From Spirochaetia bacterium (GTDB lineage: Bacteria; Spirochaetota; Spirochaetia; SZUA-6; Bin103), in contig CBDBDQ010000005.1 in the NCBI GenBank assembly GCA_965203905.1, positions 6,816,001 through 6,880,000 of the forward strand: a stretch of 64,000 nt of DNA. Direction: 5' to 3'. Below, piece by piece: positions 1-64,000 of the stretch (its first letter is position 1; each line of letters opens with the position of its first letter). The notes under the pieces were generated by a model, which was not told the DNA's origin, ran no database searches, and worked only from the letters and a program-made list of their open reading frames with translations. The translations under genes and the position numbers were made by a program.

Positions 1-1020
1 GTGCTCTGGAGCTGGGGCTCGCAACCGGGCATCAAGAACTTCGAGAAGCTGTGCCTGGCGCTGGCCAACGCCTGCGCCGAGGAGGACCCGCACCGCTTCA
101 TCCAGCAGGGCGCCAGCGTCTTCGAGTGGCGCATCGCCAAGGAGAAGTTCGACTGGCCGATCGACTTCCACCTGCTGGCCGGCTGGTTCCACCCCGCCGA
201 CCGCTTCGGTCCGTTCCTGGCGATGGAGCGCGACGAGTGCAACTCCGGCTACTCGGTAGAGGAGTTGAAGATCAAGCGCAAGGAGCTGCTGCAGTTCGTC
301 AGCGAATACGGCCCGCCGGAAGCGCTGCCGGACCTGCCGTCACTGGAGCAGATCATTCCCGAGGCGGACCGCTGGCCGCCCAACTGGGACACCTACGCCC
401 ACCACTGCCTGCACGGCGACATCCTGCGCCGCTGGATTGGCGAGCCGGCCAGCCTGGAGCAGCTCATCCGCGACAGCCAGGAGCACCAGGCGTTCCACCT
501 CAAGTACCACACCGAGTTCTACCGCCGCCACAAGTTCCGCCCCTGCAACGGCGCCCTGTTCTTCCACTTCAAGGACTGCTGGCCGGCGGTCACCGCCGCG
601 GTGGTCGACTACTACGGGCGCCGCAAGCCGGCCTACTACACCCTCCAGCAGGCCTTCAACCCGATCCACGTACTGATGGACTGGCCGCCCCTGGCCGGCG
701 AGGCACCCGGCACCGAGTTCCGCCGCGACCTGTTCGTGGTCAACGACTTCCACCACCCCTACCCCGCCCTGCAGGTCAAGTGGCAGATCCGCGACGCCTC
801 CGGCGCCCCGCTCCTGGACCAGGAAATCCGCTGCAGCGTCGCGTCCAACTCGCTCACCAAGGTCGCCACCGTAGCCTGGACCATCCCGCCGACCCCCGAC
901 GCCCGCTACCGCATCACCTTCGAGTTGAACGCCCCAGGCGGCACCCTGTCCAGCAACGAGTACCGCCTCGCCGTCCAGGGGAGCTCCCCCATCACCCCCT
1001 GGCGCGGCTGGGTTCCATAG
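1..1020 (+). CDS. Glycoside hydrolase family 2 (beta-mannosidase-like), C-terminal part; 5' end outside the window
   Basis: FVSEYG nucleophile-type motif; GALFFHFKDCWPAVTAAVVDYYGRRKPAYY matches the GH2 beta-mannosidase late-barrel motif; followed by an Ig-like tail. The frame is open from position 1. Confidence 0.8.
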   Translation: MLWSWGSQPGIKNFEKLCLALANACAEEDPHRFIQQGASVFEWRIAKEKFDWPIDFHLLAGWFHPADRFGPFLAMERDECNSGYSVEELKIKRKELLQFVSEYGPPEALPDLPSLEQIIPEADRWPPNWDTYAHHCLHGDILRRWIGEPASLEQLIRDSQEHQAFHLKYHTEFYRRHKFRPCNGALFFHFKDCWPAVTAAVVDYYGRRKPAYYTLQQAFNPIHVLMDWPPLAGEAPGTEFRRDLFVVNDFHHPYPALQVKWQIRDASGAPLLDQEIRCSVASNSLTKVATVAWTIPPTPDARYRITFELNAPGGTLSSNEYRLAVQGSSPITPWRGWVP

Positions 1021-1230
1021 GCGGATGACACACACGACTGACACACCCGTTCAGTCCCACTATCGTCTCAAGTGCGAGCCATGGTCCACCCACGACGAGT
1101 TACGGCGCTTCCAGAAACCGGAAGGCCAACATGTTACGATCGGCGCCAACATTCGAGTGCAGCGCCGACGCGGGAATCTTTAGTCTCGTTGAGTCTACAG
1201 CAAGGGTTACTGGAAGTGTCTGGAGTCGAT

Positions 1231-1254
1231 GATGGTAACTATGTAGTTGCCATC
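1231..1254. promoter_or_regulatory. Inverted repeat upstream of the DUF6338 gene (possible operator or RNA hairpin)
   Basis: GATGGTAACTA-tg-TAGTTGCCATC: 11-bp arms with one G.U-type mismatch, about 30 nt before the ATG at 1287. Confidence 0.4.
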
Positions 1255-1286
1255 CAGGGAATCTCGAACTGGAAGACTACAAACGA

Positions 1287-1943
1287 ATGCATACATTACT
1301 GAACTCCGAGTCACTACCATATCTCATTGTCTTTGTGTTGCCAGGGTACCTCTCCTGGAGCGTATGGCGAGTCTTGTTTCCGGTTCGGACAACGCGTGTG
1401 GCCGATAGTCTGATTGCCATCGTTATGGCTGGGTTGGTCAATAGCTTTCTTGTTGGCTGGGTGATACCCGAAGTACGAGTGCTCGACAGTCTGTTCGGGC
1501 AAGTGGCCGCGTTCGCGGGTGTGTACCTGGTTGCTCCTGTCCTGTGGCCACTTATCATACGAGCGCTTCTTCAGATCCCGTTCGTGAAGCAGCGTATCGT
1601 GCATCCGATCCCGAAGGCGTGGGACTATTTCTTCGGATTGCACGTCCCATGTTTCGTCCTCGCACGACTCAAGAATGGCGCGCTTTTGGGAGGAGTCATG
1701 GGAAGTCGGTCATTCGCCTCGTCCTACCCGAGCGACGAAGATCTCTACTTGGAGCAGCTATGGAGTGTAACAGACCAAGGGCAATTCCTGTCTCCCCTTC
1801 CGGATACGAAAGGAGCTTTGATCTCTCGCAGCGATTGCGAGTACATTCAATTCATCGAGATGATGAGGAGGAGCAATGGCAACGAAAGACACACCTCGTC
1901 CGCTTCCGGAAAACCTAAGAAAGGGCTACCAGCCCCTCGGTGA
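1287..1943 (+). CDS. DUF6338 family membrane protein
   Basis: N-terminal TM with FVLPGY; about 3 TM helices; then PIPKAWDYFF, LKNG...GG, SFASSYP..EDLYLEQLW, which I recognise as DUF6338-type motifs. Confidence 0.8.
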   Translation: MHTLLNSESLPYLIVFVLPGYLSWSVWRVLFPVRTTRVADSLIAIVMAGLVNSFLVGWVIPEVRVLDSLFGQVAAFAGVYLVAPVLWPLIIRALLQIPFVKQRIVHPIPKAWDYFFGLHVPCFVLARLKNGALLGGVMGSRSFASSYPSDEDLYLEQLWSVTDQGQFLSPLPDTKGALISRSDCEYIQFIEMMRRSNGNERHTSSASGKPKKGLPAPR

Positions 1944-2139
1944 CGACTACACACCCATACAGCGACGGGGCTACCAGCCGAATGAAAGCGGCTCCGGAGA
2001 GATTATCCCACCTCCGGCCGGTGCGATTGCTGGAGATGTGAATCCACCCGCACCCACAGCAGAACCACAGAGCGATAGTTCGCAGCAAGCCGACACGGCA
2101 CCCCCCGCCGGCGCATCGGCGTCTGACGACGAGACCTAA
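1876..2139 (+). CDS. Small disordered peptide with two (R/K)-GYQP repeats and a Pro/Ala/Asp-rich tail
   Basis: Strong SD (GAGGAGGAG 1865-1873) right before ATG 1876; overlaps the 3' end of DUF6338; motifs LRKGYQP and QRRGYQP. Confidence 0.65.
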   Translation: MATKDTPRPLPENLRKGYQPLGDDYTPIQRRGYQPNESGSGEIIPPPAGAIAGDVNPPAPTAEPQSDSSQQADTAPPAGASASDDET

Positions 2140-2237
2140 GCCAGCGGCGGCGACAACCGCCACTTCCTCACCAGAGTCGGGTTGACCATCTGACGGCGCC
2201 GACGTTCGTCCGCACGGCAGCGTCGCCCGCCTCGTGA

Positions 2238-2591
2238 ATGTGGCAGAGCTTCTTGGGAGTGGCGCCCAGCCACCTGGACGCCACCTTCTTCCGCATGCGC
2301 TTCGATCGCTTGATCGTGCTGCAGCAGAAGTACCTGCGCGCCATGGCCGAACTCGGACCGGGACCGCACCAGATCGGGCAGATCGCCACCACTCTGGGCG
2401 TCGGAGCAGCATCCGTGGCAACGGTCCGGCAGCAACTGGTGAACAAGGGCATGGCCTGGAGCCAGCGCCGCGGGGAGACCGCGTTCACCGCACCGCTGTT
2501 CGACAGCTTCTTGAAACGCCAGATGCCGACCCTCGAAAAACACGTACCGGCGCGCCGCGCACGATCCACACGGCGTCGGTATCGTTCATGA
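2238..2591 (+). pseudogene. C-terminal wHTH fragment of an AAA ATP-binding protein
   Basis: LDATFFRMRFDRL...KYLRAMAELGPGPH...KGMAWS..RGETAFTAPLFDSFLKR resembles the C-terminus of AAA_16/22-type ATPases; no P-loop region upstream. Confidence 0.65.
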
Positions 2592-2601
2592 ACGCTCGGC
2601 C

Positions 2602-5427
2602 ATGACGGGACGCAATACCCCGCAGCGGTATCGGCCGAGCCCTCTCGGCTTGGTCGTCGTCGCGCTGGCTGCCCTATTGCAGCCGGCGACGCTTGCGGCT
2701 GTCAGCTACGAGTTCGACCTGACCTACGACCCGGCCGCGGCGGTCGTCGCCGGTACCCAGGTGATCTCCTTCAGCCGCGCGGAATTCGGTGACGAGGCGG
2801 TGCTGCTCCTGCTGAACAACGCCGGCGCCGTACCCAACCCGCATGAGAATCCGTTGATGCAGGATCTGCGCTACCAGTCCGGGTTCGAGGCGGGCTACAC
2901 GCGGATCGTGAGCATCGTCGACGCGCTCGGCGCCACAGTGCCGTTCGAGGAGTTCACGCCGCCGGCGCACGGCCGCCTGTTCACCTATCCCATGCCCGGC
3001 CTGGCCGTGCGGCTGCGGCTGCCGGCGCGCGACCGCTACCGGCTCAGCGTCGCGTTTCGGACTCGCCTGCCTGCGCTGCGCGCGGGAGACTTCACCAGCC
3101 GCGAAGGCGTGTTCGTGCAGCGCTTCGCCTGGTATCCGCGCCTCTACCCGCACCCGGATCGGTTCACGCTGCCGCCGATCGACAGTTACCGCGTGCGCAT
3201 CGTCGTCCCGCCCGGCTACCGGGTGATCTCGCACGACGAGCGCGCCGTGCCGGTGGCGAACGGAGCCGCCTACGTGATCGAACGGCGGTCGCCGTCGGTT
3301 ACCATTCCGCTGACCATCTTTCCCGAGGACCGCTTCCAACTCGTCGAGGACGCATCCGCGCACGTGGCCGTGCGCCTGTTCCATCGTCCCGGCCACGAGC
3401 GCCAGGCGCACAAGCTCGCCCGCTACGCCGCCGAGGCGCTGGACCACTACGCGGGCACCCTCGGGCCGCTGGACTATCGCCGCATCACCATCGTGGAGGG
3501 GGTGCGGCCGGGCGCATGGGGCATGGCCGCGGACGCTTTCGTGATGCTGGGGAGCGGCGCGTTCAACGCCGACCTGCCGTCCCCGGAGCTCTGGAACCGC
3601 GTGCTGGAATTCCTGGTGGCGCACGAGATCGGGCACTTCTACTTCGGCATTGGCACGGCCGTGGACTTCATCAGCGACAACTGGCTCAGCGAGTCGCTCA
3701 CCCAGTACGTCACGCTGGACTACCTGGAGCGGAAGTACGGCGCGGACGACAACCTGGTCCCCGGTGACGCCGGTGCGGCAGGCGCCATCGCCCGCGGCCT
3801 GCTGGGCCACCGCAGCTTCCGCGAGCGGCTGGTGACCCGGTTCCACGCGCTGCGCAAGGATGGCTTCGACTTCCCGGTGGCAAGCGACGTGGACGTCCAG
3901 AACCAGAACGGCCTGACCGCGGTGATCTACGACAAGGGTGCCCTGGCCGTGCGCCAACTCGCCACCGAGATGGGCAAGGACGCCTTCGACGAAGCCCTGC
4001 GCGAGTATGCCCGCCAGTACCGACACCAGTTCACGGACACCGGGCAGTTCCTCGCCCACCTGGAGGAGCACCGGCCGGGCATGCGTAGCATCGGCGAGCA
4101 GGTGCTGACCACCGACCGCTATCCCGACTACGCCGTGGCCGGGGTGGCATACGAGGGGAACCTGGCTCGGATCACGATCCGCGACCACGGTGACAGCGGC
4201 CTGAGCGCACTGGTGAGGGTCGTCGTGGAGGACGCCGGAGAAGGCGAGCGGACCGTCGACTTCACGGTGCGCGGCACGGAGATGCTGGAAGTGGCCGGCC
4301 GCGTGCGCAGCGTGGAGATCGACCCGGCGTGGTACACGCTCGACATCGACCGCAAGAACAACCACCACCCGCGCAGGGTGAATTGGGTGTTCCAGCCGCA
4401 CAGCCGCCACGAGGCCGACCGGGTCGGTTTCGACCTGCGATTGTTCGAGCTGTCGCCGGACGCGCTGCGCATGGGGGGCGGAGTCGGCTACTGGTCCACC
4501 GGGATGGTGTCGTACGGGCTGAGCGCCGGGGGCGCCGCCCGGGTCGAGCCGGCCACGCCCGGCGGGTGGCTCACGAACCTTCCCGTGGTGGGACCGGGGG
4601 CTTATGCCACGGCAGAGCTGTCGCTGCCACGCGGCGCGCGCGTCGCGGCCCTCTTCACCTGGTACGGCGCAGAAGACTGGGGCGGCTCATTCGCACTCCG
4701 GCAGCCGCTGCCCACGCCGCTGGAGGTGGGCACCCGGCCGACCGTTTACGACAGCGGCCTGTCGCTGGCGGCCGGGCTGAACGTCGATCAACGCCCGGGT
4801 CTGGAGCCGTGGATCGGGCTGGATTCCTTGCGGCTGCCCGGAGCCGTGCCCCACTTCGCATCGCTGCGGCACCAGTTCAAGGTGCTGCCACGTGCCGGCA
4901 CCTGGTCGCTGCAATCGAGTCTGGCGGCGGCGGTGCCGCTGCGCATCGTGCCACGCGTGTACCTGGTGCCGAGTGTCGACCTGGGTGCCGACTGGCGCTT
5001 GTTCGGCATCGGCACCGCGCCGCCGGAAGGCGTGGAGAGCCGGTTGCGCGCCGGCGACCGGAGCGGGGCCGGCGGGCAGCCGGCGACCGGGCGCGCCTAT
5101 GGCGGTCTGGATCTGCTGGTCCCGCTGGTCGGCGGGCGCGAGGACCGGCTCCTGGACCTGGTGGTGTTCCGCAGCCTCACGGCTGCGCTCTACTTCGAAG
5201 CGGAGAACCGATTCACGGCGTTCCCGGCGCTCGGCGACCGACGGGAGTGGAGTCCGCATGCGGGAATCGAGCTGAGCGCGGGCATTACCTCGCTGATCGA
5301 CCTGCCCCTGGCGATCGCCGGCGGGCTCGACGTGCCCCTGCGCACCGCTGGCGACCCGTCAACGTGGCGCGTCTTCCTGTCGGCGAACCTGCCGCTTCGC
5401 CTCTATACCCAGCTATTGGCCGATTGA
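2602..5427 (+). CDS. Secreted M1-family (gluzincin) metallopeptidase with a long beta-rich C-terminal extension
   Basis: Signal peptide (LGLVVVALAALLQPATLAA); HEIGH-x18-E (NWLSE); catalytic Tyr motif IYDKGALAV; last ~330 aa are amphipathic beta strands. Confidence 0.8.
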   Translation: MTGRNTPQRYRPSPLGLVVVALAALLQPATLAAVSYEFDLTYDPAAAVVAGTQVISFSRAEFGDEAVLLLLNNAGAVPNPHENPLMQDLRYQSGFEAGYTRIVSIVDALGATVPFEEFTPPAHGRLFTYPMPGLAVRLRLPARDRYRLSVAFRTRLPALRAGDFTSREGVFVQRFAWYPRLYPHPDRFTLPPIDSYRVRIVVPPGYRVISHDERAVPVANGAAYVIERRSPSVTIPLTIFPEDRFQLVEDASAHVAVRLFHRPGHERQAHKLARYAAEALDHYAGTLGPLDYRRITIVEGVRPGAWGMAADAFVMLGSGAFNADLPSPELWNRVLEFLVAHEIGHFYFGIGTAVDFISDNWLSESLTQYVTLDYLERKYGADDNLVPGDAGAAGAIARGLLGHRSFRERLVTRFHALRKDGFDFPVASDVDVQNQNGLTAVIYDKGALAVRQLATEMGKDAFDEALREYARQYRHQFTDTGQFLAHLEEHRPGMRSIGEQVLTTDRYPDYAVAGVAYEGNLARITIRDHGDSGLSALVRVVVEDAGEGERTVDFTVRGTEMLEVAGRVRSVEIDPAWYTLDIDRKNNHHPRRVNWVFQPHSRHEADRVGFDLRLFELSPDALRMGGGVGYWSTGMVSYGLSAGGAARVEPATPGGWLTNLPVVGPGAYATAELSLPRGARVAALFTWYGAEDWGGSFALRQPLPTPLEVGTRPTVYDSGLSLAAGLNVDQRPGLEPWIGLDSLRLPGAVPHFASLRHQFKVLPRAGTWSLQSSLAAAVPLRIVPRVYLVPSVDLGADWRLFGIGTAPPEGVESRLRAGDRSGAGGQPATGRAYGGLDLLVPLVGGREDRLLDLVVFRSLTAALYFEAENRFTAFPALGDRREWSPHAGIELSAGITSLIDLPLAIAGGLDVPLRTAGDPSTWRVFLSANLPLRLYTQLLAD

Positions 5428-5479
5428 CCGGCCGCGGCGCAGGAGGCAATCTCGTTCGAACGGTTCCTTGTAAGCCGGG

Positions 5480-6016
5480 TTATCCAGGGCCGATGGAGTC
5501 AAGGAACGCGCTCACCGCCTCGCGGATCGCTTGGGGCGAGAGTGCCGGGTACTTGGCATAGGCGGAGTCAGGAATGGCACCGACGAGCGCCCGGAAGCGG
5601 GCTGCATCCACCAGACCGGTATCAATGAAGTGGCGGGCGTCCTCCAGGTCACGCCGGAATCCGCGGACGACTTTCGAGAGCACTTGCGAGTACGGATCGT
5701 AGTGAAAGAAGCTGACACCGCCGAACCTTGCGATGAAGAGGTGACGGTCGCCGGCACCGGCCAGCGCGGGGACGAAGTGCTCTGGCCGCGCAAACTCCAC
5801 GTTGATCCGCTGCGTCTCCTTGATGCGCTGAATGTCGATGAACACCGCCTCGTCATCGGCGTACAAGTCCACGTCGATCGTCGATTCCCGCCATCCTCGC
5901 TCCACGGCCGTCCCGCCGCCCACCACGAAGACCCGGAAGTACCTACGGGACGGTGCCGCCTCGGCGAGGCGCTGCATGAAACCGAGGAGGCGCTGGCGTG
6001 TGACGCTCTCTCGCAT
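5480..6016 (-). CDS. DUF6036-like nucleotidyltransferase (putative toxin)
   Basis: VFVVGGGTAV...RESTIDVDL (GG + DxD Pol-beta NTase motif); SKVVRG..RDLED. Start set at MRESV (6016). Confidence 0.75.
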   Translation of the reverse strand: MRESVTRQRLLGFMQRLAEAAPSRRYFRVFVVGGGTAVERGWRESTIDVDLYADDEAVFIDIQRIKETQRINVEFARPEHFVPALAGAGDRHLFIARFGGVSFFHYDPYSQVLSKVVRGFRRDLEDARHFIDTGLVDAARFRALVGAIPDSAYAKYPALSPQAIREAVSAFLDSIGPG

Positions 6017-6020
6017 CCCG

Positions 6021-6479
6021 CTACGTGCGCGCCTCGCGGCGAGTTGCGGTCGTTCTGGCGACCGAGCACGCGTCCGCAAACGAAACGATCAGGCGCAGGT
6101 GGGCGTTGTAGCGCGCATGTCCCAGGTCGCCTGCGACGGACGAAAGCAGCCGATAGAGCCGCCGCTCCGGGTCGGGCTGGGCGTTGGTAACCGGCACTCC
6201 CTCACGGCGCAGCCGCGGCGCCGCCAGCGAGACCAGCAGGCTCGCGGCGCTGGTGCGGCCGGACGCCAGGTCGGCCAGTCCCTCGTCGACCACGTCGCCA
6301 CCGGGCAGCGCAAGATCCGCGAACCGGCTCGCTCCGAACCGTCTGCGCATCCAGCGCGCCGTGGCCGCGCGGCGCGCTATCTCCGTGCGGCGGCCGGGAG
6401 CAAGGCTTCGGGCACGCGCACGGCCACCCGTGCGCCCGAATGTCCGGTAACGCTCGCGAACATCCTCCGGCAGTTCCAC
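6021..6479 (-). CDS. Conserved hypothetical partner of the DUF6036 NTase (putative antitoxin) with a basic N-terminal GGRARA...EIARRAA.ARW segment
   Basis: Ends 4 nt before the NTase start; GTG start 6 nt downstream of a TATACT -10 box; LPGGDVVDEGLADL...LLVSLAAPRLR...HARYNA motif. Confidence 0.65.
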   Translation of the reverse strand: MELPEDVRERYRTFGRTGGRARARSLAPGRRTEIARRAATARWMRRRFGASRFADLALPGGDVVDEGLADLASGRTSAASLLVSLAAPRLRREGVPVTNAQPDPERRLYRLLSSVAGDLGHARYNAHLRLIVSFADACSVARTTATRREART

Positions 6480-6485
6480 GCCGAC

Positions 6486-6531
6486 AGTATAACATCGGAC
6501 TCGGCCCATGCTTACCGGGCAAGCATGGGCC
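6486..6531 (-). promoter_or_regulatory. -10 box (TATACT) and 11-bp perfect inverted repeat (putative operator) for the NTase pair
   Basis: GGCCCATGCTT (6503-6513) / AAGCATGGGCC (6521-6531); TATACT on the minus strand at 6491-6486. Confidence 0.55.
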
Positions 6532-6804
6532 ATCGGTATCGGCCAGCGTGAGGACACAGCGCAACCGCGCCGACTTGGCGGCGGACGTGGGGCGCCTGGA
6601 TGAGGAAGCTGCCCTGAGCCGTGCTCCTGTGCCATAATCGGTGTGTGCGGATCTTCATCTTTGACTGCGCGCCCAACCGCTCGCGGAGCCACAGGTTCTG
6701 CCGCCGCCAGGAAACGGCCGGTATACCGCCGCACAGCGAGTGGGGTATGTGATGATCGAATACGCACGTTGTATGGTTAGACGAGGTTGTAGAAGGATGG
6801 GCAA

Positions 6805-8061
6805 GTGATCGACCGTATCACCATCGGCAACTTCAAGAGCCTGCGTCGGGTCGATCTGTCTCTGGGCAGGCTGAATGTGTTGGTCGGCACGAACGCCAGC
6901 GGGAAGTCGAACTTTCTTGAAGCCTTGCAAGTCTTGCAGGGGATCGGGAGCGGGTTCACGATCAGCGAGATACTTGACGGCCGGCCGGCGAGCGCTACGA
7001 CCGAAGTCTGGTATGGAATTCGTGGTGGAAGTTCACGAACTTGTTATGCCGGCTCCGCTGGAGACAGCGCGGTGGTGCTGTCTGTGCAAGGCCGTCTAGT
7101 CGAAGATCCCCACCGTCAATGGGAGTTTTCGATCACCTTTCTGCCAGCAGCGGGGCAAGTCATGCGTGAATCTCTCAGAGTGGGGGATCTCATCTACGAC
7201 ACTGAGGAAGTGAGCGGCTCCGCTTCCGCCGGGACGTTACGTGTGCGCCACCACTATGTCGGCAGGGAGCAACCGCACGTTGCCGAGTCCACTAACTCCA
7301 AACCCGTACTCGGGGGGTTTGCCGGTTTGAAGTTTTTCGGATTTTCCGAGGACAGCGTGGGCTTCGACCAAGGTCCATTCTACACAGAGGGAGCCGACCT
7401 TGCGCGCCGAGTGGCAGCCCAATTGGCGAATATCCAACGGTTGGATCCTTCCATTCCATTGCTTCAGCAGTACTCAACCATGAAAGACGCCAAGCGCATG
7501 GGAGATCACGGCGAGAATTTTGCGGCTGTCGTAAACACGATCTGTCAGAATGAACAGACCAAGGACGCATTCCTGTCATGGCTTCGTGAACTCCGTCCCG
7601 AAGAGGTTGACGACGTCGGTACACTGCCCGGCGCTGTGGGCGATTCACTGTTTATGCTACGCGAGAGCCATCGGGAATATCCCGCAACGGTACTGAGCGC
7701 GGGAACGCTGCGGTTTGCCGCGGTGACTGCGGCATTCTTCCAACCAGACATGCCGAACATCATGACTATCGAAGAAGTCGAGAATGGAATCCATGCCAGT
7801 CGCCTTCGCTTGCTCTTGGAGTTGCTCCGAAGTCAGACGAAAGCCGGCGCGACGCAGGTATTCGTTACCACACATTCACCCAGTGCACTAGCATGGCTTG
7901 ATGAGTCCGAATACGACAAGACGTTTCTCTGCAAACGGAATGAGTCAACGGGTGAGTCGACGATACGGCCGCTCACTGATGTTCCCCGTTTTCTGGAGGT
8001 AGCAAAACACCACCCCGTCGCGGATCTGTTCGCAGAAGGCTGGCTTGAAGCGGCCCTGTGA
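6805..8061 (+). CDS. ABC-type AAA ATPase (AAA_21/AAA_15-like), putative defence or TA ATPase
   Basis: Walker A GTNASGKS, signature LSAGT, Walker B/D-loop IEEVENGIH, H-loop TTHSP. Confidence 0.85.
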   Translation: MIDRITIGNFKSLRRVDLSLGRLNVLVGTNASGKSNFLEALQVLQGIGSGFTISEILDGRPASATTEVWYGIRGGSSRTCYAGSAGDSAVVLSVQGRLVEDPHRQWEFSITFLPAAGQVMRESLRVGDLIYDTEEVSGSASAGTLRVRHHYVGREQPHVAESTNSKPVLGGFAGLKFFGFSEDSVGFDQGPFYTEGADLARRVAAQLANIQRLDPSIPLLQQYSTMKDAKRMGDHGENFAAVVNTICQNEQTKDAFLSWLRELRPEEVDDVGTLPGAVGDSLFMLRESHREYPATVLSAGTLRFAAVTAAFFQPDMPNIMTIEEVENGIHASRLRLLLELLRSQTKAGATQVFVTTHSPSALAWLDESEYDKTFLCKRNESTGESTIRPLTDVPRFLEVAKHHPVADLFAEGWLEAAL

Positions 8062-8420
8062 GTCTCCCTGTGCTGGTAATCCCGGAAGATCCGACCCTTA
8101 ACGGTCATATCCTGAAACCCCTGGTTCAGGCACTCCTGGCTGACGCCGGACGGCCATCTGCACGAGTGAAGATACTAGAGAACCCAAGGGTTCGTGATAT
8201 GAGCGAGACGTGGAACGAAGCGCGAAGGAATCCCCGAATGAAAGAGGAGGTATTCCTACCGCTGCTCGATATGCACGGCGATCCAAGGCGGGTCGGAGGA
8301 GGGCGGGACCTGATGATTCGAAAGTCGCTGGAGAATCTTCAGATGCTGTATCGGCTGTGCCCGGAGTTGAGGGTCCTGCGCGACCGCATAGTTGTGCTAC
8401 TGAGTGACCAGTGGGCATGA
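8058..8420 (+). CDS. Partner of the ABC ATPase, TOPRIM/RloB-like N-terminus, probably internally deleted
   Basis: GTGA overlap with the ATPase stop; N-terminal VLVIPED strand+Glu; no DxD motif; only 120 aa. Confidence 0.5.
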   Translation: MSLPVLVIPEDPTLNGHILKPLVQALLADAGRPSARVKILENPRVRDMSETWNEARRNPRMKEEVFLPLLDMHGDPRRVGGGRDLMIRKSLENLQMLYRLCPELRVLRDRIVVLLSDQWA

Positions 8421-8546
8421 CAACGTCCAGCTTCGCCTGTGGCGGCCGAAAGCTGAGCACCAGTTCTCTGTCGAGAAGGTCGGCCGGTTGCCTCGCGAGG
8501 AGTGTACCCTTGGTGCCACCATCAATTGAATCGAGGAAAAGAATCG

Positions 8547-9281
8547 ATGTCACTTACCAAGCACGAAATACAGTTCTACGAAGATAACGGCTATCTGCTC
8601 AGGAAGGGGCTGGTGGCGCGCTCCTGGATCGCCGACGTGGAGCGCGAGGTCGACCGGATCCACGAGCGCATGGCGGAGCAGCCCGCGGACGGCGTCGGCG
8701 TCTCCTGGGAGGAGTTCGACGACCCGGACCATCCGCCGCGGATCAAGCAGCTCATGCACAGCGAGGTGATCAGCCCGACTCTGAACCGGATCCTGCGGTG
8801 CGACGCCGTGCTCGACATCGTGGAGGGTCTGTTAGGGCCCGACATCTCGCTGTTCCACAGCAAGCTGCTGCCGAAGGCGGGCGGCGACGGCACCGCGATA
8901 CCGTGGCACCAGGACTATGCGTACTGGAAGCGAGACGACAACCGTCCGGCGATGATCAACTGCCAGTTGGCGATTCGCCGCGCCCACCTGGAGAACGGCT
9001 GCATCTGCTTCGTCCCGGGCAGCCACCGCTGGGGACTGCAGGAACACGAGCGCAGCCGGCAGACCTTCGGCGTGTACCTGCCGGGCCACTATCGTGAACG
9101 CGACGACGCCGTGGCCGTCGAGATGGATCCAGGCGACGGGGTGTTTTTCAACGCCCTGATCGTGCACGGGTCGGCCCCGAACCGCTCCCCCGAGGACCGT
9201 CTCATGAACACGTTCGCGTACAACGTCACCGGCAACGGCGTCACGCAATGCCGGGAAGAGCTGCGCAGCGGCACACGGTGA
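8547..9281 (+). CDS. Phytanoyl-CoA dioxygenase (PhyH) family Fe(II)/2OG dioxygenase
   Basis: FYEDNGYL, WHQD (HxD), ENGC..FVPGSH, HGS.PNRS..R; SD GAGGA before ATG 8547. Confidence 0.9.
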   Translation: MSLTKHEIQFYEDNGYLLRKGLVARSWIADVEREVDRIHERMAEQPADGVGVSWEEFDDPDHPPRIKQLMHSEVISPTLNRILRCDAVLDIVEGLLGPDISLFHSKLLPKAGGDGTAIPWHQDYAYWKRDDNRPAMINCQLAIRRAHLENGCICFVPGSHRWGLQEHERSRQTFGVYLPGHYRERDDAVAVEMDPGDGVFFNALIVHGSAPNRSPEDRLMNTFAYNVTGNGVTQCREELRSGTR

Positions 9282-9307
9282 CAGTGAACGGCCGCTACCT
9301 CCCCTCC

Positions 9308-10531
9308 ATGGCGGTCCCGGACGCGGCACTGCGGATCACCCGGATCGAGACCTGCCTGCCCAAGGACCTGTTCGCCGGGTTGGTGCTGTGCCGCATCCAT
9401 ACCGACCAGGGGCTGGTCGGGTGCGGCGAGAGTTACTACATCCCCGAGGCCGTGGCGGCGGTGATCCACGACTGGTTCCGCCACCGCCTGCTGGGGGCCG
9501 ATGCGCTGGCCATCGAGAGCCACTGGCGCTTCCTGTACGAGCGGGCAGCCAACTTCGGGGTGCGCGGCGCAGAGCTGCGCGCGCTGTCGGCGGTCGACCT
9601 GGCACTGTGGGACATCCTCGGCCAGGCGACCGGACAGCCGGTGTACCGCCTGCTGGGTGGGCCGGTGCGCGAGCGGGTGCAGGTCTACAACAGTTGCGGC
9701 AGCCCCGGTTACGGCGCCGGCGGTGGCAGCCACACGTGGCCCGGCATGGGGGCGGTCGGCGAGCCCGGCCCCTGGGGCGACAGCTGGCGCGTGTTCCACG
9801 AGCCGGGGGAGCTGGCCGCCGAGCTGGCCGGTCTGGGGTACCCGGCGCTGAAGGTGTGGCCGTTCGATCGCGCCGCGATGGAGGGCGGACCGGGGCTGAT
9901 CTCCAACGCGGATATCGAGGCGGCGTTGCGGCCGCTGCGGGCGATGCGGGACGCGGTAGGCTTTGACCTGGAGCTGCTGGTGGACGGGCACGCTCACTTC
10001 CAGTTTCCCGCCGCAATGCGCATCGCCGAGGCACTGCGGGAGATCCGGCCGCTGTGGCTGGAGGACATCCTGAAGCTGGACAACATCGCCATGCTGGCCG
10101 ACTTCCGGCGCCAGAGCCGGATGCCGATCAGCGCCAGCGAGATGCTCCTGAGCCGGCCCGACTACGCCGAGGTGCTGGAGCGGCGCGCGGCCGACTACCT
10201 CATGGTCGATCCCACCTGGGTGGGCGGCATCTCCGAGGGCAAACGCATCGCGGACCTGGCGCAGGCCTACAACATCCCGGTGAGCATGCACGACTGCACC
10301 GGGCCGCTTACCCTCTTCGCCGGCCTGCACCTCAACGCAGCGCTGCCCAATTGCATCCTGCAGGAGACGGTGCGGGCGCACATCCATACCGTGTATAGCG
10401 AGTTGATCGACGAGGTGCCGCGTATCGTCGACGGCTGCCTCGAACTCCCTCAGCGGCCCGGGCTCGGCGTGGCGCTGAACGAGTCGCTGTTCGATCCCCG
10501 GCGCGACGGGTACCGCAGCAGCGCGCTCTGA
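9308..10531 (+). CDS. Mandelate racemase/muconate lactonizing enzyme family protein
   Basis: TDQGLVGCGE, ALSAVDLALWDILG, metal ligands in DGH/WLED/ASE, HDC, PGLGV. Confidence 0.9.
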   Translation: MAVPDAALRITRIETCLPKDLFAGLVLCRIHTDQGLVGCGESYYIPEAVAAVIHDWFRHRLLGADALAIESHWRFLYERAANFGVRGAELRALSAVDLALWDILGQATGQPVYRLLGGPVRERVQVYNSCGSPGYGAGGGSHTWPGMGAVGEPGPWGDSWRVFHEPGELAAELAGLGYPALKVWPFDRAAMEGGPGLISNADIEAALRPLRAMRDAVGFDLELLVDGHAHFQFPAAMRIAEALREIRPLWLEDILKLDNIAMLADFRRQSRMPISASEMLLSRPDYAEVLERRAADYLMVDPTWVGGISEGKRIADLAQAYNIPVSMHDCTGPLTLFAGLHLNAALPNCILQETVRAHIHTVYSELIDEVPRIVDGCLELPQRPGLGVALNESLFDPRRDGYRSSAL

Positions 10532-10545
10532 AGCAGGATCGGATC

Positions 10546-12027
10546 ATGCGAGTCGGCGTCATCGCGTTGCAGCACGAGACCAATACCTTCATCGAGGAGC
10601 CCACCGGCCTCGACGCGTTCCGCGGCGGCCTGCTGGCCACGGGGGAAGGGTTCCGCGCCGCGGTCGAGGACTCAAACCATGAGCTGGCAGGCTTCTTCGC
10701 CGCCCTGGACCAGGCCGGCGCGGAGGCGGTACCGCTGTTTGGTGCGCGGGCGCTGCCCTACGGCCTAGTCTCCGGCGCCGCCTTCGCGGAACTGAAGCGC
10801 CGCCTGCTGGCCGAGGTCAGAGCGCAACTGCCGCTGGACGGGCTGCTGGTCGCGCCGCACGGGGCCGGCGTCGGCGAGACGGCAGCGGACCTGGATGGCG
10901 ACTGGCTGCAGGCGGTCCGAGCGCTCGTGGGGCCAGAGGTGCCGATCGTCGCGACCGGCGACCCGCACGCCAACCTGTCTCCACGTATGACCGACTCGGT
11001 CGACGCGATCATCGCCTACCGCACCAACCCGCACGTCGACCAGCTCGAGCGCGGGCTGGAAGCGGCGCATCTGCTCGTCGAGCGGTTGCACGGCACGATC
11101 AGGCCGTACTTGGCCGCGGTGTTCCCGCCGCTGGGGATCAGCATCGACAAGCAGTGCACCGACGAGGCGCCGCTGGCGCCGCTGATGGAGCGCATCGAAA
11201 CGGTCCGGCAACGCCCTGAGATCCTCACCGCCAGCCTCTGGCTCGGGTTCCCCTACGCCGACGTGCCAGAGATGGGCGCCGCGGTGACGGTCGTCGCCGA
11301 CGGCGACGCGGCGGCCGCGCAACGAGAGGCCCGTGGGATCGCGCGGGCGCTGTGGGAGATGCGGACGGAGCTGCAGGTGGATCTGCCCAAGGTCCCGGAC
11401 GCGGTCGAGCGCGCGCAGGGGCTGCCACCGCCCGTCTGCCTGCTCGACGTCGGCGACAACGTCGGCGGCGGCTCCGCCGGGGACGGCACCGCGCTTGCCG
11501 CCGAGCTGCAGCGGCGCGGCGACCGGAAGGCGTTCGTGTGCATCTACGATCCCGAGTCGGTCGCCGCGGCCGAGGCCGCGGGCGTAGGGACCACCCGGAG
11601 CTTCCACATAGGCGGCAAGACCGACCGCCTGCACGGCGACACGCTGGTGCTGGAGTGCCGCATCCTCGACCTGTTCGACGGCCGCTTCTACGAGCCGGAG
11701 GTGCGCCACGGCGGCGTGCAGCACTACGACCAGGGCCGCACCGCGCTGGTCGAGAGCGACCGCGGGGTCACCTTCATGCTCACCTCGAAGCGCGTGGTGC
11801 CGGTCAGCATCCATCAACTCACCGACTTCGGCATCGATCCGGCCAGCTTCGGTTGCATCGTGGCCAAGGGAGTCAACGCTCCCCTCGCCGCCTACCGCGA
11901 GGTCTGTCCCTCGTTCATCCGCGTGGACACTCCAGGCAGCACCGCCGCCGCCATGACCGGCTTCCACTTCCGCCACCGGCGACGCCCCATGTATCCCTTC
12001 GAGCCGGACCTGCAATGGTCCCCGTAG
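10546..12027 (+). CDS. M81 family metallopeptidase (MlrC-like)
   Basis: HETNTF, APHGAG, DPHANL, YRTNPHVD, GFPYADVPEMG, DVGDNVGGG. Confidence 0.9.
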   Translation: MRVGVIALQHETNTFIEEPTGLDAFRGGLLATGEGFRAAVEDSNHELAGFFAALDQAGAEAVPLFGARALPYGLVSGAAFAELKRRLLAEVRAQLPLDGLLVAPHGAGVGETAADLDGDWLQAVRALVGPEVPIVATGDPHANLSPRMTDSVDAIIAYRTNPHVDQLERGLEAAHLLVERLHGTIRPYLAAVFPPLGISIDKQCTDEAPLAPLMERIETVRQRPEILTASLWLGFPYADVPEMGAAVTVVADGDAAAAQREARGIARALWEMRTELQVDLPKVPDAVERAQGLPPPVCLLDVGDNVGGGSAGDGTALAAELQRRGDRKAFVCIYDPESVAAAEAAGVGTTRSFHIGGKTDRLHGDTLVLECRILDLFDGRFYEPEVRHGGVQHYDQGRTALVESDRGVTFMLTSKRVVPVSIHQLTDFGIDPASFGCIVAKGVNAPLAAYREVCPSFIRVDTPGSTAAAMTGFHFRHRRRPMYPFEPDLQWSP

Positions 12028-12042
12028 CCGCGGCGCCACTCG

Positions 12043-12101
12043 TTGACTACGAAACGAACGATTCGTAAGCTCTTCGGCTGAGAAAGGAACGGTTCTCAGC
12101 C
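12043..12101 (+). promoter_or_regulatory. Sigma70-like promoter and inverted-repeat operator of the fic gene
   Basis: TTGACT (12043-48)-17 nt-TAAGCT (12066-71); GGCTGAGAA/TTCTCAGCC perfect IR (12076-12101) enclosing the SD and abutting the ATG. Confidence 0.6.
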
Positions 12102-13259
12102 ATGACTCGCACGACCGGTCGCTATCACGTTACCAGCACCCTCCGAGAGGAGGTTCGCGCGTTCGTGCCGTACCCGCTGCCGCCAGCCGATCCGCCCCTG
12201 GTGATGGACGGCGCCGTAGTGGAACTGCACGCCGCGACGCAGGCTGCCGTCGCCCGGCTCGCCGTGGCGGGTACGATGGTGCCGAGCACCGACTGGTTTC
12301 TCTACGGATTCGTACGCAAGGAAGCGGTCATCACGTCGCAGATCGAGGGGACGCAGGCTACGCTCCGCGACGTGCTCACCTTCGAAGCCACCACACAGGC
12401 GGAACGGCCCGACGACGTCCAGGAGGTGTGCAACTACGTAGCGGCCGTTGCCTACGTGCGCACGCAACTCGCCGACCCGAAGGGTCTCCCGCTGAGCACC
12501 CGCCTGCTGCGCGAGGCGCACCGTCTGCTCATGCGCGGTGCCCGCGGCCGGAACAAGCTCCCTGGAGAGCTGCGCCGCTCGCAGAACTGGGTGGGGGGCA
12601 GCCGGCCCGGCAATGCCAGCTTCGTCCCCCCGCCGCCGGAGGAAGTTCCCGCTACGCTCTCAGCGCTGGAGCGGTGGTGGCACGCCGACAGCCACCTTCC
12701 GCCACTGGTGCGGGCGGGACTCGCCCACGTGCAGTTCGAAACGATCCATCCGTTTCTCGACGGCAACGGCCGCATCGGCCGACTGCTGATCGCCCTCCTG
12801 GTGGAGCACTGGGGCCTGCTCGGTCAGCCGCTGCTCTACCTCAGCGTGGCGTTCAAGCGCCGACAGCAGGAGTACTACGCCCGGCTGGCGGCCGTGCGCA
12901 CGCACGGCGATTGGGAGGGTTGGATCGGGTTCTTCCTGGAGTGCGTGCTGGAGGCCGCCGACGACGGAGTCAACGTTGCCCAGGCGCTCCACGCCCTCAC
13001 GGGCCGCCACCGCCGTCGCATCATGGCCCACGCTCGTGCCAGCGTCGCCGCCATGCACTTGCTCGACCACCTGCCGTCCAACCCGGTCGTCACCGTGGCG
13101 AACGCCTGCACGTTGCTTGGCTTGACGGCGCCGCCGACGCGCAAGGCGATATCGCTGCTGGAACAGGTCGGCGTGCTGCGCGAAATCACCGGCAGGCGGC
13201 GCGACCGCGTGTACGCCTACCACGACTACCTGCAGGTCCTGATGCGCGACGAGACGTAG
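12102..13259 (+). CDS. fic: Fic family protein (class II: N-terminal inhibitory motif, C-terminal HTH)
   Basis: HPFLDGNGRIGR Fic motif; TSQIEG inhibitory motif; C-terminal LREITGRRRDRVY. Confidence 0.92.
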   Translation: MTRTTGRYHVTSTLREEVRAFVPYPLPPADPPLVMDGAVVELHAATQAAVARLAVAGTMVPSTDWFLYGFVRKEAVITSQIEGTQATLRDVLTFEATTQAERPDDVQEVCNYVAAVAYVRTQLADPKGLPLSTRLLREAHRLLMRGARGRNKLPGELRRSQNWVGGSRPGNASFVPPPPEEVPATLSALERWWHADSHLPPLVRAGLAHVQFETIHPFLDGNGRIGRLLIALLVEHWGLLGQPLLYLSVAFKRRQQEYYARLAAVRTHGDWEGWIGFFLECVLEAADDGVNVAQALHALTGRHRRRIMAHARASVAAMHLLDHLPSNPVVTVANACTLLGLTAPPTRKAISLLEQVGVLREITGRRRDRVYAYHDYLQVLMRDET

Positions 13260-13276
13260 AGCCAGGTGGTGGATGG

Positions 13277-14470
13277 CTACTTGGCTGTGCTCAGCGATTC
13301 ATCTGTCCCGACCGTCGTCAGGATGTCGGCGAAAGGGCTCTCGGGGATCAGCGCACGGAGGAATGGCTCGCACGGGAGGCACAGCACCCCGCGTTCGCGG
13401 ATGCGGCGCGGGCCGCGGTAGAGCAGCACGGGCGTCGCGATCGGATAGTCTTGCGTGAATGCCCGGAGTCCGTTGAAGTCTCTCGGGTGGAGTGTGGCGC
13501 TGCTCTTGACCTCGATGGCGAACAGGCCACTCTCTCCGTAGAGGACGAAATCGACCTCGTTGCCGGCACCGGTCCGCCAGAAGCTCAAGGTGTCGTCGCG
13601 GCTTGAATAGGCGATCCAGGCGCGCAGATGCTGGGCTACCAGACCCTCCAGAGCCGCTCCCGCGAGTTCCTCGGTGCGATCGAGCGGTCCCTTCGGCCGC
13701 AACGAACGGAACAGCCCGGGGTCGATCAGGTAGAGCTTGGGATGCGTGGTCATGCGCCGTCGTGCCCGGCGGGTAAACACCGGCAGGGTGAACGCCAGCA
13801 GCAGGTCGCGCAACACCTCCAGGTACCCGTCCGCCACTTTGCGTCCCACCTGGCATTCGCGCGCCAGGTTGGACACGTTGAGGACCGTGGCATGACTGAA
13901 GCTCACCGCTTCGAGAAAGCGAGAGAACGCGCCAATGTTCCTTACCAGCCCCTCCGCCTGCACCTCTTCGCGCACGTAGAGGGCGGCATATGAGCGCAGG
14001 GCGGCAGCCGGGTCGGCCGCGTCGACGACCAGCGGGATCAGTCCCTGCGCGAGGGCGCGATCCAGGCTGAAGCCGGCGCGCAACTCGGCCGCCATGAACG
14101 GGTGCATGGTGGTGAGGACCGCACGCCCGGCCAGCAGGTCCACCCCGGTGCGGCGCAGCTTGCGGGCACTGGAGCCGGTGAGCACGAAGCGAAGGCCCTT
14201 GTCGAGCTCGATGAGCTGGTGCACGACCTGCAGCAACTCCGGCACCCGCTGAACCTCGTCGACGACCACCGGCCGCTTGCCGGGACTCGCCGCGATGGTC
14301 CGTCGCAGGCGCTCCGGGGCCGCCCCGTAGAAACGCGTGCTCTCCGGATCGATGAGATCGATGATCAGCGCATCCGGGTAATGGTCGCGCAGCCACGTCG
14401 ACTTGCCGGTACCGCGCGGGCCGAATAGAAAGAAGCTCGCCGCGGGAGGCCGGTAGAATCGCGCGTACAC
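13277..14470 (-). CDS. ATP-binding protein AAA_14 + DUF4143 (C-terminal PD-(D/E)XK-like domain)
   Basis: GPRGTGKS, VDEVQ, LTGSSA, PKLYLIDPGL, EVDFV..AIEVKS. Confidence 0.9.
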   Translation of the reverse strand: MYARFYRPPAASFFLFGPRGTGKSTWLRDHYPDALIIDLIDPESTRFYGAAPERLRRTIAASPGKRPVVVDEVQRVPELLQVVHQLIELDKGLRFVLTGSSARKLRRTGVDLLAGRAVLTTMHPFMAAELRAGFSLDRALAQGLIPLVVDAADPAAALRSYAALYVREEVQAEGLVRNIGAFSRFLEAVSFSHATVLNVSNLARECQVGRKVADGYLEVLRDLLLAFTLPVFTRRARRRMTTHPKLYLIDPGLFRSLRPKGPLDRTEELAGAALEGLVAQHLRAWIAYSSRDDTLSFWRTGAGNEVDFVLYGESGLFAIEVKSSATLHPRDFNGLRAFTQDYPIATPVLLYRGPRRIRERGVLCLPCEPFLRALIPESPFADILTTVGTDESLSTAK

Positions 14471-14625
14471 GCCGCGACGCTACCTCGCCCGCGCCGTTTT
14501 GTCCAGTACAATCCCTTTTTAGGTCGAAAAACGGAATAAACCCATCCACATTGCTCTCCCATGAACTCGGCCTGGAAGAACGCTGGTTGCAAGAGAGCGC
14601 TCTTGCGCAATAGCCTGGACGGGTC

Positions 14626-15780
14626 ATGGGGGACACTGAATATCCGCCGCTGGTCGAGGTTCGCGATCACCTGCGCGTGAAGTGGTATCGGTCGCCGATC
14701 GAGCCGGCCACCCTGCGCGCGCTGATGCAGCGCAGCGACCTGCAGGGGTGGTTGCAGGCGGGCGGCCACCTGGCGCTGGCCGTGGCCACCGGGGCGTTGG
14801 TGTGCTGGTGCTGGTCGCGCAACCTGTGGCTGGGGTTCGCGCTGGCACTGTTCGCACACGGCACGGTGGTCAGCTTCTTCGCCGGCGTCGCGCCGCACGA
14901 GCTGGCGCACGGCACCGTGTTCCGTACCAAGCGACTCAACGGCGTGTTCCTGTACCTGCTCAGCCTGTGGAGCTGGTGGGACCCGTTCGATTACGGCACC
15001 AGCCACACCTATCACCACCGCTACACCCTGTACCCGGAGGGCGACCGGGAGAACCTGCTGCCGCTGCACCCGTCGGTCGGGCGCACCTTCCTGCTGCAGA
15101 TGTTCACCGTCAACCTGCTCACCAGGCCGGGGCGCAACTTCGGCAAGGGCGGGCTGCTCTCGACCGTGGCGGTCACCGCGCTGTCGGCGTGCGGCCTGAT
15201 CGGCTCGACCAAGGCCCCGATCAGGCAGTGGATCGAGGCGCTGCACCTCGACCAGCCGGCCGAGGCGTGGAAGTCGATGTGGTTCGCGCGCGCGCAGCTC
15301 CTGTTCCACGGCACCGTGGTGGTGGTCGGGCTCGCCAGCGGGCTGTGGGTGCTGCCCCTGGTCATCACCGTGGCGCCGTTCATCGGCAACTGGCTCGTCT
15401 ACTTCGTCGGGCTGCCCCAGCACTGCGGGCTGCGCGACAACGTCCCGGACTTCCGCAAGTCCACCCGCTCGATGAAGCTGGACCCGATCTCGACCTTCCT
15501 CTACTGGCGCATGAACTGGCACACTGAGCACCACATGTACGCTGGCGTGCCGTGCTACAACCTCAGGAAGCTGGCGCGCGCCATCGCCGCCGACATGCCG
15601 GCACCGCGCACGCTGCTGGGCGCCTGGCGCGAGATGCTCCAGATCTGGAACCGGCAGCTTGAAGATCCCGACTACCAGTACGACACCCCGCTGCCGGCGA
15701 CGGCGGGCGACACAGCCAAAGACGAGAAGGACAACCTGGAGGGCTCGATCGGCGAATTGGCTCCCTCCGGACTGCGTTAA
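14626..15780 (+). CDS. Membrane fatty acid desaturase family protein
   Basis: Three His boxes (HELAH, HTYHH, HTEHH) with TM segments. Confidence 0.88.
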   Translation: MGDTEYPPLVEVRDHLRVKWYRSPIEPATLRALMQRSDLQGWLQAGGHLALAVATGALVCWCWSRNLWLGFALALFAHGTVVSFFAGVAPHELAHGTVFRTKRLNGVFLYLLSLWSWWDPFDYGTSHTYHHRYTLYPEGDRENLLPLHPSVGRTFLLQMFTVNLLTRPGRNFGKGGLLSTVAVTALSACGLIGSTKAPIRQWIEALHLDQPAEAWKSMWFARAQLLFHGTVVVVGLASGLWVLPLVITVAPFIGNWLVYFVGLPQHCGLRDNVPDFRKSTRSMKLDPISTFLYWRMNWHTEHHMYAGVPCYNLRKLARAIAADMPAPRTLLGAWREMLQIWNRQLEDPDYQYDTPLPATAGDTAKDEKDNLEGSIGELAPSGLR

Positions 15781-16118
15781 CTCGTGCTGCGTCACTTGGT
15801 GACGCCGTTGAGCCGGCCGGCCCTGCTCACGGTCGCCGTCTTCTCGGCCCCCTTTCGAAATGGAACGACTCGCGGCAGGTCACCTTGGGCCCTGGGGCTG
15901 GCGAAGTCACCGGCCTGTACACCTCGCAGTGGCACCTGCTGATGTCCGGATACGCCCGCCGCGCTCCGCGTCGTTCCGCGTGAACGCGATAGCGGCAGCG
16001 AGTCTTGACCGTGCCGACCGGATCGGGGACGCTGCCGACCGGCAGGCACCGTCGCCCCAGGACGCGGGAGACCATGAATGCCGACGCAAGGGGCTCGCGG
16101 CGAGAGGAACATGACACG

Positions 16119-16322
16119 ATGAAGGTGAAGGTAGTGGTGCATCAAGCGGAAGAGGGCGGCTATTGGGCCGAGGTGCCCTCCATTCCAGGATGTGCGACGC
16201 AAGGAGAATCGTTTGAAGAGTTGCTGATGAACCTCTACGAAGCCATCGAAGGTTGCCTCGCCGTCGAGGTCGACGAACTGCCGCTGTCGAAGGAGGACAA
16301 GGTAATCGAAATCGCGGTATGA
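16119..16322 (+). CDS. hicB: Type II TA antitoxin HicB (short form)
   Basis: EEGGYWAEVPSIPGCATQGESFEELLMNLYEAIEGCL; SD GAGGA. Confidence 0.92.
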   Translation: MKVKVVVHQAEEGGYWAEVPSIPGCATQGESFEELLMNLYEAIEGCLAVEVDELPLSKEDKVIEIAV

Positions 16323-16525
16323 AGGCCGTCAGCGGTAAGCGGTTCTGCAGTATTCTCGAAGCGAAGGGATGGCAACTGAAACGCGTCAACGGAAGCCATC
16401 ACATATTCACGAAGGCCAGCGTCTCCGTCCGCATCTCTGTTCCGGTTCACGCAGATCGGGCGCTGAAAACCGGACTGCAGCGATACCTGATGAAATTGGC
16501 CGAGATTCACGAATCCGATCTTTGA
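16319..16525 (+). CDS. hicA: Type II TA toxin HicA (mRNase)
   Basis: GWQLKRVNGSHHIF..ISVPVH..LKTGL; ATGA overlap with hicB. Confidence 0.92.
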   Translation: MKAVSGKRFCSILEAKGWQLKRVNGSHHIFTKASVSVRISVPVHADRALKTGLQRYLMKLAEIHESDL

Positions 16526-16576
16526 GCCAACTTGCGCTCACTCGTGCTGGGTCCATTCGCCCGGACGGCGCCCAGC

Positions 16577-17314
16577 CTACTCCCAGTGCGGGATCATCTC
16601 GATCTCCGGATTCGAGGTGGTGTAGAGCGGCAGCTCCGGCGTGTGGACCGTGGGCGACTGGGTGACGGCAAGCAGGATCAGGTCGGCCACGTCCTCCGGT
16701 CGACCGAGCTGCGACACCTCGTCCCGGTGGTGGTCGCGGCGCATCTTGGTGTCCATCGGCCCCGGCTCCACCAGGGTCGCCTTCACGCCGTGCGGGCGCC
16801 CCTCCAATCCGGTGATGCCGGTGAATCCTCGCACGCCGAACTTGGCCGCACCGTAGGCGCCGTAGTTGGCGCCCGGGTGCCTGCCGGCGAGCGATGAGAC
16901 GTTGACGATGTGGCCGCGCCCGCGCTCGCACATGTGACTGAACACCGCCTGGGTGCACAGGAACACCGCCTTGAGGTTGACGGCGATGTTGCGGTCCCAC
17001 AGCTCCTCGGTGATCAACGGTATTGGTGAGGTACCGGCCACACCGGCGTTGTTGACCAGGATGTCCACCTGGCCGAAGCGATCGATGGTGCGCGCCACCA
17101 TTTCCTGCACCGCCGCCTTGTCGGCGACGTCGGTGGGGATGGCGAGCGCCTCGCGGCCGAGCGCGCGAATCTCGCCGGCCACGGCGTCGATCTCCGCGGC
17201 GGTCCGTGCCGCCAGCGTCACGCCGGCCCCTTCGCGGGCCAGCGCCAGTGCGGTCGCCCGGCCGATGCCGCGGCCGGCGCCGGTGACGATGGCGGTCTGG
17301 TTCTGCAGTCTCAT
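16577..17314 (-). CDS. SDR family oxidoreductase
   Basis: [17 protein letters not shown]. Confidence 0.92.
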
Positions 17315-18489
17315 GGTTTGGCTCCTTGTGTTGCGGAGGCTGCCCCCGCTGCCGCGGCCCGGCGTTCCAGCTCGCCGCGCCAGCCGATCATTTCTCCCGC
17401 CTTGAGCCGTTCGATGTCGAACTCCGGATAGCGGTCCTCAAGCGTATCCCCCAGTCTCTGGGTCTCCGCCCAGCGGTCCCAGGCGATCTTCATCCAGTCG
17501 TACGGCAGCGCGGCGCGTACGGCCGGATCGAGTTGCCAGGCGTTGCGCACGTCCGCCACCGACGGCTCGCCGGTGAACGGGCCCGACCACCGTGACCAGC
17601 CGATCGAGAGCGTGTTGCGCTCGCGTTCGGGGACGGTGTGCCCGGTGTGAATGGTGGCGCCGTTGCGGACCAGCGCTTCCCCCGCCTTGAGCCAGATCGC
17701 GACTTGGCCGGGCAGCGGATCCACGCCGTTCCAACTGGGCGTGTGCGGCACCCCCTGCTCCTTCATCTCCTGCGGCAGCAGCACGTCATGCTCGAACGGC
17801 GTGCGCCAGCGCCGGTGGCTGGTCGGTATCAACTCGTGGCATTCGTCGTCCACCAGTGCCAGGAAGATGTTCACGCCACTCCGTTCCCTGATCGACTGCT
17901 CGTTCTTTTCCTGGATCTCCTTCCAGCGGATCCGCTCGATCTCCTCGGAGTACGCCTCGGGCCCCTCGCCGCGCACCTCGCGCTGGGCGAAATAGTTCTC
18001 GCCGGTGCCCCACCAGGTCACGTCCCGGTGCCAACCGAGACGATTCTCGCCCAGGCGCGGGTTGCACCACAGCAGCATCGGACTCATCACCATCTCCTCC
18101 GGACCGAGCCCGTGACACCAGGCGGCGACGAAGTCGAGGAACTCGCGGGACCCGAGGAACTCGGCAAAGGCGGGCTCCTCGAAGGCGGGATGAATCAGGC
18201 CCCGGATCGCCCACGGCTCGTCGTCGCCAGCGCGGTGCACGTAGCCCTTCGAGCAGTCGATCGTGCGGTAGCCGTTGGCGGGTGCGCACGCCTCGGTGAC
18301 GCGGCGGCCCGCCTCGCGCAGCACTGGGATCCAGTGGCTGGCGACGAAGTCGGTGACGATGACGAACCCGTGCTCCTGCAAGTATTCCAGACGCTCCGGG
18401 GTCGCTCCGGGTGCGGCGTGCTCGGGTTTCGCATCGGCAAATGCCGTGGCCCGATAGGAATGCGCCGCCGGTGGCTGTTCGGTGCTCAT
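17311..18489 (-). CDS. PhyH-like Fe(II)/2OG dioxygenase
   Basis: LQEHGFVIV, WHRD, LIPTSHRR, IHTG..ER. Confidence 0.7.
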   Translation of the reverse strand: MSTEQPPAAHSYRATAFADAKPEHAAPGATPERLEYLQEHGFVIVTDFVASHWIPVLREAGRRVTEACAPANGYRTIDCSKGYVHRAGDDEPWAIRGLIHPAFEEPAFAEFLGSREFLDFVAAWCHGLGPEEMVMSPMLLWCNPRLGENRLGWHRDVTWWGTGENYFAQREVRGEGPEAYSEEIERIRWKEIQEKNEQSIRERSGVNIFLALVDDECHELIPTSHRRWRTPFEHDVLLPQEMKEQGVPHTPSWNGVDPLPGQVAIWLKAGEALVRNGATIHTGHTVPERERNTLSIGWSRWSGPFTGEPSVADVRNAWQLDPAVRAALPYDWMKIAWDRWAETQRLGDTLEDRYPEFDIERLKAGEMIGWRGELERRAAAAGAASATQGAKP

Positions 18490-18523
18490 GCTCGTCCCTC
18501 CTGCGTTATGCGGGTTCCGGCAG

Positions 18524-20449
18524 CTACCCCACCGGAAGCCAGACCGCCATGGTGTGATTGCCGCGGTTGTGCCAGGCGAAGTAGGGAATCATGCGGATCG
18601 TCACCGGCACGCGCTCGCCGGCGTCGCCCCGGCGGTAGAGCTCGCGTCCCCACGGCCGGCCCCTGACCCGGATAGCCGTACCCTCCAGCACGGTTACCCC
18701 GCCGAGGAGGGCGGCTTCGTAGTGTACGGCCGGCGCGAAGTCGCGCGGCAGGTGAACCTCGTCGAGCGGGGTGCCGGCGTCCAGGTCGACCGCTTCCAGG
18801 CAGTAGACCACCGGCCCGCGCACCACTGCCACCTGGTTACGATCCTGCTCCAGCCGCGGATGGGCGGTGACCAGCTCGGCGCGCAGCGGCAGGGTCAGGC
18901 TCACCCGGTCACCCGCCTGCCACTGCCGGCGGACAGCAGCGTAGGTACCCGGCGCGGCGGCGACCGGCGCACCGGCAACGGTCAATTCGGCACCCTGAGC
19001 CCAGCCCGGCACCCGCAGGTGCAAGGTGAACGGCCGCTCCGGCGCCTCCTGCAGCGTGATGACGATGCTGCCGTCCCAGGGGTAGCCGGTCTCCTGGTTG
19101 AGCACCAGCGCGCCCCCGGCAACGTCCGTCTGCAGGCGGCTGCCGCCGTACAGGTGCACCCACACGGCGTCGTCGGCCAGCCCGTAGGCCCAGCGGTGCA
19201 GCCGGGCGATGGTGCGGGCGACCTGCGGTGGACAGCAGTAGCAGGTGTGGGTGAACCAGCGCTCCGGCGTGTCGTTGCTCATGCCGCGGTGCTCGGTGCC
19301 GTACCAGCGCAGCGGGTTGGTGTAGCAGAACCGGGTGCCGTCCGCGCTCATCCCGGACAGCCCGCTGTTGTAGAGCACCTGCTCCAGCACGTCCCCGTAG
19401 CGGGCGTCGCCGGTGAGCGCCGCCATCCGCCACGCCCACATGCCCTGGCCGATGTTGGCGCAGGTCTCGGTGTAGGCGGTGGCGTTGGGCAGGTCGTGCG
19501 GCAGCCCGAACGCCTCGTGCACCGGATCGTTCCGGATCGACGCGCTGAAGTGATCCGCACCGATCGCCCCGGTCAGGTAGAGCTTGGTGGCTTCCACGTC
19601 ATTCCAGATCCGCTCCAGCGCCTCGCTCAGGGCCGCCTCGCCGGTCTCGGCGTACACGTCCGCGGCGCCCGCCCAGAGATAGGTCGCGGTCACCGCGTGC
19701 CCGACGGCCGCGGTCTCCTCCCGCAGCGGCACCCGGTCCTGGTTCAGGTCGCCGTTGAAGCCGGGGTCGGGCGCCGAACCGCGGTTGTTCACGAATACGC
19801 CCGCCAGCTCCAGGTAGCGGCGCTCGCCGGTGACGCGGTACAGGTCCACCAGGCCGACGATCTGCGACGGGTTGAAGCCGAAGTTGGCCAGCGCGGGCGG
19901 CGTCGGCAGGAACACCCCGCACAGGTAGTCGGCCAGCCTGGCCGCGACCTCCAGGAGGCTGCGCTTGCCGGTCGCCTCGTAGTGCACGGCGGCGGCGGTG
20001 AAGCAGTGCCCGGCGTTGTACAGCTCATGATGGTGTACGTTCTGCCAGCGCTGCCTGACCGGATCGAGGGTGATCTGGGTGTTGAGGTAGCCGTCCTCCT
20101 CCTGCGCGGCGGCGATCCAGGCGATCACTTCGTCCATCTGCCGATCCAGTTCCGGGTCACGGGTTGCGCCGTACACGTGGGCCATCGCTTCCAGCCACTT
20201 GTAGCAGTCGCCGTCGCTCCAGTCGGTGCCCTCGTGCGCACCCTCCTCCAGGCCGGCGGCAATGCGGAAGTAGGCCAGCCGCCCCCTGTTGGACGGATCC
20301 TCCAGCGCCCGGCGCATGCTCGGCAAGATCGTGCCATGGCACAGCGCGAAGCGGTCGGCCCAGAAACCCCCGGTCCATCGGCTCTGCCCGAGCGCCGGCG
20401 CGGTCATCCTGGCGAGTGGGCTCGGATAGTGGTACGCGGAAGCCATCAC
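18524..20449 (-). CDS. Glycoside hydrolase family 127 (beta-L-arabinofuranosidase-like)
   Basis: DGDCYKWLEA, HELYNAGH, GHAV, YTETCA, CYCCPP, RGPVVYCLE, IPYFAWHNRG. Confidence 0.92.
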   Translation of the reverse strand: MMASAYHYPSPLARMTAPALGQSRWTGGFWADRFALCHGTILPSMRRALEDPSNRGRLAYFRIAAGLEEGAHEGTDWSDGDCYKWLEAMAHVYGATRDPELDRQMDEVIAWIAAAQEEDGYLNTQITLDPVRQRWQNVHHHELYNAGHCFTAAAVHYEATGKRSLLEVAARLADYLCGVFLPTPPALANFGFNPSQIVGLVDLYRVTGERRYLELAGVFVNNRGSAPDPGFNGDLNQDRVPLREETAAVGHAVTATYLWAGAADVYAETGEAALSEALERIWNDVEATKLYLTGAIGADHFSASIRNDPVHEAFGLPHDLPNATAYTETCANIGQGMWAWRMAALTGDARYGDVLEQVLYNSGLSGMSADGTRFCYTNPLRWYGTEHRGMSNDTPERWFTHTCYCCPPQVARTIARLHRWAYGLADDAVWVHLYGGSRLQTDVAGGALVLNQETGYPWDGSIVITLQEAPERPFTLHLRVPGWAQGAELTVAGAPVAAAPGTYAAVRRQWQAGDRVSLTLPLRAELVTAHPRLEQDRNQVAVVRGPVVYCLEAVDLDAGTPLDEVHLPRDFAPAVHYEAALLGGVTVLEGTAIRVRGRPWGRELYRRGDAGERVPVTIRMIPYFAWHNRGNHTMAVWLPVG

Positions 20450-20459
20450 GGATGCCCCG

Positions 20460-21479
20460 TCACAGGCGGAAGTGGGTCAGGCACTGTTGCCAGGCGCGGA
20501 TCACCCGGTCTTCGTAGATCTCCTGACCCGGGTCTGTAAACAGGCCATGCCGGTCGTACCACCCCACGTACTGGCGGACGCCCTCCTCCAGGCTCATGCG
20601 CCACGCGAAGTCGGGGAAGTCGCGCTTGAACGCCTCCACCGAGAAGCACATGTTGTAGCGCGTCAGCGACGGCACGAAGCTTCCTCTGACTTCCTCGCTG
20701 TCGATCGCCAGCAGCACCTCCACCGGCACGTGCACCAGCTCCGGCTCTACGCCGAGCACGCCCGCGACGATCTGCAGGTAGCGGTCGAAGGTCAGGGCGC
20801 CGTCGTGGCCGCAGGTGTAGCTCCTGCCGGCCGCGATGTCCCGCCCCTGCACCACCCGCGCGATCATCCGCCCGGTATCGTACGCGCAACTGGCGTGCAG
20901 AATGGTGTTGCCGTCGCCCGGCACCAGCACCGGCATCCCGGCCCGCATGCGCGGCACCTGCTCCTTCATGCCGCCCCAGGCGAACAACGACATCATGCCG
21001 CTCTTGATCCCGAACGAGTAGGTAGGGCGCACGATCGTGGCCGGGCGCCCCGCCCCGGTCAGCAGTCGCGCGACCAGCTCCTCGCAGGCGCGCTTGTTGG
21101 CGCCGTACGGGTTGCGGGTCGGCGCCGGGGGATCGTCTTCGCGCATCGGGATGCGCGACAGCGGGTAGCCGTAGGTGTCCACCGTGCTCACCAGCACGTA
21201 GTGCGCGGAGTCCGGCAGCAGCGGCACCAGTTCCTCCACCCGCTCCGGCTCGAAGCAGACGAAGTCGACCACCGCGTCCGGCCTGAAGTCGTCCAATGCC
21301 GCCTTCAGGTCGGACGGGCGGCTGCGGTCGCCGCGGTAGAACCGCACCGTGTCCGCGAACTTCGGATCGGCGTCCCGGCTGCGCTTGAGGATCGCCAGCG
21401 GATGCCCGCCGGCGATCAGTTCCTCGGCGCAGCCGCCGGAGATGTTCCCCGGTCCGCCGATCAACAAGACCCGGCTCAT
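20460..21479 (-). CDS. NAD-dependent epimerase/dehydratase family protein
   Basis: IGGPGNIS Rossmann motif; YGANK; TIVRP. Confidence 0.85.
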   Translation of the reverse strand: MSRVLLIGGPGNISGGCAEELIAGGHPLAILKRSRDADPKFADTVRFYRGDRSRPSDLKAALDDFRPDAVVDFVCFEPERVEELVPLLPDSAHYVLVSTVDTYGYPLSRIPMREDDPPAPTRNPYGANKRACEELVARLLTGAGRPATIVRPTYSFGIKSGMMSLFAWGGMKEQVPRMRAGMPVLVPGDGNTILHASCAYDTGRMIARVVQGRDIAAGRSYTCGHDGALTFDRYLQIVAGVLGVEPELVHVPVEVLLAIDSEEVRGSFVPSLTRYNMCFSVEAFKRDFPDFAWRMSLEEGVRQYVGWYDRHGLFTDPGQEIYEDRVIRAWQQCLTHFRL

Positions 21480-21500
21480 GCCGGCTCTATCCCGTGCTCC

Positions 21501-23225
21501 CTAATATCCCATTTCCGACTTCAGCGACTGGTCGAGCCACAGGTGCTCCAGGTAGGGACCGACGCTGGTGCCGCCGCTCATCGCCTCGCCGTAGTAGTTC
21601 TTGACCCACGGCCACCAGTAGACGAAGCGGCCGCTGGCGCCGATCGGAATGTAGGCCACGTCGCCCATCACCATCAGCGCCATCTCCTTGAGGACTGCAT
21701 CGCGCTCTGCGGCATCCACCGTCATGCGCGCCTTGTCGGTCAGCGCGGCAAGCTCGGGGTTGTCGTAGTTGGGCGTGTTCCAGGGGTTGGACTCGTCCGT
21801 GGACGCCAGCGACCCGATGATTCCCAGCGGGTTGTTGGACGCCGAGTTGGTGGCGAACAGGTCGTAGCCGGTGCGCGACGACATCAGCGCGGACAGCGCG
21901 GTATGCTCGTGCGACTTCAGCTCCAGGTCCACGCCCACGTCCTCGAAGAACCCGGCCATCATGGTGGCGATGTCGCCATGCGTGCCCGCGGTAGCCGCCG
22001 GCGTGAAGGCGATCTCCAGCGTGAAGCCGTCCGGGTAGCCGGCGTCCACCAGCATCTGCCGCGCCTGGTCCGGGTTGTAGGAGTACAGCTCGGTGATCTC
22101 GTCCGGAAGCTGGCTGAAGTCACCCAGGATGCTGGAACCGTCGCGCCAGTCGACCGGGTAGTTGTACAGCGCGCCATACCCCCACACCGCGTCGATGATC
22201 GCCTCCTGGTCGACTGCCATCATCAGTGCCCGCCGCACCTGCCGGTTGGAGAGGTACTCGTTGTCGTGGTTCAGCGCCACCACCACCGGCCAGATCTCCA
22301 CCCAGCCCTGGCTCTGCAGGTCGGGCGAGGTGTCGGCCAGGCTCTCCCGGTACTTGACGCTCACGGTACCCATGAGGTCGAGCTTGCCGGTTCGCAGCGA
22401 CGCGATCTGCGTGGTCTCGTCCGGCAGGTTGGGCATGATCATCTCGTCGATGAACGGCAGCGCATACTCGGTGCCGTCGATGGTCGTGGTGCGCCAGTAC
22501 TGCGGGTTGCGGGCGAAGGAGATGTGCGAGCCCACCACCGCCTCCTGCACCAGGAACGGCCCGGTTCCGACCAGGTTGTCCCAGTTGCCGGGATCGGCCT
22601 CGACCACCTCGCGCGGGTAATGCACGGATCCGGAGTGCTGCGCGATGTTGGCGAAGCCGCCCGGGTTGAAACTGCTGGTCTCGACGATGCAGGCGTTGCC
22701 TTCCGCGTGGATCGAGTCGATGAACCCGCCGTTCTCCGTGCGCCAGCCGGCGTTGCCGCGGTCGGCGACCCGGTTCAGCGCGTACGCGCAGTCCTCGGCG
22801 GTGTAGGGGCGCGACTGCATGACGTGTTCCTTGCCGTCCGCGGCCCACATGATTCCGTCGCGTATGGTGAACACCATGCGGTCGGCGGTGACTTCCCAAC
22901 TCTCCGCGAGCGCTCCCCGCGAGTAAGCCGGCGAGATATTGTCGCTGGTGAAGTTGGTGAACTCGCCGCTGCCGCGCGGACCGTACTGCACGAAGTCAGC
23001 CTCCACCAGGCGCTGCATCACCGGGCTGATGTACATGCGCGTTACCCACTGGTTGAGGTTGGTATCCGCGCTCGGCACGTCCTGACCCCAGAAGTAGAGG
23101 GCCGCCGTGCCGCCGTACATGGAGTCCTCGGCAGCGGCGCCCTCCTCGCCCGCCGGCGCGCCCCACGCGGGCAGGCCGATCAATACCAGGGCCCCGGTCA
23201 ACAGGGCCAACCATCTCTTCTGCAT
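21501..23225 (-). CDS. ABC transporter substrate-binding protein, family 5 (Dpp/Opp)
   Basis: Signal MQKRWLALL..PAWG; LAESWE, GTGPF, RNPQYW, AGYPDGF; SD GGAGGA. Confidence 0.9.
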   Translation of the reverse strand: MQKRWLALLTGALVLIGLPAWGAPAGEEGAAAEDSMYGGTAALYFWGQDVPSADTNLNQWVTRMYISPVMQRLVEADFVQYGPRGSGEFTNFTSDNISPAYSRGALAESWEVTADRMVFTIRDGIMWAADGKEHVMQSRPYTAEDCAYALNRVADRGNAGWRTENGGFIDSIHAEGNACIVETSSFNPGGFANIAQHSGSVHYPREVVEADPGNWDNLVGTGPFLVQEAVVGSHISFARNPQYWRTTTIDGTEYALPFIDEMIMPNLPDETTQIASLRTGKLDLMGTVSVKYRESLADTSPDLQSQGWVEIWPVVVALNHDNEYLSNRQVRRALMMAVDQEAIIDAVWGYGALYNYPVDWRDGSSILGDFSQLPDEITELYSYNPDQARQMLVDAGYPDGFTLEIAFTPAATAGTHGDIATMMAGFFEDVGVDLELKSHEHTALSALMSSRTGYDLFATNSASNNPLGIIGSLASTDESNPWNTPNYDNPELAALTDKARMTVDAAERDAVLKEMALMVMGDVAYIPIGASGRFVYWWPWVKNYYGEAMSGGTSVGPYLEHLWLDQSLKSEMGY

Positions 23226-23296
23226 CGCTCTTCCTCCTGTTGGTAGCGTTGCGTCTGTTTCGCGACTGTTACCAGTCGCCGCTTCTGCTGTCGTCA

Positions 23297-24223
23297 CTAG
23301 TCCTTGCGCAGCAGGCGCCGCTTGTGCCGGACACCGTAGCGCCCGGCACCGCCGCGCATGCGCGGGTCCAGGATATCACGCAATGCGTCGCCGAACATGT
23401 GCGTCCCGTACACGACCACGCTCAGGGCGAGGCCCGGCCACAGCACCATCCACGGAGCCAGGAACATGTAGCTGCGGTTGGCTCCGCTCAGCATCGCGCC
23501 CCAGCTCGGCGCGGGCGGCGGAATGCCGTAACCGAGGAAGCTCAGCGACGCCTCGGTGAGGATCACCCCCGGCAGCAGCACCGAGAACCCCACGATGATG
23601 AGCGGTGCGATGTTGGGCAGGATGTGGCGCAGCAGGATGCGGCTGGTGGGAGCGCCGATCGCGGCCGCCGCCTGCACGTAGGCGTTGCCGACCACGCTGA
23701 TGGTGAAGCCGCGCGAATGCCGCGAGCCGCTGATGCCGCCGCCCACCCCCATGACGATGATCAGCGGCAGCATCCCCTGCCCGACCATCGACATGATCAC
23801 CGCCACGACGATGATCAGCGGCAGCGACATCACCGCGTCGACGAAGCGCTGCACGATCAGGTCGAACTTGCCGCCGATGTAGCCGCTGAGCATGCCGATG
23901 CCCACCGAAATCACCGTGGCGACGGCACTGCTCGCAAGGCCCACGATCATCGACACCCGTGCCCCGTAGATCACCCGGCTCAACAGGTCGCGGCCCAGGT
24001 TGTCGGTGCCCAGCAGGAAGCGGGCCGACGGCGGTGCCAGCCGGTCGTCCGTGTGCATGTCGTTCATGCCGTACGGCGCCAGGAAGTCGGCGAAGATGCC
24101 GGTAAACAGCAGCACCAGGGTAATAAGCAGCCCCACCGCACCCAGCGGTTTTTCCTTGAACAGGCGCAGCAGGAATCCGGTCAGCCGGGAGCGCCGCGGG
24201 GAGTGACCGTGCAGACCCATCAC
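23297..24223 (-). CDS. ABC transporter permease (DppC/OppC-like)
   Basis: LLGTDNLGRD, RHILPN, EASLSFLG, GDALRDILDPR. Confidence 0.92.
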   Translation of the reverse strand: MMGLHGHSPRRSRLTGFLLRLFKEKPLGAVGLLITLVLLFTGIFADFLAPYGMNDMHTDDRLAPPSARFLLGTDNLGRDLLSRVIYGARVSMIVGLASSAVATVISVGIGMLSGYIGGKFDLIVQRFVDAVMSLPLIIVVAVIMSMVGQGMLPLIIVMGVGGGISGSRHSRGFTISVVGNAYVQAAAAIGAPTSRILLRHILPNIAPLIIVGFSVLLPGVILTEASLSFLGYGIPPPAPSWGAMLSGANRSYMFLAPWMVLWPGLALSVVVYGTHMFGDALRDILDPRMRGGAGRYGVRHKRRLLRKD

Positions 24224-25224
24224 CTCCGCTCGTGCCGGATCCGGGGATCCAGGTAGCCGTAGCTCAGGTCGATCAGGAGGTTCACCAGCACGATCGCCAC
24301 CGAGAAGATCAGCAGCACCCCGCTCACCACCGTGTAGTCGCGGGCCTGAATCGCCTGCAGCGTGAGGCGCCCCATGCCGGGCAGGTTGAAGATCTGCTCC
24401 ACGATCACCGAGCCGCCCACCATCAGCAGAAGCTGCGGGCCGATCGACGTGACCACGGGAATCATCGCGTTCTTGAGCGCGTGCCGGATCAGGATCACCC
24501 GCTCCCGCAGCCCCTTCGCCCAGGAGGTCCTGATGTAGTCCTGGCGCAGCACCTCCAGCATCATGGTGCGCGCGATCCGCATGGTCCCGCCCGCCATCCC
24601 CATGCCGAGCACCAGCGCGGGAATGAGCAGTATCTTCAGGTTTTCAATGGGATCCTCGAGGAGCCCGACGTATCGGAACGGCGGTGAGTAGCCCCACCAG
24701 ATCGAGGGGTAGACGATCACCAGCGTGGCCACCCAGAAGCCCGGCACGGCGACCCAGAAGATGGCGAAGCTGCGCCCGGCGTAGTCGCCCAGCGAGTCCT
24801 GCCGCACGGCCGAGTAGATGCCGATCGGCAGGGCGATGATCTGGCTGAAGATGAACCCGAGCAGCCCGAGTTCGACCGTGACCGGCCAGCGCGCGGCGAT
24901 CTCCTCCAGCACCGGCGTGCGCCGCCACAGCGAGGCGCCGAGGTCGCCGCGCAGCACGATGCCACCCAGCCAGCTCGCGTATTGCTCGAACAGCGGTCGT
25001 TCCAGCCCCAGCGCGCGCTCGATCTCAGCGCGTGCGGCGTTGATGTCGATCTCGTCCGGGTTCATCCCCATGTACTGGCCGACCATCGCATCGACGATGG
25101 TGCCCGGCGTGAGCCGCTGCAGCATGAACACGAGGACGCTGGCCACCAGGATGGTGACCAGCGACAGCGCCAGCCTCCTGATGACGTACCCCTTGAATGT
25201 GCTGCCCCCGGATTGCTGCTCCAC
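24220..25224 (-). CDS. ABC transporter permease (DppB/OppB-like)
   Basis: GDLGASL, RQDYIRTSWAKGL, HALKNA, YLDPRIR. Confidence 0.92.
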   Translation of the reverse strand: MEQQSGGSTFKGYVIRRLALSLVTILVASVLVFMLQRLTPGTIVDAMVGQYMGMNPDEIDINAARAEIERALGLERPLFEQYASWLGGIVLRGDLGASLWRRTPVLEEIAARWPVTVELGLLGFIFSQIIALPIGIYSAVRQDSLGDYAGRSFAIFWVAVPGFWVATLVIVYPSIWWGYSPPFRYVGLLEDPIENLKILLIPALVLGMGMAGGTMRIARTMMLEVLRQDYIRTSWAKGLRERVILIRHALKNAMIPVVTSIGPQLLLMVGGSVIVEQIFNLPGMGRLTLQAIQARDYTVVSGVLLIFSVAIVLVNLLIDLSYGYLDPRIRHERR

Positions 25225-25338
25225 CGCGCTGGTTCGATGCGGATGGTGAGTCGACCATCGACCCGTGTCAACCGCGCAGGGCTCCCTCCCGTGGGCCGGC
25301 TTGGCCCTGGCCCGGTGTTGGCCCGATGTGCGGGTGGA

Positions 25339-25367
25339 TTGAGACCGACCTGTGGACGCGGTAAGGT
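25339..25367 (+). promoter_or_regulatory. Sigma70-like promoter, probably giving a leaderless transcript
   Basis: TTGAGA (25339-44)-17 nt-TAAGGT (25362-67), 6 nt before ATG 25374; no SD. Confidence 0.55.
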
Positions 25368-25373
25368 GCCGTG

Positions 25374-26921
25374 ATGGCCAGACGCAGGCTGCCGCTCGGC
25401 ATCCAGACCTTCCGCAAGCTGCGCGAACTGGACTGCTACTATGTGGACAAGACGGCCTACATCGAGCGGCTGATGAACGAGGGCACGCACTACTTCCTGT
25501 CGCGTCCTCGGCGGTTCGGAAAGAGCCTGTTCCTGGACACGCTCAAGGAGCTGTTCGAGGGCAGCGAGGAGCTGTTCGCGGGGTTGTACATCCATGAGCG
25601 CTGGACCTGGTCGGCTCGGCATCCGGTGGTGCGGCTGAGCTTCGGCGGCCGCCACTTTGTTGCGCCGGGCGACCTGGACGCCAACCTGGCGGCGCAGTTG
25701 GATGACATTGAAGTGCAGGCGGGCGTGAGTCCCCGCTACCAGACTGCGCCGGAGCGGTTCGGTCACCTGATCCGGACCCTGCACCGCCAAACCGGGCAGC
25801 GGGTGGTGGTGCTGGTCGACGAGTACGACAAGCCGATCCTGGACGCGCTGGAGAATCAGGAATTGGCCTGCGTCAACCGCGACTTCCTGCGCGGCCTGTA
25901 CGGGGTGATCAAGGACAGCGACGCGCATGTGCGGTTCGCGTTCCTGACCGGCATCAGCAAGTTCTCCAAGGTCAATCTCTTTTCTCAATTGAACAACCTG
26001 ACCGACATCACGCTGGATCGTCGCTACTCGTCGATCTGCGGCTACACGGAACGTGACCTGGACACGGTGTTCGGTCCGGAACTGGCCGGACTGGACCGGG
26101 ACCAGGTGCGGGAGTGGTACAACGGCTATCGCTGGCGCGGCGACGAGAGGGTGTACAACCCCTACGACGTGCTGCTGCTGCTCGACAGCCGCGAATTCGC
26201 GGCCCATTGGTTCGAGACCGGGACGCCGGCGTTCCTGGTCAAAAAGCTGTTCGAGCGCCGGGTGTCGTCGGTGTCACTCGACGAGATGGTGAGCACGGAG
26301 AGACTGCTGTCGGCGTTCGACGTGGAGCACGTCGGCACGGAGGCGCTGTTGTTCCAGACCGGCTATCTGACGATCACCGGAGAGGAACGGCTGGGAGGCA
26401 AGACGCTGTATCGGCTCGGCTATCCGAACCGGGAGGTGCGCGAGAGCCTGAACGAACAACTGCTGCTTCACCTGGTGCAGAATACCGACCGGCAAACGGC
26501 GAACAGCATGCGACTGGCGCGGCTGCTGGAGGCGCACGACTGCGCGGGGCTGAAGGCGCTGTTCCAAGCGTTCTACGCGAGCATCCCCTATCAATGGTAC
26601 ACCAACAACGACATCGCCGAGTACGAGGGCTTCTATGCCAGCGTCTTCTACTCCTACTTCGCGGCGTTGGGATACGAGATAGCGGTGGAAGAGTCGAGCA
26701 GCCACGGGCGGCTGGACATGGCGGTGCGAGCGCACGGCCACGTTTACCTGTTCGAGTTCAAGGTGACGGAGATGGCGCCCCCGGGATCGGCGTTGGCCCA
26801 GTTGCAGCAGCGCGACTACGCGGCGAAGTACCGGGGCCAGGGCGAACCGATCCACCTGGTCGGGGTCGAGTTCAGCCGCGCCACGCGCAACATCACCGCG
26901 TTCGAAACAGCCGACGCCTGA
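25374..26921 (+). CDS. AAA-ATPase-like protein with C-terminal PD-(D/E)XK nuclease (PDDEXK_9/DUF1703)
   Basis: LPLGIQTF, YVDKT, RPRRFGKS, LVDEYDKP, GRLDM...FEFK, AL.Q...RDY. Confidence 0.92.
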   Translation: MARRRLPLGIQTFRKLRELDCYYVDKTAYIERLMNEGTHYFLSRPRRFGKSLFLDTLKELFEGSEELFAGLYIHERWTWSARHPVVRLSFGGRHFVAPGDLDANLAAQLDDIEVQAGVSPRYQTAPERFGHLIRTLHRQTGQRVVVLVDEYDKPILDALENQELACVNRDFLRGLYGVIKDSDAHVRFAFLTGISKFSKVNLFSQLNNLTDITLDRRYSSICGYTERDLDTVFGPELAGLDRDQVREWYNGYRWRGDERVYNPYDVLLLLDSREFAAHWFETGTPAFLVKKLFERRVSSVSLDEMVSTERLLSAFDVEHVGTEALLFQTGYLTITGEERLGGKTLYRLGYPNREVRESLNEQLLLHLVQNTDRQTANSMRLARLLEAHDCAGLKALFQAFYASIPYQWYTNNDIAEYEGFYASVFYSYFAALGYEIAVEESSSHGRLDMAVRAHGHVYLFEFKVTEMAPPGSALAQLQQRDYAAKYRGQGEPIHLVGVEFSRATRNITAFETADA

Positions 26922-27011
26922 CCTCCGCCCCGACGCGCGATATTACGGCGCGCACATCAATGCCTGCAGGAGGGCGACCGGCCCCGTGGCCAATCGTGAG
27001 GTCGCGGGCAA

Positions 27012-28031
27012 CTATCCCAGCGAGGTCACCATCACCCAGAACGGCTGCTTGCCGACCGCGTAGTCCGCGAGCGGGTGTAGCTCACCGGTTGCCGCATCCA
27101 CGCGATACGCAATCATCGTATCGGCAGCCTCCCCGGCGCAGTACAGGTACGCCCCCGATGGATCGATGTTGAACGACCGGGGACTCGCCGGGACCGGAAA
27201 GTGCCCGAACGGGCTGAGCCCCCCATCGGCAGCGATCGTGAATCCCACGATGCTGTCGTGGCCACGATTGGACGCATACGCCCAGCGGCCGTTCGGATGC
27301 ACCTCCACGTGGGCGGTAGCCCCGCCTTGTGCATAGTCCGGCGGCAGGGTCGAGACATTCTGGAAGATCTCGAGCGTGCCCCGCTCAGCGTCGAAGCGGT
27401 GGGCGGTCACCGTGTTGCCCTGTTCGTTGACGATGTACGCCACATCCCCCTGGGGTCGGAAACAGATATGCCGGGGACCGGTCTCGGCGTCGGGCGGCGA
27501 CAGCTCGCCGGGATCATTCGGCGTCAGCAGGCCGGACTCGCCCGCGAAGCGAAACTGGCAGGTCTTGTTGGTCGGACAGACGTGCGGCACGAAGGCGAAG
27601 CGATCGTCGGCTGCCAGGAGAATGGAGTGGGCCTTCTCGCCCGTGTCGACGTACTGCACGAGTTCGCCGATGGCGCCGTCTTCGCGCAGCCGATGCACCG
27701 TAACGCCGCCTCCCCCGTAGTACGCGGTGAGCAGAAAGCGACCGGCCCGGTCGGTGATCAAGTGCGCCGGGGTACCGATCTCCGTGTCCACCGTGTTGAT
27801 GAGCGTGAGTTCGCCGGAGGCCGCATCGAAACGAAGACTGGCCAACGTGGTCGACTCGACGTGGGCCGTCAGGAGCACGGTCCCGGAAGGGTGGAGGAAC
27901 AGGGCGCCCGATGGCCCATGGGCCTCGCCGGTCGAGCGAAGCTGTAGTGCTCCGGAAGCGCGGTCCAGGTCGTAGAGCCTGATCTGCTCGTCACCGGTGA
28001 GCGATACCAGAACGATGCTGTGTGCTGCCAT
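27012..28031 (-). CDS. Lactonase family protein (6-phosphogluconolactonase-like beta-propeller)
   Basis: AHSI, GPRHI.F, YASNRGHDSI, PRSFNID. Confidence 0.88.
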   Translation of the reverse strand: MAAHSIVLVSLTGDEQIRLYDLDRASGALQLRSTGEAHGPSGALFLHPSGTVLLTAHVESTTLASLRFDAASGELTLINTVDTEIGTPAHLITDRAGRFLLTAYYGGGGVTVHRLREDGAIGELVQYVDTGEKAHSILLAADDRFAFVPHVCPTNKTCQFRFAGESGLLTPNDPGELSPPDAETGPRHICFRPQGDVAYIVNEQGNTVTAHRFDAERGTLEIFQNVSTLPPDYAQGGATAHVEVHPNGRWAYASNRGHDSIVGFTIAADGGLSPFGHFPVPASPRSFNIDPSGAYLYCAGEAADTMIAYRVDAATGELHPLADYAVGKQPFWVMVTSLG

Positions 28032-28104
28032 ACGGTACAGGATACCAGTTTGTCGTACCCGCTGCCCGGCACGCGCGGCGTGGGTGTCACCGTGCTACGC
28101 GCCT

Positions 28105-28542
28105 TTAGTGCCGACGACCGCCACCCTCGGTGAAGAGGTGCACCGTGAGCCCCGTGACGCGGTCGAAGTGGCGCGCATCCCCGGTGACGATCGCGTCGCC
28201 TCGGGACAGCGCGGTTGCGGCGATGAGCAGGTCCGAGGTCGGGATCCTCTGTCCCTCCGCCGTCAGTCGCGCATCGATCCGCCCGACCACGCGCGCCGTG
28301 GCGAGGGTCACGGGGAGCACCGGAATCGCCGCCAGCAGCGCCTCCACGAACTCCTCTCGTCTTGCTCGCCGCGACGGGTGGTCGGCGCGCCAGTATCCGT
28401 GAAACAACTCCGCTGCGCTTATCACCGAAACCCACAGTTCGACGTCTCCCCAGCGCTCCATGATCTCGCTGACAAGCTGCTCCGGCGTGCGACGGTTGCG
28501 TTCGGCGTGGATACACGCCGTGGAGTCGATCAGGAGTCCCAA
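28105..28542 (-). CDS. vapC: PIN-domain toxin VapC (copy 1, intact)
   Basis: LLIDST, SAAEL..G, DLLIAATAL, VTGDARHF. Confidence 0.9.
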   Translation of the reverse strand: MGLLIDSTACIHAERNRRTPEQLVSEIMERWGDVELWVSVISAAELFHGYWRADHPSRRARREEFVEALLAAIPVLPVTLATARVVGRIDARLTAEGQRIPTSDLLIAATALSRGDAIVTGDARHFDRVTGLTVHLFTEGGGRRH

Positions 28543-28817
28543 ACGGAAGGCTCCGCCACCGGCTCGCCGGCCAGAATGTCTCGCAGATCGCTGCCGAATC
28601 GATCATCGAGCACGACTGGAGAGCGCTTGCGAAGATATGCGATGCACTCCGAGGCGCGGCGTGGGACAACCGGAGGAGGTGCCATGACGCATACGTCGTT
28701 ACCCCGGCGATGGACGAGAACACGACCACCCTCCGACTCGATCCGGTCGAGGAGCTTCGAGAACGAGCGGCTCGCCTCGGTTGCAGATATCCGTCGATAA
28801 TCTGATTTACTCGCCAT
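28530..28817 (-). CDS. Phd/YefM-like antitoxin (copy 1)
   Basis: RISATEASRSFSKLLDRIE...V.RRG; overlaps the vapC start. Confidence 0.85.
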   Translation of the reverse strand: MASKSDYRRISATEASRSFSKLLDRIESEGGRVLVHRRGNDVCVMAPPPVVPRRASECIAYLRKRSPVVLDDRFGSDLRDILAGEPVAEPSVWDS

Positions 28818-28850
28818 AGATCTGATCTTATCGCGTCTCCATAGCTGGCG

Positions 28851-28909
28851 TCTATGGCGCGACCCGGCTGCCGTCTACCTTGCGGTTGGGGTCGGCGGGC
28901 GCCGCGTCG
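28851..28909 (-). repeat. Remnant of the 3' end of the repeat-protein gene at 46312
   Basis: Near-identical to 46311-46369; encodes DAAPADPNRKVDGSRVAP* versus DAAPADATRKVDGSRTAP*. Confidence 0.75.
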
Positions 28910-29156
28910 ATAATCCGCAATGAGCCCTACTGACACCGCGACTTTGCGATACTGGAGACAATCATCGATCATGAATGCACGGAAGGGGGAGTAATGGGAC
29001 GGGAACCGAACCGGCGACTCGACATGGATGGCGCTTGGAACGTCCGGGACCTAGGCGGTTACGCCACGGCAGATGGGCGTCACGTCAGGTGGCGCACCTT
29101 CTTCCGCGCCGACAGCCTCCATAGGCTGACGAAGAGAGACCAACAAGTGCTGCTAA

Positions 29157-30465
29157 GGAGTCTCGCCAAAATAAGCTGGTCTTTTAGTCACTGTCGGGGA
29201 GTCAGCATGTAGTTCCATTCGCCGTGAAACCGATCGCGCTTCAGATTCAGTGCCTGCATCTGTTCGTCGCTCACCGTCTGCCCCGTCGGGTAGCTGTTGT
29301 GGTCCAACTCCGAGCGGATCGTCAAGCCGCTCCTGGTTCTCGTGTGGCCGATCAGGTTCACCACCACCTGCCGGCTCACCAGCGGTCGCCCGCGCCAGTT
29401 CTCGGTGATGTGACAGAACATCCGATGCTCGATCTTGTTCCACTTGCTGGTCCCCGGCGGAAAGTGACACACCGAGATGCGCAGCCCCGTGGCATCGGCG
29501 AACTGCTGCAACTCCACCTTCCACAGCCGACTGCGACTGCTGTTGGAACCGCCCCCGTCGGCCGTGATCAGCAACCGCCGCGCCTGTGGATACGCCATAT
29601 GGCCCATCCTCTGCCACCACCTCCGCAGTGTCTCCACGGCGAATACCGCGGTGTCGTGATCCTCCCCCACGCTCACCCAGCCGGTGTCACCGGTCACGTC
29701 GTAGATCCCGTACGGAATCGCCTTGCCGAGCGTCTTATCCACGAAATCGTGCACCTTGACGCGCTCCGGTTGGCCCTTCGGGCGCCACTCTCGACCCCCG
29801 TTGCGGTACTCGCCCACCAACTCCTTTTTCTTGGTGTCAACAGAAACTACCGGCTGCCGCAGAGCCTGAAACGCGCGCACCCTCCGGTTGATGTGCTTGA
29901 ACTGCGCATCGCGGTCGACATGCTGCGTGCCTTCCAGCGTCTTGCGGTTGGCCTGCAGGCTGTAGCCCAACTCATGCAACAGCCGGTTCACGGTCCGCTC
30001 GCTCACCGGGTGACCGGCCGCCTGCAGTTCCTCGGCCAGCCGCGCCGCGCTACTGCAGGTCCACAGCAACGGCCCCATCGGGTCGCCGCGGGTGACCGGG
30101 TCGACCAACCGCTCCAGCGCCTGTGTCAACTTCGGGTCGCGGGCGGTCAACGGCTTACGGCCTGCGCCGGGTCGTCGCTGGCGTCCGCTGTTGGCTTGTG
30201 CCCCTGCTGCTGCGCCGGCATCCAGTTCCTTCAGCCCGGCGTGAATGGTGGTCCGCGAGATCCCGGTGGCGGCTGCCACACAGGCGATGCCGCCACGGCC
30301 CAGCAGGCGCGCCTCCACCGCAGCCCAGCGGCGCCGGAGGCGCTCGTCAAACAATGGATTCAGGGCTGCGAACTTGGTCTTGACCGCTTGGGTGAGAATT
30401 GGGTCCACTACGTCTGAGTAGATTATCGGCTACTCCTTTCGACCACTTTATTTTGGCGAGATCCC
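29157..30465 (-). mobile_element. ISAzo13-family insertion sequence, complete
   Basis: Terminal IRs GGAGTCTCGCCAAAATAA / GGGATCTCGCCAAAATAA (16/18); 3-bp TAA target duplication (29154-56, 30466-68); single transposase. Confidence 0.92.
29188..30408 (-). CDS. ISAzo13-family DDE transposase
   Basis: RGDPMGPLLWT, SVDTKKKE, HDT, LLITADGGGSN, PPGTSKWNKIEHR, FHGEWNY. Confidence 0.95.
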   Translation of the reverse strand: MDPILTQAVKTKFAALNPLFDERLRRRWAAVEARLLGRGGIACVAAATGISRTTIHAGLKELDAGAAAGAQANSGRQRRPGAGRKPLTARDPKLTQALERLVDPVTRGDPMGPLLWTCSSAARLAEELQAAGHPVSERTVNRLLHELGYSLQANRKTLEGTQHVDRDAQFKHINRRVRAFQALRQPVVSVDTKKKELVGEYRNGGREWRPKGQPERVKVHDFVDKTLGKAIPYGIYDVTGDTGWVSVGEDHDTAVFAVETLRRWWQRMGHMAYPQARRLLITADGGGSNSSRSRLWKVELQQFADATGLRISVCHFPPGTSKWNKIEHRMFCHITENWRGRPLVSRQVVVNLIGHTRTRSGLTIRSELDHNSYPTGQTVSDEQMQALNLKRDRFHGEWNYMLTPRQ

Positions 30466-31101
30466 TAAGGCATCGGCTACGCTCTGTCATCGACCTCCGC
30501 CAGTCCCACGAGCTTGCGGTCTTCCCCAACGTCTTAGCCGATTCGACAGAGGTGAGCTATCACCACCACAACGTGGTCGGTGACGAGCCGCCTCCCGATC
30601 CTCCTGTGGTGGGCACGCCTGCGGACCAGATATTCGCCTCCTACTCCCCCTGGCTCAGGCACCGCCAGGCGCAGATCGGCAGGGTACTGGCAACGATGGC
30701 CGAGCCGGGGGCCCTGCCTGCCATGTACCACTGTGCCGGCGGCAAGGACCGGACCGGTGTGATAAGCGCGCTGCTCCTGGAGATCGCCGGGGTGCCTGAT
30801 GAGACCATCGCTCAAGACTACGGTCTCACGGCCAGGTTCTTGTGGGAGCGCTTTCAGGTCGAGCCGCTGGAGGTCGAGATCAGAGCCCAAGTCGAGAGCT
30901 GGCGGGACTACCAGCGCGAGTTCTGCCCGCCCGACGGCATGCTCAAGGTGTTGGGGTACCTCAAGACGGAGTATGGAGGAGCGGAGGGCTATGCCCGCTC
31001 CGCTGGACTCACCGACCGGCAGATCGAAAGCCTTCGCAAGGCCCTCGTCGAGTAGGTGGGCCGTGGCCGGGCCGGGCCTCAGGCCAGCAGCGCCTGCTCG
31101 A

Positions 31102-32028
31102 ATGGACCTGGTCGTGGGCCAAGCGGTACAGCTGCCGCTGTGCAGGCACGGGCTCGTCGGGTCCGGCATGGAATGTCCGTGAGAAGTCGGTGTAGTAGCC
31201 GTGGCAGCCGACGACATCGGTATCGAGTGCTACGAGTTCGTTGGGCTGGATCACCCTCGACGCCGCTTCCTGGAACCACGGGTTGGTCCGTGGCCCCGAT
31301 GACAGCAAGCGTGTCTCGCAGTACTCGCCGTTGCCGGCAATGACGGACTTGTGCAGCACCGACCACAGCTCGTTCTCCGTCAGACCAGGCGCGAGAGCGT
31401 CACGCATATCGGCCACGGCGCGCTCGGTCATGCGCACCGACGCCCTGATGCATTGGATCTCACCCGGGGACTTGATGGCCCGTGCCATTTCCACCGGTTC
31501 CTGCGCATCCACCAGCACATGACCATGCGCTTGCAGGGCAATCGCCGCTCCCGCATTCATCCGTTCGATGCCCACCCGGTGTTGACCCGGCTCCAGCAGC
31601 TGCCGCAGCAACTGCGCCATCTGCGCCGCCCACGTACGCTCGCGCTCACCGATGTCCGGCCCGGCGGCCACGTAGCTGGCCGTCAGCGCCGGTCGTACTT
31701 CGTCGATGGTGTCGAGCCCGGCCGCGAGGTGCTCGCACCCGGTGAACTCGAACAGGATCGAACGGTCCCCGGTGAGTACGAGATAGCGGGACGGGGCGTT
31801 GCGGGACGTGAAGACCTGCATGTTCCGGCTGCCGCTGGCATATCGAATGTTGACGGAATCGCTGAGGATGACGGCGCCGATGCCCCTGGCGGCCATCTCG
31901 GCGCGCACGCGCTGCTGCCGGTAGCGGCGCACTGCAGCGAGATCGATGCCGTCACTTTCGGGTGCCACGTCCAGCAGCGCTGGCCACGATTGCTCCCCTC
32001 GGGGCTCGAAGTCGGGTGTGCCGTTCAC
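31102..32028 (-). pseudogene. M24-family (DddP/Xaa-Pro peptidase-like) gene, 3'-truncated
   Basis: NIRYASGSRNMQ, ETRLLSSGPRTNPWFQE, ALDTDVVG...DFSRT. Similarity stops after HDQVH, and the C-terminal His/Glu ligand region is absent. Confidence 0.75.
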
Positions 32029-32172
32029 TCGGCGGCTCCTCCGGGATCCCGCAGTCGGGCCATCACGGCCATCACCATGAGCGCGCCCTGGGACTCACGA
32101 ACGCCTTGTGACACAGGGCAGTGCAGGCTAAACTGTGCCCGGATTCGACGCAACCGGAGGTGGGGCGCCACC

Positions 32173-33204
32173 GTGGTCTCAACGAAGCAAGCGGTCCTCC
32201 GCGGGCCGCAGGATCTCCACATCGAAGACCGCGATCTGGACACCGACAATCTCGGCTCGCACGAGCTTTGGATCGATACCGAGATCTCTGCGCTCAAGAT
32301 CGGTACCGACCGGGGAAACTACGAAGGCGCGGCCTACGGGCTCAACAAGGCGGCCTACCCGCGCTTCGTTGGCGACAGTACCGTTGGCATCGTGCGAGGT
32401 GTGGGCAGCGAGGTCTCGCGCTTTGAGGTCGGCGACCGCGTTGCATACCGATCAGGTCACGGCTCCGGGCACATATACGATGAGCGCCGACACATCGCGA
32501 AGGTCCCCGACGAGGTGGAGCCCGAGGACGCCGTGTGGGCCCACCTCTATACCCTCAGCGGCTTGTGCTATCGCAAGGCCAATTTCGCGCCGGGCGAGAA
32601 CGTCGCCGTAGTCGGACTGGGAGTCCTCGGACTGGGTGCCGTGGCGTTGGGCCCGCTCTTCGGGGGTCGGGTAGTTGGCCTGGCGAACAGCCCCATCCGC
32701 ATGGAGATGGCGATGAAGATGGGTGCCCACGCGGCCTATCTGTCCGACGATCCCGATCTGCAGGCCAAGTTGGACGAGTTCACCAGCGGCGTCGGCATCG
32801 ACCTGGTGATCCTCACTGCGAATCCCTGGCCTGCCTACCGGACGTCCGTACAGATCGTCCGGAATGGCGGCAGGGTCTCCATAGTCAGCCTCCTCGGCCG
32901 TGGCGAGCCGGAGCTCGACTTCAACCCACTGGTGCTGGACTGGTTCTACGACAAAGGTATCTCTCTGATCGCGGTCAACGGCACCGCCGGCTACCTGTTT
33001 CCAGGTGACCCGCACGAGCCCGAGCGCTTCTCATGGAACAACTCCTGCGCGCACATCCTGTCATTGATGGCCGACGGCAAGCTGGAGCCCAAGAAGCTCG
33101 TAACCCACCGTCTACACTACTCAGAGATCAAGAAGGCCTACGACATGGCCTACGATCGACAAAAGACCATGCTCGGCGTCATCTTCGACTGGCGCGGCGC
33201 CTAG
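32173..33204 (+). CDS. Medium-chain dehydrogenase/reductase (zinc-binding ADH superfamily)
   Basis: VGSEVSRFEVGDRV, VVGLGVLG, LVTHR; SD GGAGGT before GTG 32173. Confidence 0.85.
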   Translation: MVSTKQAVLRGPQDLHIEDRDLDTDNLGSHELWIDTEISALKIGTDRGNYEGAAYGLNKAAYPRFVGDSTVGIVRGVGSEVSRFEVGDRVAYRSGHGSGHIYDERRHIAKVPDEVEPEDAVWAHLYTLSGLCYRKANFAPGENVAVVGLGVLGLGAVALGPLFGGRVVGLANSPIRMEMAMKMGAHAAYLSDDPDLQAKLDEFTSGVGIDLVILTANPWPAYRTSVQIVRNGGRVSIVSLLGRGEPELDFNPLVLDWFYDKGISLIAVNGTAGYLFPGDPHEPERFSWNNSCAHILSLMADGKLEPKKLVTHRLHYSEIKKAYDMAYDRQKTMLGVIFDWRGA

Positions 33205-33236
33205 CCTGACGGCAGCACTCGACAAGGAGGAGCACC

Positions 33237-34565
33237 GTGAGCAGCTACCGCTACAAAGGCGTCAAGAAGTCCCTCGAGACCTACCAGCGTGCCGGCCAGG
33301 TCATACCGGGGTACACCCAGCTCAGGAGCAGGCTCGCCAGCGGGTTCGCCGAAGGCGTCAGCCCGATCTACGCCGACCACGCCAAGGGCTCGCGCTTCGT
33401 AGACATCGACGGCAATCAGTTCATCGACTGGGTCAACGCCGTCAGCGCCATCATCCTGGGCCACCATGACGACGTTGTCGACGACGCCGTCAAGGAGCAG
33501 ATCGACCGAGGTAGCATCTACACCGTCAACAGTCCCAAGGAGGTCGAGCTGGCTGATGAGCTGATCGACACGATCCCGAGCGCCGAGATGGTCAAGTACG
33601 GTAAGGGGGGCGGCGACGCCTGCGCCATGGCAGCGAGGATCGCACGAGGCGCAACAGGCAAGGACATCATCCTCTTCTCCGGCTACCACGGGTGGCACGA
33701 CTGGTACCAGTCCGCCAACCATCTGGACTTTCCGGACCTGGTGACCGGGGTAGGGAGCAAGGGCGTACCCAAGGCCTTCGCCGGGACAGCCATTCCCTTC
33801 GGCGAGGCTGACATGGACAGGCTCCAGGACCTCTTCAAGGAGCACAAAGGTGAGGTCGCCGCGGTGATGATGGAGCCGGTCCGCTCCACCGATCCTCCCG
33901 CAGGCTACCTCGAGGCCGTCAAGAGCCTGTGCCACGAGAACGACGCCATCCTCATCTTCGATGAGGTCTCCTGTGGCTGGCGCCTCGCCATCGGAGGCGC
34001 CCAGGAGTACTACGGCGTCACTCCAGACATGACCGTCGTCGCCAAGTGCATCTCCAACGGCTACCCGATGGGCGCGGTCGTCGGCAAACGCGAGTTCATG
34101 CAGCCTGCCGAGGACATGTTCATATCCAGCTCCTCCTGGTCCGATAACATCGGTCTGACTGCCTCGATAACTACTATTCGAGAGTTGAAGCGGCGCAACT
34201 CGCCCCCCAGGTTCAAGGAGATCGGCGAGAACATCCGCGCCGCGATCAAAGAGGCGGTAGACGACGTCGGCATCTCGGGTGACGTGGTCGGCCTCTTCAA
34301 CTCGCCACGGCTGCACCTCGACCTTCCCGACGAGTCGCTCCGGCCCAAGGTGACTACGCTGTTCATCCAGGAGATGGCGAAGCGAGGTATCCACACCTCC
34401 GGCGGCTTCATGGCGACACTGGCGCACACCAACGAGGACATCAGTATCACCGCCGAGGCGGCTCGCGAGTCCCTGGAAGTCATCCGAAGCGGCCTGGAAG
34501 GCGGCCTCGACCATCTCCTCGAAGCCAGCGAACAGCGCTCCGCCATACAGCGCATCGTCCGCTAG
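33237..34565 (+). CDS. Class III PLP aminotransferase (glutamate-1-semialdehyde aminomutase-like)
   Basis: DIDGNQFID, GYHGW, MEP, LIFDEV, AKCISNGYP (PLP lysine); SD AAGGAGG. Confidence 0.9.
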   Translation: MSSYRYKGVKKSLETYQRAGQVIPGYTQLRSRLASGFAEGVSPIYADHAKGSRFVDIDGNQFIDWVNAVSAIILGHHDDVVDDAVKEQIDRGSIYTVNSPKEVELADELIDTIPSAEMVKYGKGGGDACAMAARIARGATGKDIILFSGYHGWHDWYQSANHLDFPDLVTGVGSKGVPKAFAGTAIPFGEADMDRLQDLFKEHKGEVAAVMMEPVRSTDPPAGYLEAVKSLCHENDAILIFDEVSCGWRLAIGGAQEYYGVTPDMTVVAKCISNGYPMGAVVGKREFMQPAEDMFISSSSWSDNIGLTASITTIRELKRRNSPPRFKEIGENIRAAIKEAVDDVGISGDVVGLFNSPRLHLDLPDESLRPKVTTLFIQEMAKRGIHTSGGFMATLAHTNEDISITAEAARESLEVIRSGLEGGLDHLLEASEQRSAIQRIVR

Positions 34566-34610
34566 GAGTCTGTCGGATTGGCGCGTCAGCGGCAGGTCCG
34601 ACAGGACTCC
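34565..34610. terminator. Hairpin between convergent genes (terminator or REP-like)
   Basis: GGAGTCTGTCGGA ... TCCGACAGGACTCC: arms pair with a 1-nt bulge, directly after the aminotransferase stop. Confidence 0.4.
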
Positions 34611-34718
34611 GTACGGTAGGCGGGGCTGGGCCGAAAGCGACGCCGCAAGGCGGCGGTTTCGGGGCGCTAGCACCGCGGAAGTTCGGCGTTCGCAGGAACT
34701 CTTCGATCGGGTAGGTCC

Positions 34719-35576
34719 TCACACCTGGATTCGGTACGACACCACCTCGATGTTCTCGTGATCGGACGATCTCGCGACACGCAGTGCGTGCTCACTCACC
34801 GGCAGGTAGCGATAGGTCTCAGCGCCGCCGGCGATGAATCCCTCGGCGTAGCTGCACTTGCCACCGGAACCGAAGGCGCCGTCGCTGGTCTCGATCCGCT
34901 TGCGCGCGTAGGCGCCAGCGTAGCCCTGGCTCTGCAGACAGTCCAATGCCGCCAGCTTCTTCTCGACAACGTCGCTGATATCGATGAAGACGTCGTTGGT
35001 GTACCCGCCGCTTGCGTCCCAGAGGCCACTACGCACCGCGGCGGCGCCGGTCCCGAAGTAGAACACCCGCGCGGCGCGGTGCGGAGGGTTGGTGTCGCCG
35101 GGATCGACCCCGGCCGCGAGTGACAGCGCGTGGAGTACGACCTGCCCCGCTATCGCGTGCGGATTGGTGACGCCGTTACCTTCCTTCGGGAAGTGGGTAA
35201 GCACCACATCCGGCTTCAGCTTGCGGAACTCCGATGCCAGCCTGCGAACGAGGTCGGGCGTCACCAGCAGCACCGCGTCGTCGGCACCGAAGAAGATCAC
35301 GTTCTCGACACCGAGGATGCGGCACGCCGAAATCGTCTCCGCAGCCTTCACATCCGCGCGCTCCCCCATTGTTGCCCGTAACTCGTCCGCCTCCGGCACG
35401 CGCTCGGCGTGGAACATGGCATCGCTAATCACCCTGTCGTGCACCCGCGCGCCGTGGGTGAGGACGACGCATCCAACCCAGTCGCCGCGCTCCACATGGT
35501 GCGCCATCGTCCCGCCTGACTGATCGAAGATGTCGGCAGGATGCGCGCCGACCGACAGGATCCGCAGCTCACTCAT
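34719..35576 (-). CDS. PIG-L/LmbE family deacetylase
   Basis: ILSVGAHPAD..GGT, KPDVVLTH, IDISDVVEKK..AL...SQ, YAEGF. Confidence 0.85.
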   Translation of the reverse strand: MSELRILSVGAHPADIFDQSGGTMAHHVERGDWVGCVVLTHGARVHDRVISDAMFHAERVPEADELRATMGERADVKAAETISACRILGVENVIFFGADDAVLLVTPDLVRRLASEFRKLKPDVVLTHFPKEGNGVTNPHAIAGQVVLHALSLAAGVDPGDTNPPHRAARVFYFGTGAAAVRSGLWDASGGYTNDVFIDISDVVEKKLAALDCLQSQGYAGAYARKRIETSDGAFGSGGKCSYAEGFIAGGAETYRYLPVSEHALRVARSSDHENIEVVSYRIQV

Positions 35577-35876
35577 ATCGGCATTATAGCGGTGGCCGGC
35601 GTCTATATCTCGTCCATCCACACCACCCGCTCGGCGGCGGAATCGGAGCTCGGTGCGTCACTGCCCACGCCACCCCGGGTACGCGAGCGCCGATGCGCGT
35701 AGCGAGTCGCAGGAACGACGCCGCCACTTCCATCGGATTGCGGGATCGGGCCGTCCGCTGCTGGGAACCGCTCGCTCCATGCTGCTCTCCGTGGCGCAGC
35801 CCTGGCCGGGGGAGCCCCGATGACGCTGGCCGACCACGTTCTGACCCATGCCACGTTCAAACGAGGGAGGGGTAGG

Positions 35877-35904
35877 TTGACAACCCACGGATACGCTCTA
35901 CACT
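35877..35904 (+). promoter_or_regulatory. Sigma70-like promoter upstream of the PHP gene
   Basis: TTGACA (35877-82)-16 nt-TACACT (35899-904), followed by a CGGTC...GACCG dyad. Confidence 0.5.
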
Positions 35905-36021
35905 ACTTTTCGGTCTGTCCAACCGACCGGGGCCACCACCGAGCAACGCGATGGTGGAAAAATATTGAGGGGTCTTCGGGATGACACACGGAAAACGGCG
36001 TCAACGTGACGCGAAGATTTC

Positions 36022-36849
36022 ATGAGAAAAGCAGATCTGCACCTACACACGCATGCGTCGTCGGACGCATCGTTCGATCCGGAGGAGGTCTTCAGTATCG
36101 CCAAGGCACGAGGACTGACCGCGTTGACCTTCAGCGACCACGACAACACCGACAGCACTGCGGAAGGCCAACGGCTTGCGCCCATATACGACGTGGCGTT
36201 TCTGCCGGGCATCGAGATCACCAGCTCCTGGCGCGGGGAAGAGGCCCACGTCTTGGGCTTTTTCCTCGATGGCCCGCTTCCTTCTCTGGCCGATTTTCTG
36301 GTTAACAAAATCTGGTCGGTGAGAAGACAGTACAATCTCGCCGTGCTCGAATACGTGCAGAGGCAAGGCACCGGAGTGACCATCGCTGAGCACGAGGCCA
36401 AGGTGGTGGGTCAGGAACGTTCCGAATCGACGGAGTTGTATCAGCTGCTGCTGAAAAAAGGCGTTGTGTCGAGTCAGAGAGCGTTTATGGCCTTGCGAAA
36501 GGAGTCCGGCGTCCTGCTTCGCAAGCCGCCGATTCCGGAGGCCATCCAGGCTTGTCACGAGGCTGGCGGCATTGCTGTGGTGGCTCATCCCGGCCATGAT
36601 ACTGGGGCGGTTTTCACCTTCGACGAAGACAATCTGGCTGCTCTGGCCGCCCAAGGACTCAACGGTGTTGAGGTGTCCCATCCCGCGCACACCGAGGCCC
36701 AAGAGGACCATTACGCACAGATTGCAGATCGCCTGGGACTGGTCAAGACCGGTGGTTCGGACATGCACGTACCCCGCCCGGAGCCTCAAAAACTGGTCGG
36801 CGGCACGTACTGCGACTGGGATGAGGTGCTCCAGTACCTGCAACGCTAG
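36022..36849 (+). CDS. PHP domain metal-dependent phosphoesterase (TrpH/YciV-like)
   Basis: DLHLHTHASSD, SDHD, PGIEI, HVLG, AHPG, GGSDMH. Confidence 0.9.
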   Translation: MRKADLHLHTHASSDASFDPEEVFSIAKARGLTALTFSDHDNTDSTAEGQRLAPIYDVAFLPGIEITSSWRGEEAHVLGFFLDGPLPSLADFLVNKIWSVRRQYNLAVLEYVQRQGTGVTIAEHEAKVVGQERSESTELYQLLLKKGVVSSQRAFMALRKESGVLLRKPPIPEAIQACHEAGGIAVVAHPGHDTGAVFTFDEDNLAALAAQGLNGVEVSHPAHTEAQEDHYAQIADRLGLVKTGGSDMHVPRPEPQKLVGGTYCDWDEVLQYLQR

Positions 36850-36925
36850 TCCCTTGTGACGGTTCAGTAGCAAGTAACTCGATCCGAGTCGAATCCCTCG
36901 GTCCGTCGCGCCTGGCAGATTTCGA

Positions 36926-37963
36926 TTATTCTTGTACTCCCAGAAGATCAAGCGTATCGGCAAAATGGCAGGCTACGTAATGGGCATGTTCTTCATCAGC
37001 ACTGATATTCATAAAGGGAGGCTCTCGATCTTTACAAATCGTTTCAGCATACCTACAGCGCGGATGGAAATAACACCCTGACGGAGGATTGGCCGGATCA
37101 GCAATATCGCCTTCCAGCAGCATCTTCTCCTTCTTGTACCGTGGATCGGATTTGGGCACCGCCGATATCAGAGCTTCGGTATAAGGATGTTTGGGATTGA
37201 GAAACAACTCGTTCTTGGGGGCCAGTTCGACTATCTTGCCCACATACATGATCGCCACCCGGTCACTGACATACCTCACCGCAGCCAGACTGTGGGCAAT
37301 GAAAAGATACGTCAAATGAAGCTCGTGTTGCAGTTCTTTCAAGAGATTCAAGACCTGAGCCTGCATGGAGACGTCCAGCGCAGATACCGGCTCATCAGCG
37401 ACAATGAATTTGGGTCTCAGAGCCAGCGCCCGGGCGATGGCGACCCGCTGTCTTTGACCACCACTGAAGGCATGTGGATACCTATCCATATACTCAGGAT
37501 CAAGCCGTGCCATCTCCAGCAGGGTGGCGACTTCGTTTCTCAGATCTCGCCTGTTGGCAGTGATCTTATGAATAATCAAGGGCTCGGCCACGATATCCAT
37601 GATCGTCATGCGCGGGTTCAGCGACGAGTAGGGGTCCTGAAAGATCATCGCCATACTCTTTCGCACTTCCCTGAGCTCATCCCTATCAAGACCGGCCATA
37701 TTGATTGGTTTCTCGTCCCTGCTCATTTGAAAGGTAACCTCACCGGCGGTGGGTTCAATCGCGCGCAGGATACATCTTCCCGTGGTGGTCTTACCACAGC
37801 CACTTTCTCCAACCAAGCCCAGGGTCTCGCCCTCTTCAATGAAGAAGTTGATCCTGTCCACTGCTTTGACCACACCCACAGCTCTTTTTCTCAGGGCGCC
37901 CCTGGTACGAAGAAATTCCTTTTCTAGATCCTTTACCTTGAGCAGGATATTGCGATCGTTCAT
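36926..37963 (-). CDS. Oligopeptide ABC ATP-binding protein (DppF/OppF-like)
   Basis: [36 protein letters not shown]. Confidence 0.93.
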
Positions 37964-37970
37964 CAGGTCC

Positions 37971-38972
37971 CTATTCGTACAAGAAACAGGCCACCTTGTG
38001 GCCCTTCTCCACTTCCGCAAACGGCGGTTCCTGGTTGTCGCATAGCCCCTCCATGAACTGGGGACAGCGACGATGAAACATGCAACCCTTTGGTAAATCA
38101 TAGGGTGAAGGGAGCGAGCCGGTCATCGGAATGATCTTCTCATCCGGGTCAGCCGTTAGCTTGGGAATCGAATGGAGCAATCCCTTGGTATATGGGTGGA
38201 GGGGATTATGGAAGATTTCATCTACCGAGGCATGCTCCACATCTTTGCCCAAATAGAGCATGATAAGCACCTTGTCTGCTAACTCGGCAATGACTGCCAG
38301 ATCGTGTGTGATGATAATGAGGCCCATGTTCAGCTCTTGCTGCAGGTCCTTGACGAGACTCAAGACCTGGGCCTGAATCGTCACATCAACGGCCGTGGTC
38401 GGCTCATCAGCAATAAGCAGACTGGGCTGACAGGAAAGAGCCATAGCGATCATCGCTCGCTGGCGCATTCCTCCGCTCAAGTTGAAAGGATAGGCATCGA
38501 TCATCTCCGCCGGTTTGGGCATCCCGACTTTTCTTAACAGCTCAACCGCCCTACTCTTCGCGGCAGAGCGCGAGAGCTGTTGATGCAGCCTGACGACTTC
38601 CACGATTTGACTGCCAATGGTGTGAACGGGTGAGAAAGAAGTCATCGGCTCCTGAAAGATCATCGCGATCTCGGCTCCCCGGATAGCCCGCATCTCCTTG
38701 CCGTCGGGATTCAGCTGCACGAGGTCGACAAATCCTCTGTCATGCAGGTTAAAGAGGATCTTCCCGCCCACGATCTTGCCCCCCTGGGGGACAAGTCGCA
38801 GGATGGACTGGGCAGTAATACTCTTTCCGCAGCCACTATCTCCGACGATCCCGAGGGTCTCACCCCGCTTCAGCTCAAAACTGGAGTCATCCACGACTTT
38901 GAGCGTTCCTTCTTTTGAGGAGAAATGGGTCTTCAGGCCCTCAACCTTCAATAGCACATCACGGTTCTGCAC
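37971..38972 (-). CDS. Oligopeptide ABC ATP-binding protein (DppD/OppD-like)
   Basis: [31 protein letters not shown]. Confidence 0.93.
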
Positions 38973-38982
38973 CTCGCTCTCC

Positions 38983-40122
38983 CTAGATGTTAGAATACGG
39001 ATCCGCCGCGTCCCTAATGCCATCGCCCAGGAAGTTAAAGGCCAAAACAGTAACAATCACAAATATCCCCGGGATAAGCGTCCACGGCGTCTGCGCGAGT
39101 ACTCTTATTGACTGGGCGTCACTGAGCAGCACACCCCAGCTAATCGCCGGAGGCTGTAGCCCGAGACCCAGGAAGCTCAAACCAGTCTCTCCCAAAATCA
39201 TACCCGGAACAGATAGAGTTAAGGAAGCAATAATATAGCTATAAAAGGAAGGCAGCAGATGCTTGAAGATGATGCGAGAGCGACTCGCGCCGTGCAGGCT
39301 CGCTGCCATAACAAAGTCTTCCTCCTTCAGCGCCATGAACTTTCCCCTAACCACCCGAGCCAGCCCCGTCCAGCCTACCAAGGAAAGGATAATGACGATT
39401 CCGAAGTAGACGCTGACAACAGACCAATACGGCGGCAGAGCTATACTCAAAGCCATCCACAACGGTAACGTAGGAATAGACTGAATGAACTCTATCGCTC
39501 TTTGAATGATAACGTCCGCAGCTCCCCCGTAGTATCCAGAAACACCGCCAATGGTAATACCCAGGATAAAGCTGATTGCGATTCCCAACAATCCGACTGA
39601 TAGAGATAGCCGGCCGCCGTAGATCACGCGAGAGAACAGATCTCGGCCGAACTTGTCCGCGCCAAAGATCAGCACCCTCCCTTCCCTCGTCCCGAACAGA
39701 TGAATATTACTCTTGAATGCTCCCCATAGCTTATAGGAGTCCCCAATGATAAAAAGGTAGATATGATCCCGCTTCATTTCATCTTCAATATACGTCGTGG
39801 CTAGAGTCTCCATATTCAACACGCCTTCAATCCTATACACAAAGGGACGCAGATGAAAGCTACCCTCCGCATCCACGAAACGCACGCGTTGAGGAGGAGC
39901 GTTCACGTAATCGACATCAAAATCGAGAGGATCGTAGGGAGCAGTGAATTCAGCGAAGATGGCGAACAGATACAACACCAACAGCACCGCCAAAGCCCCA
40001 ATGGCCAATTTGTGTCTGAAGAACTTCCAGCGAATAAGCTGCCACTGCGAAGCTACAAACAGTCTCTCTTGTTCAGCAGCCCGTTCATTTTTCTTGCGAT
40101 TTGTTGGCGTCAAAGAAAGCAT
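38983..40122 (-). CDS. ABC transporter permease (DppC-like)
   Basis: FGADKFGRD, KHLLP, ETGLSFLGLG, GDGIRDAADP. Confidence 0.92.
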   Translation of the reverse strand: MLSLTPTNRKKNERAAEQERLFVASQWQLIRWKFFRHKLAIGALAVLLVLYLFAIFAEFTAPYDPLDFDVDYVNAPPQRVRFVDAEGSFHLRPFVYRIEGVLNMETLATTYIEDEMKRDHIYLFIIGDSYKLWGAFKSNIHLFGTREGRVLIFGADKFGRDLFSRVIYGGRLSLSVGLLGIAISFILGITIGGVSGYYGGAADVIIQRAIEFIQSIPTLPLWMALSIALPPYWSVVSVYFGIVIILSLVGWTGLARVVRGKFMALKEEDFVMAASLHGASRSRIIFKHLLPSFYSYIIASLTLSVPGMILGETGLSFLGLGLQPPAISWGVLLSDAQSIRVLAQTPWTLIPGIFVIVTVLAFNFLGDGIRDAADPYSNI

Positions 40123-40192
40123 CTTCAGCAGCGCCCGGAGAAGTTAATCGGCCGGTGGCTAATTCCTCCCAAAATCAGGAACATCCGAAATA

Positions 40193-41182
40193 TTAGATAG
40201 ATTCCTTTATTCTGGGATCAAGCCAGGCCAACAAAATATCCGAAATAAGCGTCCCTATCACGGTAAGCACGCTCAGAATAAAGACGATACTCCCGGCTAG
40301 CCACATGTCTTGACTCAGGAGAGATTGGAATAGAACGGGGCCAATCGTGGGGAGGCCCAACACCAGAGAAACAAACACCTCACCGCTTACCAGCGCCGGT
40401 AGCACCCAACCTATAGTACTGACAACAGGGTTGATGGCGATACGAAACGGGTACTTGTAAAGGACCCTTCTCTTGGTGAGCCCCTTTGCCCGCGCCACCA
40501 GTACGTAGGGTTTCTGGAGCTCGTCCAGAAGATTGGCTCTCATTACTCTTATCAATCCGCAAGTACCTGCGGTTCCTATGATTACTGCCGGCATCCACAG
40601 ATGCTGGAGCATATCCAGAAATTTGGCAAGGCTCCATGGAGCAAATTGAAATTGTGGGGAAAACAATCCCAAAACAACATCGCCGGTATAAACGAAGTAC
40701 ACATATAGAAGAATAAGGGCAAATAGAAAGTTCGGAATTGCAATTCCAATGAATCCGAAGAAAGTGAACACGTAGTCTCTAATTGAATATTGATGCGTGG
40801 CTGAGGTGGTTCCTATGGGAATGGCAACCGCGTATACGAACAACAGAGAAACAAGGGAAATAAGTACGCTCCAGGGTAACCTTTCAGCAAGAATTCGGCT
40901 TACTGGTTGATTCCATTGCATGGACCGGCCTAGATCGCCCCGAAGCAGCCCCCCTATCCACTTGAAGTACTGAACATACATGGGTTGCCCAAGTCCGTAA
41001 CGGACTCGCAGCGACTCCACTTCCGCATCATCAATTATCTGATCAAGAGCACGCAACTGAGCGACATAGGCGTCCAGGTAGTCACCAGGGGGAGCTTGAA
41101 TAATGATGAACGAAAGAACGGTTATGGCGATCACGGTAGGAATCATCAGCAAAAATCTACGAATAATGTATCGTATCACCAC
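40193..41182 (-). CDS. ABC transporter permease (DppB-like)
   Basis: QAPPGD, GDLGRS, ARAKGL, WLDPRI. Confidence 0.92.
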   Translation of the reverse strand: MVIRYIIRRFLLMIPTVIAITVLSFIIIQAPPGDYLDAYVAQLRALDQIIDDAEVESLRVRYGLGQPMYVQYFKWIGGLLRGDLGRSMQWNQPVSRILAERLPWSVLISLVSLLFVYAVAIPIGTTSATHQYSIRDYVFTFFGFIGIAIPNFLFALILLYVYFVYTGDVVLGLFSPQFQFAPWSLAKFLDMLQHLWMPAVIIGTAGTCGLIRVMRANLLDELQKPYVLVARAKGLTKRRVLYKYPFRIAINPVVSTIGWVLPALVSGEVFVSLVLGLPTIGPVLFQSLLSQDMWLAGSIVFILSVLTVIGTLISDILLAWLDPRIKESI

Positions 41183-41348
41183 AGCCTGCCGTTGATGGCG
41201 CTTCTGGATAAGGACGGGACCTCGTTCGTTGCTTTAGGAGAGCTCCTGAAAGAAGAAACCTGTTCGCACTTCCTCTTCTCCAATAGTTCTCCCTTGCTCG
41301 GCCAACGAGCTATTTGATCTCCTACCTTATCCCGACATCATGCTCTGA

Positions 41349-42551
41349 CTACTCAGGGCGAGTAACCTGCACGGGTTTCACCTTGATAGCCTTGTGAATG
41401 TCGCCGTCGGTGTCCTCGTGGTCGAAATCCGAATATATGACAAGAAAGCGGTCAGGGCCGGTTGCCCACAGTTTGCTGTAGCCGCATGTTTTCAGTCGGG
41501 GGGACTCCTGGTCGCCCGGGTGAACCACGTATGGCTCCGTCCACTTCTCGCCATTCCCGTCATATGAGAACCTGAGTTCTACCCCCGGCCGGCCGTACGA
41601 AACAACGGTTACTCCATTTTCCAGCGTCAACAGCTCTGGTTCAACGCCGAAGGAGTTAAGTACGTTCGGGTTGCTCCAGGTGAAACCATCGTCTTTTGAG
41701 GTGCTGGTAAACAGATTACGCGGATCCTTGCCCTCATCGGAGCGCAATACACAGACCAGCGTACCATTCTTGAGACAGGTAAGCGTGGGTTCATGGAGCC
41801 CCCACGGAGCCTGATCGGGAATATACGCCACGGTGGAACGTAGCCGCCAGCTTCTGCCCTTGTTGGTGGAAGCGAGCAGGTACATCTGGGACTCGCCGGG
41901 CAGCACCTTGTTGTTTTCATCCACCCGCACAGCCCCCATTGTGTAACATAGGGTTCCGTCAGATAGCTCCACGCACTGAGTCCAGGTCAATTGCAGGACC
42001 AATGTATGAACATTGCCGGCCAGTTTGAGCCATCCCTTGGAAGTCATGGTCCGGGTCATTGCTTTAACGCAGAGTCGTGGAATCTCCAGAGGGGCAATTA
42101 CTTCCTCTTCGGTGTTGCTTCCAGGCTGACGTATGAGTACCTTGATTCCCTTCATATCTTCAGGAAGATCCTCATAGAGGTATACGTTTGACGTATTCCC
42201 CTTGGAGTACTCTCCTACCTGCTTGATGTCAATTTCCTTGGCAGGCCGCTTCGGACGCTTTACCGACCGTATTTCGGTCCCGTCACGAAGCACTCTCGCA
42301 TGTTGCAGAGCGCCTTTATCGGTGAATTTCTCCCATGTTCTGCCGCCGTCATGGGTAATCAAGTAAGGAGACGGTTGCCGCTCTCCTGCATCATCGTGGG
42401 AGTCATCTCCCACCTTGCAACTTGCGACTAATTCTCCCCGCTTGGTCTGCCAGAAATGAGGAAATTGATAGAATCCCCACCGTCGTTCTTCACTCGGGCC
42501 CATGGTAACCACTACTGGTTCACCCATTTCGACCTTCACCGCGTTGTCCAT
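41349..42551 (-). CDS. Sialidase-like / BNR (Asp-box) repeat beta-propeller protein
   Basis: Asp-boxes THDGGRTW, STNKGRSW, SKDDGFTW, SYDGNGEKW; TCGYS near the C-terminus. Confidence 0.75.
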   Translation of the reverse strand: MDNAVKVEMGEPVVVTMGPSEERRWGFYQFPHFWQTKRGELVASCKVGDDSHDDAGERQPSPYLITHDGGRTWEKFTDKGALQHARVLRDGTEIRSVKRPKRPAKEIDIKQVGEYSKGNTSNVYLYEDLPEDMKGIKVLIRQPGSNTEEEVIAPLEIPRLCVKAMTRTMTSKGWLKLAGNVHTLVLQLTWTQCVELSDGTLCYTMGAVRVDENNKVLPGESQMYLLASTNKGRSWRLRSTVAYIPDQAPWGLHEPTLTCLKNGTLVCVLRSDEGKDPRNLFTSTSKDDGFTWSNPNVLNSFGVEPELLTLENGVTVVSYGRPGVELRFSYDGNGEKWTEPYVVHPGDQESPRLKTCGYSKLWATGPDRFLVIYSDFDHEDTDGDIHKAIKVKPVQVTRPE

Positions 42552-42713
42552 CTTGCCTCTTTCCCCACCCTCCACTGAAGCGTCCGTCCCATGAGTTGAT
42601 ACTACCTGCAACGTTGTGTGCCTCTGGAGCAACCCGTGATTGAAATCAGGGGCGACCCTGCATGTGACAGAGTCCCCCCTGCTGGGCCCACTTGGCAAGT
42701 TCTACGATATTCG

Positions 42714-44624
42714 CTAGTTCTTGAAAAACTGAGTGACGTAGGGACTCCTTAGCGTACCTACCTCAGCGAGACTCTCAGGTACATTTCCAAGCTGATTGGA
42801 AACCACGTAATAGGAGCCTAGAGCCGGTCGTCCAAGCATACCTATTACCCAGAAGTTCTCGGCCCATATTGCCAAGACTTCGTCCTCTAGAGCACGTCTT
42901 TGCGCAGGCTCCACTGTCGCGGGAAATATTCTGCCGATTTCTGACAATCGCTTCACTTGAGCCGGCGGTTCTTCTCCGGTTTCACCGTCAGATTTGAGCC
43001 AGTTCTCCCATGGTTTCGCCGAGAAGAACTCATCCCCCATCCCAGGAATGAAGTAACCACCTATCGGACTCGTTTTCCCCGTAGAGAAAGCATACATGAG
43101 CAGGTCGTAATCGCCGGATTTAATTTTCGCCACGGCCAACTCCACTGCGATAGGTCTAACTATCGCCTGGACACCCAGATCCTTCCAGTATCCTGGTATG
43201 AACTCTGAAATTGCCGCCGTGTTACCCCAGCCCCACTGGTTAATGGCGATCTGTATTCGTTTCCCATCCGAACGCAGACGATATCCTTCCGAGTCACGCG
43301 CGGTGAGGCCGATCCCGTCCAGGATCTCGTTTGCTCCGTCGGGATCGTACTCGGTGTAGGCTTTGGCATACTCTTCTCTATACCAGGGCGTTCCCTCAGG
43401 CATGGTTGCCTGCAAAACCTGACCAAACCCCTTATGAATTATCTGATTTATCTCATCTCTGTTTATGCCCATTGACAAGGCTATGCGGAAGTCCTTGTTG
43501 GAGAAGAGCTCTCGCTGTACAGGATCGTTATGAAGTATATTGAGGAACATGGCGCCATCGTTTGTTGCATCCGAATAACCAAATGCCACGCGGTAGTCTC
43601 CCGACGCCTGATTCTGTACTACGAGGGGATAGTTATCGACACCACCCAGCGCCTGGAAATCGGCGTCACCGGCGATACTCTTCAGTATACGTGCTTCCCC
43701 ATCACTCATGAGAATCCACTCAGACCTATCCATATAGGGAAGCTGATTTCCTTCAGTATCTACCTTCCAGAAATAGGGGTTCCGTTCCCAGATCTGCACG
43801 GGACTTCCCCAAGTCTGCTGGGGGATATAGGAATTCATGACTGGAAGATCAGAATTCCCGGCACGTTCGTCATACTTGGCCAAAAACAGATCTGACCAAG
43901 CACTGAAACCCTCTTTCTTTACCTGTTCATCTATCGTATCCCTCGGCGTATAGGCCGGATGAAATGTCTTTAGATGGTGTTCAGGGGCGAACAGTACGGG
44001 GTTCCAGGCATTTCCAACTCGGAGGGATACCCATCCAACATTGGCATTAGCGAAGCTAACAGTGAATCTATGGTCATCAATCCTGTCGAACTTCATCGTT
44101 TCATCACCGCTCTTGTAGAACCCAGGTACAAGCGGGGTGAGGGTTTCATTGGAGAATATATGCTCATACCAGAACATAACGTCATCCGTCGTAAACGGAG
44201 CGCCATCACTCCATTTCAGTCCTTCTCGCAGAGTAAAGGTGACGCTTGCGGCGTCGTCACTCCATTCCCAGCTCTCAGCTATGTTAGGCACACGAGTTTC
44301 ATATTCCCTCAGGTCGTTAGTGACTAAGGGCTCTTTGAAATATATCACCGTAAACCCAGTCTCGTTCATGGTGACTAAGTGGGTCCACGATCCTCCGTAT
44401 TGCCCAATCTCGTTTACGGGTGTCACTACCCGCGGGTTTAGCGGCAGTCTTTCTGCTACCGGGGGTAGCTCTCCTGCTGCCACCCTCTCCCTGAGCATAG
44501 GGGATTCGTTGTACTCTCCGTTCTGCCCAAAGAGCGGCATGCACAACAACAAACTGAAGAGCAAGACAATACCGAGAACCACGACGGGTCTCCTGTTTGA
44601 AGACTTCATAGAGTCCTCCTTCAT
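42714..44624 (-). CDS. ABC transporter substrate-binding protein, family 5
   Basis: Signal peptide; ESPML..V.AGELPPVAERLP.NP; ERNPYFWKVDTEGNQLPY; QFFKN. Confidence 0.92.
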   Translation of the reverse strand: MKEDSMKSSNRRPVVVLGIVLLFSLLLCMPLFGQNGEYNESPMLRERVAAGELPPVAERLPLNPRVVTPVNEIGQYGGSWTHLVTMNETGFTVIYFKEPLVTNDLREYETRVPNIAESWEWSDDAASVTFTLREGLKWSDGAPFTTDDVMFWYEHIFSNETLTPLVPGFYKSGDETMKFDRIDDHRFTVSFANANVGWVSLRVGNAWNPVLFAPEHHLKTFHPAYTPRDTIDEQVKKEGFSAWSDLFLAKYDERAGNSDLPVMNSYIPQQTWGSPVQIWERNPYFWKVDTEGNQLPYMDRSEWILMSDGEARILKSIAGDADFQALGGVDNYPLVVQNQASGDYRVAFGYSDATNDGAMFLNILHNDPVQRELFSNKDFRIALSMGINRDEINQIIHKGFGQVLQATMPEGTPWYREEYAKAYTEYDPDGANEILDGIGLTARDSEGYRLRSDGKRIQIAINQWGWGNTAAISEFIPGYWKDLGVQAIVRPIAVELAVAKIKSGDYDLLMYAFSTGKTSPIGGYFIPGMGDEFFSAKPWENWLKSDGETGEEPPAQVKRLSEIGRIFPATVEPAQRRALEDEVLAIWAENFWVIGMLGRPALGSYYVVSNQLGNVPESLAEVGTLRSPYVTQFFKN

Positions 44625-44722
44625 AAACGAATTCTCAATTATCCGGATCTTCCTTATTGGGGAAGCCGCCCGAACAATCTCCGACCAGAATTAACAAACC
44701 TCCTTTGCGATAATCTCTACGA

Positions 44723-44905
44723 GGGTGTCTGAGTCCTGAGGGAACTGCAAAGGAGTGCGAAGCGAGCTCCGTGAGCATGATGGGGAGTTGTCGGTGCGCT
44801 GTCCGCGGTGAAGGTGACACCGGACCTTGGTGATGTGCCCGGGCAGCTCATAGACCTGCCAGAACTCTTCGGCATGAGTGCGGCTACCCCGTTCGACTGA
44901 GGCGG
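44723..44905 (-). mobile_element. Highly degenerate IS (IS5/IS1182-like) 3' remnant
   Basis: SVERG...EEF...G..TKVRCHL resembles DDE transposase C-termini; GAGGGTGTCTGAG at 44723 resembles an IS end. Weak. Confidence 0.3.
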
Positions 44906-44922
44906 TGAGCTTGGGACTACTA

Positions 44923-45076
44923 ACGCTGGCTGAGTGGGCGCGCACGTTGCCGTGGCGGCAGGTGGCGAAGCTATTTGGCTGCGCGTGGGGACGGTAGCTA
45001 CCGCGGTCGCCGGAGTGGTCGCCTACGGGCTTGCCCACCGCGAATTGGGCGAGCTCACCCCTGTGGGCACGACGAA
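44923..45076 (+). mobile_element. ISL3-family transposase fragment (frameshifted)
   Basis: TLAEWARTLPWRQVAKLFGCAWG / TVATAV..VVAYGLAHRELGELT.VG.DE matches the ISL3 HTH-to-first-Asp region. Confidence 0.65.
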
Positions 45077-45270
45077 CAGAATCAGAAGCTTTCTCATTAT
45101 CTATCCTCCTCAGCCTGCGATGGAATGGGAGAGGATGCAGGGCTCCTCACCATTTGTCAAGGGCGCTTGCCGGACCGCAGGACCTCGATGATCGGTATCT
45201 GCCAGGCCCCCGGCGAGTTGCGGTACGCAACTACCCTCCGCGATCATCGCCCAGCGTGATCGGCACAATA

Positions 45271-45487
45271 GGTGAAGTGGTGGACCGTGAGCCCCGTGAC
45301 GCGGTCGAAATGGCGCGCATCCCCGGTGACGATCGCGTCAGCTCGGGACAGCGCGGTTGCGGCAATGAGCAGGTCCGATGTCTGGATCCTCTGTCCCTCC
45401 GCAGTCAGTTGCGCATCGAACTGTCCGAACACGCGCGCTGTGGCGAGGGTCACGGGGAGCACCGGAATCGCCGTCAGCAGCGCCTCG
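45271..45487 (-). pseudogene. vapC: vapC copy 2, 3' fragment only
   Basis: High nucleotide similarity to 28129-28345 (EALL.AIPVLPVTLATARV...DLLIAATALSR.DAIVTGDARHFDRV). Confidence 0.85.
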
Positions 45488-45560
45488 GCTACTGGCCGAC
45501 CGGGCCGGCTCGGGGGCGCTCGGGTCGCCACGGCGCGGCCCGTTGGTATATGCTTGGCAT

Positions 45561-45827
45561 ATGCCGAACCGCAAAGCCTCCACTCAGCCGCAGGGCCCGC
45601 GCCGCGCCAGGCTGTTTCGAAACGGTCGCAATCAAGCGTTGCGGATTCCACGCGAGCTGGAGTTCCCGGGTGACGAGGTCATTCTGCACAAGGAAGACGA
45701 CCGTCTGATCGTCGAGCCCGTCGCGCGGCGGCGTTCTCTTGCCGAGATCCTCCCTGAACTCAAGCCGCTCAACGAAGACGTTCCGGAAGCCGCTGACCCT
45801 CCTGCACAACCAGAGGACGTGTTCTAA
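45561..45827 (+). CDS. vapB: AbrB/MazE-type antitoxin VapB
   Basis: ARLFRNGRNQALRIPRE.EFPGDEV; TATGCT box 6 nt upstream within a GCATATGC dyad. Confidence 0.9.
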   Translation: MPNRKASTQPQGPRRARLFRNGRNQALRIPRELEFPGDEVILHKEDDRLIVEPVARRRSLAEILPELKPLNEDVPEAADPPAQPEDVF

Positions 45828-45829
45828 GG

Positions 45830-46243
45830 ATGCCGGAGGTGCGCTACCTGCTGGACACCAACATCGTTTCCGCGGTCGTGCGAGACCCGGGCGGCACACT
45901 CGCGAAACGGCTGTCGGCGATGCCCCGGAGCGAGTTCGGGATCAGCATCATCGTCACCTGCGAGCTACGCTACGATGTGGCCCGCAAAGGCTCTGCACGC
46001 CTGTCGTCACAGCTGGAGGCGGTGCTGGAAGGAGTCGACATCCTGCCGCTCGAGGAGCACGCCGACCGGCACTACGGCGAGATACGCACAGAGTTGGAGC
46101 GCATCGGTCGTCCCATTGGCCACAACGACCTGCTGATCGCCGCTCACGCCCGGGCTCTGGAGGCGACGCTGGTCACCCACAACACCGACGAGTTCGCCCG
46201 CGTGCCGGGACTCGCCATCGAGAATTGGCTGGCGGACACGTGA
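45830..46243 (+). CDS. vapC: PIN-domain toxin VapC
   Basis: YLLDTNIVS, CEL, NDLLIAAHA, LVTHN..EF.RVPGL.IENW. Confidence 0.92.
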   Translation: MPEVRYLLDTNIVSAVVRDPGGTLAKRLSAMPRSEFGISIIVTCELRYDVARKGSARLSSQLEAVLEGVDILPLEEHADRHYGEIRTELERIGRPIGHNDLLIAAHARALEATLVTHNTDEFARVPGLAIENWLADT

Positions 46244-46311
46244 CCCAGGAGGGACTCGTAAGCGCATTCTGCGCAGTGCGGTGGCGCGACCAGCGCTGAT
46301 ACGCCCATTTT

Positions 46312-47290
46312 CTATGGCGCGGTCCGGCTGCCGTCTACCTTGCGGGTGGCGTCGGCGGGCGCCGCGTCGTGTGCCAGGTCGGCGTCGGTGGTGCCGTCGC
46401 CGGCGTGCTTGATGGTTCCTCCATTGAGAGCGAGCGCGTTGGCCGGAATGCCGACCCCCTCCTTATCGCGGTCCTTCGCCTCCACGAAGTAGTCGAAGGA
46501 CAGCACGTCCTTGTCGATAATCGTGCCACCATCAGCCGTGACCATGACGCTGAACCCGGAGTAGTCCGCGTGCCTTGTGTGGCCGCCGATGGTCAGTGCC
46601 ACCCGCGGACTGCCGGTCACGGTCACCTCCTTGTCGAACTCTACCCACACCCGAATCCTGTCGCCGCGAACGTAGGTGTCGCCGGTCGGGGGCGGAACGT
46701 GGTTGTCGAGGTAGATGGCGGTCAGCGCGGGGGAGGTGACCAGGCCGCCGCGCAACTTGAAGACCGGGGCGCCGGGCACCGCCCGATGCGTCAGATCGGC
46801 GTCAGTTGCGCCGCCAACAGACGTGATCGTTCCGCCATTGAGCGCGTTGGCCGGGATGCCGATCCCGCGCTCATCACGATTACTCTCCTGCACCGCGTAG
46901 CTGAAGTGTAGGTACCGGTCGTCCCAGGACCACGGTGAGTAGGCCGCGTATCGGGTCTAGGCACCGATGGTCAGTGCAACCCGCGGACTGCCGGTCACCG
47001 TCACCACCCGGTCGAACTCCACGAACAACTCGATCGTCTCCCCCAGTTCGTAGGTGTCACCGCGCGCGGGAGAGGAGACGAAGTGGATGTCGGTCACACC
47101 CGGTGGCGTGATCAGGCTGCCGTCCACCATGCGGCCGTGCCCGCCAGCCAGCGCGTCGTGTCTCAGGCCGCCGTCGGTGATGCCGTCGATTGCGTAACAG
47201 TCCTGCCGTTCAGCACGACGGCCTTAGCCGAGATGTCGATGCCGTCCACATCCCGGTCACCTTTCTGCACGGAGTACTCAAAAACAGACG
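46312..47290 (-). pseudogene. Ig-like tandem-repeat surface protein, 3' part (in-frame stop and frameshift)
   Basis: About 2.5 repeats of GDTY..G..I...VEFD..V.VTGSPRVALTIG..TR.A.Y...F.Y.V...DRD..GI.IPANAL..NGGTI...DADL.H...VDGS; TAG at 46957-46959; frameshift near 47195. Confidence 0.75.
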
Positions 47291-47502
47291 ATAGTACACA
47301 TGCTGACCGAGCAACTCACGCTGTGGTACGGGTTTATGCGGACTGATGAAGGCACGGTCAAACCCAATCGTTCGAGGGCTTGGACCGAGTGCACCCCCTT
47401 GTGGGTATACTGCTTTTATGCGCGGTCTTAATCTTCAACGAACTACAAGGGATACACTTGTATCATTGGTATCATTCGACACATTCGTAACACCAAGTCC
47501 GT

Positions 47503-48897
47503 ATGTCAGTTAACACTTCGGGCAACTTCTCTCTCTCTGTTTCTGATTTTGGTCCGATTCGACGTGCTGAGATTGATCTGCGTCCACTTACCGTATTCGT
47601 CGGCCCTAGCAATACGGGCAAGTCTTATCTAGCTATGTTGATTTATTCTCTTCATCAGTGTTTAGGAGAGTACCAGCGCCAATACACAACCCATTTCTTT
47701 GGACCTGTCGTGAACATGATTGATAACGTCGAGAACCTCTCCGAAACAGTGTACCCGCTACGCTTCAATAAGCGGCGCTTTAGCGAAGACAGTCCAGGTT
47801 ATCGTGAGGTTATAAAAACACTTGAGGACCTGCCCGGAGCCGCTCATTATCTTACTGATGAAATTTGTCGGGGGTTTGGTCGTCCAACGTATACTTCGTT
47901 GATTCGCTCCGGTGTCGATAGTTGTAGCGTTGGTGTTAACTTTGACTCCATAAAACACACTTTTTGCTGGGACAGTCGGGGAAACCTAAGCACAAAAGGC
48001 AAACTAAATGAGTTCCCTAGCACCTACTCGATGGTGACCAGCAGGTCTGATATACCGATTAATGAAGCTCCTATGCAGTTTCTATCCGATTTTCTGGATA
48101 GTTTGTACTATTCCCTATCCGTCCCTTTGCAGCGTAGAACTTTCTATTTGCCCGCCGATAGAGCAGGCTTCATGTTGAATCAATACCTAGTGTATGACAC
48201 TCTACTGACAAGAGAGAGTATGGCTAGGAGAAAAAGGCGTGCGGCAGAGCTATCGCCATCTATGACTGGTGTGGCCAGTGACTTCCTCAGAGATCTGCAG
48301 GTCCTTAAAGGTGATATTGGTACACTTGCTGACTCCATAGCGGGCCTTTTGCCCGGCGATTTGATAAGGAGACGGAGCCACAGAACTGAGCCGTCTCGTT
48401 TCTTTTTCAAGTTTTCAGAAAAAGAAAGGCCACTTCCTCTTATTCATGTTTCCTCTATGGTATTGGAATTAGCTCCGGTCATTATCCATTTGCGGTATCT
48501 AGTCAAGGAAGGCGACGTGATGATCGTGGAGGAGCCTGAGTCACACCTACACCCGGCTATGCAGGTACGATTCGCCCGTGAGTTAGTACATATAGTAAAT
48601 CGAGGCGTGAGAGTAATTATTACTACACACAGTCCACTGTTTCTTGACGTTATCGCGAATCAAGTCGGATTGTCTGGCATCGATAGAGAGCGGCGGCCAA
48701 AGGTGGCGGGACGCGGACAGTCAATTTCCAGAGGGAATGTCGGTGCGTGGTTGTTCGACCCCGAAGATGATGGCGGTTCAGTTGTGAGGGAAATACTGTT
48801 AGACTCGGATACCGGTACATACCCCGCTCAGTTTGACGAGGTTAGTGAACGTCTGTATGGAGATTGGGTCCGAATAGCCAGAAAACTAAACAAGTAG
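47503..48897 (+). CDS. ABC-type AAA ATPase (AAA_15/21-like) in a low-GC cassette
   Basis: DFGPI, GPSNTGKS, YLPADRAG, VSSMVLEL, IVEEPESHLHP, ITTHS. Confidence 0.88.
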   Translation: MSVNTSGNFSLSVSDFGPIRRAEIDLRPLTVFVGPSNTGKSYLAMLIYSLHQCLGEYQRQYTTHFFGPVVNMIDNVENLSETVYPLRFNKRRFSEDSPGYREVIKTLEDLPGAAHYLTDEICRGFGRPTYTSLIRSGVDSCSVGVNFDSIKHTFCWDSRGNLSTKGKLNEFPSTYSMVTSRSDIPINEAPMQFLSDFLDSLYYSLSVPLQRRTFYLPADRAGFMLNQYLVYDTLLTRESMARRKRRAAELSPSMTGVASDFLRDLQVLKGDIGTLADSIAGLLPGDLIRRRSHRTEPSRFFFKFSEKERPLPLIHVSSMVLELAPVIIHLRYLVKEGDVMIVEEPESHLHPAMQVRFARELVHIVNRGVRVIITTHSPLFLDVIANQVGLSGIDRERRPKVAGRGQSISRGNVGAWLFDPEDDGGSVVREILLDSDTGTYPAQFDEVSERLYGDWVRIARKLNK

Positions 48898-48910
48898 GTC
48901 TTCCCAAAAT

Positions 48911-49375
48911 ATGTGTAGTGCAATTGATAGGATCCGGAGCAGAATCCCGCAGGGATGCGTGGTGGAGGTCATACATAAGGATTGCTGTTGTATCGGTTTG
49001 ACAGGTGCTCCGAATTTGATGTTGATCGTGGACATGGACAAGTGCCCATCAGAAGCGCGGTCCAAGAAGTGCGACTACGTGGTTTATGTAGAGAAAACCA
49101 AGGAGAGTGTTGATGTGCTCGTGATCGAAATGACTACGGCAGCGCTATCCAAGAACAAGGTACTTCCACAGTTGAGAGCAGGTGCAAAGTTCGCGGCATC
49201 TAAACTGAAGGGCGTTTCTATCAAAGAGTTCATACCTATAGCCGTATCTGCCAAAAGGACTCGGCGCGCAGTGAGCCAGCAGTTCAAGAACGAAACGATA
49301 GACTTGCGAGGGAAACGTCGTTTGATTCAACCTGAGCGTTGTTGTGCTCTGTTGATTGACATATTGGACGAGTAG
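48911..49375 (+). CDS. Hypothetical partner protein, PD-(D/E)XK-like fold suspected
   Basis: Follows the ATPase after 13 nt; KKCDYVVY...VLVIEMT...VLPQLRAG pattern; Cys-rich ends. Confidence 0.6.
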   Translation: MCSAIDRIRSRIPQGCVVEVIHKDCCCIGLTGAPNLMLIVDMDKCPSEARSKKCDYVVYVEKTKESVDVLVIEMTTAALSKNKVLPQLRAGAKFAASKLKGVSIKEFIPIAVSAKRTRRAVSQQFKNETIDLRGKRRLIQPERCCALLIDILDE

Positions 49376-49647
49376 ATCCTGGAAAGACGACCGCCAAGTT
49401 GGACACTAATCATTGGCAGGATTCGGATTTCCCGGCTATTAAACACACCGACGGTCCACATAGTATGACGATGCTCCAACTACCCTCCTCCGCCTTCGAA
49501 TCACTCACGAATACAGACTGAACTACAAACGAATGGTCCAGGTTGACGTATACGCAAAATAAAGTGCCCTGAGACGCACCTAAGCTAAGGCTAAAAGCTA
49601 AAGCCTTCGATGTCGATATCACGTATCTTGCTCATCACTGTGCAAGT

Positions 49648-49809
49648 CCCAATCAACGCAACCTGGGGTTTGCCAGTCGCCTCAACCGCCCGGTCGAACT
49701 CGACTCCCACTTCCGTCGTCTCACCTAACTCGTAGGTGTCACCCTGCGCCGGAGCGTACGCGAACCGGATCTCGCGCACTCGCGGCGGCGTGACATCGCT
49801 GCTGCTCAC
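49648..49809 (-). pseudogene. N-terminal half of one repeat of the same Ig-like repeat protein
   Basis: DVTPPRVREIRFAYAPAQGDTYELGETTEVGVEFDRAVEATGKPQVALIG; its missing half resumes near 47290. Confidence 0.7.
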
Positions 49810-49872
49810 CTTGCTCGGCCGGCTGGGCTGATGCGGATCAACCGCTCCGGCGGCTCAGTTCTTGATGGGACA

Positions 49873-50510
49873 TCAGTTCTTGAAGAACCACTGTTCGCCA
49901 CCGTCGAGCACGGTGATGTTGTAGAAGTCCTTGGCGATACCGATGTTGCCGAGCCGGCGGGAGTGCACCAGGGGCGAAGGAACGTCCACCGCCACGCCGA
50001 TCACCCACAGGTGCTCGGCCTGAATCTCGAACACCTCGCGGCTGGCGGCCAGGCGCTCCTCCGCGGACGGGGTGGACTGGATGATGTCGCGCAGCTCGTA
50101 CACCCGCTTGCCCGCTTCGGTCGGCTCGACACCCTCGGCGCCGCCGGCCTGGTACCAGCGCCACCAGGTGGGCGTGGTGGTGCGACGCTGGCGCTGCCCA
50201 GGCCCCAGGTAGTGAGCACGTGCTCATTGGCCTGGAACGCCGTCCACCAGGCGCCGCCCTCCATCACCTTGGTCGGCACGTCGATGCCGATCGCCTTCCA
50301 GTACTGCGACGCCAGCTCGGAACCCGGCGTGACCGACGGAAACACCTCGTAGTAGGTCAGCGGGATGGTCAGCCGCTCGCCGTCGGGGCGCAGACGGATT
50401 CGTTGTTGGCATCCCACTCCAGGCCCATCGCATCGAGCAGGGCGTTGGCCTGGTCGGGATCGTAGGCGGCGCAGGAATCCTCCAGATCCTGGCTGAACAT
50501 CGGGTTGCCG
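49873..50510 (-). pseudogene. C-terminal remnant of a family 5 SBP (frameshifted)
   Basis: YDPDQANALLDAMGL / RLRPDGERL..YWKAIGI / AEHLWVIG..RLGN..EQWFFKN spread over different frames. Confidence 0.8.
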
Positions 50511-50563
50511 CGTACCGGCGCCACCTGCGCGGGACGGCCGAAGCCCAGGCCTGCTCCCCTGTT

Positions 50564-51209
50564 TGGTGAAGTGGTGCACCGTGAGCCCGGTGACGCGGTC
50601 GAAGTGGCGCGCATCCCCGGTGACGATCGCGTCGCCTCGGGACAGCGCGGTTGCGGCAATGAGCAGGTCCGATGTCGGGATTCTCTGTCCCTCCGCAGTC
50701 AGTTGCGCATCGATCTGCCCGACCACGCGAGCCGTGGCGAGGGTGACGGGGAGCACCGGAACCGCCGCCGGCAGCGCCTCGACGAATTCTTCTCGTCTTG
50801 CTCGCCGCGACGGATGGTCGGCGCGCCAGTATCCGTGAAGCAACTCCGCTGCGCTACCCGAAGTGGCGGCCACCGTGCACTGCCCAATGCGCCGTTTTCG
50901 TGGTGTTCCGTGTCACGGATTGACCGTGGTGACTGGTCCGAAAATGGCGGCCACCGTGCGCTGCCCCATGCGCCGTTTTCATGGTCTTCCATATCACGGA
51001 GTGACCGGGGAGCGATTGCGAAGATGTGCGATGCACTCCGAGGCGCGCCGTGGGGCAACCGGAGGAGGTGCCACGATGCATACGTATACGTCCTTACCCC
51101 GGCGATGGACGAGAAAACGGCCACCCTCCGACTCGATCCGGTCGAGGAGCTTCGCGAACGAGCGGCTCGCCTCGGTTGCAGATATCCGATAATCTGATTT
51201 TTCCACCAT
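50564..51209 (-). pseudogene. Phd-vapC module copy 3, central part replaced by a repeat element
   Basis: 50564-50855 matches vapC copy 1; 51002-51225 matches the antitoxin 5' part and promoter; the region between is non-homologous. Confidence 0.85.
50858..51010. repeat. Two tandem ~81-bp palindromic units (REP/MITE-like)
   Basis: TGGCGGCCACCGTGC.CTGCCC.ATGCGCCGTTTTC.TGGT.TTCC.T.TCACGGA.TGACCG at 50864 and 50945; internal IR GAAAATGGCG...CGCCGTTTTC. Confidence 0.8.
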
Positions 51210-51523
51210 AGATCTGATTCTATCGTCATCGGAGCGATTGTACTTCCACACGGTCACCTGGTGCACCCGCCGGAGTTGGTCGAGTTGGTCGGGTCCCGTT
51301 GCCCGGTAGGCCCGCATCGCAACTCGCCGACACCATCGGCGCCCCGACGCTGCGCCGGTTCTGGACCAAGCCGGCGCCCAATCATGGCACGGTCCGTCCG
51401 ATGAACAACACTGGATTCGCTTCGAGAACTTTGGCCTTAAGCGACTGGCGTAGCCCGCGCACTGTATACGAGGAAGGTCACCTACCGGAAACGGTGGTAG
51501 CGCTGCCGCCAAGTGCGTGGTGC

Positions 51524-52327
51524 TCAGAGCTTGGCGGCCACTCCCCCGTCGATATTGATCGTCTCGCCGGTGATGAAGCGCGACTGCTCGGATGCCAGGA
51601 ACAGCGCGAGGTTGGCCACATCCTTCGGATAGCCGGGCCCCTTCACGATCTGAGCGAAGTCGAACATGGCTTCGAACACGTGGTGGCCGCCATCGGCATC
51701 GTTGATGGTGCCGCGCGTGGCACCGGGAGTCATTATCTGGCCGGGACGAATGCCGTTGACGCGGATGTTGCGCCTGCCGCCGACACCGGCCATGAAGCGG
51801 GTGAGCGCATCGACGCCCGCCTTGGCGGCGTAGTAGGAGCAGGAGGCAACTCCGAACTCATCCAGCATCCTTGGGCTGAACCCGCGCTGGGCCGCCAGCG
51901 ATGACATGTTGACCACTGCGCCGCCGCCGGCACTGATGAGGTGTGGCCAGACCGAGCGACTCATGTAGAAGGTGCCCATCAGGTTCAGGTGGACCACGCG
52001 ACTGAACTCCTCGGTCGACTCATCCGGGAACGTGCCACGGCCGCCACCGCCGGCGTTGTTGATGAGGATATTGACGGCCCCGTAGGTCTTTGCAGCCGCG
52101 GCTACGGCCGCCTCGACGGAGGCCACCGCTGACACGTCACAAGCGATGAATGTGGCGATGCCACCCTCCTCTCGTATGCGGGCCGCGACCGCACGGCCTT
52201 GCTGTTCTCCGCGCGCCATCAGGATGACCTTCGCGCCCTCGGCGGCAAACGCCCGCCCAATTCCCTCGCCGATGCCGCTGTTGCCGCCGGTGATGATCGC
52301 GACCTTGCCGCTCAGTGTGTCTGCCAT
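51524..52327 (-). CDS. SDR family oxidoreductase
   Basis: TGGNSGIG, NNAG, YYAAK, FITGETINIDGG. Confidence 0.92.
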   Translation of the reverse strand: MADTLSGKVAIITGGNSGIGEGIGRAFAAEGAKVILMARGEQQGRAVAARIREEGGIATFIACDVSAVASVEAAVAAAAKTYGAVNILINNAGGGGRGTFPDESTEEFSRVVHLNLMGTFYMSRSVWPHLISAGGGAVVNMSSLAAQRGFSPRMLDEFGVASCSYYAAKAGVDALTRFMAGVGGRRNIRVNGIRPGQIMTPGATRGTINDADGGHHVFEAMFDFAQIVKGPGYPKDVANLALFLASEQSRFITGETINIDGGVAAKL

Positions 52328-52492
52328 CTGCGCATGTTGCCGCGTAAGGCCGCAAGAGGAAACCTCCCCCGATGTCCCCCGATGGCGCGGCTCGCGCCTC
52401 CACGAGCCGCCGTTCGTGGTCCGTCAGCCAGAGGTGGTTGCCGTCGCCCCACCCATCCTGGAATCCCTTGCGTTCATTGCTCTCTTGAAATA

Positions 52493-53380
52493 TCAGGCGC
52501 CGCCGGGGCCGAGGCGGCCGCCGCCGCCGCGCAGGCGCGGGTCGAGCAGGTCGCGCATCGCATCGCCCAACATGTTGAAACTGTACACCACGATCGTCAG
52601 GCACAGCCCCGGCCACAGCGCCAGCCAGGGGGCCTGCTCCATGAACCGCCGGCCCTCCCGGCTGAGCATGCCGCCCCAGCTCGGGACCTTGCCCGGCAGC
52701 CCGAAGCCGAGGAAGCTCAGCGACGCTTCGGCCAGGATGACACCGCCGACGTTGATGCTGAAGACGATGATGAGGGGCGCCACGATGTTGGGCAGGACGT
52801 GGCGCACCAGGATCTGCGTGGTGGGCGCGCCGACGGCCTTGGCTGCCAGGAAGTAGTCGTTGCCCTTGGTGGCCACCACGGCGCCTCTGACCACGCGCGA
52901 GCCGCCCACGCCGCCGGCGACCCCCAGCACCACGATGAGCTGTGGCAGACCCCGACCGACAACGGACATGATCGTGAGCAACAGCAGCAGTCCCGGGAAC
53001 GCCATCCAGGCATCGACGAAGCGCTGCACCGCCAGGTCCAGCTTGCCGCCGAGGAATCCGGAGGTGCCGCCGATCACGGTCGCGACCACCACGTTCAGCG
53101 TGGTCGCCGCCAGACCGACGACCAGCGAGATGCGCGCCCCGAAAAGAATACGGCTCAACAGATCGCGGCCCAACTGATCCGTCCCGAGCAGATGGCGAGC
53201 CGATGAGCCCTGCAGTCTTTCTGCCAGGCTCAGTTGATCGAACGGATAGGGGGCCAAAACATCGGCAAAGATCGCCACCAGAATCAGGAGCACGATGACG
53301 ACCCCGCTGGCGATGCCCAGCGGTTTCTCCCGCCACAACCTGGCGAAGAAATCGGTAAACTGGCCGCGCGCCTCATTCAT
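52493..53380 (-). CDS. ABC transporter permease (DppC-like)
   Basis: LLGTDQLGRD, RHVLPN, EASLSFLG, GDAMRDLLDPR. Confidence 0.92.
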   Translation of the reverse strand: MNEARGQFTDFFARLWREKPLGIASGVVIVLLILVAIFADVLAPYPFDQLSLAERLQGSSARHLLGTDQLGRDLLSRILFGARISLVVGLAATTLNVVVATVIGGTSGFLGGKLDLAVQRFVDAWMAFPGLLLLLTIMSVVGRGLPQLIVVLGVAGGVGGSRVVRGAVVATKGNDYFLAAKAVGAPTTQILVRHVLPNIVAPLIIVFSINVGGVILAEASLSFLGFGLPGKVPSWGGMLSREGRRFMEQAPWLALWPGLCLTIVVYSFNMLGDAMRDLLDPRLRGGGGRLGPGGA

Positions 53381-54332
53381 AGCGCACCCGCGGGTCCAGC
53401 CAGGAATAGAGCAGGTCGATCAGAAGATTGAACAGCACCACCGCGGTGGCGAAGAACAGGTTGACCCCGGAGACCACCGGGTAGTCCCGGTCTTCGAGAG
53501 CAGTCAGCATGAGCCGACCCAATCCCGGCAGGCTGAAGATGTTCTCCATGATCACCGAGCCACCTACCAGGATAGGCAACTGCAGGCCGACCAGCGATAC
53601 CACCGGGATAAGGGCGTTCTTGACGGCGTGCCGCATGACGACCACCCGCTCCCGCAGACCCTTCGACCAGGCGGTGCGGACGTAGTCCTGCCGCAGCACC
53701 TCCAGCATCATGGTACGCGTCATGCGCATGGTGGCGGCCGCCAGAGCCGTGCCCAGAATCAGGCTCGGGAGGATCAGCACGCCCAGATTCCCCAGCGGGT
53801 CTTCGGAAAGAGGGACCCACTGCATCGGCGGTGCCCACCCCCACCACAGTGCCGGGTAGAGCACCACCATGGTTGCCAGCCAGAAGTTGGGCGTGGCCAG
53901 GCCGAGGATGGCGACCGAGCGCCCCGCGTAGTCGGCGGCGGTATCCTGGCGCATCGCCGAGTAGATGCCGACCGGCAGCGCCAGGGCCAGCCCGATGAGG
54001 ATTGCCAGCACCCCGAGCTCGATGGTTACCGGCAGCCGGCCGATGATCCTCGCCTCCACCGCTTCGCGGTTGCCAATCAGGGAGGGACCAAGGGTGCCCT
54101 CCAGGAGGATGCCTCCGATCCAGCGTGCATACTGCACGTGGGCCGGCACATCCAGGCCGAGCATGTGCTCGAGCGCTGCACGGTCCACCTCCGCGGCCTG
54201 GAGCTCGGTCTTGCCCAACATCGCGTCTATAGCATCGCCGGGGATGAAGCGCACCGAGAGAAAGACCAGCACACTCAGGATGAACAGGGTCGGGATGATC
54301 AGCAGTAACCGCCGGATGATGTACGCGCTCAT
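53373..54332 (-). CDS. ABC transporter permease (DppB-like)
   Basis: MSAYIIRRLL, RQDYVRTAWSKGL, HAVKNA, WLDPRVR. Confidence 0.92.
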   Translation of the reverse strand: MSAYIIRRLLLIIPTLFILSVLVFLSVRFIPGDAIDAMLGKTELQAAEVDRAALEHMLGLDVPAHVQYARWIGGILLEGTLGPSLIGNREAVEARIIGRLPVTIELGVLAILIGLALALPVGIYSAMRQDTAADYAGRSVAILGLATPNFWLATMVVLYPALWWGWAPPMQWVPLSEDPLGNLGVLILPSLILGTALAAATMRMTRTMMLEVLRQDYVRTAWSKGLRERVVVMRHAVKNALIPVVSLVGLQLPILVGGSVIMENIFSLPGLGRLMLTALEDRDYPVVSGVNLFFATAVVLFNLLIDLLYSWLDPRVRYE

Positions 54333-54503
54333 ATCTTGGTGCCAAATGGGCGCCGGGAGGCGGTGCTCGGCGCTCCCGGCGCCCTGGCAGCCCGTGGCGA
54401 AACTCCGCCTGCATTGAATGCGTGCAACGCCGGGTTCCGCCACGGGCTGCTATGTGGAGTCGCGCAGCGACTCCCGTTGCAATCGGCCAAGGGGCGATTG
54501 ACT

Positions 54504-56303
54504 CTAGAAGCCCATTTCTGTCTTCAGCGCACTGTCGATCCAAAGGCGGGCGAACATATCATTTCCTTTCCCCCATCCCAGGCCACCGTCGAGCTCACCG
54601 TTGTAGCCGACGATCCACGGCTGGACGTACCAGTGTATAGGGGACATGGGACCCCATATCAGCCAGTGCCGCGACATCGCATACTCGTCTGCGTCGGCAA
54701 TCAGCCTCCGCACCTCCTCGGGCGTTCGAGCGCTCAGAGCGGCGTCGACCATGGCGTCCAGCTCCGGCCACTGGGACCCGCCGCGGTTCCACTGCGCCTT
54801 CGAGTGATACCAACTTACCGCGTTCAAAGGATCGAAGTTGTTTCTCGCGATCTGGCTGTACATGCCTTTCCCGGTACGTGCGAAGAGCCTCTCGTGGTAT
54901 TCGGCGGAGGACAGCTCGTCGATCTCGACCACGACGCCGATCTCCGCCCAGTACGCGGCGGCAATGTGCGAATAGTCCAGGTCTGCCCACGCCCCGTAGT
55001 TCAGGGTGGTCGTGAACCTGGTGCCGTCGGCGCGGCGCGGATATCCGGCCTCGTCGAGCAGTTTCTCGGCCCGTTCCGGGTCGTACCGGTAATATTGCTT
55101 GACCTCTTCGTCCCACTCCTCGAAGGGGTGGTAGAAGCCCTGCACCCCTATCAGCCCTTGAGGTGTCGGGTCGGCGCCGCCCTTCCAGTACGTACGGGCG
55201 ATGGTCTCGTTGTCCAGCGCCATCTGCATCGCGCGCAGCACGTTGATGTCGTTGAAGGGTGGCTCGCGATGGTTGGGCGCAAAGGACGCCACCGACCGGA
55301 ACCAGATTTCGTGCACCGCGATCTCGGGGTTGGTCTTGCGCATGCTTTCGGCCGCGTCCAGAGAGGTATCCCACCTCTTCCAGTCGATCGTGCGTGAGCG
55401 CAGCGCTGCGTAGGTGGCTGCTTCGTCCGGAATGATCACGTACCTGATCTCGTCAACGTAGGGCAGTTGGTTCTCGGGGTACTTTTCGTCATAGCCCCAG
55501 TAGTCGGGATTCTTGGTCAAGGTTATCGAGCTCTCCTCGACCAGGTCCGTCAACATGAACGGCCCGGTGCCGACCAGGTTGCGCCAGTCCTTACCGTCGC
55601 CATGCTGCTCGATCACCTCGGGGGGCATCATGAACGCCACCCCGTTGACCACTCCCAGCACCAGCCGCAACAGGTTTGGGCGTGGCTCGGTCACCTTGAT
55701 CACCACCGTCACATCGTCGGTGGCCGTTATCGATTCCCATGGCAGGCTCTTGAGTTGGTCGGCGCCGCCAAAGGGGGTCGGTCCGGCCTCGGCGAAGTCG
55801 CCCATGCCCAGCAAGCGGTGGAAGTTGTACTCGACGTCGTGGGCGGTGAACTGCCGACCGTTCATCGGCGCCTTGTCGTGCCAGCGAACGCCCGGGCGGA
55901 TGTGGAAGGTATAGGTGAGGCCGTCCGGGGAAATCTCCCAACTCTCCGCCAACTGCCCAATCACGTGTTCGTCCGGCGTGTGCAAGGTTTTCAGGTCCCA
56001 TACGTCTCGATCTACTCCCCAGTTCATAATACCGAGACCCTCTGAGACCGCGCCGGTAAAGCTCGGCCAGCCGAAGTAGGGGTCAGTGGAAGCCTGAGTA
56101 AGACCAGGCCCTCCGTGGGCGGTTATTGTCCCGCCATATTCCGGCGCCACCACCACCTCGCCGGTGGTGGGGTCTGTCACATACCTCTTCTCGGCCGCGG
56201 CGGCGGTCGAACCCTCCTCTTCGCCGGCGGCCCACAGGCCGGTAGCGGCCAGGACCAGGACGGACAGTACCGCAAGGCACTTACCGAACAGAACGTGTCT
56301 CAT
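54504..56303 (-). CDS. ABC transporter substrate-binding protein, family 5
   Basis: Signal ending LWAAGEEE; PEYGG, LAESWE, GTGPF, KNPDYW, AGYP. Confidence 0.92.
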   Translation of the reverse strand: MRHVLFGKCLAVLSVLVLAATGLWAAGEEEGSTAAAAEKRYVTDPTTGEVVVAPEYGGTITAHGGPGLTQASTDPYFGWPSFTGAVSEGLGIMNWGVDRDVWDLKTLHTPDEHVIGQLAESWEISPDGLTYTFHIRPGVRWHDKAPMNGRQFTAHDVEYNFHRLLGMGDFAEAGPTPFGGADQLKSLPWESITATDDVTVVIKVTEPRPNLLRLVLGVVNGVAFMMPPEVIEQHGDGKDWRNLVGTGPFMLTDLVEESSITLTKNPDYWGYDEKYPENQLPYVDEIRYVIIPDEAATYAALRSRTIDWKRWDTSLDAAESMRKTNPEIAVHEIWFRSVASFAPNHREPPFNDINVLRAMQMALDNETIARTYWKGGADPTPQGLIGVQGFYHPFEEWDEEVKQYYRYDPERAEKLLDEAGYPRRADGTRFTTTLNYGAWADLDYSHIAAAYWAEIGVVVEIDELSSAEYHERLFARTGKGMYSQIARNNFDPLNAVSWYHSKAQWNRGGSQWPELDAMVDAALSARTPEEVRRLIADADEYAMSRHWLIWGPMSPIHWYVQPWIVGYNGELDGGLGWGKGNDMFARLWIDSALKTEMGF

Positions 56304-56939
56304 GAGTCGACTCTCCTCTCGTCGTTGCGAGTCGTTTCGGGAGCGCTCGCGTCACTGCCGGCCCTTCGCCCCACTCCCGCGGCATGCCTGCGCACGCGCA
56401 GGCAACCGAAAAGCGAAGGAGGCAGACTCCGGGGTGCCCGCGGCGGACCCGGACCGCTCGGGCGTTAGTCGGGTGTCATCGATTCCCGGGCATCGATTGT
56501 CGGCGTTGTCCGTCTCACGGAAACACCTTGCCTCCTCCTTGCACGCGTGCACACGTCGACGGGATGGTGGCCGGCGTGGCAGGGAGCTGAGTGGCCGGCA
56601 ACGCCGGCAGGTGATTGTTGTGATGTGACTGGCGCGGGCGGGTGCGGGACGGCTGGGGTCGTCACTGGAAATGACCGGCGGTCGGCACGCCGGTGCGGCG
56701 GGACCGGCGCCACGCGGTTCCGAGCGTGCTGCCAGACAGGTAGCGGGCGCAGCATCGCGCGAGCGTACCCAGTGCTGACAAGGTGCGCTCGGGACATGAA
56801 CGGTGTTCAGAGCGAGCGCTTATTGCTTCAGCGTTAAGTAGTTGGGGGGGACGTACCGGTGGCGCTGCTGGAGTCAGCCGGCGACAGGGCCGGGTTGCCT
56901 GGTCACGCCAGATCCACATCCATCCGAGTCCCTACTGTC

Positions 56940-56967
56940 ACTGTACCACACGCCCGACACCGGTCAA
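56940..56967 (-). promoter_or_regulatory. Putative extended -10 promoter far upstream of the SBP gene
   Basis: Minus strand TTGACC-16 nt-TACAGT with TG immediately upstream of the -10. Confidence 0.4.
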
Positions 56968-57039
56968 GCACGCGTTTGCAATGCAACGTTCGTTCGGGCC
57001 GATCGGCCGATGAATCATATCGCGCCGCTCAGCGGCGCC

Positions 57040-57216
57040 TCCAGGTCTCGATCCGCTCCAGGTCCTTGCGCAGCACCTTGCACTCCACCACGAAGCGGCG
57101 CTCACGCCCGCCCTGCGGCCATACGATCAGCAGTCGGTGCGCCCGTGCCCCAGCGCGTACTCCCGCTCGATCCCCCCACCGCCGTTCACGATGCGCGCCC
57201 CGGGAATACCTGCAGG
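57040..57216 (-). pseudogene. C-terminal PD-(D/E)XK fragment of an ATP-binding protein (frameshifted)
   Basis: LQVF..IVNGGG.IEREYALGHGRTD.LIVWP...RFVVECKV across frames. Confidence 0.65.
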
Positions 57217-57245
57217 GTGTCTTGAGTGTCCCATGATCCCGCCTC

Positions 57246-58193
57246 TCACCCCCGCTCCGGGTCGATGCCCGACCGGCGCAGGAGCGCCGCCAGCCGTTCG
57301 GCCCGTCGGCGCTCCTCACTCAGCAGCTGCTCCGCGTGCTCGGCACGTTGGCGTTCCTGATCCGCGCGTTGGCGTTCCTGGTCCGCGCGCTGGCCTTCCT
57401 GGTCCGCACGCTGGCCTTCCTGGTCCGCGCGCTGGCGTTGTTCCCTGCCCGTCGGAATCAGCACGTCGTGCTCGTCCATCCAGCGCAGCCACCCGCTCCA
57501 CCACACGCCCTCGAACTCCCCCTCCCACAGCCTCAGTCCCAACCGCAGCTCCGGGAACCGGGGCCGCTCTTGGCGTTCGTAGCTCCCGTTCCGCAACCGA
57601 TACACGCGCAGATCGTCCCGCATCACCCGATGAAACGGATCGTAGATCACGTAGTACCCCACTCCCATGCGCACGTAGCTGAGCCTCTTGCTCCCTACTT
57701 CGTTGCCTTCCCGGTTCGAGACGATCTCCACCACCAGATCCGGTGGCTTGCCGAACTCCCACACGAAATAGGAGCGGTGCCTCTTGTCCCACCAGTTGTC
57801 CGCCACCTGCACGTCCAGGCTCACGAACACGTCCGGCACGATCGCGGGGTTGCGCGCCTCCCCAAACACGCCGACGTTGGCAGCCGCAAGAAACGTGCGC
57901 CCGCCGCCCGGACCGGCCCACGAGCTGTACAGCGGCTCGGTGAGCAGCCGTTGCTGCTTCTCAGAGGGCATGTTGTCCACCGGCGTTTCATCCTCGGTCA
58001 CCAGAGATTCGATGTCGACACTCACTGGCGGCGGCGCCGCCACCGCAACCCCTGCCCCCTGGACCGTGGCCGCACGCGGCACGCTCGAGGCCGGCCTCGT
58101 GAGCACCCTGTCCGGCGGGGCCGGCTCCGCTCCGGGGGCGCTGGATTGTGGATCAAGCGCGGAATGACCACGGTGGGGGTTAGTCGGCTCCAT
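57246..58193 (-). CDS. Uma2 family (DUF820) putative endonuclease with coiled-coil tail
   Basis: TEDETPVDN..SEKQQRLL, VPDVFVS, PPDLVVEIVS, YYVIYDP; QRADQE(G/R) heptads. Confidence 0.88.
   Translation of the reverse strand: MEPTNPHRGHSALDPQSSAPGAEPAPPDRVLTRPASSVPRAATVQGAGVAVAAPPPVSVDIESLVTEDETPVDNMPSEKQQRLLTEPLYSSWAGPGGGRTFLAAANVGVFGEARNPAIVPDVFVSLDVQVADNWWDKRHRSYFVWEFGKPPDLVVEIVSNREGNEVGSKRLSYVRMGVGYYVIYDPFHRVMRDDLRVYRLRNGSYERQERPRFPELRLGLRLWEGEFEGVWWSGWLRWMDEHDVLIPTGREQRQRADQEGQRADQEGQRADQERQRADQERQRAEHAEQLLSEERRRAERLAALLRRSGIDPERG
57344..57440 (-). repeat. 21-bp coding tandem repeat (QRADQEG/QRADQER)
   Basis: About 4.5 units of (G)CG(C/T)TGGC(C/G)TTCCTG(G/A)TCCGC. Confidence 0.85.
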
Positions 58194-58197
58194 GCGG

Positions 58198-59340
58198 TCA
58201 CCAGCATACACCGAGCAAGCAGCAACAGCCACTCCGCAGCACGTCGTCTCGGTTGACCAGATCGATCTCTTCCTGGCGTTCGAGAAATGGACGCAGGTCG
58301 GTCACCGCGCGATCCCAATTCATCGCATCCAATCGCTCGGCCAGCGACCGCCGCCACGTGTGCGGCGTCATCTCCCGGCCGGGCCATTCGGTCTGCCTGA
58401 GCGCCGCGTTGAGGAGCGGGAAATTGGGCGGCGGCCATCCCGGGTCGCTCAGATACCAGATCAGGTCGTACCGGTCGCGTCCCTTGGTGCAGGGACGCTG
58501 CAGCACGGCATGCAGTTTGCCGGCGAGCTGGGATGCGCGGTCATGGTGAAACAACCGGAGCGTCTCGTGACGGCGTACCAGGCTGGTGTCCATCGTCGCT
58601 CCAGCGGGCGGCCGGGTGTCCACTTCGACCTTGATGGCGAGCACTTCCGCCCGGTGCGGCGACAGACCGATTTCGTACAGCAGGCCCGGGAACCGCACCA
58701 GCGCATTGTGCACGGTGCGGGATTCCCGAACGCGGACCTCGATACGGTAGTCCTCCGCCGCCAGTTCGCCGCGGATCGTTTGCAGCCAGCCGCGCAGTCG
58801 GTAACCACCGGATTCGCCTTCCAAGGCGAAACCCAGGTCTTCGGAATAGCGCGGCAGGCTGACAGGAAACGCAGTTCGTGCAGGGACGCGGGCCGCTGCG
58901 GGCCGGAACGTCGCGCCAAGACGGCGCATGCGGCCGGCCGCGCGCGCCAGCTTCGGCGTCGCACAGGTCTCGGCAAGCGCCTCCAACCGGTCAAGGCGCA
59001 ACGCATCGAAATCCAAACGCAACTCCCGGAGATATGCCGCGTCGTCGCCGCCGGGATGCAGATGGATCAGGTCGAGCAGCGCTTTCTCCGGCTCCGCCAC
59101 GAATGCGCGTTGACCGTCCCCCAGGTCCACGTGGCGATAGCCGAACAGCAAGCCGGGCTTCAGGTGGCGGAAGGAACATCTGCCAAACGCCGTATGGCGC
59201 AGCTACGGCCGCCTCGGCGTAACGCTGGTCACTTTGTAGCCATAGGAGTAACGAACAGCCCGCGTGAAGCGGCCTGCCAGACGAAAGGCCGCCGGTCTGC
59301 GCTGGTGATGCTGGCATACCGGCGCCGCGACCGACCGGCC
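58198..59340 (-). pseudogene. Degenerate AbiEi-AbiEii type IV TA locus, fused by deletion
   Basis: AbiEi C-terminus (LLFGY...AEPEKALLD) runs into AbiEii lacking its GGT N-terminus (LPRYSEDL, IKVEVD, KLHA...KGRD.YDL); upstream stop and frameshifts. Confidence 0.75.
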
Positions 59341-59372
59341 GCCGGCGTTCCCGGGCTGCAGAAACGCCCGGT

Positions 59373-60422
59373 TCAGATCAAGAAGGGTTGGTCTCCAGCA
59401 TCAGGTTCGAGACGGTTGGCCCGTGACTGGATTTCCGCGCAATGCGCCATGATCACCTCGAACGGCGCCTCATCATCCAGCAGCATGCCGTCGGCGAGCA
59501 TCTTGTTGTAGTCATCTGCCAACGTCGCGCGGGCGGGTCCGTCAGGGGCCAGTTGCAGTTCGCCCGACACGGCGGTCTCGTAGTCGATCCGGTTCCCCAC
59601 CGCGTCGTTCTCGGCGAAGAACATCGCCTTGTGACGGGCGACCGCTCGTGCCAGGACACGGTCGGCCAAAGCCCGTGCCGCGATTCCGGCGTCATCCAGC
59701 CGCACCAGATCATGCCAGTGCCGTGACTGACGCTGCCCCCGGCGCCGCCGCTGCCGGCAGAACACGTGCATGGCCGTCGCCTTCTCCCAAAAGGTCCGCT
59801 CAGCCAGCATGACGGACGGACGTGCGGTCGGGAATGAGAGGTCAGGCAGGTAGGCCGCGGCGTCGCACACCACGGGGCGTTGCTCGTGCGGCTCACCGGT
59901 CGAGCGGGCGCCGAATTCGACCAGGACCTCCGGCTGTACGAAGCCGTAGCGATCGAACAGTGGTTCGTAGGCGACATGCAGACTGTCCCGCTCGGCACGT
60001 ACCCGGACATTGGGAACGGCGCGCGCGAGTTGCTCTGCGATCTCCGGCAGGGCTCGCTCCCGGACCCATGCCGTCAGCCGCTGGCGGATCGTCCGCGTCC
60101 AGCGCCGTTCCTGGCTGCGCGTGGGCGGAAGTGCATCAGCGGCCGCACCGGATACCAGGTCCGGTGCGATAGCACGGATGTCGCGGGTGATGTCGACATC
60201 CTCCGAGAACCGGCGGACCGCGGCGTACGCCTTCGCCAGCGACGTGCCACCCTTGAATACCAGTTCCCGCCCGAAGGACGCGCTGAACAGCGCATCCAGC
60301 ACCTCTACGACCCAGATGTCTTTCTCCAGCAGATGAGCAGGCCTGCCGCTCCGGGCCTGTGCCAATCTCAGGGCGTAGCGTCTGTCTTCCGCGGAAAGCG
60401 ATTGGAAGGGTGCCTCAGGCAC
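59373..60422 (-). CDS. Nucleotidyltransferase AbiEii/AbiGii toxin
   Basis: LLEKDIWV, FKGGTSL.K, RFSEDVDI, EFGARSTGEP, RTFWEKAT, SRHWHDL. Confidence 0.92.
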   Translation of the reverse strand: MPEAPFQSLSAEDRRYALRLAQARSGRPAHLLEKDIWVVEVLDALFSASFGRELVFKGGTSLAKAYAAVRRFSEDVDITRDIRAIAPDLVSGAAADALPPTRSQERRWTRTIRQRLTAWVRERALPEIAEQLARAVPNVRVRAERDSLHVAYEPLFDRYGFVQPEVLVEFGARSTGEPHEQRPVVCDAAAYLPDLSFPTARPSVMLAERTFWEKATAMHVFCRQRRRRGQRQSRHWHDLVRLDDAGIAARALADRVLARAVARHKAMFFAENDAVGNRIDYETAVSGELQLAPDGPARATLADDYNKMLADGMLLDDEAPFEVIMAHCAEIQSRANRLEPDAGDQPFLI

Positions 60423-61011
60423 GTGCGATGAGTGCGCTCACCGGCTGCGCCATCCACGCCGGCATGGTCGCGCGTGCCGCCGACAGATCCGCCAGGTCTT
60501 CGGACGACAGGCGAGGTGCCGCCAAAGCGAGACCGTCCTCGACTTCGTGCGGGCCGAGCCAGGCCAGTGCTCGGACGAGATCGCCGGCACGGCGGTTCGG
60601 CGCGACCAATTGCCACCGAGGCGCATGGCGTAACCGCACGAGCAACCGGAAAAAGTACAGCCGGCGGCTGTGACCGGAGGTCAGATACACCGGCTGCACC
60701 GGAATCTGGGTCGTGAGACCGAGAACGTTGGCGGCGGCCCCACCGCTGGGGACGATGGTCTCGCCCCATAGTGCCGAGAGTGATTCGATCGCCTTCTCGA
60801 CGGAGGGGCTGCAGAGACCGAATCGGGTCTCGATGGGGCACATGTACACCCCCCGGAAGATCCGCAGGAGTTGCTCGGCGTGAACCAGCCGCGACAGCGC
60901 CTGATCAACGGCCGCGCGGCTCCCCAGGTGCAGCAGGGCACGGGGGCAAATCGGCATCGCCTCAGGTAGCGCTGAGGCGTACTCCAGAATGCGACTAGAC
61001 AGGCTCGGCAT
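60415..61011 (-). CDS. DUF6088 / AbiEi-type antitoxin
   Basis: GSRAAVDQALSRL..L.RI.RGVY, GAAAANVLGLTTQIP...YLTSG; overlaps the toxin start. Confidence 0.9.
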   Translation of the reverse strand: MPSLSSRILEYASALPEAMPICPRALLHLGSRAAVDQALSRLVHAEQLLRIFRGVYMCPIETRFGLCSPSVEKAIESLSALWGETIVPSGGAAANVLGLTTQIPVQPVYLTSGHSRRLYFFRLLVRLRHAPRWQLVAPNRRAGDLVRALAWLGPHEVEDGLALAAPRLSSEDLADLSAARATMPAWMAQPVSALIARA

Positions 61012-61027
61012 AGGCGTATCCCTTAGT

Positions 61028-61055
61028 TGTCAGAAACATAACAGTTCTACTGACG
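61028..61055. promoter_or_regulatory. Imperfect inverted repeat, putative AbiE operator
   Basis: TGTCAGAAAC-ataaca-GTTCTACTGAC just upstream of the antitoxin start. Confidence 0.4.
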
Positions 61056-61436
61056 GCCGCCAAGGAGCGCCAAGGAGCCGGCGCCGTTCTTGATGACAGT
61101 TCAGCGCAGTGTGCGCCAGGCCAACTGGCTAACCGGCATTTTACACGGGGATCAGACGCTGCAGTTCAGTTCATGCTCGGGTTGTAGTGAGCCACACTAC
61201 CTGGTAGGGCGCCAGTTCGAACTCCCACGTGCTGCCGGCGGGCAGCTGTTCCGGAGGCGCGCCCGGAAAGCGGCCGACCAGGTCGACGAGCGCCGAACTG
61301 TGCATGGGCGTGAGCTGACCGTCAGGCGTCGCTCATTCTTGGCGACAAGATCGACAACATCTCCGCCGATCTCGCCACGAGCCCCCGACGGGTATCTGAG
61401 CAAGACGACACCAAGGCTCGGCTCTGCGTGTGCCGG

Positions 61437-62381
61437 CTAGTTGGCGCGATCGGCACCGAGCCGAGCGCCACCACGCGTGAGCGTGGTCGCGCCACGCAGC
61501 CTCGGGTCGAGGAGGTCCCGCATGGCGTCGCCGAACATGTTGAGACTGTAAACGGTAATGGTCAGGCATAGACCAGGCCAGAGTGCCAGCCATGGCGCCA
61601 TCTCCATGAACTGACGCCCGTCCCGGCTGAGCAGACCTCCCCAGTCAGGAGTCGTGTACGGCAGACCGAATCCGAGGAAGCTCAGAGAAGCAATACTCAG
61701 GATCACACCTCCGATGTTGATGCTGAATATGATGATCATGACCGGCATGATATTGAGCAGGACATGGCGGACCAGAGTTGTGGTGCTGCGGCTCCCAATT
61801 GCCCGCGCTGCCAGAAAGTAGTCATTCTCTTTGATGCCGATCACGGCGCCTCTGACTACTCGTGAGCCGCCAATGCCTCCTGATAACCCCAGGACCACTA
61901 TTATCTGTGGTACACCCTGCCCCACGATGGACATTATCGTCAACAATATGAGCAGCCCCGGAAAAACTATCCAGGCATCGACAAATCTCTGCATAACCAG
62001 GTCAAGTTTGCCGCCAATGAATCCTGAAGTGCCGCCTATCAGGACAGCGACCACAACATTGAGAGCCGTCGTCGCCAGACCGACAATCAACGAAATACGA
62101 GTCCCGTAGATGATGCGGCTCAAGAAGTCTCGCCCCAACTGGTCGGTACCCATGAGATACTGGGCTGATGGGCCCTGAAGCCTGTCTACGGGGTGCACTT
62201 CCCAATAGGGATACGGAGCCAGAACATCGGCAAAGACAGCCACCAGAATCAATATCAATATGACAATCCCGCAGGCAGTACCCAGTGGCTTCTCCTTCAT
62301 CAGCCTGACAAAGAAATAGGCCAGCCCGGCAGATCTCTCTGGCGCGTTTGCTGCTGGCGGCATCCCCGTGGCATTACTCAT
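61437..62381 (-). CDS. ABC transporter permease (DppC-like)
   Basis: MGTDQLGRD, SLSFLGFG, GDAMRDLLDPR; close paralogue of 52493-53380. Confidence 0.92.
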   Translation of the reverse strand: MSNATGMPPAANAPERSAGLAYFFVRLMKEKPLGTACGIVILILILVAVFADVLAPYPYWEVHPVDRLQGPSAQYLMGTDQLGRDFLSRIIYGTRISLIVGLATTALNVVVAVLIGGTSGFIGGKLDLVMQRFVDAWIVFPGLLILLTIMSIVGQGVPQIIVVLGLSGGIGGSRVVRGAVIGIKENDYFLAARAIGSRSTTTLVRHVLLNIMPVMIIIFSINIGGVILSIASLSFLGFGLPYTTPDWGGLLSRDGRQFMEMAPWLALWPGLCLTITVYSLNMFGDAMRDLLDPRLRGATTLTRGGARLGADRAN

Positions 62382-62397
62382 TGTCGATTTCTCCCAG

Positions 62398-63363
62398 CTA
62401 ACTATAGCGGACCCTGGGGTCCAGATAAGGATAAATCACGTCGACAAGGAGAATGCTGAGCATGACTACGGCGGACAAGAACAGGTTCACTCCCTGGACC
62501 GTAGGGTAGTCTCTGAATTTGAGTGCGTCCACGAACATGCGACCTATCCCCGGCAGGGCAAATATTTCCTCCATGATGACGGAGCCGCCTACCAGGATAG
62601 GCAACTGCAGGCCGATCATGGTAGCTACCGGGATGAGGGCATTCTTGACGGCGTGTCTCACAACAACTACCCGCTCCTTGAGACCCTTGGACCAGCCCGT
62701 CCTGATATAGTCCTGACGGAGCACCTCCAGCATCATGGTGCGCGTCATCCGCATTGTGCTTGCAGCCATGGCTGTCCCCAGAATCCCGGCAGGAATGATG
62801 AACATCCCCAGGTTCCCCAGCGGGTCTTCCGTGAATGGAATCAGCTCTATCGATGGGGACCAGCCCCACCAGATTGCCGGGTACAGCATGACCATGATTG
62901 CGAGCCAGAAGTTAGGCGTTGCCAGGCCGATGATGGCGATGGAGCGCCCCACGTAGTCGGCGGCGGTATCCTGGCGAATCGCCGAGTAGATGCCGACGGG
63001 CAGCGCTATCACGAGCCCGATTACGAGTGCCAGGAAACCAAGCTCAATGGTTACCGGCAATCTGCCTAGTATCCTCTCCTCTATCCGGAAATCGTCTATC
63101 AGTGAGTGGCCGAGGGTGCCGTGCAGCAGGATACCTCCCATCCAGCGTCCGTACTGCACGTAGACAGGCACGTCCAGTCCCAGCTGACGCTCGAGGTCTT
63201 CGCGGTCCCACTCGGCACCCGCGACATTCACGTCATCCATCTGAGCCAGCATCGCGTCTATTACATCGCCCGGGATGAAGCGCACCGAGAGAAAGACGAG
63301 TATGGTCAATATGAACAGGGTGGGGAGCATCAGCAACAGCCGCCTGATGATATAGGTTCTCAT
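62398..63363 (-). CDS. ABC transporter permease (DppB-like)
   Basis: MRTYIIRRLL...YLDPRVRY; close paralogue of 53373-54332. Confidence 0.92.
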   Translation of the reverse strand: MRTYIIRRLLLMLPTLFILTILVFLSVRFIPGDVIDAMLAQMDDVNVAGAEWDREDLERQLGLDVPVYVQYGRWMGGILLHGTLGHSLIDDFRIEERILGRLPVTIELGFLALVIGLVIALPVGIYSAIRQDTAADYVGRSIAIIGLATPNFWLAIMVMLYPAIWWGWSPSIELIPFTEDPLGNLGMFIIPAGILGTAMAASTMRMTRTMMLEVLRQDYIRTGWSKGLKERVVVVRHAVKNALIPVATMIGLQLPILVGGSVIMEEIFALPGIGRMFVDALKFRDYPTVQGVNLFLSAVVMLSILLVDVIYPYLDPRVRYS

Positions 63364-63418
63364 GTGACGCACCTCACTATTGCGGGGAGAGGGAGGCTTA
63401 AGCCTCCGCAAATTCCCC

Positions 63419-64000
63419 CTAGTGACCCATGGATTCTTTTAGCTCACCATCAATCCAGAGGCGCGAGAAGACAACGTGATATTGCCCTCCTCCAAAGGCG
63501 CCCTCGCTGTTATAACCCATCACCCATGGCTGGTGAACGGTAAACCACGGGCTCATAGGCGCCGCCCAGAGATGCCAGAAGTTCTCTAACGCGTGCCTGT
63601 CCATCTGTCCAATCAGTCTCGTCTCCTCCTCATAGGTGGTAGCGGCCAGCAGGGCATCATACATGGCGTCATACTGCGGATCGAGGACTACGGCGTTCCT
63701 AGGGTGGCCGCTCCAATACCAACTCACTGCCGTGACTGGATCAGCTTCGGTGCCGTTGTTGAGCACCGTCATGCCAAAATCTGCAGCTGCCTGCCTGGCG
63801 ACCAACTGCGCACCATCGGCGGCTACGTCAAGATCCACGTCAACGCCAATCTCCCGCCAGTATGCTGCCTGTAATTCCACCAAGTTCAAGTCATGAAAGG
63901 GCCATGCCAACATCGTGGTCTTGAATCTCATGCCGTCGCCGCCGCGCGGATATCCAGCCTCATCGAGCAACGCTTCTGCCCGCGTCGGGTCATAGCTATA
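63419..64000 (-). CDS. Family 5 SBP, C-terminal part; 5' end outside the window
   Basis: YDP.RAEALLDEAGYPRG.DG.RF, QPWVMGYN.E, SRLWID..LKESMGH. Confidence 0.88.
   Translation of the reverse strand, partial: YSYDPTRAEALLDEAGYPRGGDGMRFKTTMLAWPFHDLNLVELQAAYWREIGVDVDLDVAADGAQLVARQAAADFGMTVLNNGTEADPVTAVSWYWSGHPRNAVVLDPQYDAMYDALLAATTYEEETRLIGQMDRHALENFWHLWAAPMSPWFTVHQPWVMGYNSEGAFGGGQYHVVFSRLWIDGELKESMGH

Follow-up and report, generated by a model that had tools for sequence, protein, structure and literature searches.

A low-GC two-gene module in a Spirochaetia genome pairs a DUF6338 membrane protein with a small disordered protein of a family found across many phyla

The window analyzed here, a whole stretch of 64,000 nucleotides from a Spirochaetia bacterium (GCA_965203905.1, contig CBDBDQ010000005.1, positions 6,816,001 to 6,880,000), carries near its start a compact block of two overlapping genes on the forward strand, the upstream one encoding a DUF6338 membrane protein and the downstream one a small proline-rich protein. 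The features of the block, in coordinates of the window, are as follows.

1038 to 1066, + strand: candidate promoter-like site, CTGACA and TATCGT separated by a 17-nt spacer (consensus scan: one found against 0.4 expected)
1050 to 2140, no strand: low-GC islet holding the two-gene module, GC 0.50-0.56 against 0.65-0.72 in the flanks
1231 to 1254, no strand: imperfect 11-bp dyad, GATGGTAACTA-TG-TAGTTGCCATC, 33 nt 5′ of the DUF6338 start codon
1287 to 1943, + strand: DUF6338 gene, 218 aa (PF19865, E 8.7e-37; AlphaFold2 model with a mean pLDDT of 82.3)
1314 to 1571, + strand: three predicted transmembrane helices (residues 10-30, 38-64 and 69-95; AlphaFold2 model)
1599 to 1868, + strand: predicted Sm/LSm-like small beta-barrel (residues about 105-194; Foldseek and VIA-align), with invariant AWDYFF, SFASS and DLYLE
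1865 to 1873, + strand: Shine-Dalgarno sequence of the small ORF, GAGGAGGAG, inside the coding end of the DUF6338 gene (GGAGG core at 1867-1871)
1876 to 2139, + strand: gene of the small partner, an intrinsically disordered protein of 87 aa from a conserved family (pN/pS 0.13-0.56, third-position bias)
1923 to 1979, + strand: both GYQP copies, for which the 12-nt stretch GGGCTACCAGCC is repeated exactly in direct orientation (1923-1934 and 1968-1979)
2002 to 2037, + strand: second of the conserved motifs, with IIPPPAGAIAGD as the version of [IV]xPP[KQP]xG..G[ED] present here (alignments A2 and A4)

A first-pass annotation of this DNA had described the block as AT-richer than its flanks, and the composition agrees with that description over about 1050-2100. 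It had also pointed to the upstream dyad, which is present: the arms at 1231-1241 and 1244-1254 are complementary at 10 of 11 positions, a degree equaled in 1% of 500 shuffles of 1021-1286. A comparable upstream dyad occurs in just 2 of 24 other loci; the dyad is therefore not a feature of the family. The orthologous loci of two congeners are homologous to the window from about position 2517 onward only, and the insertion borders of the cassette are thus not fixed by synteny; no convincing flanking direct or inverted repeats marking the cassette ends were found at this locus. An Rfam search of 900-2700 gave a single match, which was below threshold and unrelated, and the z-score of the RNA fold 3′ of the small ORF was -0.42.

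The assignment of the upstream gene to DUF6338, also made in the first-pass annotation, is borne out by a score of 127.1 bits against PF19865 (Pfam gathering threshold 26.5), with residues 7-191 aligned to profile positions 5-201 of 205; no other Pfam model matched the protein at E<=0.1. To our knowledge, no function has been assigned to this widespread family. The counts of lysine and arginine (none at the N-terminus, two in loop 1, one in loop 2 and three after the third transmembrane helix) suggest an N-out, C-in topology, and this distribution of charge would place the beta-barrel in the cytoplasm. Every top match that Foldseek listed for the model was an Sm, LSm or Gemin protein (E about 0.01; probability 0.96-1.0; TM-score on the target 0.45-0.65), and those of VIA-align were mostly Sm, LSm or Hfq (Z 7.5-5.7; best match Z 7.5 over 70 residues, rmsd 3.0). 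As predicted from this model, and at middling scores, the C-terminal domain of DUF6338 is of the Sm/LSm-like fold, and AWDYFF, SFASS (within SFASSYP) and DLYLE form invariant columns in the alignment of the family.

The small ORF lies in the position and with the ribosome-binding site of its own that had been read from the sequence: it overlaps the DUF6338 gene by 68 nt at a frame offset of +1, and its Shine-Dalgarno sequence ends 2 nt before the ATG at 1876. The expectation that annotation pipelines would miss it does not hold, as gene callers do find the ORF (the window peptide is P0007 in our set) and RefSeq annotates its plasmid homologs. No match to the small ORF was found in Pfam, NCBIfam, PADLOC or PHROG, no domain match in the 28 family peptides examined, and an ESM Atlas search with a family peptide (best score 0.76) gave no lead. 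LRK-GYQP and QRR-GYQP are both present, but the dibasic pair that had been pointed out before the tetrapeptide is not conserved, the residue before GY being R, K, E, D, G or H among homologs. In the second GYQP copy, G, Y and P are invariant or nearly so family-wide (alignments A2 and A4). The disordered Pro/Ala/Asp tail had been correctly described in its composition (the peptide contains 15 P, 11 A and 8 D, and IIPPP and VNPP are present), whereas the conserved second motif had been misread as part of that tail.

The family to which the peptide belongs is defined here as proteins of 45-100 aa encoded directly after DUF6338 and carrying one or more GYxP units followed by [IV]xPP[KQP]xG..G[ED]; the window peptide has all of these properties and is the top match of its family profile (E 1.2e-24). 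At E<=1e-3, the small-ORF profile matches 199 clusters among 1.84 billion representatives. The members are disordered proteins of 45-90 aa, in which the sole conserved part is the motif pair, GYxP(x1-3) and then [IV]xPP[KQP]xG..G[ED], with one to three GYxP units and with PPKGGTGE as the commonest form of the second motif outside the window. No occurrence of the strings PPKGGTGE, PPQGGTGE or KGGTGE was found in the papers searched, in which the matches to GYQP all concerned the SARS-CoV-2 spike.

The association of this family with DUF6338 was assessed from both sides. A profile built from close peptides only was used to search 4022 six-frame ORFs from 40 loci, and its 28 best matches (E<0.6) were all either the ORF directly 3′ of DUF6338 or, in locus L016 alone, the C-terminus of DUF6338 itself; the first off-target match appeared at E 0.59. 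Among 27 DUF6338-seeded loci from many phyla, the downstream ORF matched at E<0.01 in 13, at E<0.1 in 15 and at E<1 in 18; the other nine loci have variant small ORFs that were recognized by eye only, without profile support. Conversely, 15 of 22 metagenome loci seeded with the peptide motif (alignment A5, narrower than the broad A4) have DUF6338 immediately upstream. A scan of the home genome (8 Mb) with the peptide profile gave two matches only, each right after one of the two DUF6338 copies. Three weak DUF6338 matches in relatives (L008, L009 and L013) have no partner ORF. Both genes are genuine and under selection, and their pairing is conserved across many phyla.

The start of the partner gene is preceded by a GGAG-type site at a distance of 5-10 nt in all eight close loci and in most of 20 distant loci, and many partner starts overlap the DUF6338 stop as ATGA; judged from these sequences, the two genes are translationally coupled. 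Natural in-frame fusions are found in P0076, where the DUF6338 barrel is joined to the peptide, and in L016, where DUF6338 ends in an RGYRP..PPLGGSG tail. A broken DUF6338 gene stands beside an intact partner in L002, L010/L012/L023, L043 and L059. A programmed frameshift fusing the two ORFs was considered separately and rejected, because the frame offset differs between loci and the small ORFs have their own start and ribosome-binding site.

The two-gene module is mobile, as is evident from its patchy distribution and its presence on plasmids, in a Tn7-like element and on a viral contig. DUF6338 is present in 9 of 61 related genomes, and pseudogenes occur; it is found on 19 plasmid records, as cargo of a Tn7-like element adjoining TIR and caspase genes, and on a 31.6-kb viral contig together with three tandem partner ORFs. 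Genuine defense genes flank it in 4 of the 27 loci and none lies within 2 kb in the other 23; some loci are found between housekeeping genes such as dnaN/gyrB or alaS/yceG. Among 82 flanking ORFs (the 27 loci plus relatives), no third conserved gene was found.

The reading that we favor, to which we assign a probability of about 0.45, is that the pair is a horizontally mobile, self-contained module: docked on the DUF6338 barrel, the disordered partner would control the membrane protein, in the manner of a toxin–antitoxin or defense system. DUF6338 would be an inner-membrane protein with three transmembrane helices and a cytoplasmic small beta-barrel of the Sm/SH3 type bearing an invariant aromatic patch. 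The partner, probably translated by coupling from the ribosome-binding site inside the end of the DUF6338 gene, may dock on this barrel by its proline-rich motif and hold DUF6338 in an inactive or regulated state, so that the pair would act as a unit of membrane effector and peptide inhibitor, either toxin–antitoxin-like or as a small defense or exclusion module. Our best guess is that the peptide acts on a membrane effector as its ligand, inhibitor or antitoxin, as one form of the earlier proposal had it; its binding, its inhibitory direction and its biological role are what we infer. Co-folding of DUF6338 residues 96-200 with peptide residues 1-65 scored 0.14 against a mark of 0.32, and in the fold of the natural fusion L016 the motif tail (pLDDT 49-67) was undocked. 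DUF6338 gains from this analysis a fold assignment, as a predicted membrane-tethered Sm-like barrel, a partner family absent from domain libraries and a defined short motif; the pair, at about 1 kb, can easily be cloned and assayed, and the motif can be synthesized.

In 6 of the 22 motif-seeded loci and in one Spirochaetota genome, larger proteins of unrelated kinds bear the motif and no DUF6338 lies next to them; the motif receptor may therefore be something other than DUF6338. The form GYxP..PP[KQ]GG[TS]G is carried by a phage RecA/UvsX-like recombinase in its C-terminal tail (L065), by a ParB-like protein (L075), by a phage membrane or coiled-coil protein (L063) and by P0200, P0201, P0153, P0158 and P0166; an RGRP AT-hook-like stretch lies beside the motif in two of these bearers. 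That phage proteins of recombination and partition share the motif is a hint of a phage–host interface. One account of these bearers, unlikely in our estimate, is that the small protein is the active part. Through its motif it would bind some conserved hub of the cell, such as a factor associated with the nucleoid, replication or proteostasis; phage proteins would reach that hub by the same motif, and DUF6338 would be a mere membrane tether, sink or turnover factor. The survival of an intact partner where DUF6338 is broken would suit such an arrangement, as would the AT-hook-like stretches; however, stand-alone small proteins are found in genomes almost only after DUF6338, the in-frame fusions tie the motif to DUF6338 itself, and no candidate hub was identified. 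It is also tempting to speculate that DUF6338 is itself a membrane-anchored receptor for a portable motif, GYxP and then PPKGGTGE: the partner, seated in the Sm-like barrel, would keep a pore-forming ring closed, and the motif-bearing phage proteins (RecA-like recombinase, ParB-like protein, membrane protein) would either displace it, leading to collapse of the membrane, or act as decoys that disarm the system. We consider this elaboration distinctly improbable; if true, it would represent motif-sensing abortive infection of a new kind, along with a counter-defense.

The ordinary neighbors at many loci, the order of three predicted transmembrane helices and an Sm-like beta domain, which in the model recalls MscS, and the abundance during normal growth of the Pseudomonas stutzeri small proteins described in a published report (PMC10433244) would all be compatible with a housekeeping or stress-related membrane module, such as an Sm-like ring in envelope stress or an MscS-like channel of which the small protein would be an accessory subunit, rather than a conflict system. 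We regard this as doubtful, given the patchy distribution in 9 of 61 relatives, the occurrence of pseudogenes, the low-GC islet and the carriage on plasmids, the Tn7-like element and the viral contig. No MscS Pfam match was found at E<=0.1, and MscS was not among the top structural matches listed. The link between peptide and DUF6338 that the first-pass annotation drew holds as a functional tie, through the two-way pairing, the coupling and the fusions, but the forms in which it made the small ORF an RiPP-like multi-core precursor or a secreted signaling peptide, processed or exported by DUF6338, are very improbable. The repeated short motif next to a membrane protein invites that idea, and DUF6338 is stated in the same report to occur in biosynthetic gene clusters (PMC10433244). 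Against it, no modification enzyme, protease or transporter family recurs beside the pair among the 82 flanking ORFs, the dibasic sites vary and there is almost no Cys; it is the motifs that are conserved, in an order fixed across phyla, and no conserved leader with variable cores was seen. The N-terminus is hydrophilic, without a signal peptide, the barrel would lie in the cytoplasm, and the P. stutzeri proteins are given in that report as detected nearly full-length, at 98-100% coverage (PMC10433244).

Among known systems, the favored reading resembles two-gene toxin–antitoxin and abortive-infection modules with a membrane effector. The CBASS effector Cap15 combines transmembrane helices with a beta-barrel. 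By analogy, the DUF6338 pair is compact, mobile and patchy, with a membrane region and a small barrel, and at some loci an intact small gene stands beside a broken copy of the putative effector gene. In contrast to such modules, no PADLOC 2.0.0 model matched DUF6338 or the small protein at E<=0.1, and the pair is accompanied by no nucleotide-signaling genes, DNA-binding antitoxin or conserved operator. With type II toxin–antitoxin systems it shares two small overlapping genes of patchy and mobile occurrence, whereas no DNA-binding domain was found in the 28 peptides and upstream dyads occur in 2 of 24 loci. MscS has three transmembrane helices followed, on the cytoplasmic side, by an Sm-like beta domain, an order that DUF6338 is predicted to share; DUF6338 differs in having neither a sequence match to MscS nor its C-terminal alpha/beta domain. 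As in Sm, LSm and Hfq proteins, residues about 105-194 are predicted to form an N-terminal helix and then bent strands, but the domain would be anchored in the membrane by three helices, and its sequence shows no evident Sm1 or Sm2 motif. The pairing of an aromatic-cluster barrel with a disordered partner that has an invariant PP and then G resembles that of SH3, GYF and WW domains with PxxP-type ligands, a likeness of arrangement rather than an established homology.

A close published counterpart is the SEP1/SEP5/SEP2 operon of P. stutzeri, for which mass spectrometry detected three Pro-rich small proteins whose genes adjoin DUF6338 (PMC10433244, section 19, Table S5). As in the loci described here, DUF6338 is directly followed by Pro-rich small ORFs, one to three in tandem and in alternating frames; the SEP proteins have a G-aromatic element (GW.G) at the start and, at the end, a PPPPKK-type motif similar to the PPKKP ends of the partners on proteobacterial plasmids. 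In that report they are described as species-specific and as possible new genes, whereas the partner family extends across many phyla. Compared by eye, the three P. stutzeri small proteins are probably distant members of this family and may now be re-read as products of a module that many phyla share.

The DUF6338 gene and the small ORF that overlaps its 3′ end are best explained as a mobile two-gene module, encoding a membrane-anchored small β-barrel protein and a co-translated, disordered partner with a proline-rich linear motif. The locus comprises the following features.

1287–1943, plus strand: DUF6338 gene, 218 aa (PF19865, E 8.7e-37, 127.1 bits against a cut-off of 26.5)
1876–2139, plus strand: small partner ORF, 87 aa
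1865–1873, plus strand: Shine-Dalgarno sequence GAGGAGGAG, ending 2 nt 5′ of the ATG at 1876
1231–1241 and 1244–1254: arms of an imperfect dyad, 10/11 complementary, equalled in 1% of shuffles

The overlap of the two ORFs (68 nt), the small ORF's own Shine-Dalgarno sequence, the AT-richer block (GC 0.50–0.56 across about 1050–2100 vs 0.65–0.72 outside) and the repeated GYQP, whose two units reflect an exact 12-nt DNA repeat (1923 and 1968), all agree with the first-pass annotation. The dyad that it reported is also present but is a local feature, because only 2 of 24 other DUF6338 genes are preceded by a comparable one. In two congeners that carry an orthologous M1-peptidase gene (87% identity), homology to the window begins only at about 2517; thus, the module lies at a synteny break. 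This point falls within a 117-aa ORF (2238–2591, plus strand), which has weak matches to winged-helix regulators (E 0.03–0.08) and looks like a larger gene of which only the C-terminal part survives. A DUF6036 nucleotidyltransferase-like ORF, of a type common in toxin-antitoxin-like pairs, is located at 5480–6079 on the minus strand (E 7.9e-6), and another lower-GC stretch (0.54–0.59) at 6600–8000, a few kb downstream of the module.

The 87-aa product has no match in Pfam, NCBIfam, PADLOC or PHROGs, and 28 diverse partner peptides gave no Pfam family at E ≤ 1 and no meaningful NCBIfam match. Among 61 related genomes, nine contain DUF6338, and all eight strongly matching genes are followed at their stop codon by a small ORF on the same strand, each with an ATG, GTG or TTG start behind a GGAG-type site; the three weakest matches (loci L008, L009 and L013) lack it. 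Pairwise pN/pS of the small ORFs is 0.13–0.56, with substitutions mostly at third positions, and their frame offset relative to DUF6338 varies among loci, which rules out a programmed frameshift joining the two. A profile of eight peptides retrieved 25 protein clusters (48–113 aa, unnamed, devoid of Pfam domains). These include the window product itself (P0007), so gene callers do predict the small ORF, contrary to the expectation that annotation pipelines would probably miss it.

The pairing extends across many bacterial phyla. Searching contigs from one genome per species with the DUF6338 alignment yielded 27 loci, the closest of which is from Spirochaetia (60% identity); according to record titles, the set includes Clostridium, another Bacillota, Latescibacterota, Gemmatimonadales, Rhodothermales, Entotheonella, Chitinivibrionia, Acidobacteriota and Terriglobia, Balneolaceae, Planctomycetaceae, Ktedonobacterales, Eremiobacterota and Vulcanimicrobiota, and Actinomycetota. 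When a profile built only from the close partner peptides was run against 4022 six-frame ORFs (at least 20 aa) of 40 loci, the best 28 matches (E < 0.6) were the ORF directly 3′ of DUF6338 or the C-terminus of the L016 DUF6338 protein, and the first off-target match appeared at E 0.59. This profile search detected a partner at E < 0.01 in 13, E < 0.1 in 15 and E < 1 in 18 of the 27 loci. The other nine (L020, L032–L039) carry, by eye, Pro-rich small ORFs with a G-aromatic element, which the independent peptide profile does not support. By eye, the variants behind DUF6338 in L034–L037 (Eremiobacterota, Vulcanimicrobiota) and L033, L038 and L039 (Actinomycetota) follow the patterns EGHKG..SAPAP, sometimes as a tandem pair, or GGY..G..PP.P. 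Partners often start in an ATGA overlap with the DUF6338 stop codon or a few bases past it. Within the AWDYFF clade, no locus was seen with an intact DUF6338 but without a small ORF. In the 8-Mb home genome, the broad partner profile matched exactly twice at E ≤ 0.01, each time right behind one of its DUF6338 copies.

The partner is also found where DUF6338 is broken or fused. The second home-genome module (G000:C5:111451-111982; L002:1504-2032) combines an N-terminally truncated DUF6338 that lacks the transmembrane part (G000:C5:111451-111798) with an intact 57-aa partner containing RRGYTP and IVPPKGG, whose pN/pS against intact relatives is 0.13–0.14. Three further loci retain an intact partner beside a DUF6338 that is frameshifted (G021; L010/L012/L023), interrupted by an internal stop (L043) or split by an IS insertion (L059, with IS66-like ORFs by eye). 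Two natural in-frame fusions exist: P0076, a DUF6338 barrel followed by the peptide, for which a sequencing frameshift is a possible alternative source, and the 254-aa DUF6338 of L016 (L016:1992-3022), whose own tail contains RGYRP..PPLGGSG and which is followed 150 nt downstream by a separate 38-aa partner ORF.

In both partner alignments, a basic and polar N-terminus, often beginning MAK, precedes one to three GY[QRET]P units, the last nearly invariant; 8–25 polar residues then lead to a second motif, [IV]xPP[KQTP]xG..G[ED] (commonest form PPKGGTGE; IIPPPAGAIAGD in the window), and a polar tail. Proteobacterial partners have PPKKP ends. Modules contain one to three partner ORFs in tandem: two are annotated on an Acinetobacter pittii plasmid, and three (E 1e-7 to 6e-7), in alternating frames, follow DUF6338 at L064:2219-3232. 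Since the residue pair ahead of GY varies, the dibasic processing site proposed earlier is not a family trait; the RiPP-precursor and secreted-signal readings of the peptide each failed their defining tests.

The AlphaFold2 model of DUF6338 (mean pLDDT 82.3) consists of helices at 10–30, 38–64 and 69–95, two short helices and a β domain at 122–191, with the last 20 residues, overlapped by the small ORF, disordered. The top Foldseek matches listed from the PDB are exclusively Sm, LSm or Gemin chains (E about 0.01, probability 0.96–1.0, about 80 aligned columns), and an independent all-against-all structural search retrieved mostly LSm, SmAP and Hfq, aligned over residues 105–194 (Z 7.5–5.7); scores in both searches are middling, but the match lists are uniform. 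AWDY.F, G136 and S142-F143 are invariant, and SS.P and D.YLE nearly so. Counts of K+R (N-terminus 0, loop 1 2, loop 2 1, after TM3 3) suggest an N-out, C-in topology, which would place the barrel in the cytoplasm, the same compartment as the signal-less partner. The partner's motif may dock on the barrel's aromatic face and, once docked, would regulate the membrane protein much as toxin-antitoxin pairs or small defence units do; we put the probability of this reading at roughly 0.45.

It is less probable that the motif targets another cellular hub. The pairing itself recurs in the reverse search: seeding on [IVP]xPP[KQ]GGTGE in metagenome contigs gave 22 loci, of which 15 (two pairs being identical sequences) have a DUF6338 profile match directly upstream, one (L059) retains, by eye, only a remnant of DUF6338, and six carry the motif within larger unrelated proteins. 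Among 1.84 billion representatives, 199 proteins matched the broad partner profile at E ≤ 1e-3; of the 150 listed, 144 are 36–98 aa and six are 111–616 aa, the latter comprising two repeat-protein false positives (P0104, P0126) and four real motif carriers (P0076, P0082, P0153, P0166). Carriers of the motif pair include a RecA/UvsX-like recombinase encoded on a 68-kb viral contig (L065), which has it in its C-terminal tail, a phage protein of 310 aa that is of membrane or coiled-coil type (L063), and proteins of unknown family (P0153, P0158, P0166, P0200, P0201). A 225-aa ParB-like protein of a Spirochaetota genome (G143; L075:1398-2075, minus strand) has RGYQP..SSPPKGGSG near its C-terminus, and the sole, weak DUF6338 match of that genome is on a different contig. 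The C-terminus of the recombinase (L065:1939-3144; PF00154, E 1.3e-39) reads YDPLKEGYTP..IKPPQGGTGE and then KKRGRP, and the neighbors of this protein are a resolvase, an amidoligase and a family-B polymerase.

An ordinary envelope function for the pair is likewise less probable. No conserved third gene was found among 82 flanking ORFs. Genuine defence genes adjoin the pair in 4 of the 27 loci: a type I REase with PDC-M24 (L018), an HEC-01A/AriA-like ATPase with an HmaB methylase (L019), an HmaA/TmtA-like gene (L020), and type IV and type IIG enzymes (L022). In other loci the pair is placed between housekeeping genes. DUF6338 occurs on 19 plasmid records, and the L064 module is carried by a predicted viral contig of 31.6 kb, next to Lar-like and ParB-like genes. 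In Proteus penneri pPp47 (L073), the cargo of a Tn7-like element begins, after TnsD and TnsE, with DUF6338 and a 59-aa partner, and continues with TIR-domain, caspase-family and DUF3883 genes.

The mobile two-gene module has a probable counterpart in Pseudomonas stutzeri. A published account describes three unannotated Pro-rich small proteins of 36, 47 and 41 aa, encoded in the same predicted operon as a DUF6338 gene, found by digest-free MS with 44–114 PSMs and 98–100% coverage, and regards them as not conserved outside the species (PMC10433244). By eye, the trio resembles the proteobacterial partners in its tandem order with alternating frames, in Pro runs that come after a G-aromatic element, and in ends of the PPPPKK type. 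The viral module L064, with its three tandem partners in alternating frames, shares this layout.
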